A stretch of 64,000 nucleotides of DNA from an uncultured delta proteobacterium (lineage in GTDB: Bacteria > Desulfobacterota > Desulfobacteria > Desulfobacterales > JAFDCJ01). The notes under the pieces were generated by a model. That model made no database searches, was not told the DNA's origin, and was given only the letters and a program-made list of their open reading frames with translations. Both the position numbers and the translations under genes were made by a program. The DNA is taken from assembly GCA_963821065.1 (NCBI GenBank), contig CAWGCM010000011.1, positions 112,992-176,991 of the forward strand, read 5' to 3'. Of the stretch, positions 1 through 64,000 are shown one piece after another. The stretch's first letter is position 1, and the number at the start of each line of letters is the position of its first letter.

Positions 1-408
1 GTCGAAATCGACACTTCTACAGAGGAAAGCGTCAGGGCAGGCTCTGAGACGATCTTAATCGTTGATGACGAAGATCAAGTTTTAGATGCCTGCCGGGCCA
101 TGCTGAAACAGTTGGGCTATAACACCATACTGGCCAAAAACGGTAATGAGGCTGTAGAGATATTTCAGAAAGAAAATGCTAATATCGACTTGATCATTTT
201 AGATATGATTATGCCCGGAATGGACGGTCTGACAGCTTATGAACATTTGAAAGATATAAATGCGAATGTTAAGGTGATATTGTCGAGCGGTTACAGCATT
301 ACAGATAAGGTTAAAGAAATAGTGGCGAAGGGTTGTGATGAATTCATTCAGAAACCATTTACTTTGGGCCAGATTTCCCAAGTTACCAGGGAACTGCTCG
401 ACAGCTAG
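1..408 (+). CDS. Receiver (REC) domain at the C-terminal end of a hybrid sensor kinase/response regulator; the 5' end lies outside the window
   Basis: Frame 1 is open from base 1 (VEIDTSTEE..ETILIVDDEDQVLD). Receiver signature DD...D(ILDMIMPGMDG)...K(QKPF). Stop at 406-408. Confidence 0.8.
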   Translation, partial: VEIDTSTEESVRAGSETILIVDDEDQVLDACRAMLKQLGYNTILAKNGNEAVEIFQKENANIDLIILDMIMPGMDGLTAYEHLKDINANVKVILSSGYSITDKVKEIVAKGCDEFIQKPFTLGQISQVTRELLDS

Positions 409-698
409 TCTAAAATTCAAACCGACCGGGATTCACTCGGCTGCCATATCCAATTCGGGGCACTATAGTTCTTTGTGCTGAAGAAAGTCATTCACAGTCT
501 GGGTTTTCACAATTAATTTTGTGCCTCATCAGGAATAAATCCCCCATGCCGATCGGTATTCTGGATAAATTATAGTTTGCCATCTTCTCAAAATGCCAAT
601 TCTAAAATCGGCATTTGCCTTCTGATTGTTGGGTCGAAGTCCAAGGGCGAAAACGGGCCTGCCGCGTCGTAGTCATACCGAAGCGTGACGAAGACGGG

Positions 699-1736
699 TC
701 ATCTGACATCTTTCTTCTGCCCTCTGTCCTCTGACCTCTGTCTTTCATAGGCCCGAAGCGCTTCCTCCCTTAAACGCTCTTCTTCTCCCGTGTATCTATG
801 GGAAAAATGAAATACCGAGAATTGTTTTACCCTGGCCCTGGCGGCCAGCATTCCAGCCTGCCCGGCGGTGAGATGATTTTTTTCAGCGGCGATATCCTTA
901 TGGGTGTTCAGAAAGGCCGCTTCGATAAAAAGGTGATCTGATCCTTCTGCCAGCGTAACAATCCTCTCGGCGTTGGATTGATTGTACGCCACGTCGGTGA
1001 TGTAGGCTATTTTCTGACCCGGTGTGATAAGGGCGATTTTAGCGGCAAGTTCTCCCAAAGAAAAATACCTGGCGTTTTCGCCGGGGCCAAACCGCAATTC
1101 CAATTTCGTTTCAGGATCAGATTTGCTGTATAACGCCTGTTTAAAATCAGCCAGCCAGGGACCTGGTTCAAGTCCCAGCTTTTTTAGTCCATCTTTAAGG
1201 ATGTTGACGTGAAAGTGTTCTTTGATGGCCAATCCCATGCAGGGGATGCCGTGATCGAGAATGGCGGCTGTGACCGTAAATCCCGGCTCCTCATAAAGGA
1301 TCCCGTTAAACGGTTGCTCGACGGATTTATTCGCGGGTATAAATTTGTCACGGCAGCGGTATCGCCGGTAGACGGTGGATTGTGAATTGACTTCGGTGAT
1401 GTCTAAATTGAGGGGGTAATTGAAATTGCCAACCAGATTCCAGGCATACCCGGCCAGTTTGCCTTCAACATTTTTTATAAAACCTTCGGGGCCGAAAAGC
1501 GCAAGGGTTTTTTCACGTCCCAGCAAGGTTCGCAGGAGACGATCAAAGCCGATGAAATGATCCATATGGGTGTGGGTAACAAAGGCATGACTGATTTTGA
1601 GCAGATTCCTGGCCGACAAACAGATGATGTCACCGAGATCAAAAATTATGGCACGGTGTTGAAAATGAAATGGAATATATAGCCCGGGGTCGTCAAAAGG
1701 ACCGTTGATTAGCCTGGGATGAAAGCGGGGGCGCAT
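699..1736 (-). CDS. MBL-fold metallo-hydrolase (RNase Z / beta-lactamase superfamily)
   Basis: 345-aa ORF with the HTHMDH metal-binding motif. The last ~15 codons (RSEDRGQKKDVR) are a translated CAGAGG-type simple repeat, so the true C-terminus is uncertain. Confidence 0.75.
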   Translation of the reverse strand: MRPRFHPRLINGPFDDPGLYIPFHFQHRAIIFDLGDIICLSARNLLKISHAFVTHTHMDHFIGFDRLLRTLLGREKTLALFGPEGFIKNVEGKLAGYAWNLVGNFNYPLNLDITEVNSQSTVYRRYRCRDKFIPANKSVEQPFNGILYEEPGFTVTAAILDHGIPCMGLAIKEHFHVNILKDGLKKLGLEPGPWLADFKQALYSKSDPETKLELRFGPGENARYFSLGELAAKIALITPGQKIAYITDVAYNQSNAERIVTLAEGSDHLFIEAAFLNTHKDIAAEKNHLTAGQAGMLAARARVKQFSVFHFSHRYTGEEERLREEALRAYERQRSEDRGQKKDVR

Positions 1737-2158
1737 TATAGCGGCAGAAATTTTTTAACTTGCTGGTTGATGGCGAAATACAAGTCTTCATCAGAACCGT
1801 ATATGTCCACCACATCCTTATGGTCGATCAGTTTTTCGATAACGTATGCGGTCACATAGAGACTAACAATTTGCGGCTGTGGAACCAGATTGCGAATCGG
1901 TGCGATCTGATAATCAATATCAAAATCGTCCATGCGCGTCATTTTGTCCAGGCACCCTCTTATTTGCTCTTCAAAGGAATTTTGACTGGTTGTCTCAACC
2001 AGTTTTTTTTCAATCAGCTTCGAGGAAATGGCATTGGCAAGGGGTTCCGAGCAATCGCGAACCCTGCTGATTGCCAGACGGCGCATGTGCTCTTTGGTTG
2101 ATTCTATTTTGGATAAGATGCTTGATTCGCGAGAACTGGGTCTGAATACCTTGGCCAT
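1736..2158 (-). CDS. Hypothetical protein (140 aa)
   Basis: Clean ORF whose stop overlaps the MBL start by 1 nt (TAATG), suggesting an operon. No family recognised. Confidence 0.45.
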   Translation of the reverse strand: MAKVFRPSSRESSILSKIESTKEHMRRLAISRVRDCSEPLANAISSKLIEKKLVETTSQNSFEEQIRGCLDKMTRMDDFDIDYQIAPIRNLVPQPQIVSLYVTAYVIEKLIDHKDVVDIYGSDEDLYFAINQQVKKFLPL

Positions 2159-2418
2159 GGCACACTACCTTTTTCTGATTTCCGTATTCTGGCAGGTTTA
2201 ACTTAAGGCTGTTCTTCCAGGGCAGACAAAAGCCCCGGTTCACACCATCTATTGATGCGGGCATAATAATGGTTAGCAAACAGGATTGCAAGTAAAAATG
2301 TAGGTAGCCGTTCAAAGGTTCAGGGTTATTCCGGAACCCCCGAACCTCTTATGAAACTACATTAATCCAATGTCATTCTCGTGAACTTCCACACGTGGTT
2401 ACATAGATCGGGATTCGT

Positions 2419-2493
2419 CGTCGTCCTCGTACTCGTCCCTCGTCCTCGATGAAATTTTGATTCTTGAGGACGAGCACGAGAACGAGGACGATA
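2419..2493. repeat. Long imperfect hairpin built from CGTCCTCG/CGAGGACG words
   Basis: The left arm (2419-2449) and right arm (2464-2493) are reverse complements at about 25 of 30 positions, with a 14-nt AT-rich loop. Lies downstream of recJ. Confidence 0.7.
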
Positions 2494-2525
2494 CGTATCA
2501 GATTCGATCACCTGAAAGCGCCCAT

Positions 2526-2710
2526 ATATGAAACTTCAGTTTCTTCTACGATCAGACTGGCCGCTGTTCAGGTTAGAGGCGGCGCTCGTGTGAAACTAGA
2601 TTACCAAAGTTTCTTTTGTGATTAGACTGGCCGCCCTCCTGGGGCCGGTAAGCTTTTCAAGTCAGCGGCGGCGCTGAACCCAGAACTCAGAACCTCTGAA
2701 CCTCTGAACG
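2526..2710. repeat. Two tandem ~65-90-nt units followed by GAACCTCT simple repeats
   Basis: The pattern TGAAACT..GTTTCTT..GAT.AGACTGGCCGC...GGCGGCGCT occurs twice (about 2528 and 2589). It is followed by cagaactcagaacctctgaacctctgaac. Confidence 0.6.
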
Positions 2711-2713
2711 GTA

Positions 2714-4432
2714 TTATTGCAGGTCTTCCACTACGATCTGGTTCGCTTTTTTGCCGTTCCATCGATTCCAGTGAAGCCTGAAGACTATCTGATCAAAGTG
2801 AATTTTTTTTGCATCTTCGTCATTGACATTGAAATGGATGGCAGGGATTGTCACGGCCGTGTATCCTGATGCCTGGCTTAAAATCATACGTCGATGACTT
2901 TTACCGACGATTTTAGAGTTTACAACTTTCACATTTCGGGCCAGAAAGAGCGGTTCGGAGTTGCCGGCGCCAAAAGGCATTAACAATTCCAATTCATCGA
3001 TGAGATCATCTGAAATTGCAGTAAAATCCAGTTCACTGTCAATTTGCAAAGAAGGTATTAAGGCCTCCGGCGACGTTGTGCGCTGGATTTCTTTTTCGAA
3101 TGCGTCTTGAAAGTCGGCAATTTTTTCCTCCCGGATCAGCAGCCCGGCTGCCATGGCATGACCCCCGAAGTTTTCAAGAAACGGACCGCAGGCGGTCAGG
3201 GCATCATACAGATTGAGTCCCTCCACACTTCTGGCAGAGCCCTTACCCATACCATCCTGCACTGAAATAAGGACCACCGGTCGATGATAGCTGTGCATTA
3301 TCCGGGAGGCCACAATTCCCAGGACCCCGGCATGCCAACCCTGCCGATATAAAACCAGAGATCGCCGGCGGAGCAATGACGGGTTGTTGTCTATAAACCG
3401 CTGAAGGTCTGCTATGATTCCTTTTTCAATGTCCTGTCTTTTGCGATTCAGCAAATTCAGCGTCTGTGCTGTTTTATCTGCCGCAACGGCGTCTTTGGCG
3501 ATCAATAGATCAACCGCCCGGGTCGCGTGGTCCATGCGGCCGGCGGCATTTAGCCGGGGGGCCAGCCTGAATGCGATATCCTCGGCACTCAGGGACTGGT
3601 TTTGGATGGCGCTGGCCTCCAGCAACGCTGTCAAACCGGGGCGATGACCGGCCTTGATCAGTTCAAGGCCGGTTTTACTCAGGATACGGTTTTCTTCGAT
3701 GAGCGGCACCATATCGGCCACTGTACCGAGAGCCACCAGGTCACAATATTCTTTTAGATTGGGTTCCGGGCGCACATCCCAATACCCGACCTCCCGCAGA
3801 CGGGCTCTCAGGCAGATTAACAGAAAGAAGGCCACACCGACACCGGCCAGGTTTTGCAGGCCCGCATTGCAGTCATGGCGCTTGGGGTTTATCACCGCCA
3901 GCGCGGGAGGGATGTCTTCAGAAATGTTGTGGTGATCCGTGATAATCATGTCAATGCCGAATCTGTTGGCAGCCTCCGCTGCCTGATGGCTGCCGGAACC
4001 GCAGTCGGCGGTGATGATCAAATCAAATTGATTGGGACGGACGTAATGAGCTATATGCCTGGGCTGTATGCTGTAACCCTCCGCAATCCGATGGGGGATA
4101 TAATAGGAAACATCAGCGCCGACATAACTCAAAAAGTTCAGCAGGATAACAACGGCCGTGACCCCGTCGGCATCATAGTCGCCAAAGATCAAAATTTTTT
4201 CATGGTCGATAATTGCTTTCTGGATGCGGTCGACTGCTGCATCCATGTCCTTCAGGGAAAAGGGCGGGCGTAAATTATTCAAGGAGGTATTTAAAAAACG
4301 CTGGGCATCGGTCAGCGTAAGAATATCGCGGTTGACCAGAACTGCGGCGGCGATGGGATGATAGTTCAACTCCCGGCTCAGTTTTTCAACAACACCCGGA
4401 TCGGGCCGATGCATTTGCCAATGTTGTTTCAT
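2714..4432 (-). CDS. recJ: Single-stranded-DNA-specific exonuclease RecJ
   Basis: 572 aa with DHH-family motifs (IFGDYDADGVTA, ITDHH), a DHHA1 region (GGHAMAAG) and an OB-like C-terminus. Confidence 0.93.
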   Translation of the reverse strand: MKQHWQMHRPDPGVVEKLSRELNYHPIAAAVLVNRDILTLTDAQRFLNTSLNNLRPPFSLKDMDAAVDRIQKAIIDHEKILIFGDYDADGVTAVVILLNFLSYVGADVSYYIPHRIAEGYSIQPRHIAHYVRPNQFDLIITADCGSGSHQAAEAANRFGIDMIITDHHNISEDIPPALAVINPKRHDCNAGLQNLAGVGVAFFLLICLRARLREVGYWDVRPEPNLKEYCDLVALGTVADMVPLIEENRILSKTGLELIKAGHRPGLTALLEASAIQNQSLSAEDIAFRLAPRLNAAGRMDHATRAVDLLIAKDAVAADKTAQTLNLLNRKRQDIEKGIIADLQRFIDNNPSLLRRRSLVLYRQGWHAGVLGIVASRIMHSYHRPVVLISVQDGMGKGSARSVEGLNLYDALTACGPFLENFGGHAMAAGLLIREEKIADFQDAFEKEIQRTTSPEALIPSLQIDSELDFTAISDDLIDELELLMPFGAGNSEPLFLARNVKVVNSKIVGKSHRRMILSQASGYTAVTIPAIHFNVNDEDAKKIHFDQIVFRLHWNRWNGKKANQIVVEDLQ

Positions 4433-4477
4433 GAATGCGCCCTATATCCTAGATTGGAACGCCAGACAACCCAAAAC

Positions 4478-4587
4478 GATTTGGGATTGCGGATTTACTA
4501 GGTGGTTGATCCTGGTTAAATTCATTGCGCTGATCTGACGATATTTAACTGGATGAATTAAGTTGATTGGTGAATAGTTGATTAAGT
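4478..4587. repeat. Word-type intergenic repeat (GATTTGGGATTGCGGATTT ... GAATAGTTGATTAAG)
   Basis: Shares both end motifs with 24546-24700. GTTGATTAAG-type words also occur at 9432-9465. Confidence 0.6.
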
Positions 4588-4698
4588 ATTTAGGTTTACT
4601 ATTATATTCCTCTCACCCTTCTGCTTTTTTATTGAAAAAGACCATGATATGATTATACTATCTAATCAGCGCAGAATTTAATCCATACTAAAAAAACT

Positions 4699-5022
4699 TT
4701 GGGCCATGGGGTAATCCTAATTCTTGCCAGGTCAGCCAATCCTGTGTCTATCGAAACCATCAAGCGGTATTACCGCGTTGACCGCCGGGAAATCGCCTTC
4801 ATAAAGTTTATCTTCGAGGCCTATGATGGTATTGCAGTACTGGAAACACTGGATCCGGTAGCCGGCATCGTTGTTTTTCACATTGCACCCGGCTGTGAGC
4901 GCGATGTAGAGGCAATCCTGCAGGATTTGAAAAAGGAAATCGTGATCGAACCGGCTCATGTCCAAAATGAGTTGGCGCGCGGGAAAATTAGCAGCGCTCT
5001 AGCGAAAGAACGCTTATGGTAA
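4699..5022 (+). CDS. DUF4911 domain-containing protein
   Basis: 107 aa with a TTG start. The IAFIKFIFEAYDGIAVLETLD pattern is typical of DUF4911, and the gene overlaps the miaB start as in related genomes (family recall). Confidence 0.6.
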   Translation: MGHGVILILARSANPVSIETIKRYYRVDRREIAFIKFIFEAYDGIAVLETLDPVAGIVVFHIAPGCERDVEAILQDLKKEIVIEPAHVQNELARGKISSALAKERLW

Positions 5023-6437
5023 CTAAGTACCTGTATTTAAACACCATCGGCTGTCAGATGAATGTTTATGATTCCGAGCAAATTGCCATGCAACTGGCGG
5101 CGCTGGGGTATCAGCAGACATCGTCTCTGGAAATGGCGGATCTGGTGATTGTGAACACTTGTACCATCCGTGCCAAAGCTGAGCAAAAAGCCTTCAGCTT
5201 TCTGGGGCGACTGGCGAGACTAAAAACAAAGAAGCCGGGTCTTATTTCCGCTGTCGGCGGCTGCGTGGCCCAGCAGGAAGGCGAGAAAATTTTCAAACGG
5301 GTTCCTTACCTTGATCTCGTATTTGGAACCCAGGCTATTGATCGGTTGCCGTACTTAATTCAAAAAATAGAAAAAAAACGCTGTCGGGTCGTCGATATCG
5401 AGCAGACGGATAAACCCCGATTCCCGGAGGCCAAGGACATTATCGCCCCCGCAGTCCAGACATCCCGGTTTGTAACCATCATGCGGGGCTGCGACAATTT
5501 TTGCTCGTATTGTGTGGTACCCTATGTGCGGGGCAGAGAAACCAGCCGGCATCCGGATGTTATTGTTAATGAAATCCAGGAACTTGCTCGATCCGGCCTC
5601 AAAGAAGTCACTTTGCTCGGGCAGAATGTTAACAGTTATGGGAAAAAAGAGGGATTGTGTTCCTTTACGGAATTGCTCTCGCGGGTCAGTCAAATCGGGC
5701 AGCTTTTGCGGATACGGTTCACAACCTCCCATCCCAAGGATTTTGATGAGGACTTGATAAATGCTTTTCGCACCAATGCAAAACTATGCGATCATATTCA
5801 CTTGCCGGTCCAATCAGGGTCTAATCGAGTGCTAAAGCGCATGAATCGCAAATATACCAAAGAGCAGTATCTTGACAAAGTTGCTAAACTCAGAGATACT
5901 TGTCCTGCTATCGCGATTACCTCCGATATTATTGTCGGGTTTCCGGGCGAGTCGGAGGCTGATTTTGATGAAACCCTGGATTTGATCCGGACCATCGAAT
6001 TTGACGGACTTTTCGCCTTTAACTACTCTGATCGCCCCAACGCACCGGCTGCGAAATTTGAAGAAAAGGTGTCGGACCAGCAAATGAAGAAACGACTGCA
6101 AATTCTCCTCGATCTACAAGAAACATTTACGAAAAAGAAAAATCAGGCCCTGGTCGGCACCTGTTTGCCGATCCTGATCGAGGGGTTCAGTAAACGACAT
6201 TCTTCGGGCAACTTGAGTCAGCCGCATCTGGCTGCCCAGTGGACAGGGCGCACATCTACAAACAAAATCGTAAATTTTTATCGAGATGGCAATTCTGAAA
6301 GCTGTGATGACGTGTCTCCGGGGCAATTGGTTGATATAAAAATTGAAAAGGCGTATGCTCATTCTCTGTGGGGCAAACCGGTTGAATGCCAGGCTGCAGC
6401 CCAGGGATTGAAAGGAGAAAGAAGTTATGCTGCATAA
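5016..6437 (+). CDS. miaB: tRNA-i6A37 methylthiotransferase MiaB (radical SAM)
   Basis: 473 aa with an N-terminal UPF0004 Cys triad (NTIGCQMN..NTCTIR), the radical-SAM motif CDNFCSYC and a TRAM-like C-terminus. Confidence 0.93.
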   Translation: MVTKYLYLNTIGCQMNVYDSEQIAMQLAALGYQQTSSLEMADLVIVNTCTIRAKAEQKAFSFLGRLARLKTKKPGLISAVGGCVAQQEGEKIFKRVPYLDLVFGTQAIDRLPYLIQKIEKKRCRVVDIEQTDKPRFPEAKDIIAPAVQTSRFVTIMRGCDNFCSYCVVPYVRGRETSRHPDVIVNEIQELARSGLKEVTLLGQNVNSYGKKEGLCSFTELLSRVSQIGQLLRIRFTTSHPKDFDEDLINAFRTNAKLCDHIHLPVQSGSNRVLKRMNRKYTKEQYLDKVAKLRDTCPAIAITSDIIVGFPGESEADFDETLDLIRTIEFDGLFAFNYSDRPNAPAAKFEEKVSDQQMKKRLQILLDLQETFTKKKNQALVGTCLPILIEGFSKRHSSGNLSQPHLAAQWTGRTSTNKIVNFYRDGNSESCDDVSPGQLVDIKIEKAYAHSLWGKPVECQAAAQGLKGERSYAA

Positions 6438-6924
6438 AGTTAGCATAGCAGGTCTGACAATGGATCCAGCATCGAATACCCCTATAATCATTCTTAAATC
6501 AGAAGAGGATGAGCAAGCGGTCCCCATCTGGATAGGATTGCTCGAAGCTACCTCCATTGCCTCAGCCCTACAAAATATAAAATATGATCGTCCCATGACC
6601 CATGACCTCTTAAAAAACTTCGCAGATACCATGCAAATTTCAATCGTAAAGGTTGAGGTCTGTGACTTAAAAGATAACACTTTTTACGCCCGAATTTATT
6701 TCGTTTCCAAGGATCAGAGTTTCGATATTGATGCCCGTCCGAGCGATGCCATAGCACTGGCATTACGGTTTAAAGCCCCGATCTATGTCGAAGATTCAGT
6801 TATGCAAAAATCTAAACTAACTGATGGCGAAGCCGAAGTGTTCGATACCAGCGAAGAAGGTAAAAAATGGGCGGATTACCTTGAAAATCTGTCGCGAGAT
6901 GATTTCGGAAAATACAAAGTATAG
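6427..6924 (+). CDS. Bifunctional nuclease (BFN/DUF151) family protein
   Basis: 165 aa containing PIWIGLLEATSIASAL...RPMTHDLL and ARPSDAIALALR motifs. Overlaps the miaB stop. Confidence 0.8.
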   Translation: MLHKVSIAGLTMDPASNTPIIILKSEEDEQAVPIWIGLLEATSIASALQNIKYDRPMTHDLLKNFADTMQISIVKVEVCDLKDNTFYARIYFVSKDQSFDIDARPSDAIALALRFKAPIYVEDSVMQKSKLTDGEAEVFDTSEEGKKWADYLENLSRDDFGKYKV

Positions 6925-7011
6925 CCACTGAGCCAACCCAAATATGCATTAGACGCCAAACTAAGGAGATCGTTTCGAGTCAGGGTTTTTGTCGGATTTA
7001 CACCTAAAAGC

Positions 7012-7044
7012 AAAAGCGCCTTGTAAATTGCAGGCGCTTTTTTT
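7012..7044 (+). terminator. Rho-independent terminator after the miaB/BFN operon
   Basis: Stem GCGCCT / AGGCGC with a 10-nt loop, followed by TTTTTTT. Confidence 0.7.
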
Positions 7045-7316
7045 GTGCGTCTGTTCAGCATTTCGAGTTTTTCTGCACCAATTCGTAAAATCCTTAAAAA
7101 GGGAAGATTTCCAAAGATAATGAAATAAAGCCTGATTGTTCATAACTTGTTAATAACTCCTGATCTATTTAAAATCTTAAAGAATAATTCTTTGGCGATG
7201 AAACTGTTGGTTTGAAAGCCATGAGATCAAATTTCATGTTATCTGAAATAAATTCATTAGGATATATTCTGTTGATAACTTTTATCGATAGATTCGAAAA
7301 ACATCGATAATCGGGT

Positions 7317-7344
7317 TTGACACCAGTGCATGGATTTCTATAAA
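7317..7344 (+). promoter_or_regulatory. Sigma70-like promoter
   Basis: TTGACA (7317-7322), 16-nt spacer, TATAAA (7339-7344). This implies a leader of about 250 nt before the response-regulator ATG. Confidence 0.4.
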
Positions 7345-7592
7345 ACGCCCTGGGTATTCTTACTTTATGTAAATGTTCAAAAACTTTCAGAACGTCATAC
7401 CATCTATCGGATAACCTCTGCCCGGATAGCTGGCAGTGAGTGTCACCCTCGTTACCAAAACAGGTTGAGGCACTGTATATAGTTGTTTGTTAACCGCCAA
7501 TACACAATATGTAGTTGACATCCTCTGAGAATTTGGATAAGATAAACCAATATTCTACCGTTGAAACTTCGCAAACTTATTGGAGAAAAGCT

Positions 7593-7964
7593 ATGCCCAC
7601 AGTCCTGGTTATTGACGATGAAAAAGGAATTTTGCAGATCATACGTCAGACCTTAACCAAATTCGGTCACAATGTTGAAACAGCAGCTGATGGTCAGGAA
7701 GGGATCCGCAAGTTTGATGATGGCAGTTTTGATATTGTGATTACCGATATTCGTATGCCCGGTATTGACGGCAACGGTGTCGTGAACCATATCCGCAAAT
7801 CTGAGAAACAATCCATTCCTGTAATTGCGATATCCGGGACCCCGTGGCTGATGGAAAGCAGCGCGTTTGACATGGTTTTAGCAAAACCGTTTCCCTTGAA
7901 AAAACTGGTTAAATCCATCGGAGCACTTGTACCGGCGCCTCCCCGGGCAGCGGTGGAAGCCTGA
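7593..7964 (+). CDS. Single-domain response regulator (CheY-like receiver)
   Basis: MPTVLVIDDEKG..ITDIRMPGIDG..AKPF. The ATG at 7593 is preceded by GGAGA, and the upstream TTG extension looks spurious. Confidence 0.85.
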   Translation: MPTVLVIDDEKGILQIIRQTLTKFGHNVETAADGQEGIRKFDDGSFDIVITDIRMPGIDGNGVVNHIRKSEKQSIPVIAISGTPWLMESSAFDMVLAKPFPLKKLVKSIGALVPAPPRAAVEA

Positions 7965-8046
7965 GCACGGTTTCAAACATACTCCGGCCACCCGGGCTAC
8001 AGGGGTTGATGCCCTAAATTTTCAATTAATTCAGTTATTCAGCATA

Positions 8047-8080
8047 AAAGCGTCAAACGAGCTCAGTTTGACGCTTTTTT
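8047..8080. terminator. Bidirectional rho-independent terminator
   Basis: 12-bp stem AAAGCGTCAAAC / GTTTGACGCTTT with U-runs on both strands. Sits between two convergent genes. Confidence 0.75.
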
Positions 8081-8151
8081 CGGCTGCTGTAATTCGTGGT
8101 TTTTGGTGCCAATTCGTGGTTTCCAAATTTGAAGTGCCTGAAGTCATACTA

Positions 8152-9351
8152 TTATTTTATAAAGCGCCCATTCTCATAAATGCTGATGGTCTCGCCGGAC
8201 CTTAAATGGGCCGTAACTCGTTTTTTTTCTGTATTGACCAAATCCCAGTGAAGGGCCGATTCATTAAAGCCAAGATCCCGCTTGCGGCCCGGAGTTAATT
8301 TTTGGCTGTCTCCGGCATAGGTGTTGGCATAAGAGGAGCCCAGAGCAATATGGCAGTTGCCGTTTTTGCCGCCATAGTTTTCATCATACAGGGTATTGGC
8401 CATAAAATGGTCGATCCGTGAAAACCTTTTGTCCGTCAATGAAAATTCACCCAGTTTATCGGCACCTTTATCCATTTTTAGCTGTTTTTTGACAAAATCC
8501 TCCCCCACATCTGCCCCGATCAAGGTTGCCCGGCCATTTTTGAATTCCAGCCTTATTCCTTCCACACGGTTGCCGCTTCGATAAGAAGGCTGATCGGCGT
8601 AATATTTTCCTCTGATACCCCGCCAGTCAGGTGATAGAAAAATTTCAAAACTGGGTATATTGCGTCCGGATATACCGATCCACTGTCGTTTTGCTCCAGG
8701 GGTCACTTCGAGATCAATGTGTTTGGACTCGACATGGAAGTATTCTACCTTCAAAGAGTTTAACCATTTTTTAATGGATTGTGCATTTCTATAAACACGC
8801 CGCCATTCGGAGACCGGGGTGGTCTTGTTTAAAAAGCAGGCGTTGATGATTTGCCGGGTGTAGTTTTCCAGCGACAGGCCTGCCTGCCCGGCCAGTTCAG
8901 CGGTGGGATACACACATAACGTCCAGCTGAAGGCGCCGCGAGCTTCTCGCCGATTGAGAATATCGCGCAAATCCTTTTGGGCCACTGCGGCTTTTCCGAT
9001 TTTACCGGGCTCGATATCGCTTAGATGGGTGATCGATTCCGGTGCGTATAGAAAAATACTTCCATTGATCCGGGACATCAGTTGCTTTTCCCCGGGTGGT
9101 AAAAAGACAAGCTGCCTGTTGGTGGAAAGCAAATAAAACTGCCTTTCCATTATGGTGGTCGGACTCATGCGCTGGACGGGATGATATCCTCGGGCAAGCA
9201 GCCTGGCGTATAGAATTTCAGCCAGCCTGATCGCCGGTCGATGGTAGCGAATGAGAACGATATCGTCTCTTTTGAAGGGTGACGTCCGGGCGGTGCAGAG
9301 CCCCCACCACAGGACGTCGGCGTACCTTTCCAGTTGTTTATCGGTGAACAT
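8152..9351 (-). CDS. Aminopeptidase, M29 (thermophilic metalloprotease/PepS-like) family
   Basis: 399 aa. The N-terminus MFTDKQLERYADVLWWGL and overall pattern match the M29 family (family recall). Confidence 0.8.
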   Translation of the reverse strand: MFTDKQLERYADVLWWGLCTARTSPFKRDDIVLIRYHRPAIRLAEILYARLLARGYHPVQRMSPTTIMERQFYLLSTNRQLVFLPPGEKQLMSRINGSIFLYAPESITHLSDIEPGKIGKAAVAQKDLRDILNRREARGAFSWTLCVYPTAELAGQAGLSLENYTRQIINACFLNKTTPVSEWRRVYRNAQSIKKWLNSLKVEYFHVESKHIDLEVTPGAKRQWIGISGRNIPSFEIFLSPDWRGIRGKYYADQPSYRSGNRVEGIRLEFKNGRATLIGADVGEDFVKKQLKMDKGADKLGEFSLTDKRFSRIDHFMANTLYDENYGGKNGNCHIALGSSYANTYAGDSQKLTPGRKRDLGFNESALHWDLVNTEKKRVTAHLRSGETISIYENGRFIK

Positions 9352-9608
9352 CCTGTTCGTTCCTCTATAAATTCAGTTTCAGACCGGGGATAGTTAACAA
9401 TTGGATCAGTTCAGGCGTTTAGTTAAAGGCTGTTCAGTTGATTAGTTGATTAAGAATGTTAAGTCATTTTCGCCTTTTTAAAATGACAGAATTCGGTCTA
9501 ATCACATAAATTCGATGAACTCAATAAACGCTTATCCCCAGTGACCAGAAGGCAGCAAGCAACTATTATTCGCCGTCTTTGCAATCAGCTATGAGCTTTG
9601 AACCAATC

Positions 9609-9962
9609 TCAGTGGTCGTGATCCTCTTTGAGAAATAGAGTATGATACTCTGATTCCGTCAGATGTGTCTTCAGGAGGTGATTGATAAATTCAAACAGCT
9701 CCAAAAGCTCCTCTTCTGTCATTCTCTTGGTTATCATCGCCATGAACCTGTCGTCTGAAAATTTCTGCAAATAGTATGTGACAGTGTTTTCATCGGTTTC
9801 CCGGTCGAACCCATATCCAACCAGTCCCTTGTAAGTTTCAACAAATTCATGCGAATGTATCGGCATTTTAGTCCTTTGAATTGGTTTACCATTTCTAAAG
9901 ATATCCGCCCGCTGTGCCGAAAGTATATTACCGAATGAAAAAAATAAAGGAGAATCATCCAT
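9609..9962 (-). CDS. Hypothetical protein
   Basis: 117-aa ORF. The start may be the internal MPIHSHEF. No family recognised with confidence. Confidence 0.4.
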   Translation of the reverse strand: MDDSPLFFSFGNILSAQRADIFRNGKPIQRTKMPIHSHEFVETYKGLVGYGFDRETDENTVTYYLQKFSDDRFMAMITKRMTEEELLELFEFINHLLKTHLTESEYHTLFLKEDHDH

Positions 9963-10208
9963 GAAATGTTTTTTCTTTGTATTGGCGCAACTGACCCTGG
10001 TGACAAGTGTCTATGCCTTCGCATATCGTGTCGGATACCGGGATGCACAATCTAAAGCGATGTCGGTGGTCAAAAGATTTGCTGATCCGGTCACAAGCTT
10101 GCTCGACCAACTCAATCAGTCCATAGAGGAGGCGAAAGAGGATGAGCAAGAACAAAAGGGAAATAACCTCAATTAAGTATTATTGAAAATGCTATTTTTC
10201 AGGGCGGA

Positions 10209-11984
10209 TTAATTAGGCAGGCAGGGGCGGTTGTCCAGTACTCTCCGGATGGTACTTGCCAGTACATCCTTGACAATAGGTTTCATGACAAACTTATCAA
10301 TTCCCATGGCCAAAGCTTTTTCCTCTGAAATGGTCTCACTGTATCCGGTGCACAGGATCACCGGTATCTGAGGCTTGATTTCCATCATCCGTCGTGCCAG
10401 TTGATCACCGGTCATTTTAGGCATGGTCATATCCGTAATGACCAGGTCAAATCGATCGGGTTGCGCCGCAAACTCCTCAAGGGCTTCCTCGCTATCCGTC
10501 ATAGGCGTTACCTGGTAACCGAGACGCTCTAAAATTTGCTGCTCGATATTAATTATTTGATCCTCATCATCAATCAACAGAATGTGTTCCTTACCTTTAA
10601 TTGCAATCGATGGCTCATCTGTGTTGATTTCCTCTTGGATTTCATCAATGATGGGCAGGATAACTTTGAAAGTCGCTCCTTTGCCGGGCCGGCTGGACAC
10701 GGTAATATCACCGCCGTAATTTTTAACGATGCCGTGGATGACGGATAAACCCAGTCCGGCGCCTTTACCCTGTTCCTTGGTGGTGAAATAGGGTTCAAAG
10801 ATACGTTCCATGATCTGCGGCTCCATGCCGTGGCCGCTATCTTTGACTGTCAGCGCTAAATGTTGGCCGACTTTGATACCTACCCTTTCAAGGGATTGTT
10901 CGTAACTGATATTTATTTCTTCCAGGCGAATCTCCAGTTTTCCGCCGGTTTCCTGCATGGCGTGATAGGCATTGGTGCACAGATTCATGATGATTTGATG
11001 GATTTGAGTGGGATCGCCCTTGATGGGTCCGCAAGATTCATCTATATCGCAGTCGATTTCGATGGATGACGGAATCGTTGCCCGCAGCAGCTTGACGGCC
11101 TCTTTAATGAGGTACTGCACTTTAAGGGCTTTGCGCTCCTGAGAGCTTTGACGGCTGAAGGTGAGAATTTGTTGGACCAGTTCCTTGGCCCGGTTGGCCG
11201 CCTTGAGAACTTCTTCCAGGTTTTGTCGGGCCTGACTGTCTTCCGGGATATCATCAATGGTCAGCTCCGTATACCCGACTATCGGAAAGAGAATGTTGTT
11301 AAAATCGTGAGCAATCCCACCGGCCAGGGTACCAATGGCCTGTAATTTCATGACTTGCTGGAGCTGTTTTTCAGAATTGGCCAGGGCCCTGGTTCTTTCA
11401 TTAACCATTTTTTCGAGCTTACTGTTCTGGTTGCGCAGCAGTTGATAAAACTCCAAACTTTCCAGAGCGTTGGCGGTATTTAGCAGAATGATCGACAACA
11501 CCATCATGGATTTGTCGGGAAGTATATTCTTTTTATCCGGCAGCACACCGACAAACATTCCCCGGATTCGCGACTGGGTGGCAATGACATGCAGCATCAG
11601 CTGTTTTGAATGATCGTCAGATGAGATCGTCACGCCCCTTCTCTCACGAATCGCCCAGGCAAAAAAGCCTTTGTCGATCAGGTAGCTGACCTGATCTTCA
11701 ACAAACTGCTTTTTATCAGAGGGTTTACAGGTCGATAAGGCAAAGTCTGATTGGTCCTGATCGACAAGATAAAAGGCATTGGCTTCAAAGGGGATCAAAT
11801 ATTGTATTCTTTTTTCGGACTCTTGCAGGATGTTTTCCGGCCCGTAGCCTTTATTGATATTTTCCTGAAAATCACCCAGCGAGAGGGCCATCTCAAGCGC
11901 ATTTTGTATGAGACTTCGGTTTTCCTCCAGGTACTCAATACGAGCCAGAAGGGTTTCAGGATCCATATTTAAGTTATTATTCAT
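10209..11984 (-). CDS. Hybrid sensor histidine kinase/response regulator (GAF-like sensor, HisKA, HATPase_c, REC)
   Basis: 591 aa with an H-box (GGIAHDFNNIL), a G-box (DSGHGM..GAGLGL) and a C-terminal receiver (ILLIDDED..ITDMTMPKMTG..MKP). Confidence 0.9.
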   Translation of the reverse strand: MNNNLNMDPETLLARIEYLEENRSLIQNALEMALSLGDFQENINKGYGPENILQESEKRIQYLIPFEANAFYLVDQDQSDFALSTCKPSDKKQFVEDQVSYLIDKGFFAWAIRERRGVTISSDDHSKQLMLHVIATQSRIRGMFVGVLPDKKNILPDKSMMVLSIILLNTANALESLEFYQLLRNQNSKLEKMVNERTRALANSEKQLQQVMKLQAIGTLAGGIAHDFNNILFPIVGYTELTIDDIPEDSQARQNLEEVLKAANRAKELVQQILTFSRQSSQERKALKVQYLIKEAVKLLRATIPSSIEIDCDIDESCGPIKGDPTQIHQIIMNLCTNAYHAMQETGGKLEIRLEEINISYEQSLERVGIKVGQHLALTVKDSGHGMEPQIMERIFEPYFTTKEQGKGAGLGLSVIHGIVKNYGGDITVSSRPGKGATFKVILPIIDEIQEEINTDEPSIAIKGKEHILLIDDEDQIINIEQQILERLGYQVTPMTDSEEALEEFAAQPDRFDLVITDMTMPKMTGDQLARRMMEIKPQIPVILCTGYSETISEEKALAMGIDKFVMKPIVKDVLASTIRRVLDNRPCLPN

Positions 11985-11991
11985 TATGCCT

Positions 11992-13215
11992 TTAAAGCTG
12001 CAGTATTGATTCCATTGAGTCTAACTGGTGCGTTGCCTGCCCGATGATCGCATCTAAACTGCTGAGTGGTAAATCGAGATTTTCCCAGGCGGCAGTGTCA
12101 AGGGGTGGTACAAACTTCTCTCCGCTGCCCCCGATGCCGATACTGTTAACGATAATATCGGCCAGATGGACGATAGCGGCCGGAATGGGCTGCTGTGCCT
12201 TTGACGGGCTATGATGGTACAACACACTGCTTTCCAGAATCAGGGGCAGCTGCCACTGTTCCATAAGATGCTGACCCAGCTGGGCATGGTCGCATCCCAA
12301 ATAGTCTTGTTCTACTTCGTACAGTAATTTTTCGTTGTTCCTTGAGCGACTCAATATATTGCGCGATTCTTTGGTAAAATATAAGTACAGTATCAAGCGG
12401 CCCAGGTCATGCAGCAGCCCAGATACAAATAACTGCTCCGTCTGGGCGAAATTTTTTTGGGCGGCCAGTATTCTGGATAAAATTCCGCATGCCAGGCTGT
12501 GCTTCAGAAATGAGTACATATCAATCATTTCTTTGGGAATATTTTTAAAAATTGAGAGGATACTGATGCCCAGGGCAAGCCCGGAAATCTCCCGGGTACC
12601 GATCAGGGCCACGGCGTGGGACACCTTGCCGATTTTTGAAGGAAACCCGTAAAAGGACGAGTTCACAATTTTTAACAACAAGGCCGTTAAACTCGGGCTT
12701 TTGTTAACAACCTGGGCTATGTGGTCGGCGGATGATATGGGGTTTGCAATCACGTCATTTAATTCGAAAACAACAGATGGGATTTCAGGCAGGACAATCT
12801 TTCTTTTATCAAGTCTTTGCATGAAATTTTTGTTTTGATCCCCGGGGTCTATCTCATACTCATCCATATCAACCATGCTGTCCACTTCAATCCGATTATG
12901 TTCGCACCTGAACTGCATCGCCAAGTTAAATATTTTTTTTACAGCCGGATGTTCCAAATCGGTATGTCGAAAGAGGGCTTTCAGGGTATCGTACACCTGT
13001 TCGAATATCTCCGGATTAATTTCCGGATCAAATTTATCACTGTCCTGGGCTCGCCCCTCAACGATAACCTCAGAAACTCCCCAGATCTTAAAGATCCGAA
13101 TGTGATTGTCGCCGATTTCATTGCCCTTTGCCAGCAGAAGGCGGCCGTTGATATCGCGTACTTCTTCGGCTAAAATTATTCCGGGTTTTAATTTGTCTGT
13201 CGGTACTGCGAACAT
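11992..13215 (-). CDS. HDOD domain-containing signalling protein
   Basis: 407 aa containing LPEIPSVVFELNDVIANP..SPSLTALLLKIVNSSFYGFP..SHAVALIG and HDLGRL motifs. Sits 7 nt upstream of the kinase gene. Confidence 0.85.
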   Translation of the reverse strand: MFAVPTDKLKPGIILAEEVRDINGRLLLAKGNEIGDNHIRIFKIWGVSEVIVEGRAQDSDKFDPEINPEIFEQVYDTLKALFRHTDLEHPAVKKIFNLAMQFRCEHNRIEVDSMVDMDEYEIDPGDQNKNFMQRLDKRKIVLPEIPSVVFELNDVIANPISSADHIAQVVNKSPSLTALLLKIVNSSFYGFPSKIGKVSHAVALIGTREISGLALGISILSIFKNIPKEMIDMYSFLKHSLACGILSRILAAQKNFAQTEQLFVSGLLHDLGRLILYLYFTKESRNILSRSRNNEKLLYEVEQDYLGCDHAQLGQHLMEQWQLPLILESSVLYHHSPSKAQQPIPAAIVHLADIIVNSIGIGGSGEKFVPPLDTAAWENLDLPLSSLDAIIGQATHQLDSMESILQL

Positions 13216-13501
13216 AATGATATTATCGTCTCAGATGATAAAAAACTTAAGCGAAAATGAAATCTTACGGTGAATTATGGTCACGGATTGGGGGAGGCGT
13301 GAATCTGCAAATTTTCGGTCGACCCGAATCTGGCGAAATGGGGTTTTATACCGCTTTTTAAAAAATAAGTTCCGAAATACGCTAAGGCTGGTATGAGTAG
13401 TTGTAGAAAAAGACGTTCGAATAACGGAACGTTTTTCTGGCAACCACGATAAAGAAGGGTTACGGCGCGCACCAATGGCGCCGGTTTCGGTACACAGTGA
13501 T

Positions 13502-14344
13502 CTATATAGGGTTTGTTTTCACCTGTTCAACAATATTTTTTACCGCCGCCAGGTATTCCTGAAGACCACGCATGAAAATATCATTGTGGTTGGCCCCGGG
13601 GATTTTCAAAAATGATTTATCCGGGGACGAACTGGCATTATACAGGGCCTCGCCCTCCGAAAATGGAATGATGTGATCAAATTCGGCGTGAATTATCAGG
13701 GTAGGTTTAACAAAATTTTTGATTTTATCGATATTGCGAAAGCCTTTTTCTTCTTTAAATCCAAGGGCTTCCAGATCTATTCCCAGCAACTGCAACAGCG
13801 GGGCGGCGTAGGCAAATCCACTCTCGACGATAAGTCCGTCAGTTGAATCTCCCCAGGCAGCGGCCAGTTCAAGGACGGATGCGCTGCCAAGGGATCGGCC
13901 CATCAGGAGAATGGGGCCTGCATAATTGTTTTGCCGCAGCCAATTTTGCACAAATTCAAAGATGACATGACAGTCCTGCATCATGGCGCTGACGGTCGGC
14001 TTGCCGGTGGAACGACCGTATCCGCGATAATCCACGGCTATAAAATTGATACCCATCTGATTGTAAATGGGGCCAAGCTCATCGTAGTCGGCCACAATCT
14101 CCCCGTTGCCGTGAAAAAAAAGAAGGTTGGCGCCGGATTTTTCCGCCATGTGAAAGCGGGCGCCGATGACCACGTCCTCTTCGACCGGAATCAGGGTATC
14201 TTTTTCGTGCGTTATCAAATCAGACGAATCGGCGGCCTGAAAGGATGATGGGTAAGGGTCCGGCCGGGGGTGAAACAGAAAGTGGAGAACTTCCGGCCGA
14301 TCCAGGACTGAATAATCTATCTTTGAGATATCAACCATGTTCAT
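13502..14344 (-). CDS. Alpha/beta hydrolase
   Basis: 280 aa with nucleophile elbow GRSLGS, HGNG, and a C-terminal Asp/His region. Confidence 0.8.
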   Translation of the reverse strand: MNMVDISKIDYSVLDRPEVLHFLFHPRPDPYPSSFQAADSSDLITHEKDTLIPVEEDVVIGARFHMAEKSGANLLFFHGNGEIVADYDELGPIYNQMGINFIAVDYRGYGRSTGKPTVSAMMQDCHVIFEFVQNWLRQNNYAGPILLMGRSLGSASVLELAAAWGDSTDGLIVESGFAYAAPLLQLLGIDLEALGFKEEKGFRNIDKIKNFVKPTLIIHAEFDHIIPFSEGEALYNASSSPDKSFLKIPGANHNDIFMRGLQEYLAAVKNIVEQVKTNPI

Positions 14345-14350
14345 TTCTAT

Positions 14351-16443
14351 CTATTCTTTGGGTTTGCTGAACAGGTTTTTTATTTTGCTGCCCAGGCCTT
14401 CTTTTTCCTTTGTATCGGAGCCTTTTGGTGCGCTTTCCCCCCCGGATTTCTTCTGGCCGCCAGGAGGTTGTTCTTTGGCTTTTTGAAGCGCAACAACGCA
14501 GGCATTTTGATCACCACTTGAAGTCGAAACTATTAGGGAGGCGAGGCCGCCCGGTCCCAGCAGTGCCTGGCCGAGGATAGAAACTGTGCGCTCGGGGCTG
14601 ATGCCAAGGGATGGATTGGCAAGAGTACCGCCCAACTCGAACGGTTTGGTGATTGCACTCAAGCTTAAGCCAATTTTACCGGTTTCTTTGGTTCCAATCC
14701 CTCCTTTGGGTTTGGTCTGAATACCAAAATCCAGTTCTTCGGTTTTGAGATTAAGGGTACCCTGGCTGAGCAAAGTCTTGTTGGGGTCGTCGATGATGAT
14801 GGCATCACCGTTGACCATACCGTCTTTTATATTTAAGTCACACACCGCACAATTAATTTGCGCTTGATTAATTTTTTCTTCAAAGGGATTCACTATCTTC
14901 AGTAGACTGCTGCTCAGATCCGCGCCCACCAGATCTAAATATTTGACAGGCATTTTACCCTTGCCCATGCTGGCAAAGAAATAGCCATTTAAACCGGCCA
15001 TGACGGCCGCCACCGAATTTCCCTGTCCCGCGAGGTCGATGTCGAGGTCCAGGGTGCCTTCGATGTCCCCGGAAATGCCCATTTTCTTGAGCATTTCACC
15101 CAGGTTTATTTTCTGAGCGGTTATCTTCGTCTTCAACCTGGCATTGTTAGCCTGGGTGACCAGATCCAGGGTACCGGAAAATTTGCCGCCGCCGACATCG
15201 GCTGTAAAGGGTTTCATTGTCAAATGGCCGTTTTGCAGATTGATTTCTGAATGATAATTGTCAAGAGCGGAGATCAAACCAATGATCTGATCGACGCGCA
15301 GGCTTATCTTGGCGTCAATTTTTTGCAGGGCACTTAGATCAAGGGGTTGAGAGGGAAATACCTTATCCTTTCTGGTGCCGGTTCCAGTGGGTTGTTTTTG
15401 TTTGCCAGCGGGATCCTTTTTTTCAGCCAGCACTGGCCGCAAATCCAGTTTTTTAGACGTCAATTTAGCTTCAATCAGGGGCCGTTTGGCGGCGCGCGTG
15501 ACGTTAACACTACCCTGTATCTGGCTTTCACCCAGAACAATAATAGATCAGATACCTGTACCATCTTTTCTGAAGGCGACACAACGTGCCCTGATAACCG
15601 AAAGGGTCCTTTCACCGGCAGCGGCTCACCGGTGAATTTTTCAAACTCCGCCAGGTCTTGACCATCAACATTCAGCTTCAGATCGATGCCCCGGGCGGTC
15701 ATCAGGTCTTGAATACTGCCCTCAACTGAAACTTTGGTTTTGACGGCCTGAGCCTCGAGTTTCAGTGGCCATTTTTCGTTGGGTCTCAGCGCTTTTGAAA
15801 TAAGACCAATATTGCCTTTTACCTCAAAAGGCGTCTTGTTATAACTTCCCTTGATATTTATATCCGCCCCGTCTCCGGATAGCGGTGCTTTGAGATCCAG
15901 GTTCGCTAATTCCACCGTCTCGGTCTGGCCGGTCCGGTGATCTTTGTAGATAAGTTTTGCGTCTTTTATTTCAACTTTTTCCAGTTCCAATTGCATCTGA
16001 CTATCGCTGCCGGTCTTTTCTTCGGTTTTGGGGGATTCTGCCTTTTTGGCAACATCAAAATCCAGATTTGATTGGCCTGATTTATTGATCTCCAGCAAAA
16101 ATACAGGTTCTACCAAAATGAGGTTGTTGACAGTGATGTTGCCCCTGATCAGAGGTAGAATCGATACCTTCACCTGTAATTTTTTGAGCCGTGCCATCTG
16201 GGGTTGAGAGCCCCAGGTTGCATTCTGGAAGGCGACATCATTAACTTCCAGAGTTGGCGGGAACCCGATTTTCAAGTCAACATCGCCTCCCATGGTTAAC
16301 TCACGACCGGTGTATTCCCGGGTCGTATCGGTGAGCAAAGGTTTCAGCTTGTTGTAGTCATATGAGGCCGCAATGATGTAAGCCACGACCAGCACACCAA
16401 CAAATGCTGCCGCAATAATTCCAAGGATCCATTTCCAGCGCAT
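14351..16443 (-). pseudogene. AsmA-family outer-membrane assembly protein, split by one frame lesion
   Basis: The N-terminal ORF (15475-16443) has a TM helix and AsmA region. The C-terminal ORF (14351-15463) continues it. The downstream frame reads ..IVLGESQIQGSVNVTRAAKRPLIEAKLTSKKLD straight through the apparent stop. The lesion is near 15543-15552. Length 2093+1 is divisible by 3. Confidence 0.75.
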
Positions 16444-16565
16444 TTTGAAATCTCCTTTATAATACCCTCCGTTGCCCCTCTAACATAAGATGGGCGAAGG
16501 GCGCTTGCAAGCCCCTGATAGAATTTCAGACGAATTGGAAGTTATCCATATCAATGATCAGTCTC

Positions 16566-17336
16566 TTATCGGTCGACAGTGATGTATATGCTTGCCCAGG
16601 TGGCGATAAGGGAACCAACATATTGTGAATCCCTTGGATTCATCAGCAAATGATCGGCTTTGTCCAGGGAGATGAAACTTTTGGGGTGCCGGGCGGCCTT
16701 AAAAATCCGGGCGGCATTGTCAATACCGACGACAGTGTCGGTCGGTGCATGAAAGACCAGTAGTGCCCGCTTCAGGCTTTCGATGGTTTGCTGCATACTG
16801 ACCGATTCCAGATCATCAAGAAACTGTTTTTTGATCTTAAACGTTCGGCCGGCAAGATCGACACTGGCTTCTCCCCGGCTTTCAATGATTTCTTTGGAAT
16901 CGCCCAGGGCCAGCGACACATGACTGGGATCGGCCGGCGCCGCTATGGTTATGACGGCCAGGGAAGAGGGAATCCTGGCTGCGGCCTGCAAGACGGCTGC
17001 CCCGCCCAGTGAATGACCAATAAGTATTTTGGGTCCCTCATAGTTTTCGACCATAAATTGCGCCGCTGTTACCAGGTCATCGACGTTGGAGGAAAAATTC
17101 GTATCGCCAAAATCGCCTTCACTTTCCCCGAGTCCGGTAAAATCAAACCGGAAAACCGCGATTCCGTCAGCAGTCAACGCTTGGCTGATATGGGCGGCGG
17201 CCTTTATATTTTTAGAACAGGTAAAGCAATGCGCAAAGAGGGCATAGGCAACGGGTGGGGAATTATCGGGCAGATCGATCCTGGCGGCAAGCCGTTGGCC
17301 GGCATCATTGGTGAATTCGAGTTTTTTGAAATGCAT
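16566..17336 (-). CDS. Alpha/beta hydrolase (dienelactone-hydrolase-like)
   Basis: 256 aa with a GHSLGG nucleophile elbow. Confidence 0.8.
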   Translation of the reverse strand: MHFKKLEFTNDAGQRLAARIDLPDNSPPVAYALFAHCFTCSKNIKAAAHISQALTADGIAVFRFDFTGLGESEGDFGDTNFSSNVDDLVTAAQFMVENYEGPKILIGHSLGGAAVLQAAARIPSSLAVITIAAPADPSHVSLALGDSKEIIESRGEASVDLAGRTFKIKKQFLDDLESVSMQQTIESLKRALLVFHAPTDTVVGIDNAARIFKAARHPKSFISLDKADHLLMNPRDSQYVGSLIATWASIYITVDR

Positions 17337-17535
17337 GAGGTCTACCCAATCTTCGTATTTACTGTCAATAATCGACTGGCCTGATCTTGCTGGATCCTCA
17401 GAAACGTGTTACAGGATGCAGAGTTACGCGTTGCGCGGTGAATAACAGGCCATCCGAAATTGCAGGACCAAGACCTTTTTATACATGATTGCTTCTAAAG
17501 GCTACAATTTTTCAGGTGTTCCGCTTTGGTGCTAT

Positions 17536-18364
17536 TTAGTCACTGCAGTCGCACCAGGGCGGGCCAAATCCGAATTCGAAGACTCTGTCATCTCTGTCTT
17601 CTGCCTCTGTCTTCTGATTTCCATCATTGTATTCCACTATCGCCGGCGGTTTTAAACCCGGGTTCGTCAGCAGGTTTAAAGCAGCCGTTATCACGGCCCG
17701 CTGCTTTTCAGGATCATTGGGAGAACCCAGTGGATAGCCATGCCGGTAAGGAACCACCAGGGCCCGGGGCGGACGAACCTTCTCAGTTACCAGCCGCAAC
17801 AGCTGGACGACTACCGTTGATATCCCCTGCTGTTCGAGCTCTGCTGCTACCAGACTCACGGTCTGGTTGCATATGGGTCAGACGGGGATTAGCAGTGCAA
17901 TATCAACTTGGTCTTTAACCATTTTGGGCACTACCTGCGGTATGGTGTTTTGTATCAGTTGAGCCGGGAGCTGTAACCGAACCCATGATGGACAAATATC
18001 TGTGGTTGAGTGATCCGACGAATCCGGCCTCGGCCATTTCCCGTAAACGGTCAATCGGAAAAGCCAGGTTTGGATCCTGGCGGATGCCGGTGTGATCAAA
18101 AGCACTGCTGCGATGGGTTTCGCGGAGGGTTGCAACGTCAACATCGCAAGGAATTTCACGTATGCCGCTGATCGCTCAATGCGTATAAAATTGTCAAAAG
18201 GATCCTGATCAGACAGTCACAAAGGCCGCGCTCGACATCAGTCCCAGACGACAGTCTTTCAGGGGTTTTTCCAAGGGTGTCCATGGCACCGGATCAATGC
18301 GTCGCCACCGGTAGGCTTTTAAGTACAAACGATATTTAAGAGGAAATTCCTTAAGATCACCCAA
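17536..18364 (-). pseudogene. Glycine/sarcosine/betaine/D-proline reductase selenoprotein-B-like (GRDB family) gene with in-frame UGA and three frame changes
   Basis: Reads ..[58 protein letters not shown] in one frame across 17878-17880. The upstream parts (YRWRRIDPVPWTPLEKPLKDCRLGLMSSAAFVTV; REIPCDVDVATLRETHRSSAFDHTGIRQDPNLAFPIDRLREMAEAGFVGSLNHRYLSIMGSVTAP) lie in other frames. Length 829-1 is divisible by 3. Confidence 0.6.
17849..17867 (-). promoter_or_regulatory. SECIS-like hairpin downstream of the GRDB-like UGA
   Basis: On the minus strand: ACCAGAC-CGUGA-GUCUGGU, a 7-bp perfect stem. The loop starts 18 nt after the UGA. Confidence 0.45.
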
Positions 18365-18532
18365 AGCTGATTTCCTCTGATTTTATCGTTTAAATTGTTT
18401 GGATTTTTAAGTTTAGCAAGATTAATGAGTACGTTGAGTATCAAACCCATATCCTTTTGAATTTTAATCAACTAATCATCTACCACCAACATGTCCAATC
18501 CCTTATGCTATTCCCATCCCTCTGACTACTTC

Positions 18533-20133
18533 CTACTTTCTTTCGAAGTATTCCTTCTTTGCCAACTCCGCCATTTTGAACTTTTGCACCTTGCCGCTGC
18601 CGGTCATGGGAAATTCGGATACAATTTATAATATTTCGGATGCTTTTCCACCGGCAGTTGCTTACGCACATGTGCTGCAACCGAATCCAGGGAAAGGTTG
18701 CTGTCTTCTTTCTCTTTTATCCAGGCGGCAACCTCCTGTCCCTGCTGCGGATCGGGAAATCCGAATACCTGGACTTCGGAGACCTCAGGCAGCATATAAA
18801 TAGTTTCCTCTATTTCAACAGGATATATTTCAATATCATTGCGGGTGATCACGTCTTTCAGGCGTCCCGTTATTCTGACATATCCGGCCGGGTCCATTAC
18901 ACCCAGATCACCCGTATGGAACCATTTTTCACGATCAACAGCTGCGGCAGTTGCCGCCGGCATTTTATAATATTCTTTCATCAGAAATCCGCGGGTGCAC
19001 AGTTCACCCTGCTGATCGGGTCCAAGGGGTTGACCGGATCCAGGGTCGACTATTTTAACTTCGTTGCAGGCCAGCGATGTGCCGATGGTTGATACGCGCA
19101 GTTCGATGGCGTCATCAGGATGGGTCATGGTGATCCAGGAGGAGGTTTCGGTGATGCCATAAGCCACGGTAATATCCGATACCCCGATGTCCTCCACGAT
19201 CCGTCGCATTAATTCCATGGGGCAGGGTGCCCCTCCGATGATGCCTTTAGACAGGGTGGCCCAGTCGTCTTTGACAAATTCGGGATTGTCAATCAGGGCA
19301 ATCAGCATGGATGGTGAGCCGTAAATCGCCGTGCATTTTTCATCAGGGATGGCCGCCAGTACTTTCGCTGGATCAAAGGATCGACAGGGCATGATCAGGG
19401 CCGCAGCCCTCAGCAGGCCTGCCAGCGCGATGCAGGTATTGCCGAACATATGAAAAAGCGGAAAAAACAGACAGAGCCTGTCGTCCGCCGAAATTCCCTG
19501 ACGGTCGGTGGATACCATGGATTTGTTGATCAGTCCCAGGTGATCGAGCACCACCCCTTTGGGTTGGCCGGTGGTGCCGGAGGTATACATGATTGCCACC
19601 GGGTCTTCGGGATTTACCGCATCCGCGATATTTGTCAGAGAATCCAGGGTTGTATTTTCTCCAGCATCAATTAAGTCATTCCACGAAATCAGGTCTGTGT
19701 CTGCTGATCCATTGATGACGATGATGTGTTCTAAAAGAGAGATGTTGCCTTTTGCGGATGATGCCGTGGCCAGCATGTCCCCGGTATCTGTAGTATCGGC
19801 CATAACAAGTCCACGGCTTTCGGATTGCCCCAGGATATAGTATAGGTTGTCTTTGGTTGCGGCAGGATCGATGGGCACGGTTATCGCCCCCATCTTTGCC
19901 AGCCCCAGGAATGCGATCATCCATTCGGGAACATTTGGGGACCAGAGCGCTATTTTGTCCCCCGGCCGGATGCCCCGGCTTAAAAACCCCCGTGCGGCCC
20001 GGTCGACTTCATAGGATAGGTCCTTGTAGCTGTAGCGTTGACCGGCTTCGGTGTAAACAAGGGCATCTCGATTCGAATTTTTTTGGGCGATATCCGAGAT
20101 TAGTTCCCCGATGGAATTTCTGATAATCGACAT
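18533..20133 (-). pseudogene. AMP-dependent acyl-CoA synthetase (medium/long-chain type) with a 3'-terminal frame lesion
   Basis: Contains YTSGTTGQPKG, a GYGITE-like motif and TGDLG. The annotated ORF stops at 18604, but the adjacent frame continues IVSEFPMTGSGKVQKFKMAELAKKEYFERK*. The lesion is in an A-run near 18620. Length 1601+1 is divisible by 3. Confidence 0.8.
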
Positions 20134-20405
20134 AATAGATCCTCCTCAACGGGAAATCCCTTTCCCTCGGGACATCCATCCATGATAATTTGTGGTCACC
20201 GGTTGCGAAGTTATCCTTTTTCAGTTTTACCGACAATTTATCTGCGGCGTTCAAACTATAGTGGAATTCAAAAGATCAGTCCAGTTCAAATTGACAGGAC
20301 AAAAATTATCACACCCCTATGGTTAATTTATATATTATAAATTCAGCATATTATACAATAAGTGACAATCCCCAGTTTATGAAGCAAATTCATTAATTCG
20401 ATAGC

Positions 20406-20434
20406 TTGACAATTATAGTCTGATTCTTTATATA
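20406..20434 (+). promoter_or_regulatory. Sigma70-like promoter upstream of the ABC/CoA-ligase operon
   Basis: TTGACA (20406-20411), 17-nt spacer, TATATA (20429-20434). Confidence 0.4.
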
Positions 20435-20725
20435 TGAATACTTCAGCGGTGGAAAAAAGGAGAGAGCATTGTAAGATGCCCCCTTTCGCCCAGTTTTACC
20501 AGCCGCCAGACCCATCGGCCAGGCCATTTAGCCGAAGGGCATGTTTAGGAAGATGCCTGTGCCACTGCGGTCGTGCCAGCCTGACCCGGCGAATTGCCTT
20601 CCGTGTAAGATAGCTTCGGTACAATCATCCCTGCAATGTTGCCGAGCCGACCACGGTGGATATGTTTTTCAGGCCTTTAGTTCATTGCAGTTTAAAAAAG
20701 AGACCCAAGCTGGAAGTGGATCCGA

Positions 20726-21520
20726 GTGAGTGATGAAGCCATTATAAAAGTTGAGAATGTGTCTCTGGCCTTCGGTGGAGTTCAGGCACTTTATAACATC
20801 GATACCCGGCTTCTCGGTGGTGAAATCTTCGCCATTATAGGACCCAACGGGGCCGGCAAGACTTGCCTGCTGAACTGCATCAGCCGATTTTACACCCCCC
20901 AGGAAGGTCAGATTCTATACAAGGGTAAAGATATTCTTGGCGTTGCTACCCACGCCATTGCTAAATTGGGCATTGCCCGCACCTTTCAAAATATTGAACT
21001 TTTCAAAGGAATGACTGTCCTGGATAACATCAAACTCGGGCGGCACGCCTTTCTTAAATCCGGGATTTTTTCTGATATCATATACTGGGGCCGAACCCGG
21101 CGCGAGGAATTGAAACTGCGCCAGGAAATCGAAGAAAAAATCATTGATCTGCTGGAGATCGAAGCCATTCGGAAACAAGTCGTGGGCACCCTTCCTTACG
21201 GACTTCAGAAAAGGGTGGAGCTTGCCCGGGCCCTGGCCATGCAGCCGGAAGTTCTTCTGCTGGACGAACCCATGGCCGGAATGAACCTGGAAGAAACCGA
21301 GGATATGGCCCGCTTTATTCTCAATGTCAATCAAATGTGGGACGTGAGCATCATCCTGGTCGAGCATGATATGGGGGTGGTCATGGATATTTCGCACCGC
21401 GTGTGCGTGCTGGAGTTCGGCCAGAAAATTGCCGAAGGATCGCCCCGGGAAATACAGGAAAACCCCCAGGTTATTCGAGCTTATCTTGGTGAGGATGAAA
21501 AAGCATACTCACGCCTTTGA
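20726..21520 (+). CDS. ABC transporter ATP-binding protein (LivG-like)
   Basis: 264 aa with Walker A GPNGAGKT, signature LPYGLQKR and Walker B LLLDEP. GTG start. Confidence 0.85.
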   Translation: MSDEAIIKVENVSLAFGGVQALYNIDTRLLGGEIFAIIGPNGAGKTCLLNCISRFYTPQEGQILYKGKDILGVATHAIAKLGIARTFQNIELFKGMTVLDNIKLGRHAFLKSGIFSDIIYWGRTRREELKLRQEIEEKIIDLLEIEAIRKQVVGTLPYGLQKRVELARALAMQPEVLLLDEPMAGMNLEETEDMARFILNVNQMWDVSIILVEHDMGVVMDISHRVCVLEFGQKIAEGSPREIQENPQVIRAYLGEDEKAYSRL

Positions 21521-21647
21521 TAGACAGAACTGGTTATCCAAAAGATGACGAATAATATATGGCTAAATAATAAAAACAATAGCAGATTAAAATTAAAACT
21601 ATGTGAGCCTTTTTCAGGGTAAAGTTGCACCGCCCAAAGATAAAGCA

Positions 21648-23654
21648 ATGGACCAACAAGATTCCACTGAAAATCAAAACCCGAAAAGCCTCCCCGGCCT
21701 CCTGGTCAAAAACGCCAGGCGCTTTGGCGACCGCCGCGTGGCCATGCGGGAAAAAGAATTTGGTGTCTGGCAATCTGTTACCTGGCGGCAATACCTGGAA
21801 CATGTGCGTAATTTTTCCCTGGGTTTGATTTCTCTCGGCCTTAAACCCGGTGATGCCATCGGTATCATCGGCGACAATCGACCGGAATGGATTTATGCCG
21901 AGCTGGCTGCCCAGGCTGCCGGTGCGCTACCCTTTGGTATCTTCCAGGACTCGATCCTCAGCGAGGTTGCCTATATTATCGACCACTCGGAAGCCACCAT
22001 GATTGTGGCTGAAGACCAGGAGCAAGTCGACAAGATCCTGGATTTAAGAGATAAACTGCCCCGTCTTAAAAAAATTATCTACACCGATCCTAAAGGATTA
22101 TGGGATTACGAAGAAAAGGATCTTCTCATAGAGTTTTCCGATATTGAGCGCCTGGGTCGGCAGTTGCATCAAAAAGAGCCGGAGCGCTTTGATAAAAATG
22201 TTCGTGCCATTAAAGAAGATGATTTGGCCATAATTTGCTACACATCGGGTACCACCGGCAACCCCAAAGGCACCCTGCTGACCCATAAAAATATTCTCAG
22301 TATGGTCGCCTCCCTGCACGAGGTGGATCCCAAGCAGCCGGACGACCAGTTTCTTTCATTTATTCCGCTGCCCTGGATCGTGGAGCAAACCATGAGTGTC
22401 TTTTCCTCACTTTATGCGGGATATACCCTGAATTTTCCGGAAGAACCGGAAACAGCCATGGCGGATCTTTATGAAATCGCCCCCAGTTTGTTGGTGGCAT
22501 CTCCCCGAATGTGGGAAGGAATTTCACGGCAGGTCATGGTCAAGCACCTGGATGCCTCCTTTTTCAAAAAGCTCATTTACAATTTGTGCCTGCCCATCGG
22601 CTATCGTTGGGCGGATTTTAAATTTGAAAAAAAGAATCCACCGCTGGGGTGGAAAATTCTCTACTGGATAGCCTATGCCGCCATGTTCCGGGCCCTGCGG
22701 GATCGATTGGGTTTTTCCCGGATCCGATCGGCCATGACCGGTGGTGCTGCCTTAGGACCTGATGTATTTCGTTTTTTCCATGCCCTGGGTGTCAATTTGA
22801 AACAAATTTACGGGCAGACCGAAGTTGCCGGATACTCAACCATCCACCGGGATGGCGATATCAATTTTGATTCGGTGGGGATCCCGGTACCTGCAGCAGA
22901 AGTTTCCATTTTTGAGCCGGACCCCGAAGGGGTGGGCGAGATCTTGTCCCGGGGACCGGGTCTGTTTCAGGGATATTTGAAAAACGAGGAAGCCACCCGT
23001 GAGACGATCATCGACGGGTGGATGCACACCGGAGATGCGGGATATTTTACGGACAACGGACATCTGGTAATCATCGATCGGGTTAAGGACCTGATGCATC
23101 TTAAAAGCGGTGCCAAGTTTTCGCCGATGTTTATTGAGAATAAGCTCAAATTCTGTCCCTACATTGTCGAATCTGTGGTACTCGGCCATGAGCAGGATTT
23201 TGTTACGGCCATGATCTGCATCGATTACAAGCACGTCGGCAAATGGGCCGAGGACAAGCGCATCAACTATACCACCTACTCGGATCTGGCCGGCAAAAAG
23301 GAAGTCTATGATTTAATCGAACGGGAAGTGGTGCGGGTGAATGCAACTTTACCGGAGAAAGCCCGCATTCATAAGTTTCTTTTGCTTTATAAGGAGTTGG
23401 ATCCGGATGATGAGGAACTGACCCGTACCAAAAAAATTCGGCGTAAATTTATCAACCAGAAATATGTCAAAGAAATAGCCGCTCTCTACAGCGATGCGGC
23501 AGAACTTCCCATTGAAACGGTTATCCGCTACCAGGACGGCAAGACGGCCACCTTGCGCACAACTCTCATTATGCGTACCATGAAACCCGAAGACGCCTAC
23601 CAGGATCTGCTTAAAAAGAAAGGTTTCTGGGCGCAGCTTAAGGGAGGAATATAG
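21648..23654 (+). CDS. Long-chain-type AMP-dependent acyl-CoA synthetase embedded in the ABC operon
   Basis: Contains YTSGTTGNPKG, YGQTE and TGDAGY. The ATG at 21648 (MDQQDSTENQ) is preferred over the upstream GTG at 21603. Confidence 0.85.
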   Translation: MDQQDSTENQNPKSLPGLLVKNARRFGDRRVAMREKEFGVWQSVTWRQYLEHVRNFSLGLISLGLKPGDAIGIIGDNRPEWIYAELAAQAAGALPFGIFQDSILSEVAYIIDHSEATMIVAEDQEQVDKILDLRDKLPRLKKIIYTDPKGLWDYEEKDLLIEFSDIERLGRQLHQKEPERFDKNVRAIKEDDLAIICYTSGTTGNPKGTLLTHKNILSMVASLHEVDPKQPDDQFLSFIPLPWIVEQTMSVFSSLYAGYTLNFPEEPETAMADLYEIAPSLLVASPRMWEGISRQVMVKHLDASFFKKLIYNLCLPIGYRWADFKFEKKNPPLGWKILYWIAYAAMFRALRDRLGFSRIRSAMTGGAALGPDVFRFFHALGVNLKQIYGQTEVAGYSTIHRDGDINFDSVGIPVPAAEVSIFEPDPEGVGEILSRGPGLFQGYLKNEEATRETIIDGWMHTGDAGYFTDNGHLVIIDRVKDLMHLKSGAKFSPMFIENKLKFCPYIVESVVLGHEQDFVTAMICIDYKHVGKWAEDKRINYTTYSDLAGKKEVYDLIEREVVRVNATLPEKARIHKFLLLYKELDPDDEELTRTKKIRRKFINQKYVKEIAALYSDAAELPIETVIRYQDGKTATLRTTLIMRTMKPEDAYQDLLKKKGFWAQLKGGI

Positions 23655-24545
23655 GTGCAAAACGAATTTTTCTTTTTCATGCAGTTTCTTGTAACAGGCC
23701 TGTCCATGGGCTCCATCTACGCCCTGGTGGCCCTGGGGTTTGTATTGATCTATAAATCCACATCGATTCTCAACCTGGCCCAGGGCGAATTTATGATGGT
23801 GGGTGCCTACATCTGCCTTTCGATGACGCTGGATTTCGGGCTCAATTTTTTTGCTTCTTTTCTCATCACCATGGTCTTTTCGGTCCTCCTGGGCCTGGTG
23901 GTTGAACGGCTGGTGCTGCGGCCCTTAATCGGGGAGCCGATCATATCCATTATCATGGTGACCCTGGGCTTGACCTACATCCTGAGGGGTGTGGTTATCA
24001 TGCTGTGGGGCAATGATATTCGCCAGTTCAATATTTTCCCCCAACAGCCCATCGATTTATGGGGAGTGAAGATTACCTATCTGTACCTGTGGAGCATGGG
24101 CATATCCCTGGTGCTGCTCACCTTTTTTGCGATCTTTTTCAAGTATGCCCGCACCGGCATATTCATGCGGGCCGTTGCCGATCATCAGACGGCTGCCCAG
24201 AGCATGGGGATTTCGGTTAAACGGGTGTTTGCCATGAGCTGGTGCATTGCGGCGGTGGTATCTTCCATCGGCGGCATCTTGATCGGCAATATCGGCGGCG
24301 TCGGCGTAGAGCTCAGTCATATAGGGCTTAAAGTGCTGCCGGCGGTCATATTCGGCGGGCTGGACAGCATCCTGGGGGCCATCATCGGCGGCCTGATCGT
24401 CGGTATCCTGGAATTTCTGTCAGCCGGGTATCTGGATCCCTATATCCCGGCCATCAATGAAGTATTTCCCTTTATGGTGATGGTAATGGTTCTGATGATT
24501 AAGCCCTATGGGCTGTTTGGCATTGAAGAAATAGAACGAGTCTAA
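23655..24545 (+). CDS. Branched-chain amino-acid-type ABC permease (LivH-like)
   Basis: 296 aa, polytopic. The LVTGLSMGSIYALVALGFVLIY N-terminus is typical of LivH. Confidence 0.85.
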   Translation: MQNEFFFFMQFLVTGLSMGSIYALVALGFVLIYKSTSILNLAQGEFMMVGAYICLSMTLDFGLNFFASFLITMVFSVLLGLVVERLVLRPLIGEPIISIIMVTLGLTYILRGVVIMLWGNDIRQFNIFPQQPIDLWGVKITYLYLWSMGISLVLLTFFAIFFKYARTGIFMRAVADHQTAAQSMGISVKRVFAMSWCIAAVVSSIGGILIGNIGGVGVELSHIGLKVLPAVIFGGLDSILGAIIGGLIVGILEFLSAGYLDPYIPAINEVFPFMVMVMVLMIKPYGLFGIEEIERV

Positions 24546-24700
24546 TCGATTTGGGATTTGGGATTGCGGATTTCAGATTGAATAAATGGTTGATTTTTTG
24601 AATAGTTGATTAAGTTGAAGCGCGTCGATCTCATCAATTTAACCAATCAACCTCAATAAACATAATCAACTTGTCCTTCGGAGCCAACTAATCCTGGGAT
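24546..24700. repeat. Word-type hairpin repeat in the permease-permease spacer
   Basis: GATTTGGGATTTGGGATTGCGGATTT, then GTTGATT words facing their complements (AACCAATCAACC..ATAATCAAC). Confidence 0.65.
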
Positions 24701-24747
24701 AAGATTAAATGGCTTCTGCAACTGAAGAATATAGGTGAAGCGCGACA

Positions 24748-25788
24748 ATGCCAGCTGGTTTATTTCATGAAAATTATCGTACGGATGAACGCATTTTTCA
24801 GACCTGGTTTGTCAGGATCTGGTTAATCGCCTTTTTGCTGGTCTGCGTGCTGTTTCCGCTTTTTGCATCCAAATACATGATCTCGACCATGATCGAGGTG
24901 GGCATCGCCATCATTGCCTGTCACGGCTTGAATTTGCTGACCGGGTTTACCGGTCAGATTTCTTTAGGCCATGCGGCTTTTATGGGCGTGGGGGCCTATA
25001 CCAGCTCGATCCTTGTCAGCCACGGGGTACCCTTTAGTGTCTCCCTGGCCTGTGCCGGTGCCATGGCGGCCTTGATCGGCATGATTTTCGGCATTCCGTC
25101 GCTCCGATTAAGGGGGCTGTATCTGGCCATGGCCACCATTGCCGCCCAGTTTATTATCGAGTTTACCATTCGCCGCTGGGACAAGCTGACCGGAGGCGTT
25201 GAAGGCATGTACGTGGAGCCCGGAACTCTGGGCCCGTTGTCCTTCGATAATCGTCTGCATTTGTATTATCTGACCTTTATTCTGGCGGTGGCGGTTACCC
25301 TGGCGACCAAAAATATCATTCGCTCCCGGTCCGGGCGCGCCTTTGTGGCTATCCGCGATCGTTATTTGGCCGCGGAAGTCATCGGCGTCAACCTTTTTAA
25401 ATACCGCCTGATGTCCTTTGCGGCATCCTCCTTTTTTGCCGGTATCGCGGGTGCTTTAATGGCGCAAAATCTTGAGGTGATTACCCACGAATCATTTACT
25501 ATTCTTCAGTCCGTCGACTACCTGGCCATGTGTATTATCGGCGGATTGGGGCATATTTTGGGCGGTATTTTCGGTGTCGGGTTTTGGTTTATCCTCGAAA
25601 GGATGCTTGAGATCCTGACCACGACATTGAATTCAGCCTATCCCGATCATCTCACCTGGTTTGTTTCGATCCGGGAGATTGTGTTTGGTCTGGTCATTGT
25701 ACTGTTTCTTATTTTTGAACCCGATGGTCTGGCGGCCCGCTGGCGGACGATGAGAGCGTACTGGAAGCTGTGGCCGTTTTCGTACTAG
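24748..25788 (+). CDS. Branched-chain amino-acid-type ABC permease (LivM-like)
   Basis: 346 aa, polytopic, with GQISLGHAAFMGVGAY. Confidence 0.85.
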   Translation: MPAGLFHENYRTDERIFQTWFVRIWLIAFLLVCVLFPLFASKYMISTMIEVGIAIIACHGLNLLTGFTGQISLGHAAFMGVGAYTSSILVSHGVPFSVSLACAGAMAALIGMIFGIPSLRLRGLYLAMATIAAQFIIEFTIRRWDKLTGGVEGMYVEPGTLGPLSFDNRLHLYYLTFILAVAVTLATKNIIRSRSGRAFVAIRDRYLAAEVIGVNLFKYRLMSFAASSFFAGIAGALMAQNLEVITHESFTILQSVDYLAMCIIGGLGHILGGIFGVGFWFILERMLEILTTTLNSAYPDHLTWFVSIREIVFGLVIVLFLIFEPDGLAARWRTMRAYWKLWPFSY

Positions 25789-25857
25789 CATGGTGATTCC
25801 GAAATAGCATGACATAAAATATTATTTCCTCATTTTTAGACAGCTATAATCTTTCAA

Positions 25858-25933
25858 GGTTTCGGGTGTCAGGTTTCAGGTGTCAGAAACCGAAACTGCT
25901 GTTCCTGAAACTTGAACACTGAAACCTGAAACC
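25858..25933. repeat. GGTTTCAGG/GTGTCAG word hairpin
   Basis: GGTTTCGGGTGTCAGGTTTCAGGTGTCAGAAAC faces CTGAAACTTGAACACTGAAACCTGAAACC. The same words recur at 29117-29163. Confidence 0.7.
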
Positions 25934-26090
25934 GATTTGACGGGCTGCGAATTGATTAAAGGCGAAATTGAAATATTAATTTGGTAGCACTCCAATAAGG
26001 GGTAACGGTTGATTGTTTCGGATGTATTGGCCAATGTTTGGTAGTACAAACCACAATTTTAAATCTAACCAACAAAAAGGAGGGCGTATC

Positions 26091-27298
26091 ATGAAAAAAT
26101 GGACTCTCGTAATTGCCTGTTTGACTATCGCGGTGGCATTGTCTTTCGGTTCTCTGCCGAACCATGCCGGTGCAGCCGATGTTATTAAATGGGGTGTTTT
26201 AATTGATCTTTCCGGCCCAACATCGGATTGGGGCAAAAACCAGGTTAAGGGCCAGTTGGATGCGATGCGCTGGGTTAATGAGAACGGCGGCATCAACGGC
26301 AAGGAATTGAAGCTGATCGTCATTGATGACGGCTACAAAGTTCCACGCGGCGTGGCCGGTTATAATCGGCTGGTAGACTCGGAAAAAGTGCTGGGACTTT
26401 ATGTCCAGTCCACCGGTACCACCATGACCCTGATCAAGAAGATTGTTAGCGACGGGGTGGCCACCATTGCGGCCTCGTTTACTTCAAAATTCCAGAACCC
26501 CAAAAAGACACCGTTTAGTTTCTTTGTTTCCCCGTCTTACGGTGACAATGAGCCGTATTGCCCTCAAGTGGGTCCGCACCACCTGGAAAGACACCAGCCG
26601 CAAACCCAAAATATGCTACCTTTATCCTGACAACAAATACGGCCGGGATATTTTGAATGTGACTAAGGACTATGCCAAAAAAATCGGCGTTGAAGTGGGA
26701 CCGGATCAGGTCATCAACTGGCCCACCAAAGATGCCACGGTTCAGCTGACCAATATGAGCCGATATAATCCGGATTATGCCTACATCACCTCTACGGCCA
26801 TGAACGGAGCCGTCATTTTGAAAAACGCCAAAGCCCTTGGCCTCAAGACCAAATTCATATCCAACATTCGCAATTTTGAGGAATCCCTGATTACCTTGAG
26901 TGGCGGGGCAGCTGAGGGAAGCTATGGGGTCCATCCGATTGCGCCCTATGGCGCTGATGTGCCCGGTATGAAAAAGGTCGTCGCATCCCACGAAAAATGG
27001 CATCCGGGTGAGATGGGCACCAACGTATATGTTGAAGGCTGGGTGAACATTCTGTCGGTAACCGAAGCTATGAAGATGGCTGACAAGGCCGGCAATTTGA
27101 CTCCGGCCGGGATTCGCAATGCCTTTGAAAATTTTCGCAATTTCAGTACCGGTGGCCTGGCGCCACCGCTGACATTCACCAGCACTGACCACCGGGGCAG
27201 CTATGGCTGCCAAAATTTACCAGGTCCAGGGCGGCAAGATAGTGCCCGTGAGTGACTGGATTGAGTTGCCCAGAGACATGGAGTATTTTGGTAAATAG
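26091..27298 (+). pseudogene. ABC substrate-binding protein (Leu/Ile/Val-binding, PBP type 1 family) with two frame lesions
   Basis: RBS AAGGAGG and a signal peptide (MKKWTLVIACLTIAVALS). Frames switch near 26540 (..SPSYGD | MSRIALKWV..) and near 27205 (..DHRGSY | AAKIYQVQGGKIVPVSDWIELPRDMEYFGK*). Length 1208-2 is divisible by 3. Confidence 0.8.
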
Positions 27299-27357
27299 TT
27301 TAAAATTGAATTCATATATTCCTGTTCATGAGAAAAATTTAAATTACAATAAACATA

Positions 27358-27503
27358 AATGGAATGATGGAATGTTGGCCTCCGGCTCGTTGAGCCTATG
27401 CCTCGGAGAGAAAAATGGAATAGTGGGTCATTTATCGGAAGATATCATTTATAATTGATTGAAATCCTTGTTACCCGCTATTCCAACCATCCAGCATTCC
27501 ATT
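27358..27503. repeat. Nested TGGAAT-word palindrome
   Basis: AATGGAATGATGGAATGTTGG (27358-27378) faces CCAACCATCCAGCATTCCATT (27483-27503). An inner pair is AATGGAATAGTGGG / CCCGCTATTCC. Confidence 0.7.
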
Positions 27504-27540
27504 CTTCCAGGCTTTCTAAAGTTCCTGATAAGGTTGAGGA

Positions 27541-29116
27541 ATGCTTGAGCTGAATTTACCCAGACAGTTTAATGCCGCCGAATACTTTGTGGACCGCAAT
27601 GTGGCCGAGGGCAGGGGAGATAAGACAGCTATCCTGTTTGAAGATCAGGCGGTGACCTACGACCAGTTGATGGAAAATGTCAACCGGGTGGCCAATGTCC
27701 TCACCGAACTGGGCGTTGGCATGGAAGAGCGGGTGATGCTCCTGGTGCGCGACACGCCGGAGATGCTCTATTCTTTTTACGGTGCCATCAAAGCCGGCGC
27801 GGTGGCCATTCCCACCAATATTTTAATGAAAGCCCCGGATTTTCTCTACATGCTCAACGACAGCCGGGCCCCGGTTTTGATTGTTGACCCGGTATTTTTA
27901 CCGGAAATCGAGAAGATTCTCGATCAGGCAGTTTTCTTAAAAAAGGTGGTGGTCTGCGGTGATCAGGATCACCATCATCTTGTCCTTCAATGAGCTTCTT
28001 GAAAAGGCGGCAACGGATTTCAAGGCAGCCGCAACCACCTGTGATGATGCGGCCTTCTGGCTTTACAGCGGCCGCAATCCTGAAAAACTGATGGGCGCCG
28101 TGCATCATCACAGCCACATGGTCTATTGCGCCGAAGCCTATGCCAGGGGCATCCTGGATATGTCCTCCGATGACCGGGCCATGGGGTCCTTTTTGTTTTT
28201 TGCCTACGGCCTCGGCAACGGGGCTTATTTCCCATTTGCGGTCGGCGCTACCACTATCCTCATCAGCCATGCCCCCAGGCCGGAATTGTTTTATGAGGAT
28301 CTGTTAAAGTACAAACCCACGATATTTTTCACTGTTCCGACGCTGCTGGGATCTCTGGCCGATTACAAAAAATCCTGTCGTCAGGACGGGGCAGACTTGT
28401 TGCCTGTGGAGGGCTTGCGAGCCTGTGTATCATCCGCTGAAATTCTTTCACCCGAGATTTACAAAAGATTTAAGAAGGAATTCGGTGTTGAAATTCTGGA
28501 GGGAACCGGCTCGACCGAGATATGCCATATATTCCTTTCCAATCGTTTCGGCGAGGTGAGGCCCGGCAGCACCGGAAAAGCCGTACCCGGATATCATATG
28601 CGCCTGCTGGACGACGACGGCAACCCGGTCGGTCCCAACCAGATCGGAAATCTCCAGGTTTGCGGTGGTTCCATTGCATCGGTTTACTGGAACCAGCGGG
28701 AGGAAACCCGGCGCAACATGCTGGGTGAATGGTTTGTCACCGGTGACCGCTATCTGGTGGACGAGGATGGATTCTATTACTTCCGCGGCCGCAGTGACGA
28801 TATGCTGCGAGTCGGCGGTAAATGGCTGGCGCCACGGGAAGTCGAAAATACGATCAACCAGCATGAAGCCGTGGCAGAAAGTGCCGTGGTGGGCTATCAG
28901 GACCAGGATGATTTGATCAAGCCATACGCCTTTATAATCTTAAACCCTGATATTTCGCCTTCAGACAAGGTGGAAGAGGATATCAAACAGTTCGTCAGAG
29001 ATCGAATTGCAGCCTATAAATATCCGCGCTGGATCGAGTTTACGGATCATATCCCCAAAACGTCGGGGGGCAAGGTCCAGCGGTTTGTGTTGCAGGAGAA
29101 GATACAAGGTAAATAA
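27541..29116 (+). pseudogene. Benzoate/aryl-CoA-ligase-family AMP-binding protein with one frame lesion and a degenerate P-loop
   Basis: The N-terminus MLELNLPRQFNAAEYFVDRNVAEGRGDKTAI is typical of aryl-CoA ligases. The frame switches near 27985 (length 1576-1 is divisible by 3). The A3 motif reads YSGRNPEKLMG instead of YSSGSTGxPKG. Confidence 0.75.
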
Positions 29117-29163
29117 GGTTTCAGGTGTCAGGTGTCAGGATAGGGCAGGTTTCAGGTTTCAGG
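29117..29163. repeat. GGTTTCAGGTGTCAGG tandem words
   Basis: ggtttcaggtgtcaggtgtcaggatagggcaggtttcaggtttcagg, lying between the ligase and the ABC ATPase. Confidence 0.7.
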
Positions 29164-29188
29164 ATGAATGTACCGAAAGAAATTAACT

Positions 29189-29983
29189 ATGCTGAACGTA
29201 AACAATATCGAGGTCATTTACGACGACGTGATACTCGTTCTCAAAGGCCTTTCGCTGCAGGTCAAAGAGGGCCAGATCGTGGCACTTTTGGGTGCCAACG
29301 GGGCCGGCAAGACCACTACCCTGAAGGCCATTTCAGGCCTGCTGAAAGTCGAGGAGGGTGAGGTTACCGGCGGCTCTATAGAATTTATGGGCCGACGGAT
29401 TAACGAGCTTGAGCCCGAAGAGATTGTCCGCCTGGGTATCTTCCAGGTCATGGAGGGGCGCTGCGTATTTGAAAACCTGACCATCCACGAAAATCTGATT
29501 GCCGCGACGCGGACCCGTAAAAGTCGCACAGAGATCCGGCAGCGCTACGATATGGTCTTTGAATATTTTCCGGCGCTCAAGCCCCTGCGCAACCGGTTGG
29601 CCGGATACCTGTCCGGCGGGGAGCAGCAGATGCTGGTCATTGGTCGCGCCTTGATGTCGCAAACCAAATTAATGATGCTGGATGAGCCTTCTCTGGGATT
29701 AAGCCCGCTGCTGGTGGCGGAAATATTTACTATTTTAAAACGATTGAACCAGGAGCAAAAAATTACCATGCTGCTGGTTGAGCAGAACGCCCATCTGGCC
29801 CTTTCAATTGCCGAGCACGGTTATGTGATGGAAAACGGTAAAATCGTTCTTGATGATTCAGTTGAGAAGCTGAAAGAAAATGAGGACATCAAGATGTTTT
29901 ATCTGGGATTGACCGAAATGGGCACCAAACGCAGCTACAAGGATGCGAAGTTTTATAAGCGTCGCAAACGGTGGCTCACCTGA
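29189..29983 (+). CDS. ABC transporter ATP-binding protein (LivF-like)
   Basis: Contains MLNVNNIEVIYDD, Walker A GANGAGKTT, signature LSGGEQQ and Walker B MMLDEP. Confidence 0.85.
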   Translation: MLNVNNIEVIYDDVILVLKGLSLQVKEGQIVALLGANGAGKTTTLKAISGLLKVEEGEVTGGSIEFMGRRINELEPEEIVRLGIFQVMEGRCVFENLTIHENLIAATRTRKSRTEIRQRYDMVFEYFPALKPLRNRLAGYLSGGEQQMLVIGRALMSQTKLMMLDEPSLGLSPLLVAEIFTILKRLNQEQKITMLLVEQNAHLALSIAEHGYVMENGKIVLDDSVEKLKENEDIKMFYLGLTEMGTKRSYKDAKFYKRRKRWLT

Positions 29984-30126
29984 ATTTTTGATCTGGAAAC
30001 AGCCCTTTTCCGCAATATCTGCGTCAATCTTCAGAATTACTTGTGCGGCGTACTGACAGTAAACCTCCGCACAATTCTTTGATTTCCTTGATCTTGCGCA
30101 AAATTGCTATTCCCAGATCAAAAATT
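29983..30126. repeat. Nested inverted repeat after the operon
   Basis: The outer 14-bp pair is perfect: AATTTTTGATCTGG (29983-29996) / CCAGATCAAAAATT (30113-30126). The inner pair is TTGTGCGG (30041-30048) / CCGCACAA (30067-30074). Confidence 0.7.
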
Positions 30127-30171
30127 GGGGATCATTATTTTTAAAAATAATATCTGATAAAGGAGAGCAAT

Positions 30172-30654
30172 ATGCCAAAGGTTGGTATTTTAGGCTGTGA
30201 GGCCACTACCCGGGATATGGACTGTGTGATGATCGGCTGCTTTGGCAACCTGCGCGGTCGGCAGGGAATGTTCGAACGGTATACGGAAGAAGACCCGCCG
30301 GAACTGGTCGGCATTATCAGCTGCGGCGGATGTCCAACAGCCATCGGAACCGAGCGCATCTGGCAAAAGGTCAAGGCGCTTAAAGAATACGGAATCGAGG
30401 CCCTGCACATGACCTCCTGTCTGGTACAGGTTTGTCCGTTTCTGAAAGAATTTGTTGAAGCCATTCGATTAGAGTACCCTGATTTGCAAATTGTGGAAGG
30501 CACCCATCCGTTTCACGACATCGATGCCTTTAAGGCCGGAATTACGGAACTGACAACCCAGCGTGCCGTAACGCCCCAGAAGATGAATGACCTTGTTTTC
30601 AAGCGAATTAAGATTCACACGGATGAGGACGGGAAAGAAGTCTCTGATAGTTAG
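30172..30654 (+). CDS. CGGC domain-containing protein
   Basis: 160 aa with GILGCE..IISCGGCP..HMTSCLV Cys pattern. RBS AAGGAGAG. Confidence 0.7.
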   Translation: MPKVGILGCEATTRDMDCVMIGCFGNLRGRQGMFERYTEEDPPELVGIISCGGCPTAIGTERIWQKVKALKEYGIEALHMTSCLVQVCPFLKEFVEAIRLEYPDLQIVEGTHPFHDIDAFKAGITELTTQRAVTPQKMNDLVFKRIKIHTDEDGKEVSDS

Positions 30655-30905
30655 GAAAAATTTAATCAATAGAATTTCTCGCAGCTTTGCAACGGAGTAA
30701 ATGCCACATATTGGCGAACCCTGTCGAAGTGAGTCTCAAAACTGACCTCCGGACTTAGGTAGCCGATCTTCGGCGGACCGCATGTCCACAAAAAGATAAT
30801 CACCTGTCCACTGAAGTAGTAAACTGAATCTCAACTTTATTCATCTAAGTTCTTCCGATTGTCTAACAGCCTGAAAACTTAACCAATTTAAAATATCTTG
30901 CCCTG

Positions 30906-30920
30906 TGGAACGGATCTTGC
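30906..30920 (+). promoter_or_regulatory. Sigma54-type -24/-12 promoter
   Basis: TGGAAC-GGATC-TTGC has the exact GG-N10-GC spacing and lies 77 nt upstream of the OmpA-family gene. Confidence 0.45.
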
Positions 30921-30996
30921 TTTTAACTGACGAAACATGGAGCCTGAAGTCTATGGGATTCGAGTATAATCTATTCAAATCGCAGGAGGAGAGAAC

Positions 30997-31518
30997 ATGC
31001 AAAACAACCTGAGAATTAAGTTGGCAGTACTACTGGTGAGTTTGCTTCTGGTGCTTAGCGTTTCATGTCAAAAAAAGACCGTGGCCGTCGAAAATCAATC
31101 GAATTCAACAGCGCAGCAAGGCGGGTATGAGACATCCACGGCAGATCAATCTGATGATTCATCAGCAGCCACAGGTGATTCCGATATCGTTCTGCAAAAA
31201 GACATTTTCTTCGAATTTGACAAGGCGACACTGACACCGGAGGCCAGAGAGATGCTGACAAAAAATGGCCTGTGGTTGAGAACCAACTTTGATGTAGCGA
31301 TAACCATTGAAGGTCATTGTGATGAGAGAGGCACCAACGCTTACAATCTGGCGCTGGGCGAACGGCGGGCTGAAAGTGTAAAAATGTTTCTGGCTGATCT
31401 TGGCATAGACCAATCGCGCCTGGCAACCATAAGTTATGGCGAAGAACGACCTTTGGACCGGGGGCATGGTGAAGCCGTCTGGGCCAGTAATCGACGGGCG
31501 CATTTTTTGATCAGATAA
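30997..31518 (+). CDS. OmpA-family / peptidoglycan-associated lipoprotein (Pal-like)
   Basis: Lipobox LLVLSVSC. OmpA_C motifs (IEGHCDERGTNAYNLALGERRA..NRRAHF). Confidence 0.85.
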   Translation: MQNNLRIKLAVLLVSLLLVLSVSCQKKTVAVENQSNSTAQQGGYETSTADQSDDSSAATGDSDIVLQKDIFFEFDKATLTPEAREMLTKNGLWLRTNFDVAITIEGHCDERGTNAYNLALGERRAESVKMFLADLGIDQSRLATISYGEERPLDRGHGEAVWASNRRAHFLIR

Positions 31519-31863
31519 TCTGAGATTCTATAAAATTGGATAGAAATAAGGGCTGCAGAGAGGCGCGATACCTCACTGCGGCCCTATAAGCCTCCGGCTG
31601 GGAGGCGGGCCCGGCAAGATTCCCGTGAATAGCCCATTCAACGCGCAACACAGCGGGTCTTGAGCCTGCATCCTGGTTGCCGGATTTACCCTTTTTTGTT
31701 GGTATAAAATTTGTGTATCTCACGGATTTTGCCGGTTGATATACGATGTCTGTCCAACAAAGAGAACACTCCGTTGGTAGCAAGGCAGGCACAATTTAAA
31801 ACAATTCTACATTGAGCTTTACTCAAGGTATTAGATACTTAATTGTAAAAATTTGTCAGTTGT

Positions 31864-32957
31864 TTAATCATCTGATTTTTGAAATAATTGAATCATTAAT
31901 GGCAGGTCACCTTCGACCGAGTATTTTTGCTCCATGAACATTTGCTGTCCGTCAGCTTTGCCAGTAATTATATCCATCCATAAGTCGAAAGGCGTCTCAA
32001 TGGTGATGTCAGGGTTTTCCTTGCTACCTTCTTTCTGCGGATACGTTTCCCCTTTCAATTATAAAGTAGCATGAATCATGTCACTTCACCAGAAAAATTA
32101 AATTGCAAACTTATTTTTCGTTCACCAATTGATTCCGAATTAAGGCCAAAGGGAAATACCAACATAAAGCTTTCAATGGAATCTGGCCGCGGAATCATGT
32201 TCTTCTCCCGAAATTCTTTTGGTGTCACGCCCTCTGCGATACAGGTTTTCCAGAATAAATTGCCCATCTGGGCAAACGTTTGAAAATCAATGATCGGTTG
32301 CTGGATCTGATTCAATGTTTCGGTGGAAACTTGCCCGGAGGTTACCAATTCCCGCCCTGCCTGAATCATTGCCTCGAATACCTCCTGTTTTTTATCTTCA
32401 ATTCTGGATAGTGTTTCTGCTGCGGGTCGATATATTTCAGCCAATAGTCTCATATGGCGGCCAAACAAAAAATTGGACATAACTTGAAAGTTGGTCAAAA
32501 ACTGACATCTCTAAAAAGCCCGCCACCGAAAGCACAACGGCATCGGGAGGTGTCTGGCGCAGTGGATGCACGGTCCGGTTATCACGTTGTTCAAAAAAAG
32601 GTTCGAGTACTCGGAAGGGTGCGCTCAATAAAAGCCTTCATCTCGGCGTTTACCGTATAATGATAAAGAGGTGTTGCGTAAACCACCAAATCTGAATTTT
32701 AGCCACTTTGGGAACAGCTCCTTTGTCATGTCATCTTTATGAATACACTTACCGGGAGTTTTAGTCCAGCAAGTGAAACAGCCGATACAATACTTAATTT
32801 TTTTTTCACGTAGATTCACGACTTCGACGTCGGCACCAGCTTCTTGCATACCCTCGACAAGGTGATTTAGCATTAGTTCGGTTTTGCTCTGGCCTCCGTC
32901 TCGGGGACTGGAGTTAATGGATAGTATTTTCATGGCGCCTCCTTTCTTATCTTGCAT
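31864..32957 (-). pseudogene. Flavodoxin-like NAD(P)H-dependent oxidoreductase fused to a C-terminal SCP2 domain, with five +1 frame lesions
   Basis: The pieces join into one protein: MKILSINSSPRDGGQS..CWTKTPGKCIHKDD..KWLK | SDLVVYATPLYHYTVNAEMKAFIERTLP | VLEPFFEQRDN..VAGF..QLSSYV | ..LFGRHMRLLAEIY..LQFNFSGEVT | DSCYFIIERGNVSAE | EGSKENPDITIETPFDLWMDIITGKADGQQMFMEQKYSVEGDL. Length 1094-5 is divisible by 3. Confidence 0.65.
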
Positions 32958-33077
32958 TAGCTATTCATCTCCCAAAATGATAAGCCGACCTTGTATTCGA
33001 GATCATCAGAACCACGGGTAAATTGGTAATATGCTCTAAATTAGCTTCAAAATTGACGGAGTGCCGACTACAGATTG

Positions 33078-33164
33078 CTTGCCAATAGCACAAACTCAGA
33101 CAATGTTGCAATATGCTTTGGATATCGCAAACAATTCAGGCACTTAAAAGGTTTAAATACATAG
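33078..33164. repeat. Copy A of a ~90-nt dispersed element (CTTGCCAA..CACAAACTCAG.CAAT.TTGCAATAT..GATATCG.AAACAATTCA.GCACTTAAAAGGTT..AATACATAG)
   Basis: Aligns by eye with 43529-43627 and 45295-45393. In this copy the GG of the sigma54-like motif is mutated (CAGACAAT instead of CAGCCAAT). Confidence 0.8.
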
Positions 33165-33268
33165 ACATAATGTTTGAAAGTTAAGAGGTCTGCCCCTTGC
33201 GCCGTGGGTTAAGCTGTGCGACCAATAGAGGTCAAAACGGCCCAGAGCCATAACCAAGGAGGCAGACC

Positions 33269-34389
33269 ATGAAGAAAAAAGTATTATATGTCGGTTTAGA
33301 TGTCCACAAAAAAACGACAGATGTTGCGATTGCAACCGGCCGGTCCAATGGCAAGGTGAGATCTTATGGTAAAATTGATAGCACTGTTGATGCGTTAAAC
33401 AAGTTGATTAAGAAGTTAGAAGATGGCGATAAACAGCTGCGATTTGTATACGAGGCAGGACCGTGTGGCTATCAGATATACCGCCATCTTGACGCAAAGG
33501 GTATAGACTGCAGCGTGGTGGCCCCATCAATGATTCCCCGGCGAAGTGGTGATCGGATTAAAACCGACCGCCGGGATGCGGTCAACCTGGCGCGATTGTT
33601 TCGTGCAGGAGAAGCTAACCAGCATTTACGTGCCCACGGTCGAGGATGAGGCTATGCGGGATCTGATTCGATGCAGAGACGACATCAAACGTTTTGAACG
33701 TAAAGCACGCCAGCGATTACTATCATTTTTGTTGCGTCATGGGTACCAATACAGCGGCAAGAGAAACTGGACCAAAGGCTTTTATAACTGGCTGGCGACA
33801 GTCAAGTTTTCTCACTCCGCCCAGCAGGTTACACTCCAGGAATATATAGAGGCGACAAATGAATGCAGCGAGCGAATCAAGCGGATCACAGAGCAAATAC
33901 AAGTACACGTAGAGGAGTGGAGTCGGGCTCGGTTTGTCAAAGCCTACCAGGCCTTGCGAGGTGTATCGCTTATTGTGGCTACTACTGTTGTCTCAGAGAT
34001 CGGCGATATGAGACGATTCCAAAACCCCAAACAGCTGATGGCCTATCTGGGGCTTATCCCATCGGAGCATTCCAGCGGTAAAACCGTACGCCGAGGTCCG
34101 ATTACCAAAACCGGTAACAGCCATGTCCGACGGTCCCTGATTGAGGCGGCATGGACCTATAAAATGCAGGCGCGCGTATCGACCATACTTCTTAAAGCGG
34201 CAGCAAGGATTACCTAAAAGTGTTTGCGATATATCCTGGAAGGCACAAACCCGACTTTGCGCGAGGTATCGGCGGCTTATGGCAAGAGGTAAAACCAAAC
34301 AAACTGTGGTAACCGCTATCGCCCGGGAATTAAGCGCGTTTATCTGGGCCATCGACAAGGAAATGCAGGTTGCTGATACAATAATATGA
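33269..34389 (+). mobile_element. IS110-family (DEDD) transposase gene with two +1 frame lesions; element ends not defined
   Basis: MKKKVLYVGLDVHKKT..FVYEAGPCGY..RIKTDRRDA | LTSIYVPTVEDEAMRDL..IPSEHSSGKTVRRGPITKTGNSHVRR | QQGLPKSVCDISWKAQTRLCARYRRLMARGK..VVTAIAREL. Length 1121-2 is divisible by 3. Confidence 0.85.
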
Positions 34390-34744
34390 TTTTTACCAGT
34401 TTCCCTGAAGGGGTGTGACTGCGGAAAGGAGAACCCTCGTTTCTGCTATGGGAATCTGAAACTCCCGATCATAGACAGAGGCAGCTCCGCGACGAACACA
34501 AGTCTTGCGGTAACCAACCCGCGTATATCAGCATGATCATCCGTCGCTATTAAGTCGCGCCTCCTCAGGGAGTCCATTTACTATCGAAAAACCTACCTTG
34601 CACAAGGGATGGATAACTGTTTTCTTATTGACACTTTCAAACATATCAGCAGTAATCACAACTTCGGTTCAGGCTGAGACAATTTTTTAAAAGCAAAGGT
34701 TACGGTGGTTGTTGATTTCATGTTTTATAGAGAAAATGCCTCAA

Positions 34745-34775
34745 TAAAAAAGCAGGGTCACAATTGACCCTGCTC
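34745..34775 (-). terminator. Rho-independent terminator of the PEP-CTERM gene
   Basis: On the minus strand: GAGCAGGGTCA-ATTG-TGACCCTGCT followed by TTTTTTT. Confidence 0.8.
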
Positions 34776-34800
34776 ATGTTCTTTGAAAAATTATTAAGTA

Positions 34801-35514
34801 TTACTTTTTGAATCTTCTTCTAAGTCCTGCAAGGCCGAATAGGCCAGTACCAAGAAGGAGCATGGTTGCTGGCTCGGGGACAGGTGCAACAACAGCCTTC
34901 CCGTTATCGTTTCCACAATACATGGTAAAGTTAGAAGCGATTGCTGTATCAAAACTGCCTAAACCCAGAGCCGCTAAATTGATATAACCCTCTATCCAGT
35001 AAGTGCCATTGCCGAAACCGTCTGTTCCGGTTCCTTTAAGAAAATTGAAATCAGTTTTAAAGACTCCACTGTCCGTACCGCTGCTAACCCTCCAAGGATT
35101 TGAAATAGCATGCTGAGGATATTTCACGTTCTCCCAGTTACTCGCATTTAGAAGAGATGCACTTGATTCCCAAATACGAAGTCCATATTCCCAGCTGCCA
35201 TCATTTCCAATGTCAAATGCCAGGTCACCGGGTTGATTATTCCCCGTAGTCGCAGGAGAATCTAAATTTACCCCTGTCTGGAGACCAAAATAGAGTTTTC
35301 CACCAGCAACAGACAATCCGAGGTATTCAACATCGTAAGGCTGTCCTCCATACCCTGGGTCAAGGTAGTTAGTGTTTTGATCTTCAGAAAACACACTGCT
35401 GTATTCCGAAATGTTAAAAGTAGGATCATTCCAGGTGGGAGTCGCCATTGAATTCATCCCCGTCAAAATTACTGTAACCACGGAAAGCAACAGGATTTTC
35501 ATAATCTTGATCAT
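34801..35514 (-). CDS. PEP-CTERM sorting-domain secreted protein
   Basis: Signal peptide (MIKIMKILLLSVVTVILTG) and C-terminal VPEPATMLLLGTGLFGLAGLRRRFKK. Confidence 0.8.
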   Translation of the reverse strand: MIKIMKILLLSVVTVILTGMNSMATPTWNDPTFNISEYSSVFSEDQNTNYLDPGYGGQPYDVEYLGLSVAGGKLYFGLQTGVNLDSPATTGNNQPGDLAFDIGNDGSWEYGLRIWESSASLLNASNWENVKYPQHAISNPWRVSSGTDSGVFKTDFNFLKGTGTDGFGNGTYWIEGYINLAALGLGSFDTAIASNFTMYCGNDNGKAVVAPVPEPATMLLLGTGLFGLAGLRRRFKK

Positions 35515-36239
35515 TTCTATCCTCCTTAGCGGCAAACTTGAGATAAATAATATTTTTTTCATCCAATCTCTTTCAAACTATTTTCTTCTCTCCTACAGCA
35601 AAGTACATGCCAAATCTTGGAGATGTGAAACTATATGGAACGAATAAATATTATATAATGTATTCAATTTGTTAATCGAATGTTGGCTTTTCTGGCCCAA
35701 TCAAAAGCGATTTGTTTAGGAAATTAATGAGCAAGTTTATGTAATTAAAGTTATAACATTGGGAATGCTCTTGCATAATTAAAAGCCCTATAAACTTAAT
35801 TATGTGATTTTTTCAAAATGATAAAAAGATAAATAAGTAGAAATTCTATATGTATTGTGCTTCGAGAGATACAAAGGATAGGATTATTAAGGTAGTCTAT
35901 AATGTAGGGAATTAAGGATTATTAAATGCCCTGGCACAGAAAAAATCAATAAATCGGAATCTTTCAAAGTTTGACATATCTTGCCATGATCACAACTTAC
36001 GAAAAATATCAGATCAAACCTATATCTCAGGCTTATAAGTGATATAAAAACCTTTGATCAATAGCAGTGATCGGCACATTTAGATTTATCCACCGGGTAT
36101 AGGATATCCACACTTTTTGGGGAGGCAATTTATATCAGATTGCCAGATGATATCCACCATAATTTGCAATTGTGTATGCATAGCCGAAATCGCACCTTTT
36201 GCAAATTTGGTTATTGCGAAAACCAACTGTTATGTGACG

Positions 36240-36659
36240 TTAATTTAGTGTGCCGTAGTACCTATAGTGACCTGTAATTTGATAATCAAATAGTATATCT
36301 TCAATTACAGGGCCCGATCCTATATTGTGAATGATAAGCGGCTTACTGCAATCTCCTGCGCGTGAGTCCGTGACAATTCCGATATGGGGTAAATAGCCCG
36401 GTAGCATCCAGCTAACTATATTTCCAGCTACATAATCATTTGGATTTTTCGTTACTGGTAACAAAATACCTTTTCTTTTAAACAGGGTTTGTAAGTTAGG
36501 AACTCTTCGGTGATCAATATTTGGATAGCTGATCTTTCTATAGGATCCATCATACCGGACGATATGTTTCGTTCTTTCAATAGCCGCTTGGATCAGTTTT
36601 TTACTAAAATCGGTTGGCTTACCTTGACGGTACGCTGAAGCTAATATCGGAATGACCAA
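36240..36659 (-). CDS. DUF1287-family protein, apparently with an internal deletion
   Basis: Contains NIDHRRVPNLQTLFKRKG..HIGIVTD..LIIHNIGSGPVIEDILFDYQITGHYRY. The segment expected between YDGSYRKISYP and NIDHRR in family members seems missing (family recall). Confidence 0.55.
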   Translation of the reverse strand: MVIPILASAYRQGKPTDFSKKLIQAAIERTKHIVRYDGSYRKISYPNIDHRRVPNLQTLFKRKGILLPVTKNPNDYVAGNIVSWMLPGYLPHIGIVTDSRAGDCSKPLIIHNIGSGPVIEDILFDYQITGHYRYYGTLN

Positions 36660-37020
36660 TCATTGGCACAGAGGGACTCGCTATCGAGCTGATTATCAAA
36701 ACCACCGAAAGAACTGTGCCTACTATAATAGCTGGAAATATCTGGTCTGCAGATTCGGTAAAAAATTTATGGGGACCAAATGATACAAGACCAAGTAATC
36801 CTACTATTATCGAGGTGGTGTATCCTATCTTACTGCGCCACCAAACGAGTGGAATAGATACAATGGCTAAGCTAAGGCTCGCTGCAATAAAAGGGCCCAC
36901 TCTGGCTGGGGGATGAGGTTGGACTTGGGCCCAAAGAGAACCCAACAATACGGCATTAAGTAAAATTAGCCCTGCCAACGAGCTAACTGCGATTTGAATG
37001 CTCCAACTGGGCTTCTCCAT
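36619..37020 (-). CDS. Hypothetical 4-TM membrane protein
   Basis: 133-aa hydrophobic ORF with RBS GGGAGA. Its 3' end overlaps the DUF1287 ORF. Confidence 0.45.
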   Translation of the reverse strand: MEKPSWSIQIAVSSLAGLILLNAVLLGSLWAQVQPHPPARVGPFIAASLSLAIVSIPLVWWRSKIGYTTSIIVGLLGLVSFGPHKFFTESADQIFPAIIVGTVLSVVLIISSIASPSVPMIGHSDISFSVPSR

Positions 37021-37199
37021 AACTTATCTCCCTAATTTTTTTTAAGAGCATAACATGTGTTAGGTGGAATCTAAATTAGTCGATATCAAATAATCGAATC
37101 AGGGATAGTGTCTAAAGTTGAAATTACATAGCTATCGGTAACGCTTCCTATAAGCCGCGAGAGAGAAAAACGTCGGCTTGACGGGTTCCTTAGGCAAGT

Positions 37200-38132
37200 T
37201 TAGTTGCTTTGTCGAATCCCCCAAAGACGCTCTGCGTTCCCATGCGCAATCAGATGTGAAACATCTGCAGGAAGTTCCGCAAACCCCCTTTTCCAATAAT
37301 TCATTTGCTTTCGGTAGAAATCACCCCAGTGCTCAGCAAATACGTTATCCAATGCAAAGATGAACCTATGGGGATATTGGATAAAAAGGTCTTTCCATTC
37401 AGGAGCAAGACGATCTCCCTCGAATATATTCGTCCACGGCTGGTTTGAGCTTTCAACCGCTGCAGGATTGGTCCATCCAGTGTGGAAATATACGTTTTTA
37501 TGGTTTTTGATCAACCGGAGACATCTATTCCTACTCAGTTGCCCCATGTGTGTTAAGATGAATGGATGTTCCGGATGTTGGTCGAGCATCTGCTTAAATG
37601 CTCTCATGAATTTCTTTCGCTTTTCTCCATGCAACGAAGCAAATTCGATATGGACTACGAATGGCCAGCTATTCTCAATCGCATAATTCAGCGCAACTTG
37701 CACTCTCTTGTCATCTGGATAAACAATTACCTCGGGGGCCTTATTACCCTTTTTAGCGTGATAAAGCAGGACTTCAGCTATTGCATGATATTTTTTCGTT
37801 GCGATTTGTTTTTTGAGCATTTCATAATATTTATTTGAACCTGTGTCGTAGGGATTGCCCTTTGTTCTTACTGCTGGCGTGATTCGTCCAGGATTTTCTT
37901 TGGATAACTTTAGCAAGGTTTTCCCTTTTAAATTACCACGTGCAGATAAGATAGTTTGACGGACCCCTGCACTATCCATTAGAGAGATAACCTTATTTAA
38001 TGGAACCACATTGTGATCTACTTGGCTATGTGCATCTATGAAATACAGTTCATTCGCATTCGCCCTAAACCAACAAATTTGCGAAAAAATAAGAACGATA
38101 AGCAATACTTTCTTTACACTGTTAAGAAACAT
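37200..38132 (-). CDS. Amidohydrolase-family (TIM-barrel metal-dependent hydrolase) protein, secreted
   Basis: Signal-like N-terminus MFLNSVKKVLLIVLIFSQ, YFIDAHSQVDH metal motif, and HIEF/THMG motifs. Confidence 0.7.
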   Translation of the reverse strand: MFLNSVKKVLLIVLIFSQICWFRANANELYFIDAHSQVDHNVVPLNKVISLMDSAGVRQTILSARGNLKGKTLLKLSKENPGRITPAVRTKGNPYDTGSNKYYEMLKKQIATKKYHAIAEVLLYHAKKGNKAPEVIVYPDDKRVQVALNYAIENSWPFVVHIEFASLHGEKRKKFMRAFKQMLDQHPEHPFILTHMGQLSRNRCLRLIKNHKNVYFHTGWTNPAAVESSNQPWTNIFEGDRLAPEWKDLFIQYPHRFIFALDNVFAEHWGDFYRKQMNYWKRGFAELPADVSHLIAHGNAERLWGIRQSN

Positions 38133-38382
38133 AATAGTCCAGCAGGGTAGAACCTTCGTCATAGACTTCGTCAATGAGATCAAATACCATTTTTTTCATT
38201 ATAAGGTAACTCAAGACAGCCATAGGTATAAGCATTACAATGAACATAATGTCGCGGGCACTTTGATATCCGCTAAGAAATATTGACCTTAGTACAAAAA
38301 AAGCCAGAAACCCGAACCAAATCACCGGAAAAACTCGTTTATTAAAAAACGTCCATTTTGATGTAAGTTTCTTCATAGTCAA
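38122..38382 (-). CDS. Small hypothetical membrane protein (86 aa)
   Basis: Two predicted TM helices. Overlaps the amidohydrolase start by 11 nt. Confidence 0.4.
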   Translation of the reverse strand: MTMKKLTSKWTFFNKRVFPVIWFGFLAFFVLRSIFLSGYQSARDIMFIVMLIPMAVLSYLIMKKMVFDLIDEVYDEGSTLLDYYVS

Positions 38383-38415
38383 CTTATTGGAGGGGCGAGA
38401 TAGCCGGAATAGGCA

Positions 38416-38487
38416 GGTTAACGACCAAACTCACTTGCCGCAGTGGAGCGTAGCGGAATTGCGGTCAATTGCAGCGCCTTGTTATGC
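38416..38487 (-). other. attC-like recombination site (72 nt) overlapping the VOC stop codon
   Basis: On the minus strand: GCATAAC..CTGCAATTGACCGCA - loop - TGCGGCAAGTGAG..GTTAACC. The inner stem pairs except for bulged G and A on the 5' arm. The ends match the ..TAAC/GTTA.. core pattern. Confidence 0.4.
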
Positions 38488-38898
38488 GTTTTCATTTACG
38501 GGGCCCACCCAGAATAGTGGGTTATGAGCCACCTCCCAAAGATGACCGTCGAGATCTTTGAAATAGCCACTGTAGCCACCCCAAAATACCTTCTGCGGTT
38601 TCTTGACCAAGGTTGCGCCGGCATCAACTGCTTGCGATACGACCTCATCAACTTCCTTTTCTGGGCTTACGTTGTGGGCAAGTGCAAAAGACTCGAACCC
38701 CTCTCCTTCGGAAGATACCGTTGCATCTTCTGCCAACGCTTCCCGCCCATACAACCCTAACCAAGTACCATTAAGTGTGAAAAAGGCAACCTCTGGCGGC
38801 GATTCCATTCGAGGAAAACCGAGCCCTTTCTCGTAGAACTCAATTGCCGCCGCAAGATCGCGAACGCCGAGTGTGATCATGCTGATTCTTGGTTTCAT
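38482..38898 (-). CDS. VOC-family (glyoxalase/bleomycin-resistance fold) protein
   Basis: 138 aa: MKPRISMITLGVRDLAAAIEFYEKGLGF...DLDGHLWEV. Confidence 0.85.
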   Translation of the reverse strand: MKPRISMITLGVRDLAAAIEFYEKGLGFPRMESPPEVAFFTLNGTWLGLYGREALAEDATVSSEGEGFESFALAHNVSPEKEVDEVVSQAVDAGATLVKKPQKVFWGGYSGYFKDLDGHLWEVAHNPLFWVGPVNENA

Positions 38899-38920
38899 TG
38901 TTCGCAGTTCCTTCTTTTAC

Positions 38921-39047
38921 GCATAACATTGCGGTTCACCTGGTGCAGGGGTATACACCAAATATTTAAATGCAAAAAGGTTAAGACAACCTGTCAATTT
39001 TCTAAACGGCTCGGCCCCTGCGATCAGGTGAAACCGTCTTGTTATGT
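38921..39047 (-). other. attC-like recombination site (127 nt) between the DUF1566 and VOC cassettes
   Basis: On the minus strand: R'' ACATAAC, arm AAGACGGTTTCACCTGATCGCAGGGG, a 63-nt loop, arm CCCCTGCACCAGGTGAACCGCAAT, R' GTTATGC. The arms pair except for a 3-nt mismatch beside the R boxes and single-base bulges (T, C) on the R'' arm. Confidence 0.55.
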
Positions 39048-39115
39048 TTTTACGATTTTTCAAAACATAAGCTTAGGACGACCCCGATTCCTCGTCGAAG
39101 AGAAGCCAGCTTTAT

Positions 39116-39576
39116 TTATTTGTCACTGCGCACTGGCAAGACGTGGGTGGGACCGGAATAAAACTGGCGAAACCAGTACACTTTTCCGTAAGTAAAATTG
39201 AAACGTCCAGCCTCGTTACCCCGAGTATCAGAGGCCCAGCAGCTTTGGGCAGTGGTACTGATCAATCTAATAATATGGTAACCATTTTTGTTCTTTTCAT
39301 TTTGGTCAAAAAGGCTCGCGAGTTCTGCCAAAGTTGGCATTCGCCAATCGTTGTATCCTCCAACATTGAAATTCGAACAATAAGAAAGAGCATCTGACCA
39401 TTTGATTGGTACTCCATTATCTTTTTCTGACCACATTAAACCGGTTTTAGTATCCGTAATTGTGCCATCTCCGTTGTTCACAAATCGATTTGATGCAATT
39501 GCGGGAAGGGTAAAAAAGGAAGATAACAAAACATGAAAACAAGTTTATGATTCAACAAGAGTTTCAAGTTTTTCAT
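39116..39576 (-). pseudogene. DUF1566 (Lcl C-terminal domain) protein with a frame lesion in the signal peptide
   Basis: Contains GDGTITDTKTGLMWSEKDNG..GGYNDWRMPTLAELASL. The ATG at 39576 (MKNLKLLLNHKLVFMF) is in another frame. Length 461+1 is divisible by 3. Confidence 0.7.
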
Positions 39577-40193
39577 GTAAATTATTCCTTGTTTGAGGAT
39601 GTATTTTTTTAATATGGTATGGCGATCAAAACATAACATATGCATTAACAGGATTCTGGTTAGCAGCGGATTTTACCTTAAATCCGCTCCACAGCCATAA
39701 TTCCGATTTTATCGAGATCCCTTCTTGCAGTCAAATACAATACACATAACTATCTGTAATAAATATAAAAATTATAATATCTGTATGCGTCTGCGCATTT
39801 ATTCAAAAATTCTGTCATTTAACAAAAGTCGGCTTTTTGTGCCATATAGGAATGCTAACAAGAAATCTTGCTAATAATCGAATCGGATTCCGATTGATGA
39901 AAAAAAAGCCTTTGAATATGATTTGAATATCACATGATTTTCAAAATTTAAAAAGTGTTGATCAAGCAGATATCAAAGATTCGCATAACGCTGCCAGTGA
40001 GCGGCGGCCTAAATAAATTCCAAGTTGGCACGGCTATTACGTAAAACCGCTATCTTCAGGTCGTCTGCTCCACGCTTTTGTTCGTTCATTGATCATGAAC
40101 CGCAAATATCGGCCCTCAGCATTGGCGTAGCTAAAAGAACTGCCCCCAATTCCATCAAGTACTAACGATTGGAAAATAAGGCACCAACTCGGT

Positions 40194-40949
40194 TCAGTGC
40201 ATAACTCCTGGCATGCCTCCGTCGATAACAAGCACTTGTCCAGTAATCGACTCCGATCGACAGAATGTGACCACTTGCGCAGCGATGTCTTCAATGCTCG
40301 CGGTTCGACCCAGTACGGCCTGCTTTCGGATCATCTCGATCATTTCTGCAGGAATCCGTTGCGCCATCCGAGTCCCTTCCACCAAACCGGGGGCGATACA
40401 GTTAACCGTCACATCGGGAGCAAGTGCGACCGCGAGACAGCGGGTGAGGTGGATCAAGCTTGCCTTGCTCGTGGCGTAGGCGATGCTGCTGCCCCCTGGG
40501 GACAATCCTGCCGCCGAGGCGATATTCACGATCCGGCCTGCTCCATGTGCACGTAAATGAGGAGCAAATGCTCTTGTCAGTAAGTACGGACCACGTGTAT
40601 TGGTTTCCTGAACCCGATCCCAAACCTCTGCGGTTAGCGCATCAAGGTCAGTGAAAGGAATGCCGATATTCCACGCTGCGTTATTGACGAGGATGTCCAC
40701 CTGACCGAATTCCCCGACCACTTTGTCCACTAACGCGTTGATAGCCTCCGGGTCACGCTGGTCAAGCTGCACAGATAGGCTTCGCCTCCCGGCTGCTTGC
40801 ACCACCTCGACAGTTTTGGTCGCACCTTCCAAGTTACCAGCATATGAGATGGCGACATCCACCCCTACAGTAGCCAAGACTCGCGCAATTGCACCGCCAA
40901 CATCACCAGATCCCCCGGTAACCAAAGCTATCTTTCCCTTAAGATCCAT
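40194..40949 (-). CDS. SDR-family oxidoreductase (FabG-like)
   Basis: 251 aa with TGGSGDVGGAIA, NNAA and YATSKASL catalytic motifs. Confidence 0.9.
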   Translation of the reverse strand: MDLKGKIALVTGGSGDVGGAIARVLATVGVDVAISYAGNLEGATKTVEVVQAAGRRSLSVQLDQRDPEAINALVDKVVGEFGQVDILVNNAAWNIGIPFTDLDALTAEVWDRVQETNTRGPYLLTRAFAPHLRAHGAGRIVNIASAAGLSPGGSSIAYATSKASLIHLTRCLAVALAPDVTVNCIAPGLVEGTRMAQRIPAEMIEMIRKQAVLGRTASIEDIAAQVVTFCRSESITGQVLVIDGGMPGVMH

Positions 40950-41287
40950 AGCACATTTTCCTTTTTATTTTGCTATATTGATGATTTCCCAAGACATTAC
41001 TTCGACGAACTAGCGGCAAACAATTGATTGTGTGAATCTGGATATCATAGCCTTTGTAATGTTATACAGTTCAAACGCGGATCGTGCCACAATAAAGATA
41101 AATAGAGTATCAAAATTTTGGGAAAAGTTGTGATACTTACTGGTTTAGATGGCAATTTAGTGGGCCTTTACGGAATGTCAGATATCTTGATAATCATCTA
41201 AAAGGCACCTCCCCATCGCAAAACGGTTTGCGATTTGTTATAAGCGGTTAAACCCACATTTAACCCCCAAACCAAAGGAGGTGCCCA

Positions 41288-42307
41288 ATGCAACTATACG
41301 CTGGTTTAGATCTTCATTCAAGAAATACTTACATCGGTATTATGGACAAAGAATTCAAACGCCTCTTTGGCAAACGAGTTTTAAATAAGTTGCCAGTGAT
41401 TTTAGATACATTAGCTCCATTCCAGGATCAACTCAAAGGAATTGTCGTTGAATCCACTTTCAATTGGTACTGGTTAATCGACGGTCTGATGGATGCCGGA
41501 TATCAGTGTGTTCACCTGGCCAATCCATCGGCGATGAAGCAATACGAAGGAATCAAGCATACCGATGATCAGCACGATGCCTTCTTTCTGGCTCAGATGC
41601 TGATTTTGGGCATCTTACCGCAAGGCTACATTTACCCCAAAGAAGACCGGCCGGTGCGTGATCTGGCACGCAAGCGGTTATTCTTAGTGCGCCATAAAAC
41701 TTCTCACATCCTCAGTCTGCAATCATTAATTGCGCGCTGCTGTGCCCAAAGAATCAGTGCCAATGAAATCAGAAAGTTTACCGTCGAAGACTTACAGCAG
41801 CTATTGAAAGAAGAACATATCGTTCTCTCCGCACAGGCCAATTTAGACACGATTGTATTTTTAAAGCAGCAAATTCAGCGACTGGAAAAAGCAATACAAA
41901 AGAAAGTAAAACTCAATAAAGCATTTCAGCAATTGATGACGGTTCCCGGCATCGGCCTTATTCTGGCCATGACCATTATGCTGGAAGTCGGCGATATCGG
42001 TCGCTTTGCCCAAGTCGGCAACTTTGCTTCCTATAGCCGCTGTGTATCTTCCCAGCGACTATCGGACGGCAAAAGCAAGGGACATGGCAACCGTAAAAAC
42101 GGTAATCGCTATCTGAGCTGGGCCTTCACTGAAGCTGCTCATTTGTCCCGTAGATACAATGAGCATTTCAGAAGCTATTATAACCGCAAAGTGGCCCAGG
42201 CAAATACGAGCCTTGCCACTAAAGCGCTGAGCAATAAACTGGCTCGGATTTGTTATTACATCATGCGAGATCAGGTTCCTTTCCGTCAGGAACTTTTATC
42301 TCAATAG
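41288..42307 (+). mobile_element. IS110-family (DEDD) transposase gene, intact; element ends not defined
   Basis: 339 aa: MQLYAGLDLHSRNTYIG..VESTFNWYWL..KHTDDQHDA..VPGIGLILA..GHGNRKNGNRYLSWAF. RBS AAGGAGG. Confidence 0.9.
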
Positions 42308-42309
42308 TT

Positions 42310-42383
42310 GGGACTGCAACGGTGATCCCGCGATATTGGTGGTTGAAAACCCCATAGCTTGGTTGGCACACCGTTGCACTCCC
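42310..42383 (+). other. Long stem-loop immediately 3' of the IS110 transposase gene (candidate IS-encoded ncRNA or element end)
   Basis: GGGACTGCAACGGTG (42310-42324) pairs with CACCGTTGCACTCCC (42369-42383) at 14 of 15 positions. Confidence 0.4.
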
Positions 42384-42951
42384 TTAAACAAAAATCCAGG
42401 CGGATGCCTTTTTTCATGATCTGCCCTTGTTGTGAGCCCTCGATGGCTGGCGCTTTTTGAGCCCTGTGTTTTGTAACAACTCCTTGGACATGGCAAGGTA
42501 CCGATGTTTTTCTGGGGTCCAATAACTGGACCAGGGGTCATAAAGAAAAAACGGATGGTTGCTCCGTTACGAGATATTGATGTCTCTTCACTACGCAACC
42601 GTCGATTTTAATTTTTTCTTAATCGACCTTGAACCTGATGGGTGCCTGGTTGCAGATCGATTAAGGATCCGCACCTAAAACTTTTGAAAACCCGGACGCA
42701 GTCAATGAAAGGGGGCTGATCCCGTTCTGGATGATGTCCCTGCAAAAAAAAATTGTACTTTTTTGCGATGGAGAGGTGTTTTCTCTTGACAGGGGCCTTT
42801 TAATGGGTGCCAGTATATGAAATGCGGCAAAAGTGCATGTATGTTTCGTATATCTCACGGTTTCTGGTGTCGTCAAGACCGGAGATACATAGCAGATAGC
42901 AAAAGCCTCAACTGGATTTCAAATATGGTATGTATTTCGTATAAATTACCT

Positions 42952-43452
42952 TCACCAATCCCCTAATAAAATTAAAGGTACGCATGGCAGATATACTGGT
43001 AGTCGGCCATGCATAAAAATATCCGTAAAACTGTTGCTGTCACCAGTCACTATATCGCTGGCACCGGAATGAAATGCTATGTGCCGGCCATCTGAAGAAA
43101 TTGACGGGTTAAAGCTACCGCCATACACTTGCTCACCCGTAGAGGAAACGCTCACACGTATGATCAAAGCCGATTGCCGCTCATGCACGAAAATATCTGT
43201 GAAACCGTTGCTGTCATTATCCACCAAGTTGCTGGCATTGGAATCAAATGCCACATACCGGCCATCGGATGAGATTGATGAATTTCTGCTTTCGTCATTC
43301 CCCTGCACACCAGTCGAGGATACGCTCACCAGTTTAGTTTGACTCCCAGCAAAAACTTCACAAGGAACCAACAGTGGCAAAAGTATGAGTACATATATAG
43401 ACAGCTGAGCTTTAGACATCCGAATGGATTTAAACATAACTTTTCTTTGCAT
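42952..43452 (-). CDS. Secreted protein with two PD40/TolB-like beta-propeller repeat motifs
   Basis: Signal peptide. Repeated unit VSVSSTG.QG....S.ISSDGR..AF.S.AS..V..DSN.FTDIF.H. Confidence 0.55.
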   Translation of the reverse strand: MQRKVMFKSIRMSKAQLSIYVLILLPLLVPCEVFAGSQTKLVSVSSTGVQGNDESRNSSISSDGRYVAFDSNASNLVDNDSNGFTDIFVHERQSALIIRVSVSSTGEQVYGGSFNPSISSDGRHIAFHSGASDIVTGDSNSFTDIFMHGRLPVYLPCVPLILLGDW

Positions 43453-43528
43453 TAGATCGTCCTCCTTCCCTCGAGGATTAATGAACGATGTCCCACCCTT
43501 AGCTCAATTTTACATCAACTTGTGACAT

Positions 43529-43627
43529 CTTGCCAAGAGCACAAACTCAGCCAATATTGCAATATATTTTAGATATCGCAAACAATTCAAGCACTTAAAA
43601 GGTTGGAATACATAGCAGAAAGCAAAA
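43529..43627. repeat. Copy B of the ~90-nt dispersed element, with an intact sigma54-like motif
   Basis: The minus strand reads TGGCTGAGTTTGTGC at 43553-43539, which is GG-N10-GC. It lies about 75 nt upstream of the 43452 start. Confidence 0.8.
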
Positions 43628-43795
43628 TCTTAGCCTTGAAAACTGGCAAAGATGATATCAAAAGTTTTTGGAATTTATAATGCGGAGGCACACTCTGGCT
43701 TGAACCTCAATCAATTATAGAAACTTAAATGCTGTTATTAGAATTCGCCTTTTGAAAGCTATATTAGAAATTCATCAGGGGCGATGCCGTTTGCA

Positions 43796-44635
43796 TCAAT
43801 CTTCTAGTAAAAGCAATGAATTCGAGGACATAGTATTCGATATTGCTCTAATTATGACATCCCAACTACCGCCGCAACTCTCCGAGGAATTGTTTGAATT
43901 AATCCATTTCCAATTACAGTCACCAGAACCGTTTTTATTTGAACTTAGAGTAACCGAAAAAAGTTCACCGGTAATGCCGTCTTTGGCTCCATCAGTCTTC
44001 TCATAGATTTTAACAAAATTGTAGATAGATCCATTAACATACCCCACTATTGGCAAAAGTAATTGCTCGCTTTGATTATCCACCAGGGTTATCAGGTTTC
44101 CGTTTTGAGTAATTTTGTATGTGCCTGAGTCTATCGGATTTGCAAATCCACAGTCGTTAGAAAAGGTGCTGTAAGAATAACTCCAGTTGCCAGTAGCATC
44201 ATAGGTGGGTGCTGTTGGCACGATCCTTATAATTGTAATATGATACAACCCAGAACAACTGGGATTTACAAAATCGGTCCAAGTCCAGATTGCCATACCG
44301 GTTCCCAGGTTATCACTGTTAAAGGTAATATCAGCGGATACGTTAAACCAACCGCCATGTTGATAGTAGGTATCAGTGTATGAGTACTTACCTTCGCTGA
44401 TCGTGCCAACAAGCGTTTTTTCAAGACTGACAATCGCGAACTCATCACCAAATTGGATAATAACGACTTGCCCTGTTTTTGGTGTATATTCAAAGGAACA
44501 ATCGTCATTGTCAAAAGGTTCAGAATAGCTCCATAAGCCGGTCGCATTTACATCGGCAGAAACCGTGGTTCCCGACAATAATAGAGCTGCCAGGGCCATA
44601 AAAAAATAAGCTGATTTTTTCATCATTTCCCCCAT
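43796..44635 (-). CDS. Secreted hypothetical protein with an internal duplication
   Basis: Signal peptide (MKKSAYFFMALAALLLSG). Two related halves: ATGLWSYSEPFDNDDCSFEY.. and ATGNWSYSYSTFSNDCGFAN.. Confidence 0.55.
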   Translation of the reverse strand: MGEMMKKSAYFFMALAALLLSGTTVSADVNATGLWSYSEPFDNDDCSFEYTPKTGQVVIIQFGDEFAIVSLEKTLVGTISEGKYSYTDTYYQHGGWFNVSADITFNSDNLGTGMAIWTWTDFVNPSCSGLYHITIIRIVPTAPTYDATGNWSYSYSTFSNDCGFANPIDSGTYKITQNGNLITLVDNQSEQLLLPIVGYVNGSIYNFVKIYEKTDGAKDGITGELFSVTLSSNKNGSGDCNWKWINSNNSSESCGGSWDVIIRAISNTMSSNSLLLLED

Positions 44636-44847
44636 TTGTGATTTAACTTTGAAAATGATTGAAACCTTGACTTGTATATTCCGTTTGCCAACAGACTCCT
44701 AGACTATCTAAAAAAACCGACTATTCACAACCTGTGTTAACTTGCCAATAGCACAACTTTACCAAAATTTCAGATACTATATATAAAAGAAAAATATCCT
44801 GAATTTTTACTTTAGCACATCTATCATTTTTTTAGTACGGTCTAAAT

Positions 44848-45267
44848 TTATAGCTTTCTATCGGCATCAATCCCTTTTGCGCAATCATCCAACCATTCCA
44901 ATATTTCTTTTAGGTCAAATGGTTTGCTAAATAATTTGCACCCAAGTTTATGTGCATATTGCCAATCGGCTCCAGATCAAGTTGTTGACATAAGGGCCCT
45001 GCATTTGACTTTACAGCCGTTAGCTATCCGATCTTTTATTAATTTCAATCCGTCTATGTTAGGCAGATAAAGATCTGAAATAATTATGTCCGAACAGACA
45101 CTATCGGACATGGCAATGTGATCAACTGTGTGAAAAAGAGGACATACACCACGATCTGAATAAGTGAATTCTTCGTATCCATGCCCACCAAGTATTTTTT
45201 CAAGGCTTTCACAAAGAACGTCATTTTCATCAAAAATCAAAACTATAGGTGTCATTTCGCATCTCAT
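44848..45267 (-). pseudogene. Receiver-domain protein interrupted by an in-frame TGA
   Basis: ..IIISDLYLPNIDGLKLIK..RALMSTT-TGA-SGADWQYAHKLGCKLFSKPFDLKEILEWL.. reads in one frame of 140 codons. TGA at 44977-44979. Confidence 0.6.
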
Positions 45268-45294
45268 AGATTGTTATTCGAGTTTTACAAATAT

Positions 45295-45393
45295 CTTGCC
45301 AAGCGCACAAACTCAGCCAATGTTGCAATATGTTTTAGATATCGAAAACAATTCAAGCACTTAAAAGGTTGGAATACATAGCAGAAAGTAAAT
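45295..45393. repeat. Copy C of the ~90-nt dispersed element, with an intact sigma54-like motif
   Basis: The minus strand reads TGGCTGAGTTTGTGC at 45319-45305, just upstream of the 45267 start. Confidence 0.8.
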
Positions 45394-45587
45394 ATCAGCA
45401 ATTTTTTAAAAAAAGGCTGTATAATTTGAAATTATTCCCGTTAAATGCTTATTGTGATATCCAATTATATCCTTTTATATCCTTCAGTTCACAATCAGTG
45501 GGCGGTACCTCTATATATTGTGGTAGCTCGATGGGCGGGAAAATCATAACCCGTTTAAACTTTGTTATGCAATCGATATATTTCCTC

Positions 45588-45739
45588 TATTTTAGGAGCA
45601 GGCAAGAAGTCCAACAAAAATATTAGCTCAAAAAAGTGTGTATTTGCTATGGCTAATCTACAAAATTATAAGCGAGTGAAAATTCGGGTGGACGATATGA
45701 TATCACAACAATTTTTTAGGCACCAAAATCTTTGCTACG
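45588..45739. repeat. Direct repeat R1 (~150 nt), partner of 52554-52695
   Basis: GCAGGCA.GAAGTCCAACAAAAATATTAGCT.AAAAAAGTGT.TATT.GC.ATGGCTAATCT.CAAAATTATAAGCGAGTGAAAATTCGG.TGGACGATATGATATCACAACAATTTTTTAGGC. About 10-14 mismatches over 142-152 nt by eye. A partial third copy lies near 57885-57930. Confidence 0.8.
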
Positions 45740-45802
45740 TTGGAGATATATGGAATCGCGATAATAGATTAGGTAGTCAGGTGGCAAGTCAGGTGGCAAG
45801 AA

Positions 45803-47926
45803 TCACTGGTCCACCTTAATTACTACCAAAGTGATATCGTCCTCCGGCGCCTCATCTCCTCGGAAACGCTCAAGTGCCTCAGTGACGGTGTCTACGATCT
45901 GTCGTGCGGACACCGATTGGTTGTTTCGGATAATTTCCATTAAAGCTTCTTTTCCGAACATCTCGCCGGCCTTATTGTGCATCTCCCAGATACCGTCGGT
46001 TCCAATCATTATAACCTGTCCAGGAACTATGCGACGGTGAAAAGAGTCGTATTCGAAAGCGTCGTCCAATCCGAGTGCCAGGCCCTGGCCTTTGAGTTCG
46101 TCAAACGTGTCCGTGGAGGGATCGTAGACCAGGGCCGGATCGTGCCCTGCGCGAACCCACTGAATCTCCGTTTCGCATTCCGTGAGCTCACAGTAGAAGA
46201 AGGTCATGAAATTGCCGGTCTGCGCGGTGTCCTGACTCAGATACCGGTTGACGTCGTTGATGATGCCGGCTGCTTCACCGGGCATAGAAGCACGCAGCAT
46301 GATCAGGGCCCGGGCTGTAGCCATGAGCAGAGCAGAAGATACGCCGTGACCCGAGACATCCCCGACGACCACGGCCAGTCCGGCCTGACCGCCCCGGCTG
46401 GTATTGATAAAATCGTAATAATCTCCGCCTGTTTCGTCACAATATATACTCGCGCCCGCAATATCGAATCCGGGGAGCGAAGGATCGCTCTGGGGCAAAA
46501 GACTCTGTTGCACCTCCTGAGCAAGTCCCAGAGCGATACTCATACGCATGTGTTCCTCGATCTTGGGGACGATATCGTTGAACGCATGGATCAGTTGGTC
46601 GCGCTCATCTTTCATACGGGGTTTGAGTCTTACCGAAAAGTCGCCCTTCGCAAGCCGCTTCCAGGCGTCGATGAGGGTCAGTATATGGCCGGTGCTGAAG
46701 CGGGAGGTGAAAAAGGCCACGATACCCACGAATAATAAGGCCAGCAGAACCGCGACACCGGTGATGGCCGTCTGCTCCTTGGAATATCCCACGAACATCT
46801 GCCCGACTTCTTCGGGCAACGTCATTACCACCGATTTGGGTACGATAATCACGAAATACTGGTCGGCATCATTCGCAGCATACGCAACGAGTGAATCCAC
46901 GCCTTTGTAAGTCATATCGAGGTATCCGGATTTCTTGTTTTTGATGAGATGAAACAGTGCTTCGATTTCCGGATGTTGGATTAATATCTCCTCCACCGAC
47001 TTCGAGCCGGCGGCGGCATTTTTATTCTGTGAGGAAAGGACCCATATTTTTTCTTTCTTTGAACTGGAATTCTTATCTACACCGACGACAAAAGAGGACA
47101 TCTTCTGAGACCATCGGGCGGCGGTTTCACTTTCCACGAGAGCATATTTAATCTTGAGGTCCATGGCGGCCACGCCGGCCAGTGAGCCGTCCGGGCGCCG
47201 GAAAGGCATGGAAACGGTTAAGGTAACCTGCCCGGTGGTGGCGTCCACGACCGGGAGCCAGCTAACCGTATTTGTCTTTAGTGCCATCTTATACCATGGG
47301 CGCTGCCTTGGGTCGTAGCCCGCCGGGTAGCCGCCGTGGCCCGGGTAAGAGATATGGATCCCGTTTTCCAGGCTGGCGTAGATCCAATAAAGTCCTTCTT
47401 GGTATTGATGGCTGATGCTTTTTAAGGTGGAGCTCAACCGAGTGAACCTGGCGATGTCCTTGGCTACGTCCTCCTTCATCGTACCGGGGGCCAAAAGGAA
47501 ATTGGGGTGTTCGCGGCTGATACGCTTATGGGATACAACGCGGCCTTCGGCGCGGATCGGATGATTCGTCGAGAACGCCATATCTTTGGGAGCTGACCGT
47601 GGATCGTCAAAATCGGCGGCATAGTAGAGTCTGGTATCTGGTGGCGGGGGCAGGGTTAGGGCAAGCTCGGCTCGGGCGGCCAGCCTCCGAAGGACCTGCT
47701 CAGATGCGAATCCCCCCAAATTAATGAGGTCGGAGTAGTTGCGGGTGGCGCGTACCATCTCCTGGCTGATCGTTTCAGTAAGGTTATTTTGAGCTCTTTC
47801 GGAAATGGTTTTTCCCAATCGCCGGGACGCGTTCTGGCTGATCCAGGTGACTGTCAACAGGGGAACTAGACTAGCTGCTACAAGAACCAGAAAGTATTTC
47901 CAGCGTAGTTTCATGGTACCTCCCAT
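45803..47926 (-). CDS. Membrane sensor: Cache-like periplasmic domain, HAMP, PP2C/SpoIIE serine phosphatase
   Basis: 707 aa with two TM segments, a HAMP region (ILTLIDAWKRLAKGDFSVRL), GGDYYDF and VVVGDVSGHGVSSALLMA PP2C motifs. Confidence 0.85.
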   Translation of the reverse strand: MGGTMKLRWKYFLVLVAASLVPLLTVTWISQNASRRLGKTISERAQNNLTETISQEMVRATRNYSDLINLGGFASEQVLRRLAARAELALTLPPPPDTRLYYAADFDDPRSAPKDMAFSTNHPIRAEGRVVSHKRISREHPNFLLAPGTMKEDVAKDIARFTRLSSTLKSISHQYQEGLYWIYASLENGIHISYPGHGGYPAGYDPRQRPWYKMALKTNTVSWLPVVDATTGQVTLTVSMPFRRPDGSLAGVAAMDLKIKYALVESETAARWSQKMSSFVVGVDKNSSSKKEKIWVLSSQNKNAAAGSKSVEEILIQHPEIEALFHLIKNKKSGYLDMTYKGVDSLVAYAANDADQYFVIIVPKSVVMTLPEEVGQMFVGYSKEQTAITGVAVLLALLFVGIVAFFTSRFSTGHILTLIDAWKRLAKGDFSVRLKPRMKDERDQLIHAFNDIVPKIEEHMRMSIALGLAQEVQQSLLPQSDPSLPGFDIAGASIYCDETGGDYYDFINTSRGGQAGLAVVVGDVSGHGVSSALLMATARALIMLRASMPGEAAGIINDVNRYLSQDTAQTGNFMTFFYCELTECETEIQWVRAGHDPALVYDPSTDTFDELKGQGLALGLDDAFEYDSFHRRIVPGQVIMIGTDGIWEMHNKAGEMFGKEALMEIIRNNQSVSARQIVDTVTEALERFRGDEAPEDDITLVVIKVDQ

Positions 47927-48260
47927 CTTCCTCCTCTGCGGCTTCAGTTCGGCAGGAATCTATGCGTCGCCGTCGTGCATGTCGCTCTTGCTATACGTTC
48001 ATTTGCACGAGAGTTGATGACCAAGGCCTTCATCTTGAATTGCGCGATAAGAGCCACGATTTAGTATCTCAAAAGTCAATCAGATGATTATCATAAGCCA
48101 AGTGAGTGAGAGCAACAACTTCTTACGTCCGCTCGATAAGGAAATTCTAATATTGCATGCAAACTTGAATATTCAAAAGTAGGGTCAACTAAGATTGAAG
48201 ATTCAAACAACTACCGATATATTGAGATAAAACGGTAAATTCCGATTCCTCTCAGAACCT

Positions 48261-48637
48261 GTGATATCAAAAAATATCACAATATTACCCAAATTGGTGA
48301 TACGTAGATGGTATCACCACAGTGGCACAATTACAGATATCACCAAAACCGTCCGCCAAGTCAAGAAAATCCCAAATTTAATTTTTTGGAAAATTATTTG
48401 AGCCGATCGGAACTTTCATTGAAGGATGGATTTTTGGGGCCGGGACATCTGTTTTGGACTTTAACAGAACATATTATAAAACCGCTTGTGATATCCATTT
48501 GAAACATGTATTTTTACCCAAGTTTGGTTTATGGCGAACTCCGGCTCCCAGATTGCACTAAAATTTGTTCCGATTCTTTGGATATCACAACCTTGCTTGA
48601 ACCGGGGTTATCTCAATAAATCACAGGTTCGGTGATA
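48261..48637. promoter_or_regulatory. Cluster of eight GTGATA/TATCAC hexamers in the divergent intergenic region (candidate operator array)
   Basis: Hits at 48261, 48275, 48297, 48312, 48338, 48488, 48583 and 48632. Two form inverted pairs: GTGATAT-CAAAAA-ATATCAC and GGTGATAC-GTAGATG-GTATCACC. Confidence 0.5.
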
Positions 48638-48804
48638 TTTAGTTTTTGCCAGGGGATATCTGCAAAATTAGCTTTAGTCCCTGACCACAACAGATCGTAT
48701 ACCCTCCAATTTGACACGAACCCATATTTACGATATTTCAATCTCACCATCCTACGCTACTTCAACATCATTCAAGCTGCATAAACATCAATGGAAGGCA
48801 CAAA

Positions 48805-51800
48805 ATGAAATGCCCGAAGTGTCAGTTTGAGAATCGTGAAGGGGTGAAGTTCTGTGAAGAATGTGGCGCTAAGATTGAGTTAGTATGCCCTGCATGTAAA
48901 GCCAATATTCCTCTTGAGAGAAAATTCTGCGGTGAATGTGGCTATGATTTTAGCAAATCCTCAGAAACTGTCGCCCTCAAAGAAAAGCGAACAAGACTCC
49001 CAGATATTTGAATCGCCTCTCGAAGAGACCATACCAACACACATTTCAGCTGAAGGTGAACGAAAGCATGTGACTGTCCTTTTCTCTGATCTTACCGGAT
49101 ATACGGCCATGTCCGAAAAACTGGACCCGGAAGAGGTCAAAGAGATCACCAGCCGGATTTTTGGCGAAGTTTCCAAAATTGTGGCCAAATACGATGGATT
49201 CATCGAAAAGTATGCCGGTGATGCGGTGATGGCAATATTCGGAGTGCCCCAGGCCCATGAGGATGATCCAATCAGGGCTATCAAAGCTGCCCGTGAAATC
49301 CATCAGCTGGTGGATGCGATCAGCCCAGAGGTCGAAAAGAGGATAGGACAACCCATTTCGATGCACACAGGCATCAATACCGGTCTGGTGGTAACCGGTG
49401 AAGTGGACATGGAGAGAGGAACGCATGGCGTGGCCGGGGACACCATCAATCTCGCCTCACGCCTGAGCAATATGGCAAGCCCGGGGGAAATTCTGGTCGA
49501 TGTGGATACCTGCCATCAGGTTGAGGGACAATTTGCATGTGAATACATGGATACAACCTCCGTCAAGGGCAAAGCCGATCCTGTCCAGGTTCATAAAGTA
49601 TTATCTCAAAGGGATAAACCGGTTACCATCCGTCGGCTCTCCGGAATGAGAGCGGACCTGGTCGGCCGAGATGTGGAGATGGCCGAACTGTCCGAAGCGG
49701 TCGATAATATGCGGCAAGGCAAAGGTCGGATTTTTTCGATCTGCGGGGCTGCCGGTACAGGTAAAAGCAGATTGGTTGAGGAGTTCAAGGTCGGACTTGA
49801 TCTTGATCAGATTCAATGGATAGAAGGACATGCTTATGCATATTCTCAAGACATACCCTATTTTCCTCTGGTTGACCTTTTAAATCGATTGCTGCACATT
49901 GAGGAAAACGATTCCACTGAAAAAGTGAGGGAAAAAGTCGAGTCCGGGCTTGAATCTCTTATCGGAAAGCAGGAAGATATCATCCCTTATGTGGGTGGTC
50001 TTTACTCGTTGAGTTACCCTGAGATAAACGATGTCAGTCCCGAGTTCTGGAAATCTCGTCTGCAAGCGGCAATCCTGGAGATTCTTGAAGCTGTGGCCAA
50101 AAGAGCGCCGACCGTCTTCTTTCTGGAGGATTTGCACTGGGCCGATCCCTCCTTTGTGGATTTTTTGCGACGTGCATGTTTTGAGATCCGACAACCTGCC
50201 ATTGTGCTGTGTACGTACCGACCAACCTTCAGTCTTTTCACGGGCAATCAGGTAAGCAATATCGGCAAATATTATCATGATATTCAGCTGCAAAATCTGT
50301 CACTTTCAGTCGCCCAAAATATGCTTGCATCACTGCTTAAAACCGAAACCATCCCCCCCGATCTGAAGCGCTGGGTTCAGAGCAAAGCCGAGGGAAATCC
50401 TTTTTACCTGGAAGAGCTGGTCAACTCCTTGATCGAATCCGACACGCTGAGCCGGGATAACGGCAGCTGGAAACTCACCCGTTCCCTTGCCGAATCGGAT
50501 ATCCCCTCCTCGCTGCATGGACTAATTACCGGCAGGCTCGACCGGCTGGACAACCAGACCAAGCGCATTCTGCAAAAGGCGTCTGTGATCGGCCGGGATT
50601 TTCTTTACGAAATTTTAAAAAGAGTAACAGAGTTTGAAGAGCGCATCGATAGGGAACTCAGCCAGTTGGAGCGGCTCGACCTGATCAGAACCCGCTCTTT
50701 GCAACCGGATATAGAGTATATGTTCAAGCATGCCCTGACCCAGGAGATCGTCTACAACGGTCTGCTTAAAAAACAGCGCCGGGAAATCCATGAACAAATT
50801 GCACGGGTAATCGAAAGTGTCTTCAAGGACAGGCTGGCGGAATTCAACGAGACCTTGGCCTATCATTTTGCCAGAGGTCAATCGGTTACCAAGGCGGTCG
50901 ATTACTTGGTAAAATCGGGGGAAAAGAGTCTGGCAAGATATGCGGTGGAAGAAGCCAATCAGTACTTCAAAAAAGCTTATAAAATCCTGGCATCAAAAGA
51001 AGAGTTGTCTGAAGCAGAAAAAACTATCCTTATCAACATTTTAAACAGCTGGGGCTACGCCTTCTATTATCTCGGCGATTTTAGGGAATGCATCGATATT
51101 TTCACGTCTCATCAGGATATGGCAGAGTCCCTGCAAGACAAGGCAAAAGCTGGGATGTTCTATGTGTGGTTCGGTACTGCCCATTATATGGCAGGAATAC
51201 CAAAGGACGGCTATGAATACCTGTGCAAAGCCCTAAAACTCGGACAGAGTGCCGGTGATCAAAGAGTGGTGGGCTATGCCTGCACCTGGCTGCCATGGGC
51301 CTGTGCAGAACTGGGGCTTTTTGATGAAGGAATTGGTTATGGCGAGAGGGCCCAGGAGATAGCCATGTCGTATCCTTCCGATCAATATCTTTATTTTAAA
51401 TCCCTTGGTGGGCTATGCTTAATCTATTATTTCAAAGGAGATACGCGCAAGGTTTTCGAGGGCACGAAACGTCTATTAGACTACGGTGAAAGAAAATCCA
51501 ACAGCAGGAGCAAGGTGATTGGGCATTGGTTGGAAGCTTTTGGTCATCAGGCTACGGGAGATTTTAAGTCAGCGCAAAAGAGTGGTGAAAGAGCTATGGA
51601 AGTTGCGTTGGACCCTTTCTATGAGAGCTTTCCAAATTTTTCATTAGGCGTAGCTTATTTTTTCAACGGCCAACTTCAGAAAGCTGAAGATGCTCTTCAA
51701 TCCTGCATAAAATTTGGTGAGAAGCACGGTGAGGGGCAAATCTCTTTAATATGCCAGTGTTTTCTGGCTCCAATCTTGATTGCCAGAGGACAGATGCAGC

Positions 51801-52210
51801 ACGGGACCAAACTGCTGGAAGATGCGCAAAAGGCCCTGATTAGAAATCAGAGGAGATGGAGCTATGCCTTATCTGAGTTTATTCTTGGTGAAGTGAAATC
51901 ACAAATAGCCACAAGCCCAAAACCTTCTTTATCGATTATGGCCAAAAACATCGGTTTTTTGGCAAAAACTGTGCCGTTTGCGACCAAGAATGCCGAGCAG
52001 CACTTTAAAAAGGCGATTAAAATATATAAAGAATTGGGGGGGAAAGGCCAGCTTGGAATGGTTTATCTGAGCTTGGGTCTTCTACACAAATCGACTAAGA
52101 AAACCGACCAAGCTAGGCAATGCATCTTGGAGGCTATTGATCTATTTAAGGAATGTGAGGCTGATGGCTGGCTTAAACAAGCAAAGGAGGCACTTGTTTC
52201 TTTAGTATAA
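48805..52210 (+). pseudogene. Double zinc-ribbon, class III adenylate/guanylate cyclase, AAA/STAND ATPase, TPR protein with one +1 frame lesion near the N-terminus
   Basis: MKCPKCQFEN..CPACKANI..CGECGYDF (48805-) joins the 1098-aa frame (ERKHVTVLFSDLTGYT..AGDAVMAIFG; Walker A GAAGTGKSRL; TPR-like C-terminus). Length 3406-1 is divisible by 3. The lesion lies between 48914 and 49011. Confidence 0.8.
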
Positions 52211-52327
52211 AAGCCGCTTTGTCATTTTAAGTAGAAATCAATATGTTGTGGTTTCTACTATTGTGCCAAAATTGATGATACCTATTATGTATCAAAGGTC
52301 CCGACGCAGTTTCAAAACTTGCACTAT

Positions 52328-52477
52328 CTCCAACGTATCACTATCCTAGCGTAATAATTCAATATTGTGATATCGTTATCATATCGCAGGTGTAAAATTA
52401 CGCCACCGAATTTACTTTCAGAGATTGTATATTGGGTATACGAAACCCACATTTTGGCTGAATTGTGGATTGCGGCT
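52328..52477. repeat. 150-nt repeat X1, near-identical to 62267-62416
   Basis: By eye, 148 of 150 positions are identical; the two differences lie in ..CCCACATTTTGG.. versus ..CCCACACTTCGG... Contains TTGTGATATCG and GTATACGAAACCCA. Confidence 0.9.
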
Positions 52478-52553
52478 ATAAACCAATCATCGCAATAAAT
52501 TGCACCTTCCGTTCACTGATCCTAAATTTTTCCCGTGTCATTAAAGATTCGAT

Positions 52554-52695
52554 GCAGGCACGAAGTCCAACAAAAATATTAGCTGAAAAAAGTGTATATT
52601 CGCCATGGCTAATCTGCAAAATTATAAGCGAGTGAAAATTCGGATGGACGATATGATATCACAACAATTTTTTAGGCTTTCAAATCTTTGCTAAG
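52554..52695. repeat. Direct repeat R2, partner of 45588-45739
   Basis: See R1. Contains the same short ORF start (MANLQNYKRVKIR.DDMISQQFFR). Confidence 0.8.
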
Positions 52696-52739
52696 TTTAC
52701 AGTATCTGTACTTTTAAGATGACAAATTTTTTACAGATA

Positions 52740-52832
52740 TCATCTTTCTGCCAGATGGGTTTTAAGCGTATGCCGAAAGCTGTGGAAGGTCTTCTTCCCC
52801 GGTTTCCCTAATGGGTTGTCTGGGGTTCCATC
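52740..52832 (-). pseudogene. Tyrosine recombinase/integrase remnant (box II region only)
   Basis: C-terminal ..GKKTFHSFRHTLKTHLAER* resembles the HxxRHT box. There is no catalytic Tyr region or N-terminal domain, and the rest of the 178-aa ORF is antisense to an NfeD-like fragment. Confidence 0.4.
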
Positions 52833-52916
52833 GCTATCTGGGTTGGTAAAGATGTGATCCTCTTTCCTTTGGTCCGGAAGGCTTACGACTGGGATCGTCC
52901 GCAGGGCACAAACGCC

Positions 52917-53070
52917 ATGGTTGACGAGCGAGGTATTGCAAAAGAACGGTTGGCTCCCTCGGTGTATGTCCAGATCCGCGGAGAATTGTGGAGGGCTGAG
53001 TTGGTGGAAGGGAGTCCGCCAATTGAGAAAGGAGAACGTGTTCAGGTTGAAGGAGATATTCTGGTTCTTC
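52917..53070 (+). pseudogene. NfeD-family C-terminal (OB-fold) fragment
   Basis: ERGIAKERLAPSVYVQIRGELWRAELVEGSPPIEKGERVQVEG matches the NfeD C-terminal pattern G.V.V.GE.W.A....I..G..V.V. There is no membrane N-terminal part. Confidence 0.5.
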
Positions 53071-53630
53071 TGAGCATGACCCTTGCCCTTGGTGCCATTG
53101 TAAAAGGCACCATTTGCTTCAAGGATGTGGTGGATGCGTTCGCGAAAGGTTGTTACAAACCTTGCCCCCGTGCCTTCAAAAAACATGCTTCCTCTCGAAA
53201 ACCCCTCATTGATTTTGGTTAGCTCTTTGATAGAGATGCTTTTGGTCTCGAGATCTGCCGGACAGGTTACCTTCAACGAAAGTACCTGTCACCGGCAGCC
53301 TGGGCTTTTCTTCGATTGGTTGAAAAACAAAAAAAGATCCTGGCTCCACCAAAATAATCATCTGGATTTATTTAACGGCTCATCAGGCTAAAAACTGTAT
53401 CGGCCAATCTTTTGAATACGATACGATCAAATCCAGAAACAGTTCCCTTGACCAAATTTGAGAATCTGACTATAATAAATTTCTTGAGTTGCCTCCTTCT
53501 GTGTGGTGGTTGTTTTCATACTTTCATTTATGACAAATGGGACGGTTCATGTCATCTATAAGTTGGGTTTCGACATAGCCCGCTTTGGTAGTTTAATATT
53601 GAATTAATTACTTAGAAAAGGAGAGTTAAA

Positions 53631-53840
53631 ATGGCTGACCCAAAAAATATGTATCAATGCCAAGTGCACAATTGCGGATATGTTTATGACCCTGACAAAG
53701 GCGAACCAAAGACAAATACCCCTCCGGGGACAGCTTTTAAAGATCTTCCGGATGATTGGGAATGTCCCTTCTGCGGATCATCAAAAAAAACCTTTAGACC
53801 TTTAGCAGGACCGGGGTCAACATTAGCTGAGAGCACATAA
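53631..53840 (+). CDS. Rubredoxin with CX4C first motif
   Basis: [43 protein letters not shown]. Confidence 0.85.
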
Positions 53841-53881
53841 TAATTAAAATACTGACCTGCCCCCAGTTTTAGTGCCACTTG

Positions 53882-54062
53882 TTAAGTTAGACCCCAGAGC
53901 ATATTGTCCCTATTTGATGTAAACCAAAAAGGTTCAAAGGTTAAAGGCTGAACCGCCTCTGGTGCTGGTGTCCGATAACCAAGACTGCTGTGCGGTCTGA
54001 CGGTATTGTAGACGCGGCAGTGGGCGGTACTAACAAGGCAATCAGGTATGGATCCATTTTGT
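53882..54062 (-). pseudogene. rve/IS3-IS481-type transposase C-terminal remnant
   Basis: The minus strand reads ..CRVYNTVRPHSSLGYRTPAPEAVQP..*. Only about 60 codons remain after an upstream stop. Confidence 0.6.
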
Positions 54063-54350
54063 CAAGCTGCTTCAGAATGAAAAGCTGCAAAACAAATCTG
54101 ATGATCTGCTTTCGAAAATTAGATGATTAGTTGTGCTCAATCTGCACCTCCGCCACTGATGAGGACATCTGAACCCCGATCTGTATGAGGAACTTCAGGC
54201 TGATTTCCCCACAAATGAGTGGAGCCAGCGAGGATATCTTTACCGCCTGTTGTAGACCCAAAAAGGGGATGCTTACCTTCACTGCTTCCCCTGATCAAAT
54301 TCCTGAAAACTCATCAAAACCCTTTAAATCTTTTCTAAATAGGAGGGAAA

Positions 54351-54575
54351 ATGGGGAAACAAAATGTCACTATCTTTCGACTTTACCCGTTTAAAGTTGG
54401 GCAGAAAATTTATATTGAAGATGGGCCCCGCCATGGTGACTGGGAAGTTATGGATGTGACCGAACGGAAATTAAAGTTGCGTTGCCCCATTTCGAATCGC
54501 GAAGTTGAGTGGAACCGGTTTTGCTATTTTATGGAAGAGGCCGATAATAGTCCATGGCCCCATCGCGATGAATAG
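54351..54575 (+). CDS. Hypothetical small protein (74 aa)
   Basis: RBS AGGAGGG. Contains GDWEVMDVTERKLKLRCPISNREVEWNRFCYF. No family name recalled. Confidence 0.5.
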   Translation: MGKQNVTIFRLYPFKVGQKIYIEDGPRHGDWEVMDVTERKLKLRCPISNREVEWNRFCYFMEEADNSPWPHRDE

Positions 54576-54594
54576 TATTTTTAGGATGACTTTG

Positions 54595-55071
54595 ATGAAA
54601 AAAAAAGACTACAGAAAACGTATATACTGCTTTTATCGGAGAGGCAAAGGCTTATTTCAGACTGGTGGCATACGCTGAAAAGGCTGAAGAGGAAAAGGTT
54701 CCATAAATTGTGCCCTATTGTTTCGTGCAATAGCCGATGCGGAGAGGGTGCATGCTACTCGTCATTTAAGCTTGGTTGAAGATATATTAGTTAAAGATAC
54801 TGACACGAATTTAGAGAAATACTTTCAATGTGAAAAATCAATCAGTGAAATTGTATATCCTGACTTCATAAAAGATGCTGAACAAGATGGTGTGGAAACT
54901 GCAGCACTTGTATTCAGTCAGGCCAGAGATGCTGAAACCTTCCACGTAAAATTATATGAACAAATAAAGGAAGCTGAAGGACTGCTAAATAATAGACCCA
55001 TTCAATCGCAAGATCATGAAAATTGGAATAACACCACTCGGGAATATTTGATAAAGTGCCGCAGATGTTGA
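54595..55071 (+). pseudogene. Rubrerythrin/ferritin-like protein with two compensating frame lesions in A-runs
   Basis: ATG followed by A9 (54598-54606). Then TTENVYTAFIGEAKAYFRLVAYAEKAEEEK reads in frame +1, and the sequence returns to the start frame at GAAAAGG (GSINCALLFRAIADAERVHATRHL...). The total of 477 nt is divisible by 3. Confidence 0.65.
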
Positions 55072-55074
55072 AGC

Positions 55075-55305
55075 TTAGAGGAATTGCCCAAACTCTATGC
55101 CGAGTCCGATACATTGTTTGTCTTCCATGCACAGAGCCGCATCTTCATCTTCCAAATAGTGCTTAATCCGGTGTCCTTCCTTTTTAAAATTGACTTTCCA
55201 GACATTTCTTTCACTGTCCCACACAACTTTCAAATCCTTATCACATTCTCCTATTTCTGGGTAAATTTCATTTATCTTATTGCAAAGCGCTGTTTTTTCG
55301 TACAT
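55075..55305 (-). CDS. Hypothetical Cys-containing protein (76 aa)
   Basis: Clean ORF convergent with the rubrerythrin gene. No family recognised. Confidence 0.35.
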   Translation of the reverse strand: MYEKTALCNKINEIYPEIGECDKDLKVVWDSERNVWKVNFKKEGHRIKHYLEDEDAALCMEDKQCIGLGIEFGQFL

Positions 55306-55874
55306 GGTAAACCTCCTTTGAGGAAGGCTGTTTTTTTATCGAACCAGGATGTTTAAATTTATGACCCCAGTGGATAAATGTCGCATCCATAAGTTAAAAA
55401 TTTCCGGCCTTTTCTCCTGTTATAACAATATAGTGGCTTTTAATTAAAATTTAATCACGATTGTTATAAGGATTTGAAAGGATTATTCATTTTTGATATC
55501 TGATTCTGAATACCAACATGTAGCCAAAAATTGGTTTTCCCTCCTTTTCGGCCGGAAGAACCCATGCCATGCCGACTCTACCTGGAAATTTATAAACACC
55601 GCTGTTTCAGAAGTTGATGATATTCCTAAATATATCGATCATCACGTATTGAGTGATTCACTTTCATCGCTATTAGTTGTGGATTAATTTGACTGACAAT
55701 AAATGGTAATTATTTTAGTGGAGTCAGGTATGTTGACCTGAACCAACAGGTAGTTTTCCTTTAGTACCTCAAACGTGATTGATGAATCCTGTGCATGATC
55801 AACGAACTAAGAGTTGTCTGCATCACAATGCTACCCAGAAGGAAAAAGATGCGGAATAATGATGAGGTGAAAAC

Positions 55875-56024
55875 ATGGACAAAAAAGATAAAAAGAAAAA
55901 AAGCGATAAGTCTGCAGCAAAATTTTGCTGTTATCATGTCGTAGACAGTTGCGGTTGTGTTGTCGGAACATACTGCTGTGACGGCCCGGACATGTCGAAG
56001 TGCCGATTTGAAAGTTGCTGCTGA
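55875..56024 (+). CDS. Cys-rich 49-aa peptide (not in the ORF track)
   Basis: RBS GAGGTGA 5 nt upstream of the ATG. Sequence MDKKDKKKKSDKSAAKFCCYHVVDSCGCVVGTYCCDGPDMSKCRFESCC* has 9 Cys in the last 33 residues. Confidence 0.4.
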   Translation: MDKKDKKKKSDKSAAKFCCYHVVDSCGCVVGTYCCDGPDMSKCRFESCC

Positions 56025-56270
56025 CAAAAAATGCTTTTAGTGATAGATATAGCAAAAAACCAGATGTAATTCCCGGTCTTTTTGTTTAAACAGGAAGGAA
56101 AAATTTCAAAGAAAGACTTGGGCTCAATGCTAATTACAGAGAGCCGGTTTCAAAATCGTGTCACAAATTATTTGCCGAGTAGAGGACCATCTTTACCTAT
56201 TGATTGTCTAAACTGATCATCTAACAAACCTCGTAAAATTAAATGCCAAACTCAATATTTGGAAGGTAAT

Positions 56271-56579
56271 ATGGCTATCGAAGTCTTAATTAAAAGGAAG
56301 ATAAAGCAAGGCGGTAATGCAAAAATATTGGTTCCTTTAATCTTGCAGATTCGAGCACTTGCGCTGCGCCAACCCGGATATATTTCCGGTAAGACCTTAT
56401 GTGATTTAGAAAATCCCGGCGATTGTTTGGTAATCAGTATATGGGAAACTGTAAATGCCTGGAATAGATGGAAACAGAATAAAGCAAGAGCCCGTATTGA
56501 GAGTAAAATTGAAGCTTTAACTGGTGAGGAAACCCTCTACAAAACTTATGCGCCGATGACTGCAAGTCAGACTGATTGA
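56271..56579 (+). CDS. Antibiotic-biosynthesis-monooxygenase (ABM) domain protein
   Basis: MAIEVLIKRKIK..GYISGKTL..LVISIWETVNAWNRW is the pattern of a ferredoxin-like ABM fold. Confidence 0.7.
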   Translation: MAIEVLIKRKIKQGGNAKILVPLILQIRALALRQPGYISGKTLCDLENPGDCLVISIWETVNAWNRWKQNKARARIESKIEALTGEETLYKTYAPMTASQTD

Positions 56580-56686
56580 TAATTATTTTAGAGAAATGAA
56601 ATCCTTATTATAATCCTCATTCGTGCTGATAATTGAACGAGAGTGTCACACAGAAAATCAAAGATTCTGAAATAGAAAGATTCAAA

Positions 56687-57070
56687 ATGCCAAATAACAA
56701 ATCAACGCTATTTGAACGAATCGGCGGTAAGCAATTGATCGCTGAGGTTGTGGATGACTTTTATGATCGTATATTGGCCGACCCTGAACTGAAGCCGTTT
56801 TTTAGAAATACCTCTATTGATAAGCAGCGTAGCATGCAACGAGAGTTCTTTGGTGCGGCTCTTGATGGCCCTATCACTTATACGGGTAAACCCCTTAGTC
56901 ATGTCCACCATGGCAGAGGTATAACTAAACACCACCTTACTCTTTTCGTTAACCATCTCCTTGATACACTTCGAGATCGCGGAATTAACGACCAAGACGT
57001 TACTGATATAATCAACAGAATTAGTACTTACGCTAACGAAATCACTGGAGATATTAGTTCGGCCGGTTAA
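56687..57070 (+). CDS. Group 1 truncated hemoglobin (trHbN)
   Basis: STLFERIGGKQLIAEVVDDFYDRILADPELKPFF..QREFFGAALDGP..YTGKPL..HHGRGIT. Confidence 0.85.
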   Translation: MPNNKSTLFERIGGKQLIAEVVDDFYDRILADPELKPFFRNTSIDKQRSMQREFFGAALDGPITYTGKPLSHVHHGRGITKHHLTLFVNHLLDTLRDRGINDQDVTDIINRISTYANEITGDISSAG

Positions 57071-57327
57071 ATAGTAAATAATTGATGGTAAAAATATCAA
57101 GAGCGATTCATGTTGCTTCCTGCAATAAATCAGCCCTTTCAAAATTCCAGATTACTCCACAACAGATTTTCGAAGCTTGAAAATTTTTGTGATATCGTCA
57201 AAAAAATATATCAACAAGAAGAATTGGACTATTGATTTTGACCCGACCTTGCTGTCCCTTTGCTAACCAGTTTCTTATCGACGATAATCACGTTTTTTAA
57301 AAAGATCCTTTTTAACGGAGCACGAAT

Positions 57328-57759
57328 ATGAAAAAGGCTAATTGGCTCATAAGGACGTTGCTGATTTATTTTTTTTCTATAGGCTTTACAGCATTTTTAT
57401 CGGTACAGGCATATGGTCAAGTTATTAAAATCACAATCAATCAGCTATTGGAATCATTAGACCATCCCCAATTGCTACTCTTGGACGTACGGACTCCTGG
57501 AAGTTGGCAGGCCAGCGATAGCAAAATTAAGGGAGCGGTTAGAAAAAATCCCGATACTTTCGATTCTTGGGCTAATGGTTTACCCAAAAACAAGTACCTG
57601 GTGCTATACTGAGAGTGACCCAACGAAGAAACCAGTGCCAGGCTGGCACAAAAACTTCACAAAAAGGGTCACCCAAAAGTGCACGTAATATTAGGTGGAT
57701 GGCAAGAATGGCAAAAGGCAGGATTTCCAACCGAGAAAAAATCGCCTCTTCTTTTATGA
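57328..57759 (+). CDS. Secreted/periplasmic rhodanese-domain protein with two in-frame UGA codons (putative U-E-U selenoprotein)
   Basis: Signal peptide. The single frame reads ..LLLLDVRTPGSW..KNKYLVLY-TGA-GAG-TGA-PNEETSARLAQKLHKKGHPKVHVILGGWQEWQKAGFPTEKK.. and stays open to 57759 (144 codons including the stop). Confidence 0.7.
57635..57649 (+). promoter_or_regulatory. SECIS-like hairpin after the rhodanese UGAs
   Basis: GUGCC-AGGCU-GGCAC. The loop GG lies 23-24 nt after the second UGA and 29-30 nt after the first. Confidence 0.45.
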
Positions 57760-58317
57760 TCTCGATTTGCTCTTCAACATAAGTTAATCGAAAACCGATA
57801 ACAGCCACATGGACAAGTATGGTGAACCGAGGGTCTCCGGGAACTATGGATGGAGGCACGAAACCCATCAAAAATAAAGACTCAAAAAAGTGTCTATTTG
57901 TCATTGAGAAATCTGTAAAGAGCATACTATGGATTTTTCCAAGCAAGGTCGAAGTTGCCTAAAAGCTTTTCAAATAAGACATGGCACACTTTGGGGGTTG
58001 CCCAGAGTCTGGGAGTTTCCATACCCCCATTACAGATGGAGTCAAGAATCAAGATAGAGCTTAGCGTATATTTATGTAACAAATCATCGTGGCACCCCAA
58101 TCTGTGTAAGTATTTCATAGCTTAAACGACCAAATAGGTTATAAATGGTAATGGAAACAAATTGAGAAAAAGAGTCGGATGGGGGCGCTCACTACTTTGA
58201 CACGAACCCCAGAAATAGGAATCATCGGTAAGGCTGGATAATATACTCCAAGAGTATTAGGAGCTTAACATTTTGGTGAAAAAAAGGAAATTCAAGCCCA
58301 TAATAAAGAGGTAAGGT

Positions 58318-58884
58318 ATGAAAGTAACAAAACGGGTTGCACTTTATTTTTTCGGCCTATTTCTTATTTTTCTGGCAGGTGATTTCCCCCTGTGGGGGGG
58401 AGAGGACCACCTGGCAAAGTTTGGAGTAAATAGGTTAGACAAAAAGATTGATGCCCCGGAATTCACCCTTCCGGATTTAAAGGGCACAAAAAGAAGCCTG
58501 AGTGAATTTCGGGGAAAATTCATCATGTTGAATTTCTGGGCCACCTGGTGACCATACTGCCTCAAGGAGAGGTCCTCTCTGGAAAAGATCCATCAAGATT
58601 ACAGAAGCAAAAGTCTATTCATTTTGGCCGTCTCTATTGACCAAGGAAGCGGTGAAAAAGTTAGAAAGTTGCTTAAAGATTATGTCAAAAGCCATAACCT
58701 GACTTTCCTGAATTTACTAGATACTAAATCTGAATTTGCCGCCCAGTATGGTGTGAGTGGAATCCCGGTAAATTTTTTCATAAACACTCAGGGCAAAGTC
58801 GTCGCCTTTGCCAGCGGCTATCGGGATTGGAAAAGCGAAGAAGGCCGGAAGGTGATCGAACAGCTACTTTCTGAGACAAATTGA
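58318..58884 (+). CDS. TlpA/ResA-like thioredoxin-fold thiol:disulfide oxidoreductase with UxxC redox motif (selenoprotein)
   Basis: Signal/TM N-terminus. ..FIMLNFWATW-TGA-PYCLKERSSLEKIHQDY..LFILAVSID.. reads in one frame; 58549-58551 is TGA and the 58624 ORF is in frame. The canonical family motif is WCxxC. Confidence 0.75.
58566..58580 (+). promoter_or_regulatory. SECIS-like hairpin after the TlpA-like UGA
   Basis: GGAGA-GGUCC-UCUCU. The loop GGU lies 20-22 nt after the UGA. Confidence 0.45.
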
Positions 58885-59453
58885 TAATAATTTAACACCG
58901 TTTCTAGTTTTGGAATTTGTGCTGCGGCTTTCTGAAAGAGACCCCCACGGCCTGATCCCGACTCTTTCGTGACTAATATTTTTTCTAAATAAGTAGCTAA
59001 ATCATAATCTGAAAGCAGAAAATCGTCTTCAACCGCCGTGGTTTTCATTTAGAATCGACTAATCGGCCCTCCAGAATTTAACCAAACCTCAAAATCCAAC
59101 CATAAACGTCCGCGGAGATCCAAATCGAAAGGTTTTTCATGTTTCTTGCGAGAATGTGGCGCACAAATTTCAGATTGGATGAACAAATTCATAATAATAT
59201 CGAACAATTCACACGATATGATTCAGGCACGCTATACACACTTTCTGTGAGGCGAAAATTTTGTATATTTGTCATTGTGTAATCCACAATCTGAAAAGTC
59301 TTGTGATATCCCTTTCATATATGTAAAATCGCCAAATCTTTGATATTCTCAATCTGTAATCCGAATTTACTGATATAGAGTTGATTCCATATACGATAGA
59401 GGTTGAAATCGGCTATAGAATATCAATATCCACCCATCCAAACAGGAGGCAAC

Positions 59454-60722
59454 ATGTCGACTCAGGCCAACAAGATCCAGACGCACAGATTTAAATACGC
59501 CACTCCCGAGAATCCCGCAGATTTCAATCCCGCGGACTTTGTTGAGAAAGCGATTTCCTGGGTGAAAAGCCTGGTGAAACCGGGCGAGAAAATTGCTCTT
59601 TCCGCGTCCGGGGGCGTCGACAGTACGATCGCCGCATTTCTCCTCGACCGTATCGTCGGCAAAGACCTCCATGCGTTCTTCATCGAAGACGGTTGCCGTC
59701 GCCTCATAAACGACAAGCCCGAGGGGGAAGTCACGCGTGAGATCTTCAGCAAACTGAATTTCACGGTCCTGGAGGTGAGAGACGAGATTCTCCCGCCACT
59801 GGTGGGGCTTTCCGACGGTGAAGAGAAACGCAAGACGTTTATCGGCAACTACAGGAAAGTATCAGACAGGCATATTGGCCAGGTAGGCGCCTCCTGGATC
59901 GCGGACGGCACGATCGCGCCGGACATTATCGAAACCGAAGGCGGCTTCAAGAGCCAGCATAACGTCGGCTGGAATTACTCTGTTGGAAAGATCGAGCCGC
60001 TGGCGTCGCTCGCGAAGCCTCAGGTCAGGAGGGTCGGCGAGTACCTCGACCTCCCTCCGTCATTCACGCATCGGATCCCCTGTCCCGGTCCCGCGCAAAT
60101 CATCAGAACTGTCGGCGAATTCACTGAAGAGAAGCTCCATACGGGCCAGCTCGCGTCCGACATCATCGAGCAGGAGATTGAGAAGTACTACACTGAGAAA
60201 CACGGTAAACCCTACCTTTACGACGAAGCTACCGGCATTCGGACGCCTTTTCAGTACTTCGGAATGGCGCTCGACCCGAACATGGAACCCGATCCGGCCA
60301 TGGCAGACCTGGCACGCAGCACTCTCGGCGCGAACGCGGAGTGCTTCAAAATGGATAGCCAGACGACAGTTGTCCCCGAAGCGGGAACACGCCCCGAGGT
60401 CCCTATCTACAAACCTGTCTCCTGGATAAAGGTCGACGGCGATATCGACTATGACAAACTGAACGCGCTCTGTGTCGAGGCGTGGAGTAAGCTTGAGCTT
60501 CCGCGCATTCTTATAGAGCTTTGCGCGAACGATGCGCCGAAAACATGTTACGTCGTCGGCATGCGGGCGGTCGAGAGCGCGGCCGCGAAGCTGGCGCGTC
60601 CGGTCCGGATAGACGAGGCGGCGCTCCTTGAGATAGGCAAGAAAATTGCCGCGCACACCGGCGCGTCTAAGGTGGCGTACGATATCAGCATCAAGCCACC
60701 GGCAACGATCGAATTCGAGTAG
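59454..60722 (+). CDS. Stand-alone PP-loop ATP pyrophosphatase related to the GMP synthase (GuaA) ATP-PPase domain
   Basis: RBS AGGAGG. PP-loop SASGGVDST. Contains DGEEKRKTFIG and GTIAPDIIETEGG..KSQHNVG, as in GuaA. No glutamine amidotransferase domain. Visibly higher G+C than the flanks. Confidence 0.65.
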   Translation: MSTQANKIQTHRFKYATPENPADFNPADFVEKAISWVKSLVKPGEKIALSASGGVDSTIAAFLLDRIVGKDLHAFFIEDGCRRLINDKPEGEVTREIFSKLNFTVLEVRDEILPPLVGLSDGEEKRKTFIGNYRKVSDRHIGQVGASWIADGTIAPDIIETEGGFKSQHNVGWNYSVGKIEPLASLAKPQVRRVGEYLDLPPSFTHRIPCPGPAQIIRTVGEFTEEKLHTGQLASDIIEQEIEKYYTEKHGKPYLYDEATGIRTPFQYFGMALDPNMEPDPAMADLARSTLGANAECFKMDSQTTVVPEAGTRPEVPIYKPVSWIKVDGDIDYDKLNALCVEAWSKLELPRILIELCANDAPKTCYVVGMRAVESAAAKLARPVRIDEAALLEIGKKIAAHTGASKVAYDISIKPPATIEFE

Positions 60723-61104
60723 CTGTCGTTCAGGGATGTGGCTTCGCTTCAGGCAGCGCCAGAGAAGTAACAACAGGATTTGCCAACAGGCAGATGGAGG
60801 CTATCCAAATTCCGCTACACTCCATTGGGAAGCCTCATCGGCACGATACCTCCAACGTGCGACAGATTTTTGGAGTCTTAAAATTGTTGTGATATCGTCA
60901 AAATATAGGTGACATTCACAAATATCCCCAATGTTTGAGTATTCTCAATTTAGTGCGCCACGAGCGGCGACCTTGTATGATGCATTTTTGCGATAGGTTC
61001 TATTTAAAAAGCTTAGATAGGGATTATTATAGGTCATTGCCGAATCAGAATGACGGATGTACCTGTTTTTGTGCAGCACATATGAACATGGAAGGAGATT
61101 AAAG

Positions 61105-62133
61105 ATGAAATACAAACAACTTGGAAGAACCGGATTGCTCGTCTCGGAATTGTGTTTCGGAACCATGACATTCGGCGGCAGAGGATTTTGGAGTGCGATC
61201 GGTCAACTGCCCCAGGACGCAGCGGACAACCTTGTCGGCCGTGTGCTCGAAGCGGGGGTCAACTTTATCGATACGGCCGATGTGTACTCCGAAGGAGAAT
61301 CCGAGAAGATGCTGGGCAAAGCCCTGGGAAATCGCCGCAAAGATGTGGTGCTGGCAACGAAAGTATTCGGCCGCATGGGGCCCGGACCCAACCAAACCGG
61401 TCTGTCACGCAGTCATATCATGCAGGCGGTTGAAGACAGCCTGACCCGGTTGGGGACCGATTACATCGACCTGTATCAGATTCACGGGTTCGACGCCGTC
61501 ACACCCATGGAAGAGACCCTTCGTGCCCTGGACGACCTGGTGCATGCGGGAAAGGTCCGCTACATCGGCTGTTCCAATCTTGCCGCCTGGCAATTGATGA
61601 AATCACTGTGGCTCTCCGACAAATACAACCTTTACCGCTTTGAGAGCTTGCAAGCCTACTACACCATCGCTGGCCGGGATCTCGAGCGGGATATCGTGCC
61701 GGTCTTGCAGGATAAGAACCTGGGACTGATGGTCTGGAGTCCCCTGGCCGGCGGCCTGCTGTCCGGCAAATTCGACCGCGAAGGAAAGGGGCCGGCAGGT
61801 GCTCGTCGTGTTGATTTCGATTTTCCGCCGGTGAGTAGGGAACGCGCCTTCAACACCGTCGATGTGATGCGGGAAATCGCTCGCGAAAAGAATGTGTCCG
61901 TGGCCCGGATCGCCTTGGCATGGCTGCTGCACCAGCCGGTGGTCACCAGCGTGATCATCGGTGCCAAAACCCCAGAACAGCTGGCTGATAACCTCGCCGC
62001 ATCGGATGTGACGCTGTCCGACGCTGACCTGGATCGCTTGCAAAAGGTCAGCGAACTGCCCGCAGAATATCCCGGCTGGATGATCAAAACCCAATCCACT
62101 AACCGTTTTCCGGAACCGCCGGAAGACGCTTGA
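61105..62133 (+). CDS. Aldo/keto reductase
   Basis: MKYKQLGRTGLLVSELCFGTMTFGG..DTADVYSEGESE..YIDLYQIH. RBS GGAAGGAGA. Confidence 0.9.
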   Translation: MKYKQLGRTGLLVSELCFGTMTFGGRGFWSAIGQLPQDAADNLVGRVLEAGVNFIDTADVYSEGESEKMLGKALGNRRKDVVLATKVFGRMGPGPNQTGLSRSHIMQAVEDSLTRLGTDYIDLYQIHGFDAVTPMEETLRALDDLVHAGKVRYIGCSNLAAWQLMKSLWLSDKYNLYRFESLQAYYTIAGRDLERDIVPVLQDKNLGLMVWSPLAGGLLSGKFDREGKGPAGARRVDFDFPPVSRERAFNTVDVMREIAREKNVSVARIALAWLLHQPVVTSVIIGAKTPEQLADNLAASDVTLSDADLDRLQKVSELPAEYPGWMIKTQSTNRFPEPPEDA

Positions 62134-62266
62134 CCGCATCTGCCGGGCGTTATTCAGATTCTAAGGGACATTCTTGAATATATTTAGATTTTTGTAGTGC
62201 AGTCGCTAACGTTGAGATAAGTTCGATTTATCACTGAAAATCAACTGCCACAGATTTCTTTGATAC

Positions 62267-62416
62267 CTCCAACGTATCACTATCCTAGCGTAATAATTCA
62301 ATATTGTGATATCGTTATCATATCGCAGGTGTAAAATTACGCCACCGAATTTACTTTCAGAGATTGTATATTGGGTATACGAAACCCACACTTCGGCTGA
62401 ATTGTGGATTGCGGCT
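62267..62416. repeat. 150-nt repeat X2, near-identical to 52328-52477
   Basis: See X1. Confidence 0.9.
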
Positions 62417-62573
62417 TTAAATTAAATCTTTTCGCATTGGCAGAAAGCGTTGGATTTGCATTTCTAATCTCTCCTTTATTGATTTATTGTTATCTGCGAT
62501 AAGTTAGAAAAATTTAGAATTTTAGGATTTAAAATATTTTCCTCCGGGAAATAAAATAAAAATTGCGCAATAT

Positions 62574-63320
62574 TTAGTAGAAAATTTGAAAATCAATCTC
62601 CACCCGACGATTCATCCCTCTGCCCTCAGGTGTAGAATTATCAGCGATGAATTTTTTAGCACCATGTCCCATTGCATCAATATTTTTAGCCCTTATTCCT
62701 CTACTTACTAAATAAGATTTTACAATATCCGCTCGATTTTTGGAAATCAACTTATTGTACACACTATCACCGGCTGAATCCGCATAACCATCTAACCTCA
62801 CATGATACCTGGAAATTCCTATGATATATTTTGCAAATTGATTTAGTTTTTCTATCTCACTGTTGGAGAGCTCGGTTGAATTGGTACTAAAAAATATTAT
62901 CAGATTTTGGGGAGAAAAAAGATTTTCAACTTTTAACAATCCTTCAGCTTCACCCACTCGATACGAAATTTCTTTTGATATAGCACGTTCGCCAAAATCA
63001 TCTACTGCAGTTATTACAAAATAATAAGTGGCGTTAGGCTTTAAATCGACAATTTTAATAGGATTGCCTGCATTTGGAATTTTATTACTATTGGTCTTTG
63101 TTAAGCCAGGAACGTTTGAAAAATATATGTTGTAAAAATTGACATTAGGAACTTCATCCCATGACAACGATAATTTGCCATACGAAGAAATGTTCGTAAT
63201 GGGAATATTATTTTTGTCCCAACTACATCCATTTGTAACAAGCATTGACAAAACGCAAAAAAGTAAAAAAATTATAGATAATATTGTGCTCCGGCTTTTT
63301 TTTGTTTTTATAAGCACCAC
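62574..63320 (-). CDS. Lipoprotein with FN3-like domain and C-terminal OmpA-like domain
   Basis: Lipobox LVTNGCS. Contains LSWDEVPNVNFYNIYFS..YYFVITAV (FN3-like) and LDGYADSAGDSVYNKLISKNRA..NRRVEI (OmpA_C). Confidence 0.8.
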   Translation of the reverse strand: MVLIKTKKSRSTILSIIFLLFCVLSMLVTNGCSWDKNNIPITNISSYGKLSLSWDEVPNVNFYNIYFSNVPGLTKTNSNKIPNAGNPIKIVDLKPNATYYFVITAVDDFGERAISKEISYRVGEAEGLLKVENLFSPQNLIIFFSTNSTELSNSEIEKLNQFAKYIIGISRYHVRLDGYADSAGDSVYNKLISKNRADIVKSYLVSRGIRAKNIDAMGHGAKKFIADNSTPEGRGMNRRVEIDFQIFY

Positions 63321-63582
63321 GCACCTCCATGATAGCTAAGGTTTACATATTATTTCGAATTAAATCGATTTGATATAAAAAATCACTACTTTACTACTTT
63401 TGTGGATAGCATTCGTATATCTCAATATTTTCTAAAGTGTCAATACCTGAAAAGGTATGAAAGATATTTGAATTGGCGATGCTAAGGCAGGGGCTGGGTT
63501 GTAATCAGTCTCAATTAGGTGGCTATTGCCGGTTAAACAGACCTGATAGACTCCCTGCCTGCATCACAAGAAGTAAAAAAAC

Positions 63583-63849
63583 TTAATTAACCTTTTCCAT
63601 TGTCTCCAGCACTTTTCCATATTTTTGACTTATTGCATTTAATCTCTGTGAGTAAATTTTAAATGTTTCATTTGCTACATCTTCTCTTGCAAAATACTCT
63701 GATCTTTCTGGAAAAAAGTCAAAAACGTATATACTAATCGCAACCGTCACCGCAATTGGTAATGATACAAAAATAATGTACTCCCAAACATTCATGGTTC
63801 TGTTCGCAGATTTCCTATCTATTGCGGCTTTTAATTCAGTCATATGCAA
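63583..63849 (-). CDS. Hypothetical small membrane protein
   Basis: 88-aa ORF with one TM helix. No family recognised. Confidence 0.3.
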   Translation of the reverse strand: MHMTELKAAIDRKSANRTMNVWEYIIFVSLPIAVTVAISIYVFDFFPERSEYFAREDVANETFKIYSQRLNAISQKYGKVLETMEKVN

Positions 63850-64000
63850 AGATTACGATTGCAGAAATCAACATACAAACTTTCCATGTTCAGCAAATGT
63901 GGCTACCCGACTTTCCGACCTGCAAAAACCATGCAAAATCAAATGGTTAAACGAGGACAAGTAATATCAGTAGGTTAGGTACCTATTAGGAATAGCTGCC

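Follow-up and report, generated by a model that had tools for sequence, protein, structure and literature searches.

A short, partly decayed row of integron cassettes without a nearby integrase on a Desulfobacterales-like chromosome

This locus raises the question of whether the palindromes between its minus-strand genes are integron attC sites, and whether an integron integrase accompanies them. We analyzed the DNA stretch of 64 kb that contains it (the window). Covariance models and junction comparison identified a minus-strand row of integron attC sites with their cassettes, from 40086 to 36229. Clusters of attC sites lacking an integron integrase are termed CALINs (Cury et al. 2016, PMC4889954; IntegronFinder 2.0, PMC9024848). 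Three significant attC sites, 104, 127 and 72 nt long, were found within 1.7 kb, all on the minus strand and each 3' of a minus-strand ORF; their lengths lie within the ~57-141 nt range used as a criterion for such sites, and no integron integrase was found within 4 kb. With a probability of about 0.9, the region is a CALIN on a Desulfobacterales-like chromosome. The array is a short, partly decayed row of integron cassettes. An earlier note on this DNA had described it as an integrase-less, CALIN-like array, and both the attC models and the homology junctions bore this out.

Sites were called with our own covariance models (R1, R2 and R3), which were trained on 22 to 55 attC sites taken from other genomes' arrays and used instead of IntegronFinder's attC model; the E-values that they give are approximate. 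The arrays used for training lie beside genuine integron integrase genes (TIGR02249; L088 and L064), and the R1 set contained no homologues of the 72-nt site. In the whole 64 kb, R1 gave a single match, the 72-nt site (22 bits, E=0.026). With filters off, the three best R3 matches in the window scored 38.5, 22.2 and 19.6 bits at 38416-38487, 38921-39047 and 39983-40086, with E-values of 5e-7 (72 nt), 0.005 (127 nt) and 0.02 (104 nt). All three aligned to the full model, and each of the top five window matches was on the minus strand (5/5). Models derived from other genomes' arrays ranked both of the sites named in the earlier note among the three best in the window. In control arrays, 73 of 74 matches fell on the cassette strand (1.5 Mb; 54/55 in 1.24 Mb and 19/19 in 310 kb), and 54 kb of related chromosomal DNA gave no match above 9.6 bits apart from the orthologous site in strain L001. 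Simple rule-based or energy-based attC scans found as many matches in shuffled sequence.

Read along the minus strand, on which all array features lie, the row starts at an SDR oxidoreductase gene (40194-40949; Pfam), followed by the 104-nt attC, ~350 nt without an ORF, and a collapsed site. The SDR gene, either a cassette gene or a chromosomal one, is directly upstream of the first attC and is conserved in L001; a terminator-like hairpin lies by it at 40200-40181. The 104-nt site (39983-40086) was also matched by R2 (22.9 bits, E=0.006). Its cores, R'' AACGAAC and R' GTTATGC, pair only at AAC/GTT, and its L boxes are CGT[G]GAGC/GCTCACT. It belongs to a ~105-nt attC family of sediment-metagenome cassette arrays, whose consensus fold contains 9 compensated pairs, and is 81-82% identical to attCs flanking other cassettes in L089 and L093-L095. 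The core previously listed at 39989-39983 is real, but it does not stand alone: it is the R' of this complete attC, which had been overlooked. L001, a 97%-identical strain with an identical SDR protein, diverges directly after the 104-nt attC, and identity falls from 94% to 49% across it. Gene content is therefore not invariant between relatives.

The middle of the row consists of an Lcl_C/DUF1566 cassette with the 127-nt attC, followed by a VOC cassette with the 72-nt attC. Compared with L098, the Lcl_C gene (39116-39575; Pfam PF07603, 1.7e-22) lacks 1 nt in a T run and is frameshifted, which puts the domain ORF (39529-39116) in a different frame from the ATG at 39575. The left boundary of the cassette is the R' core (39637-39631) of a collapsed attC remnant (39631-39665, TGCTAAC...GTTATGT) that scored only 6.6 bits. 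Homology with relatives begins exactly at G|TTATGT (39637): all Lcl_C relatives are alike starting at GTTATGTTTT, and the DNA that precedes it is unrelated. From exactly this position, the cassette is 98.4% identical to L098, a metagenome copy in a different context. All Lcl_C homologues of at least 63% identity are flanked by attC matches on the strand of the gene.

The 127-nt attC of this cassette (39047->38921; R3 E=0.0046) has ACATAAC at its 5' end and GTTATGC at its 3' end, inverse complements at 6 of 7 positions, and a 63-nt central loop. It folds into a single long, imperfect hairpin that the two cores close (z=-4.1; 0/200 shuffles folded as well), in the register R''7-UCS5-L''8(GGTT[T]CAC)...L'7(GTGAACC)-UCS5-R'7. 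The cores, the loop and the long hairpin had all been recognized correctly, whereas the minimum-energy fold has a 3x2 internal loop in place of the proposed single C bulge. The extra bases were on the R''/L'' arm in the folds of both strands, and the reported strand asymmetry of the bulges was thus reproduced. The site was missed by default filters and scored just 15.4 bits with R2; its architecture is common to attCs of 126-132 nt at L095:4265, L093:2740 and L098:376. The G of its R' (38927) marks the start of the VOC cassette.

The VOC cassette spans 38926->38422 (505 nt) and carries an intact VOC/glyoxalase-fold gene (38482-38898; Pfam PF00903). Fos and mitomycin-binding proteins have a related fold. 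Its 72-nt attC (38416-38487) has the cores GCATAAC, which contains the VOC stop codon, and GTTAACC, complementary at 5 of 7 positions. The L boxes, GCT[G]CAAT/AGTGAGT, form five Watson-Crick pairs, one wobble and one mismatch; compensated pairs in the L box number 9/12, and the site is homologous to the VOC attCs of L017, L018, L023 and L058. The ends and the stop-codon overlap agreed with the earlier description, but the folding had been overstated: the site gave no convincing fold on its own (z=0.07). Its status as an attC is based on the covariance models and homology.

The VOC protein has more than 7,900 relatives and is 75-96% identical across more than 10 phyla (75-95% in a set of 80 genomes), including Omnitrophota, Planctomycetota, Nitrospirae, Marinimicrobia, Zetaproteobacteria and Desulfobacterota. 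Homology of its flanks begins exactly at G|TTATGCGTAAAAG (38927, G|TTATGC) and ends in a common attC family. Upstream of both the VOC (38927) and Lcl_C (39637) starts, the DNA is unrelated in every other genome. Homology thus breaks at the G|TT of R' for VOC, for Lcl_C and in the strain comparison at the 104-nt site, as expected of cassette boundaries. The same cassettes are present in other arrays, some of them beside intI genes or intI pseudogenes.

Beyond the three significant sites, the remaining ones are weak or collapsed. The next, putative cassette (38421->37142) is bounded by the 72-nt attC and a weak 56-nt site, and holds two ORFs (37200-38376): an 84-aa membrane ORF (38376-38122) overlapping an Amidohydro_2 gene (~38129-37200; Pfam PF04909, 4.5e-10). 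The weak site (37136-37191; AAGGAAC..GTCAAGCCGACG..GGCTTAT..GTTACCG) is on the correct strand right after the amidohydrolase stop; it scored 14.1 bits with R2 and 13.3 bits with R3 (E=0.71), which alone is not significant, and is probably a degenerate attC. A weaker attC-like hairpin had been placed at 37136-37205, and this weak match is all that was recovered there. A collapsed R''/R' mini-palindrome (ACCTAACACATGTTATGC; 37048-37065), weak at ~11 bits with R3 on both strands, lies 27 nt upstream of the next ORF and resembles the collapsed VOC attC in L014. The last unit (36240-37020; Pfam, translation) comprises a 133-aa membrane ORF (37020-36619) and a DUF1287 remnant (36659-36240), internally deleted and matching profile positions 76-163 only. 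Right after the DUF1287 stop, the sequence itself reads as an R''-like ACATAAC (36229-36235), with no partner R' and no model match; it probably represents a truncated end of the array.

Some of the earlier claims were too generous. The cassettes are not all single-gene units, as one holds two ORFs, Lcl_C is frameshifted and DUF1287 is internally deleted. The hairpin at 39651-39704 is a plain hairpin without a model match, and the core at 39750-39744 was without support. The listed GTTATG[CT] cores do occur at their positions, but several lone ones were overstated. The six minus-strand cores in 3.2 kb exceeded the 0.32 expected (post hoc Poisson p ~1e-6); window-wide, the count of 19 against 12.8+-3.7 was not significant.

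As for an integrase, tblastn with IntI1 and the TIGR02249-confirmed IntI of L088 and L064 detected no integron integrase in the 64-kb window even at E<=10, in agreement with the earlier note, and the remnant at 52740 had no NCBIfam match. With no intI, the window does not contain a complete integron (intI, attI and Pc upstream of the first cassette). An intact IS110-family transposase gene borders the array (41288-42307, plus strand; Pfam PF01548/PF02371, NCBIfam NF033542), and another copy, frameshifted and of a different IS110, is located at 33269-34217 (Pfam/NCBIfam).

The array may be a dead fossil, in which true attC descendants no longer recombine and the genes drift towards loss, a reading with a real chance of being correct but short of an even one. 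The damage to two cassette genes (the Lcl_C frameshift relative to L098 and the DUF1287 internal deletion) is consistent with this, as are the poor folding of the 72-nt site, the change of the R'' of the 104-nt site to AACGAAC and the collapsed sites at 39665->39631 and 37065->37048; CALINs have also been proposed in the literature to be degraded integrons. However, the 127-nt site is structurally intact with the full R/L register, the VOC ORF is undamaged and shares 96% identity with copies elsewhere, and the close match of the Lcl_C cassette to a metagenome copy elsewhere points to recent movement.

A reading that we consider unlikely is that a complete sedentary chromosomal integron exists, of which this array is the distal end or a detached fragment, with intI and attI outside the window, on the same contig or in another part of the genome, and cassettes still being shuffled. 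The window covers only 64 kb of a 350,940-bp contig, the two IS110 elements border a low-GC variable region, a collapsed attC-like palindrome occurs at 45570->45544, and half of CALINs are found in replicons encoding IntI (Cury et al. 2016, PMC4889954). Against this, not even an intI fragment was present within 36 kb on one side and 24 kb on the other, the region is flanked by ordinary chromosomal genes, and the gene damage and degenerate sites suggest that the array is not maintained. Ordinary terminators of transcription, or REP-like repeats, with a coincidental likeness to attC are a highly improbable explanation of the palindromes and were rejected: although they sit right downstream of ORFs and simple scans match shuffled sequence as often, no attC site was terminator-like or followed by a T run, the sites match structure models trained on arrays beside integrases, homology breaks exactly at G|TT with junctions that differ between relatives, and the same genes occur in unrelated contexts across phyla.

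The cassettes of this CALIN would have been inserted by an IntI, a tyrosine recombinase that acts on attC as a folded bottom strand and cleaves between G and TT. The array would then have lost, or become separated from, its integrase, possibly with the involvement of IS110, and would now be in decay; if the genome encodes IntI elsewhere, the sites that are better preserved could still be excised in trans. The usual extrahelical bases on the attC bottom strand are G and T, whereas the extra bases of the three sites would be A/C on that strand.

The VOC cassette is a candidate for functional study and the most useful by-product of this analysis. It retains the G|TTATGCGTAAAAG junction in genomes of the phyla listed above, and no close relative was found in 72,556 plasmids (best <60% identity). 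Tentatively, and we think rather doubtfully, the array may be a live reservoir of cassettes in a sediment community and not a relic, with the VOC cassette mobilized in trans from integrase-less arrays such as this one. If so, the VOC cassette would be one of the non-resistance cassettes known to have been exchanged most widely and most recently, and its spread would imply strong selection for some detoxification function. Because it is nearly identical across many phyla, it is a good marker for tracing integron-mediated exchange between them.

Class 1 cassettes, such as aadA1 with its 59-base element, share the R''-UCS-L''(extra base)...L'-UCS-R' register and the G|TT crossover of the sites described here. 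Unlike mobile class 1 cassettes, the array is not on a plasmid or transposon and carries no resistance gene. Sedentary chromosomal integrons have taxon-specific attC families, including in Deltaproteobacteria (Ghaly et al. 2021, PMC8352920). Like them (e.g. the Vibrio superintegron), the array is chromosomal, with co-oriented cassettes of unknown or miscellaneous function, and its attC sites group into families by lineage or environment, the ~105-nt and ~127-132-nt types recurring in coastal-sediment metagenome arrays; however, it is very short, has no intI in the window, and combines three attC types among three cassettes instead of a homogeneous set. The closest likeness is to CALINs, which consist of two or more same-strand attC sites spaced <4 kb apart and lack an intI within 4 kb (PMC4889954; PMC9024848). 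As in these, the array is chromosomal and small, comprising three significant sites and some remnants, with IS elements nearby, signs of degradation and cassettes unrelated to resistance cassettes; it differs in that its sites were called by our own covariance models, not IntegronFinder's, and in that several have collapsed to R'' and R' only. As this case shows, attC sites can be spotted by eye in raw sequence, and a comparison of junctions across genomes can then confirm them. The array adds one integrase-less cassette array, in a Desulfobacterales-like sediment bacterium, to the thousands catalogued, and leaves the current understanding of integrons unchanged. The CALIN at 36229-40086 is genuine but of a common, well-characterized class of elements, from which it differs in nothing essential.

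The earlier note had read the genes on the minus strand at 36240-39989 as an integrase-less cassette array, and this reading is supported by matches to attC models, by homology breaks at G|TT and by the lack of intI in the window. The source contig is 350,940 bp long, and the closest proteins to the window's RecJ come from Deltaproteobacteria and Desulfobacterales MAGs. GC content drops to ~0.41 between 34 and 40 kb. The minus-strand ORFs encode an SDR protein, a frameshifted Lcl_C/DUF1566 protein, a VOC/glyoxalase protein, an 84-aa membrane protein whose ORF overlaps Amidohydro_2, a 133-aa membrane protein, and a DUF1287 protein with a match confined to profile positions 76-163. Successive cassette units on this strand are the Lcl_C unit (39636->38927, 710 nt), the VOC unit (38926->38422, 505 nt), a unit containing a membrane ORF and the amidohydrolase (38421->37142, 1,280 nt, its right end being weakly supported), and a final unit whose end lies near 36229. 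The 350 nt before the Lcl_C unit (39982-39637) contain no ORF, but hold a promoter-like TTGACT-17-TAAAAT, a hairpin, and a collapsed pair of R'' and R' terminal cores.

Rule-based and energy-based scans for attC sites were non-specific, and we therefore built our own covariance models from arrays in other genomes (R1-R3), which are distinct from IntegronFinder's model. In the energy scan for AAC...GTT-closed hairpins, a 127-nt site (39047->38921) ranked first, yet 2 of 10 Markov shuffles reached similar energy. The mini-hairpin scan and the fixed-register scan for R and L boxes did not discriminate either (42 matches versus ~42 in shuffles; 89 on one strand of the loci versus 66 on the other) and served solely for choosing seed sites. 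R1 was made from 22 sites, each cut back to the canonical register R''7-UCS5-L''8...L'7-UCS6-R'7, where L'' and L' are the inner boxes and UCS the unpaired spacer; window sequence and homologues of the VOC attC were left out. Its single match in the whole window was a 72-nt site (38487->38416; 22 bits, E=0.026), and in 1.24 Mb of comparison loci 28 of its 29 matches lay on the cassette strand. Even with filters off, long sites were invisible to R1 because the trimmed model limits match length.

R2, built from the 29 full-length R1 matches in the loci, matched the window at three places, each on the minus strand: 38487->38416 (37.8 bits), 40086->39983 (22.9 bits, E=0.006), and 37191->37136 (14.1 bits). 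The second of these, a 104-nt site downstream of the SDR gene, had been missed beforehand and was first revealed by this model. Across the loci, the cassette strand carried 54 of the 55 R2 matches, and these were used to build R3. Applied to the whole window with filters off, R3 scored the 72-nt site at 38.5 bits (E=5e-7), the 127-nt site at 22.2 bits (E=0.0046), and the 104-nt site at 19.6 bits (E=0.02); two matches of 13.3 bits ranked fourth and fifth, and all five were on the minus strand. In a control on 310 kb of Lcl_C loci, all 19 matches were on the strand of the gene and flanked close homologues, and in 54 kb of relatives' chromosomal DNA nothing exceeded 9.6 bits except the orthologous site in L001, a strain contig. 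Rfam at gathering thresholds returned no match in the window; it apparently lacks an attC family.

The ends of the 127-nt site are ACATAAC (5') and GTTATGC (3'), and a 63-nt centre is flanked by two long arms that are complementary to each other. As single-stranded DNA, it folded into one imperfect hairpin closed by both 7-mers (-24.8 kcal/mol, z=-4.1, 0 of 200 shuffles as good), and the complementary strand folded equally well. The extra bases lay on the ACATAAC-side arm in folds of both strands, and the bulge asymmetry predicted in the earlier note was thus reproduced. For the 72-nt site, the ends it had described are present, but the proposed folding was not recovered (z=0.07, no better than shuffles). 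The canonical registers on the minus strand are ACATAAC-AAGAC-GGTT[T]CAC...GTGAACC-GCAAT-GTTATGC for the 127-nt site, GCATAAC-AAGGC-GCT[G]CAAT...AGTGAGT-TTGGTC-GTTAACC for the 72-nt site, and AACGAAC-AAAAG-CGT[G]GAGC...GCTCACT-GGCAGC-GTTATGC for the 104-nt site, with one extra base in L'' in each. The 104-nt site is a member of a ~105-nt attC family (L089:1055, L093:1904, L091:537, and others) and the 127-nt site of a 126-132-nt family (L095:4265, L093:2740, L098:376), both of which occur in coastal-sediment arrays. In alignments of the 104-, 127-, and 72-nt families, 9, 8, and 9 stem pairs, respectively, were kept by compensatory changes. None of the array's attC sites was followed by a T run or received a terminator-like call. 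The GTTATG[CT] cores reported previously are present at their positions. This motif is not enriched window-wide (19 versus 12.8+-3.7 expected), whereas a 3.2-kb stretch of the minus strand holds six copies, far above the 0.32 expected, in a test that was post hoc.

Comparison of the VOC cassette with its relatives located its boundaries. The protein (38482-38898, minus strand) has >7,900 relatives, many of them 85-96% identical and most on short contigs. When each species was represented by a single genome, 80 genomes carried it at 75-95% identity, and at 75-96% identity it spans >10 phyla (loci L009-L088). Taxa with relatives include Omnitrophota, Methylococcaceae, Planctomycetota, Nitrospirae, Marinimicrobia, Zetaproteobacteria, Desulfurivibrio, Elusimicrobia, Gemmatimonadota, and Chloroflexota. 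In the closest loci, upstream similarity starts exactly at G|TTATGCGTAAAAG, as at window position 38927, and the DNA 5' of this point differs in every genome. Downstream, the stop codon lies within GCATAAC, and a homologue of the 72-nt element comes next (e.g. L017, L018, L023, and L058). The contexts in L003-L007 represent one lineage, and their comparison gave little information. An exact-protein look-up returned no record, and no close relative was found in a collection of 72,556 plasmids. The nearest solved structures or families, all far below family cut-offs, were a glyoxalase-related enzyme (3bqx), mitomycin-binding protein, and Fos proteins.

A break of the same kind was found at the Lcl_C cassette, using metagenome contigs that encode relatives of the window protein. 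The L098 copy and the window are 98.4% identical, beginning exactly at 39637, the G of GTTATGT, and all relatives share common sequence from GTTATGTTTT on, with unrelated DNA before it. Relative to L098, the window copy lacks one T from a T run, so that the ATG at 39575 is no longer in frame. At the SDR end of the array, L001 encodes an SDR protein identical to that of the window. Its nucleotide identity is 94% just 3' of the SDR gene, 76% over the 104-nt site, and 49% beyond GTTATGC; gene content here therefore varies between very close relatives.

No intI was detected anywhere in the 64-kb window, even at E<=10. The tyrosine-recombinase "remnant" at 52740-52830 (minus strand) was rejected as an integron integrase, as searches of Pfam and NCBIfam gave no family match and it does not resemble IntI. 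The sequence in question closes a 178-aa ORF and reads ...KKTFHSFRHTLKTHLAER, a tyrosine-recombinase-like motif of the FHSFRHT type, on the same strand as the cassettes and ~12.7 kb away. In several VOC genomes, an intI gene, or a piece of one, is encoded on the opposite strand a few kb upstream, and NCBIfam confirmed the integron integrase TIGR02249 for L088 and L064. The gene beside the VOC array has an in-frame stop in Billgrantia zhangzhouensis (L088:14850-15959, minus strand) and is truncated to its N-terminal half in Marinobacterium halophilum (L064:3049-3693, minus strand). Fragments of intI also occur in L020, L028, L033, and L060.

The array shows signs of decay: the Lcl_C frameshift, the DUF1287 deletion, a 72-nt site that folds poorly, a 104-nt site with a changed R'', and collapsed sites. 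In the mini-palindromes at 45544-45570 (minus strand), 39631-39665 (minus strand), and 37048-37065, an R''-like core and an R'-like core are separated by hardly any sequence (e.g. GCATAACAAAG-N9-GTTATGA). They scored 7-13 bits with the attC models; a VOC attC collapsed likewise at L014:1639-1665 scored 23 bits. These mini-palindromes may be deletion products of attC sites. A truncated FMN_red gene at 32625-32957 (minus strand; profile positions 1-62 of 152), on the cassette strand beyond a frameshifted IS110, may be another degraded cassette. In L003 and L007, FMN_red genes are found close to the VOC cassette.

The surrounding region contains two different IS110-family transposase genes, at 33269-34217 (plus strand, frameshifted) and 41288-42307 (plus strand, intact); NCBIfam names the family "RNA-guided transposase". 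The intact copy is flanked by hairpins: a small one (41218-41243) lies 45-70 nt before the start, and one of 66 nt, closed by AAC...GTT (42314-42379), lies just after the stop. Both sit beside the IS110 gene and were rejected as attC sites, since they more probably belong to the IS. The sequence of L001 stops at 41129, close to the probable boundary of the IS. A direct repeat of ~95-100 nt occurs at 33076-33175, 43527-43626, and 45293-45392, its three copies being 80-95% identical and in one orientation within the low-GC variable region. It does not resemble attC or fold convincingly, and no match to it was found among the fetched loci. Two of the copies precede minus-strand ORFs by 75-119 nt, and the repeat includes TGGCTGAGTTTGTGC, with sigma-54-like -24/-12 spacing; it may represent a shared promoter or leader. 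SpoIIE relatives (L167-L169, 86-89% nucleotide identity) shared nothing beyond SpoIIE itself. Their similarity ends exactly at the gene end (window 45802), and the whole 32-45.8 kb stretch therefore appears strain-variable. Most close SpoIIE homologues are on contigs of just 2-5 kb, which suggests that assemblies break at this region. Elsewhere, two adjacent ORFs at 14351-16443 (minus strand) match the N-terminal (profile 7-228) and C-terminal (406-603) parts of AsmA, which may be split or frameshifted.

From known integron biology, the cassettes would have been inserted by IntI at G|TT via the folded bottom strand, and the array would later have lost, or become separated from, its integrase; excision in trans might be possible. 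The TTGACT-17-TAAAAT at 39706-39734 (minus strand), the region's best sigma-70-like match (10/12), lies just upstream of the Lcl_C cassette. This candidate promoter could drive the downstream cassettes without an integron Pc. Deltaproteobacteria have their own chromosomal attC families (Ghaly et al. 2021, PMC8352920). A CALIN is defined as a group of two or more attC sites on the same strand, spaced by <4 kb and lacking a neighbouring integrase (Cury et al. 2016, PMC4889954; IntegronFinder 2.0, PMC9024848), and by this definition the region is a CALIN. Thousands of CALINs are known and have been proposed to be degraded integrons, and the array described here is an ordinary one.

Follow-up and report, generated by a model that had tools for sequence, protein, structure and literature searches.

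A rhodanese gene in an uncultured deltaproteobacterium carries two in-frame UGA codons one codon apart, with a short hairpin just downstream. This raises the question of whether both UGAs encode selenocysteine (Sec, U) and, if so, whether one SECIS element could serve two codons only 6 nt apart. The gene lies in a stretch of 64,000 nucleotides that we analyzed as a whole (hereafter, the window), where a first-pass annotation made from the sequence alone had picked out the U-E-U arrangement.

A rhodanese gene that continues past two UGA codons

The features of the gene, in order of position, are as follows.

57317 to 57320, + strand: GGAG, a putative Shine-Dalgarno-like element read from the sequence, 7 nt 5' of the ATG
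57328 to 57759, + strand: complete coding sequence of a predicted rhodanese-related selenoprotein of 143 residues with two Sec; the real stop is TGA 57757-57759
57328 to 57408, + strand: predicted Sec-type signal peptide (MKKANWLIRTLLIYFFSIGFTAFLSVQA / YGQ), cleavage site approximate
57610 to 57612, + strand: the first UGA (UGA1), residue 95, two residues ahead of the catalytic position; Cys in most of the family
57613 to 57615, + strand: Glu codon GAG separating both UGAs; Asp/Glu across the clade, Ala/Ser/Thr in other lineages
57616 to 57618, + strand: the second UGA (UGA2), residue 97, the standard Sec of the family (the U of "LYCAU"), aligned with the catalytic Cys of solved rhodaneses

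Read directly, the frame opens with the ATG at 57328 and extends for 94 codons up to the first TGA, which is followed by the GAG, the second TGA, 46 sense codons and the stop (translation ..YLVLY*E*PNEETSARLAQKL..GGWQEWQKAGFPTEKKSPLLL*). The coordinates and counts that the first-pass annotation had given for the two TGAs and the sense codons beyond them were all correct, and the observation of a two-UGA rhodanese gene is confirmed. Of the 33 longest open frames in the window, 12 end in TGA, indicating that the standard genetic code is used.

The claim that read-through completes a canonical rhodanese domain was borne out by profile searches. With U written as C, the Pfam Rhodanese domain (PF00581) matched residues 37-131, spanning both TGAs, with an E-value of 6.8e-14 and a score of 52.6 bits (gathering score, 22.2). 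Sec-containing rhodaneses are known, and the read-through protein indeed passed the curated cut-off of such a family, NCBIfam NF041203 (rhodanese_LYCAU), with 143.2 bits against 115, covering profile positions 10-126 of 126. Where the family has its LYCAU motif with a single Sec, the window protein has LY-U-E-U; the final Sec is common to both, and the protein is a variant within NF041203. Two other rhodanese families were rejected, namely ChrE (NF033833; 48.5 bits, cut-off 120) and the TsoB rhodanese/DsbD fusion (NF045694; 23.5 bits, cut-off 805), the window protein being single-domain with only 143 residues.

The N-terminus has a basic start, a hydrophobic core and a V-Q-A motif, and signal-peptide-like N-termini were seen throughout the rhodanese_LYCAU relatives. 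Judged from these features, the rhodanese is probably exported and extracytoplasmic.

The second position is probably the catalytic one

To assign the active-site positions, we compared a profile of 29 family members with solved rhodaneses and obtained a match to PDB 6mxv with an E-value of 1.5e-25. The profile aligned without gaps to both 6mxv domains, with the second UGA set against the Cys of YC-GGGFR-SA (C/U-PNEAT-SA in the family), suggesting that the second Sec is the nucleophile. Some ambiguity comes from weaker alignments to 6kvw, in which the first position falls on the catalytic Cys instead. The catalytic position heads a C-X5-S loop and is Sec in nearly the whole family. We regard the second position as the catalytic nucleophile and the ancestral Sec of the family, and the first Sec as an add-on.

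The Cys at the first position is kept even in the all-Cys homologues from soil, and it probably serves the nucleophile as a redox or resolving partner, pairing with it in a disulfide or selenenylsulfide. The U-x-U pair could accordingly form a diselenide where its relatives form a selenenylsulfide or disulfide. The active-site loop is acidic rather than basic, which would argue against anionic substrates of the thiosulfate type.

Relatives of the window gene and their codon forms

Relatives were searched for among 5.8 billion proteins, and 122 loci were read at codon level, 80 from species-representative genomes and 42 from metagenomes. The search gave over 100 protein clusters with 60-95% identity, every one of them ending at the codon of the first TGA; nearly all have 93-95 residues and end in ..L[VA]LY, which is exactly where the first TGA stands. 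The database copies of the clade are either truncated to a 94-residue "hypothetical protein" or carry W at the Sec positions. One of the latter (P0001), translated with UGA as Trp, reads LVLY-W-D-W-PQEQTSARLAQKL and shows that the TGA-x-TGA pair is present on a different contig as well. Identical 94-residue fragments were encoded by several short contigs in JGI, ENA and Logan metagenomes, and the nearest named relatives belong to uncultured Desulfobacterales and Desulfosarcina MAGs. Another host of the rhodanese_LYCAU family is the Olavius Delta 1 symbiont, which has a C-A-U paralogue (L020).

In the set made up of the 80 genome loci and the window gene, the C-[A/S/K/T/D]-U form was by far the most common (66 loci), followed by U-x-U (10 loci), a shortened-loop form with one Cys or one Sec (3 loci) and C-S-C (2 loci). 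From the metagenomes came a further 19 U-[D/E]-U loci, with 61-99% identity to the window gene, and 13 soil homologues of the C-x-C form (YC[A/S]CPS[D/E]E). Altogether, 29 U-x-U loci beyond the window were read in DNA; all 19 close metagenomic loci and three MAG loci are U-[DE]-U, with a conserved open frame beyond. The reverse form, U-x-C, was found in none of the 122 related loci. One apparent exception (L070, LY-U-QKEGT) was rejected as a Sec at the first position only, as its UGA-to-hairpin spacing is standard and its UGA is the second position after a deletion of two codons.

At the first position, the codon is TGC or TGT in the 66 C-x-U loci and TGA in 30 U-x-U sequences, and in the loci read this column is always Cys or TGA, never TGG. 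The second position is TGA in all 85 distinct Sec-form segments. Every Sec form keeps an open, conserved frame that reaches the common C-terminus. Within the clade of the window gene (228 pairs), dN/dS was 0.23 downstream and 0.26 upstream of the TGAs, and this similarity indicates that the part beyond the TGAs is translated.

The first-pass annotation had placed both UGAs at Cys positions of related rhodaneses, citing a YCxCPxEExSA motif. We ran the alignment check, and both UGAs do fall on Cys columns, as in the homologue with LYCACANEGTS (P0111). This motif also exists, as YCSCPN[DE]ETSG in two MAG loci (L036 and L044) and YC[AS]CPS[DE]E in the soil loci (L100-L112). Both UGAs are in-frame UGAs at a Cys column with homology that continues past them, as expected of a bacterial selenoprotein gene.

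A fixed and covarying hairpin downstream of the UGAs

Two structural elements in the RNA need to be told apart.

57635 to 57649, + strand: SECIS upper stem-loop GUGCC-AGGCU-GGCAC, arms 57635-57639 and 57645-57649, from RNAalifold and covariation
57625 to 57658, + strand: possible clade-specific lower helix, GAAG (57625-57628) with CUUC (57655-57658), enclosing the upper hairpin; uncertain

The hairpin GUGCC-AGGCU-GGCAC exists as first described, with its loop GG (57641-57642) 23-24 nt past the A of the second UGA. The distance to the start of the stem is 16 nt from UGA2 and 22 nt from UGA1; the former was the same in every C-x-U and U-x-U gene and never shifts. In the clade of the window gene, an A-U pair may close the loop further, giving a stem of 6 bp and a GGC triloop. 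The fold of the single sequence was unexceptional (z = -1.26; 22 of 200 shuffles folded as well), so we relied on comparative evidence.

For this, 85 distinct Sec-form segments of 75 nt were aligned without gaps. RNAalifold predicted only one helix, columns 32-36 with 42-46, which is the 57635-57649 hairpin, and no second conserved structure was found by RNAalifold in these 85 segments. The hairpin was 99.1% paired over the 85 sequences, and three of its pairs showed compensatory changes: pair 33-45 (U-A in 57, C-G in 23 and U-G in 3 sequences), pair 32-46 (G-C in 77, C-G in 3) and pair 36-42 (C-G in 82, A-U in 2). The covariation score was 0.219, compared with 0.150 ± 0.007 for shuffled alignments (0 of 500 reached 0.219) and at most 0.112 for slid controls. 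Pair 33-45 joins the wobble positions of two codons, Ser AGU/AGC and Ala GCA/GCG; the mutual information between these columns was 0.70 bit, while that of column 33 with other third-codon positions was at most 0.09 bit. GC3 bias was rejected as the source of the AGU..GCA / AGC..GCG covariation because in every GC3 tertile taken alone the association is complete. The second loop position (column 38) is G in all 85 sequences.

The hairpin follows Sec in its distribution: no U-x-U gene without it was seen among the loci read, and in the two Cys-only MAG loci GGC replaces GCC, which breaks the stem. A consensus scan had flagged the hairpin as a terminator on the minus strand. This was rejected, as the hairpin is within a conserved coding frame with no plausible minus-strand gene, and also because its G·U pairs can form on the + strand only. 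Rfam has no model for this rhodanese hairpin; no family was detected at gathering thresholds in the whole window, and E-values up to 10 near the gene gave two chance-level matches.

The lower helix was paired in 13-14 of the 14 Desulfobacterales U-[DE]-U sequences and is invariant there; the remaining U-x-U lineages lack it, as do most C-x-U forms. Lower helices (GAAG/CUUC, ACCC/GGGU) were rejected as a SECIS feature of the family, being 60.6% paired with no covariation.

The published criteria for bacterial SECIS elements (PMC13188914) allow loops of 3-9 nt, stems of 4-16 bp and UGA-to-loop distances of 16-37 nt. They further include the pattern N1-G-[G/U]-N-N2 with G in the first two loop positions, and a minimum free energy (MFE) of -7.5 kcal/mol or lower (PMC13188914). 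The window hairpin has a 5-nt loop on a 5-bp stem (or 3 nt on 6 bp), its loop is AGGCU, and the loop lies 21 nt from UGA2 and 27 nt from UGA1. As both distances are inside the 16-37 nt range, the same hairpin fits the spacing rule for both UGAs. The energy is -7.2 kcal/mol for the bare 15-mer and falls to -8.7 when one nucleotide of flank is kept at each end, to -9.4 when the lower helix is included and to -13.2 for a 60-nt segment. The hairpin that had been called SECIS-like is real in that its position is fixed, it covaries and it fits the published model, with a borderline energy for the minimal hairpin. Taken together, the cut clusters, the other U-x-U loci and the covariation of the hairpin are strong sequence-level evidence that the arrangement is beyond chance.

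Probable repeated gain of the upstream Sec

The U-x-U form is present in the Desulfobacterales clade of the window gene and in at least five other lineages. The closest relatives of the U-x-U genes L052, L056, L076, L049/L073 and L059 are C-x-U genes, and the Desulfobacterales U-[D/E]-U clade includes one C-A-U member (P0045, 75% identical). These relationships indicate that the additional, upstream Sec was gained at least five or six times. The gain always occurred in genes in which the SECIS and the catalytic Sec were already present. The repeated changes from C to U, combined with the lack of U-x-C, support that UGA1 piggy-backs on the pre-existing SECIS. On this comparative pattern, a UGA two codons upstream would be viable once a SECIS is present.

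Proposed decoding of both UGAs

We propose that both UGAs are Sec codons recoded via one hairpin, and the sequence comparisons make this the probable reading. SelB·GTP·Sec-tRNASec bound to the single SECIS hairpin (57635-57649) would recode both. UGA2 would be read at the family-standard spacing of 16 nt to the stem and 21 nt to the loop, and UGA1, 6 nt further upstream (22 and 27 nt), would still be within the consensus range. UGA1 would piggy-back on an element that was already in place, so that U-x-U could arise from C-x-U without any shift of the hairpin. The product would be an exported rhodanese with a Sec nucleophile at the second position and a U/C partner two residues before it. The comparisons support the first-pass interpretation, and a single SECIS serving both UGAs fits the data, as RNAalifold gave no second conserved structure.

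In E. coli fdhF, a shift of the UGA relative to the SECIS by one or two codons reportedly lowers read-through markedly (Heider et al. 1992; Chen et al. 1993), so the fixed hairpin may serve UGA1 poorly. Possibly, then, only UGA2 is efficiently recoded, and UGA1 mostly terminates translation as an attenuator, with the 94-residue fragment as the main product and the full-length protein made at a low, selenium-dependent yield. UGA1 does lie 6 nt beyond the family-standard hairpin spacing, and the E. coli spacing experiments suggest a lower efficiency at such a distance. We nevertheless consider attenuation unlikely in view of how UGA1 is conserved. Selection has retained it in over 100 clusters, it appeared separately in five or more lineages, and it is always on the conserved Cys column, while a regulatory stop needs no such site. 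The 94-residue product would lack the active-site loop and the C-terminal half of the fold, and dN/dS downstream of the TGAs equals that upstream.

Another possibility is that each UGA has its own SECIS, with UGA1 depending on a second overlapping or extended structure and not on the shared apical hairpin alone. The GAAG/CUUC helix could be such a structure, as it starts 12 nt after UGA1 and, nearly constant in the Desulfobacterales U-x-U sequences, is rare in C-x-U. Stems that include UGA1 reach 8 bp in L059 and 5 bp in L049, and Nitrospirota U-A-U genes have long lower stems that pair UGA1 itself. Based on the clade-specific lower helix and the Nitrospirota stems, the effective element for UGA1 could differ between lineages. 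These lower helices, however, are not the same from one U-x-U lineage to the next, lack covariation and overlap conserved codons; three U-x-U genes (L052, L056 and L076) have no extension of this kind, and RNAalifold gave the shared hairpin only. SelB is also known to bind the apical part of the SECIS. For these reasons, we find separate elements for the two UGAs quite improbable.

It is also conceivable that read-through at UGA1 involves not Sec but a near-cognate Trp or Cys, or another suppressor, leaving one Sec only in the protein. The W at the Sec positions of the database entry P0001 would fit this, though it came from gene calling with UGA as Trp. As the first column is Cys or TGA and never TGG, and UGA1 is found only in genes with the SECIS and UGA2, as SECIS dependence predicts, we regard this as very unlikely. 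Finally, a pseudogene, a sequencing error or a genome-wide UGA reassignment has nothing in its favor besides the presence of the stop codons and can practically be dismissed, given the identical arrangement on many independent contigs from different samples, the purifying selection and the regular use of TGA as terminator in the window.

Neighboring genes and probable Sec decoding in the genome

The next gene downstream of the rhodanese encodes a redoxin whose CxxC motif reads UxxC.

58318 to 58887, + strand: AhpC/TSA-redoxin (TlpA/ResA-like) selenoprotein gene, in-frame UGA at 58549-58551, WATW-U-PYC

The redoxin domain (PF00578) was matched across the TGA, over residues 45-163, with an E-value of 6.6e-25. 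The adjacent UxxC redoxin gene, a selenoprotein gene of a type already described, would be an independent, though indirect, sign of Sec decoding in the same genome. Its SECIS was rejected as an in-genome standard for the spacing, since two competing hairpins are possible there. No tRNA gene (including selC) was detected by the tRNA scan in the 64-kb window, nor are selA, selB, selC or selD in it.

The adjacency of rhodanese and redoxin is conserved only in near-identical strains, and the globin and redoxin neighbors of the window rhodanese likewise recur only there. No conserved gene neighborhood was found, with no neighbor common to more than 13 of 81 loci, and no functional inference from an operon is therefore possible.

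Implications

The broader statement, that one short, fixed SECIS hairpin directs Sec at two UGAs 6 nt apart and has been exploited at least five times independently, is one toward which we lean with some reserve. If true, the SelB-SECIS-ribosome geometry in these bacteria would tolerate a window of 6 nt (two codons), and the same hairpin could take up a second SelB ternary complex in the space of two elongation cycles. An exported rhodanese with a U-x-U diselenide active site would then be the product, and a U-x-U pair in a rhodanese active site would be an unusual redox center. The locus offers a compact natural test case for the limit of the UGA-SECIS distance and for one hairpin acting twice in quick succession. 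To our knowledge, neither the distance nor such double use of one hairpin has been addressed experimentally in bacteria. The comparative data, with a fixed covarying hairpin, repeated upstream gain of U from C and no U-x-C, make the prediction falsifiable. As the database copies of the clade are truncated or bear W, counts of the marine Desulfobacterales selenoproteome miss the U-x-U rhodanese.

Comparison with known systems

The U-x-U form itself, both as a kind and as a variant, has been in the literature since 2007, when a second Sec giving a UxU motif in this rhodanese family was described by Zhang & Gladyshev 2007 (PMC1976440). The U-x-U rhodanese in that study is from the deltaproteobacterial symbionts of Olavius algarvensis, which belong to the same broad taxon as the window, Desulfobacterota. 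That paper gives it one sentence and an alignment figure, with no discussion of decoding, the place of the SECIS or the number of origins. In a full-text literature search for "UxU motif" and "LYCAU", no other bacterial report besides the 2007 paper was found. Our analysis adds to it the fixed covarying hairpin, the position of both UGAs within the SECIS spacing range, the repeated occurrence of U-x-U against the lack of U-x-C, and the assignment of the catalytic position to the second Sec.

The C-x-U form is listed with NF041203 in a 2026 review, where rhodanese_LYCAU is "form 3, CxU" (PMC13188914). The window protein shares the domain, the exported architecture, the Sec position and the hairpin with this family; the family motif LY-C-A-U contains one Sec, whereas the LY-U-E-U of the window protein contains two, with an acidic residue between them. 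Bacterial double selenoproteins include TsoB (NF045694, UxxxxU), MbdU and others (PMC13188914). TsoB and MbdU are similar to the window protein in being bacterial with two closely spaced Sec, and TsoB also has a rhodanese domain, but their motifs and architectures differ from those of the window protein.

In the minimal SECIS of E. coli fdhF, the hairpin begins 11 nt past the UGA, with nucleotide 23 as the loop G and U17 bulged (PMC8659212). The window hairpin resembles it as a stem-loop in the coding region just downstream of the UGA, with a small apical loop that has G followed by G or U. It differs in that its stem starts 16 nt after UGA2 or 22 nt after UGA1, its loop G is nucleotide 26 from UGA2 or 32 from UGA1, and its stem has only 5-6 bp and no conserved bulge. 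At the protein level, the fold is shared with PDB 6mxv and with single-domain rhodaneses of the GlpE and PspE type. Those proteins have one Cys in a G/R-rich loop (CGGGFRS), whereas the window protein has the acidic U-PNEET-S and an extra C/U two residues upstream.

Database annotation of the clade

The Desulfobacterales rhodaneses with a U-[DE]-U motif, to which the gene in the window belongs, are systematically mis-annotated in databases. The public copies of the clade (database proteins P0001-P0110) are all recorded as truncated "hypothetical proteins" of ~94 residues. A few full-length entries (P0001, P0112-P0114) have W at the Sec positions, because their contigs were translated with a code in which UGA is Trp.

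Gene neighborhood of the probable di-Sec rhodanese

The rhodanese gene is adjoined by a second Sec gene, and the genes of the surrounding region are as follows.

45803-47926, strand opposite to that of the gene on the next line, which it precedes: Cache/HAMP/SpoIIE phosphatase
48914-52210, + strand: 1098-residue multidomain protein (adenylate/guanylate cyclase, AAA_16 ATPase, TPR repeats)
54508-55071, + strand: rubrerythrin-like ORF, probably a fragment
55075-55305, - strand: 76-residue Cys-containing ORF
55875-56024, + strand: 49-residue ORF with a lysine-rich start, then very Cys-rich (..FCCYHVVDSCGCVVGTYCCDGPDMSKCRFESCC)
56259-56579: ABM monooxygenase-like ORF
56633-57070: truncated bacterial globin
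58318-58887, + strand: AhpC/TSA-redoxin (TlpA/ResA-like) with a hydrophobic N-terminus, adjoining the rhodanese gene

In the redoxin gene, an in-frame TGA (58549-58551) takes the place of the first Cys of the CxxC motif (WATW-U-PYC), and ORF calling split the gene into one piece of 77 residues and another of 86. The TGA is followed by two hairpins, GCCUC-AAGGA-GAGGU and GGAGAG-GUC-CUCUCU, as alternative candidates for the SECIS.

Oxygen- or redox-stress-related genes are locally grouped at 54700-58900, an arrangement found again only in near-identical strains. Besides the two Sec genes (rhodanese and redoxin), the group includes the rubrerythrin fragment, the monooxygenase-like ORF and the globin. 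Of the 137 positions of the rubrerythrin profile, only 34-136 are matched. The ORF is immediately preceded by two in-frame stops (..GGIR*KG*RGKG..); the gene may be disrupted or frameshifted, or its start may have been miscalled.

As for the small ORFs, the 76-residue one had no Pfam match, and counterparts with ~30% identity are encoded a few kb from the rhodanese gene at two homologous loci (L070 and L064). If it is not spurious, the 49-residue ORF may encode a small peptide of a metal-binding or RiPP-like kind.

Loop and stem variants among homologous loci

A sub-form of the rhodanese at three loci, L070 (6001-6402), L054 and L063, has an active-site loop shorter by 2 residues and just one Cys or Sec, the motif being LY-C-QKEGT in L054 and L063 versus LY-U-QKEGT in L070. 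Its hairpin (CGUC-CGGGU-GGCG) is weaker, with the spacing from the UGA unchanged.

The Nitrospirota genes with a U-A-U motif (L059:6202-6276, L049:6253-6327 and L073:6253-6327) have a long lower stem that base-pairs the first UGA. This stem is UGAGCCUG/CAGGCUUA in L059 (8 bp, first UGA included) and UGAGC/GCUCA, likewise including the first UGA, in L049 and L073. The pairing could be due to chance, as only two independent lineages are represented. The arrangement is similar to that of the fdhF SECIS, in which the stem begins at the UGA.
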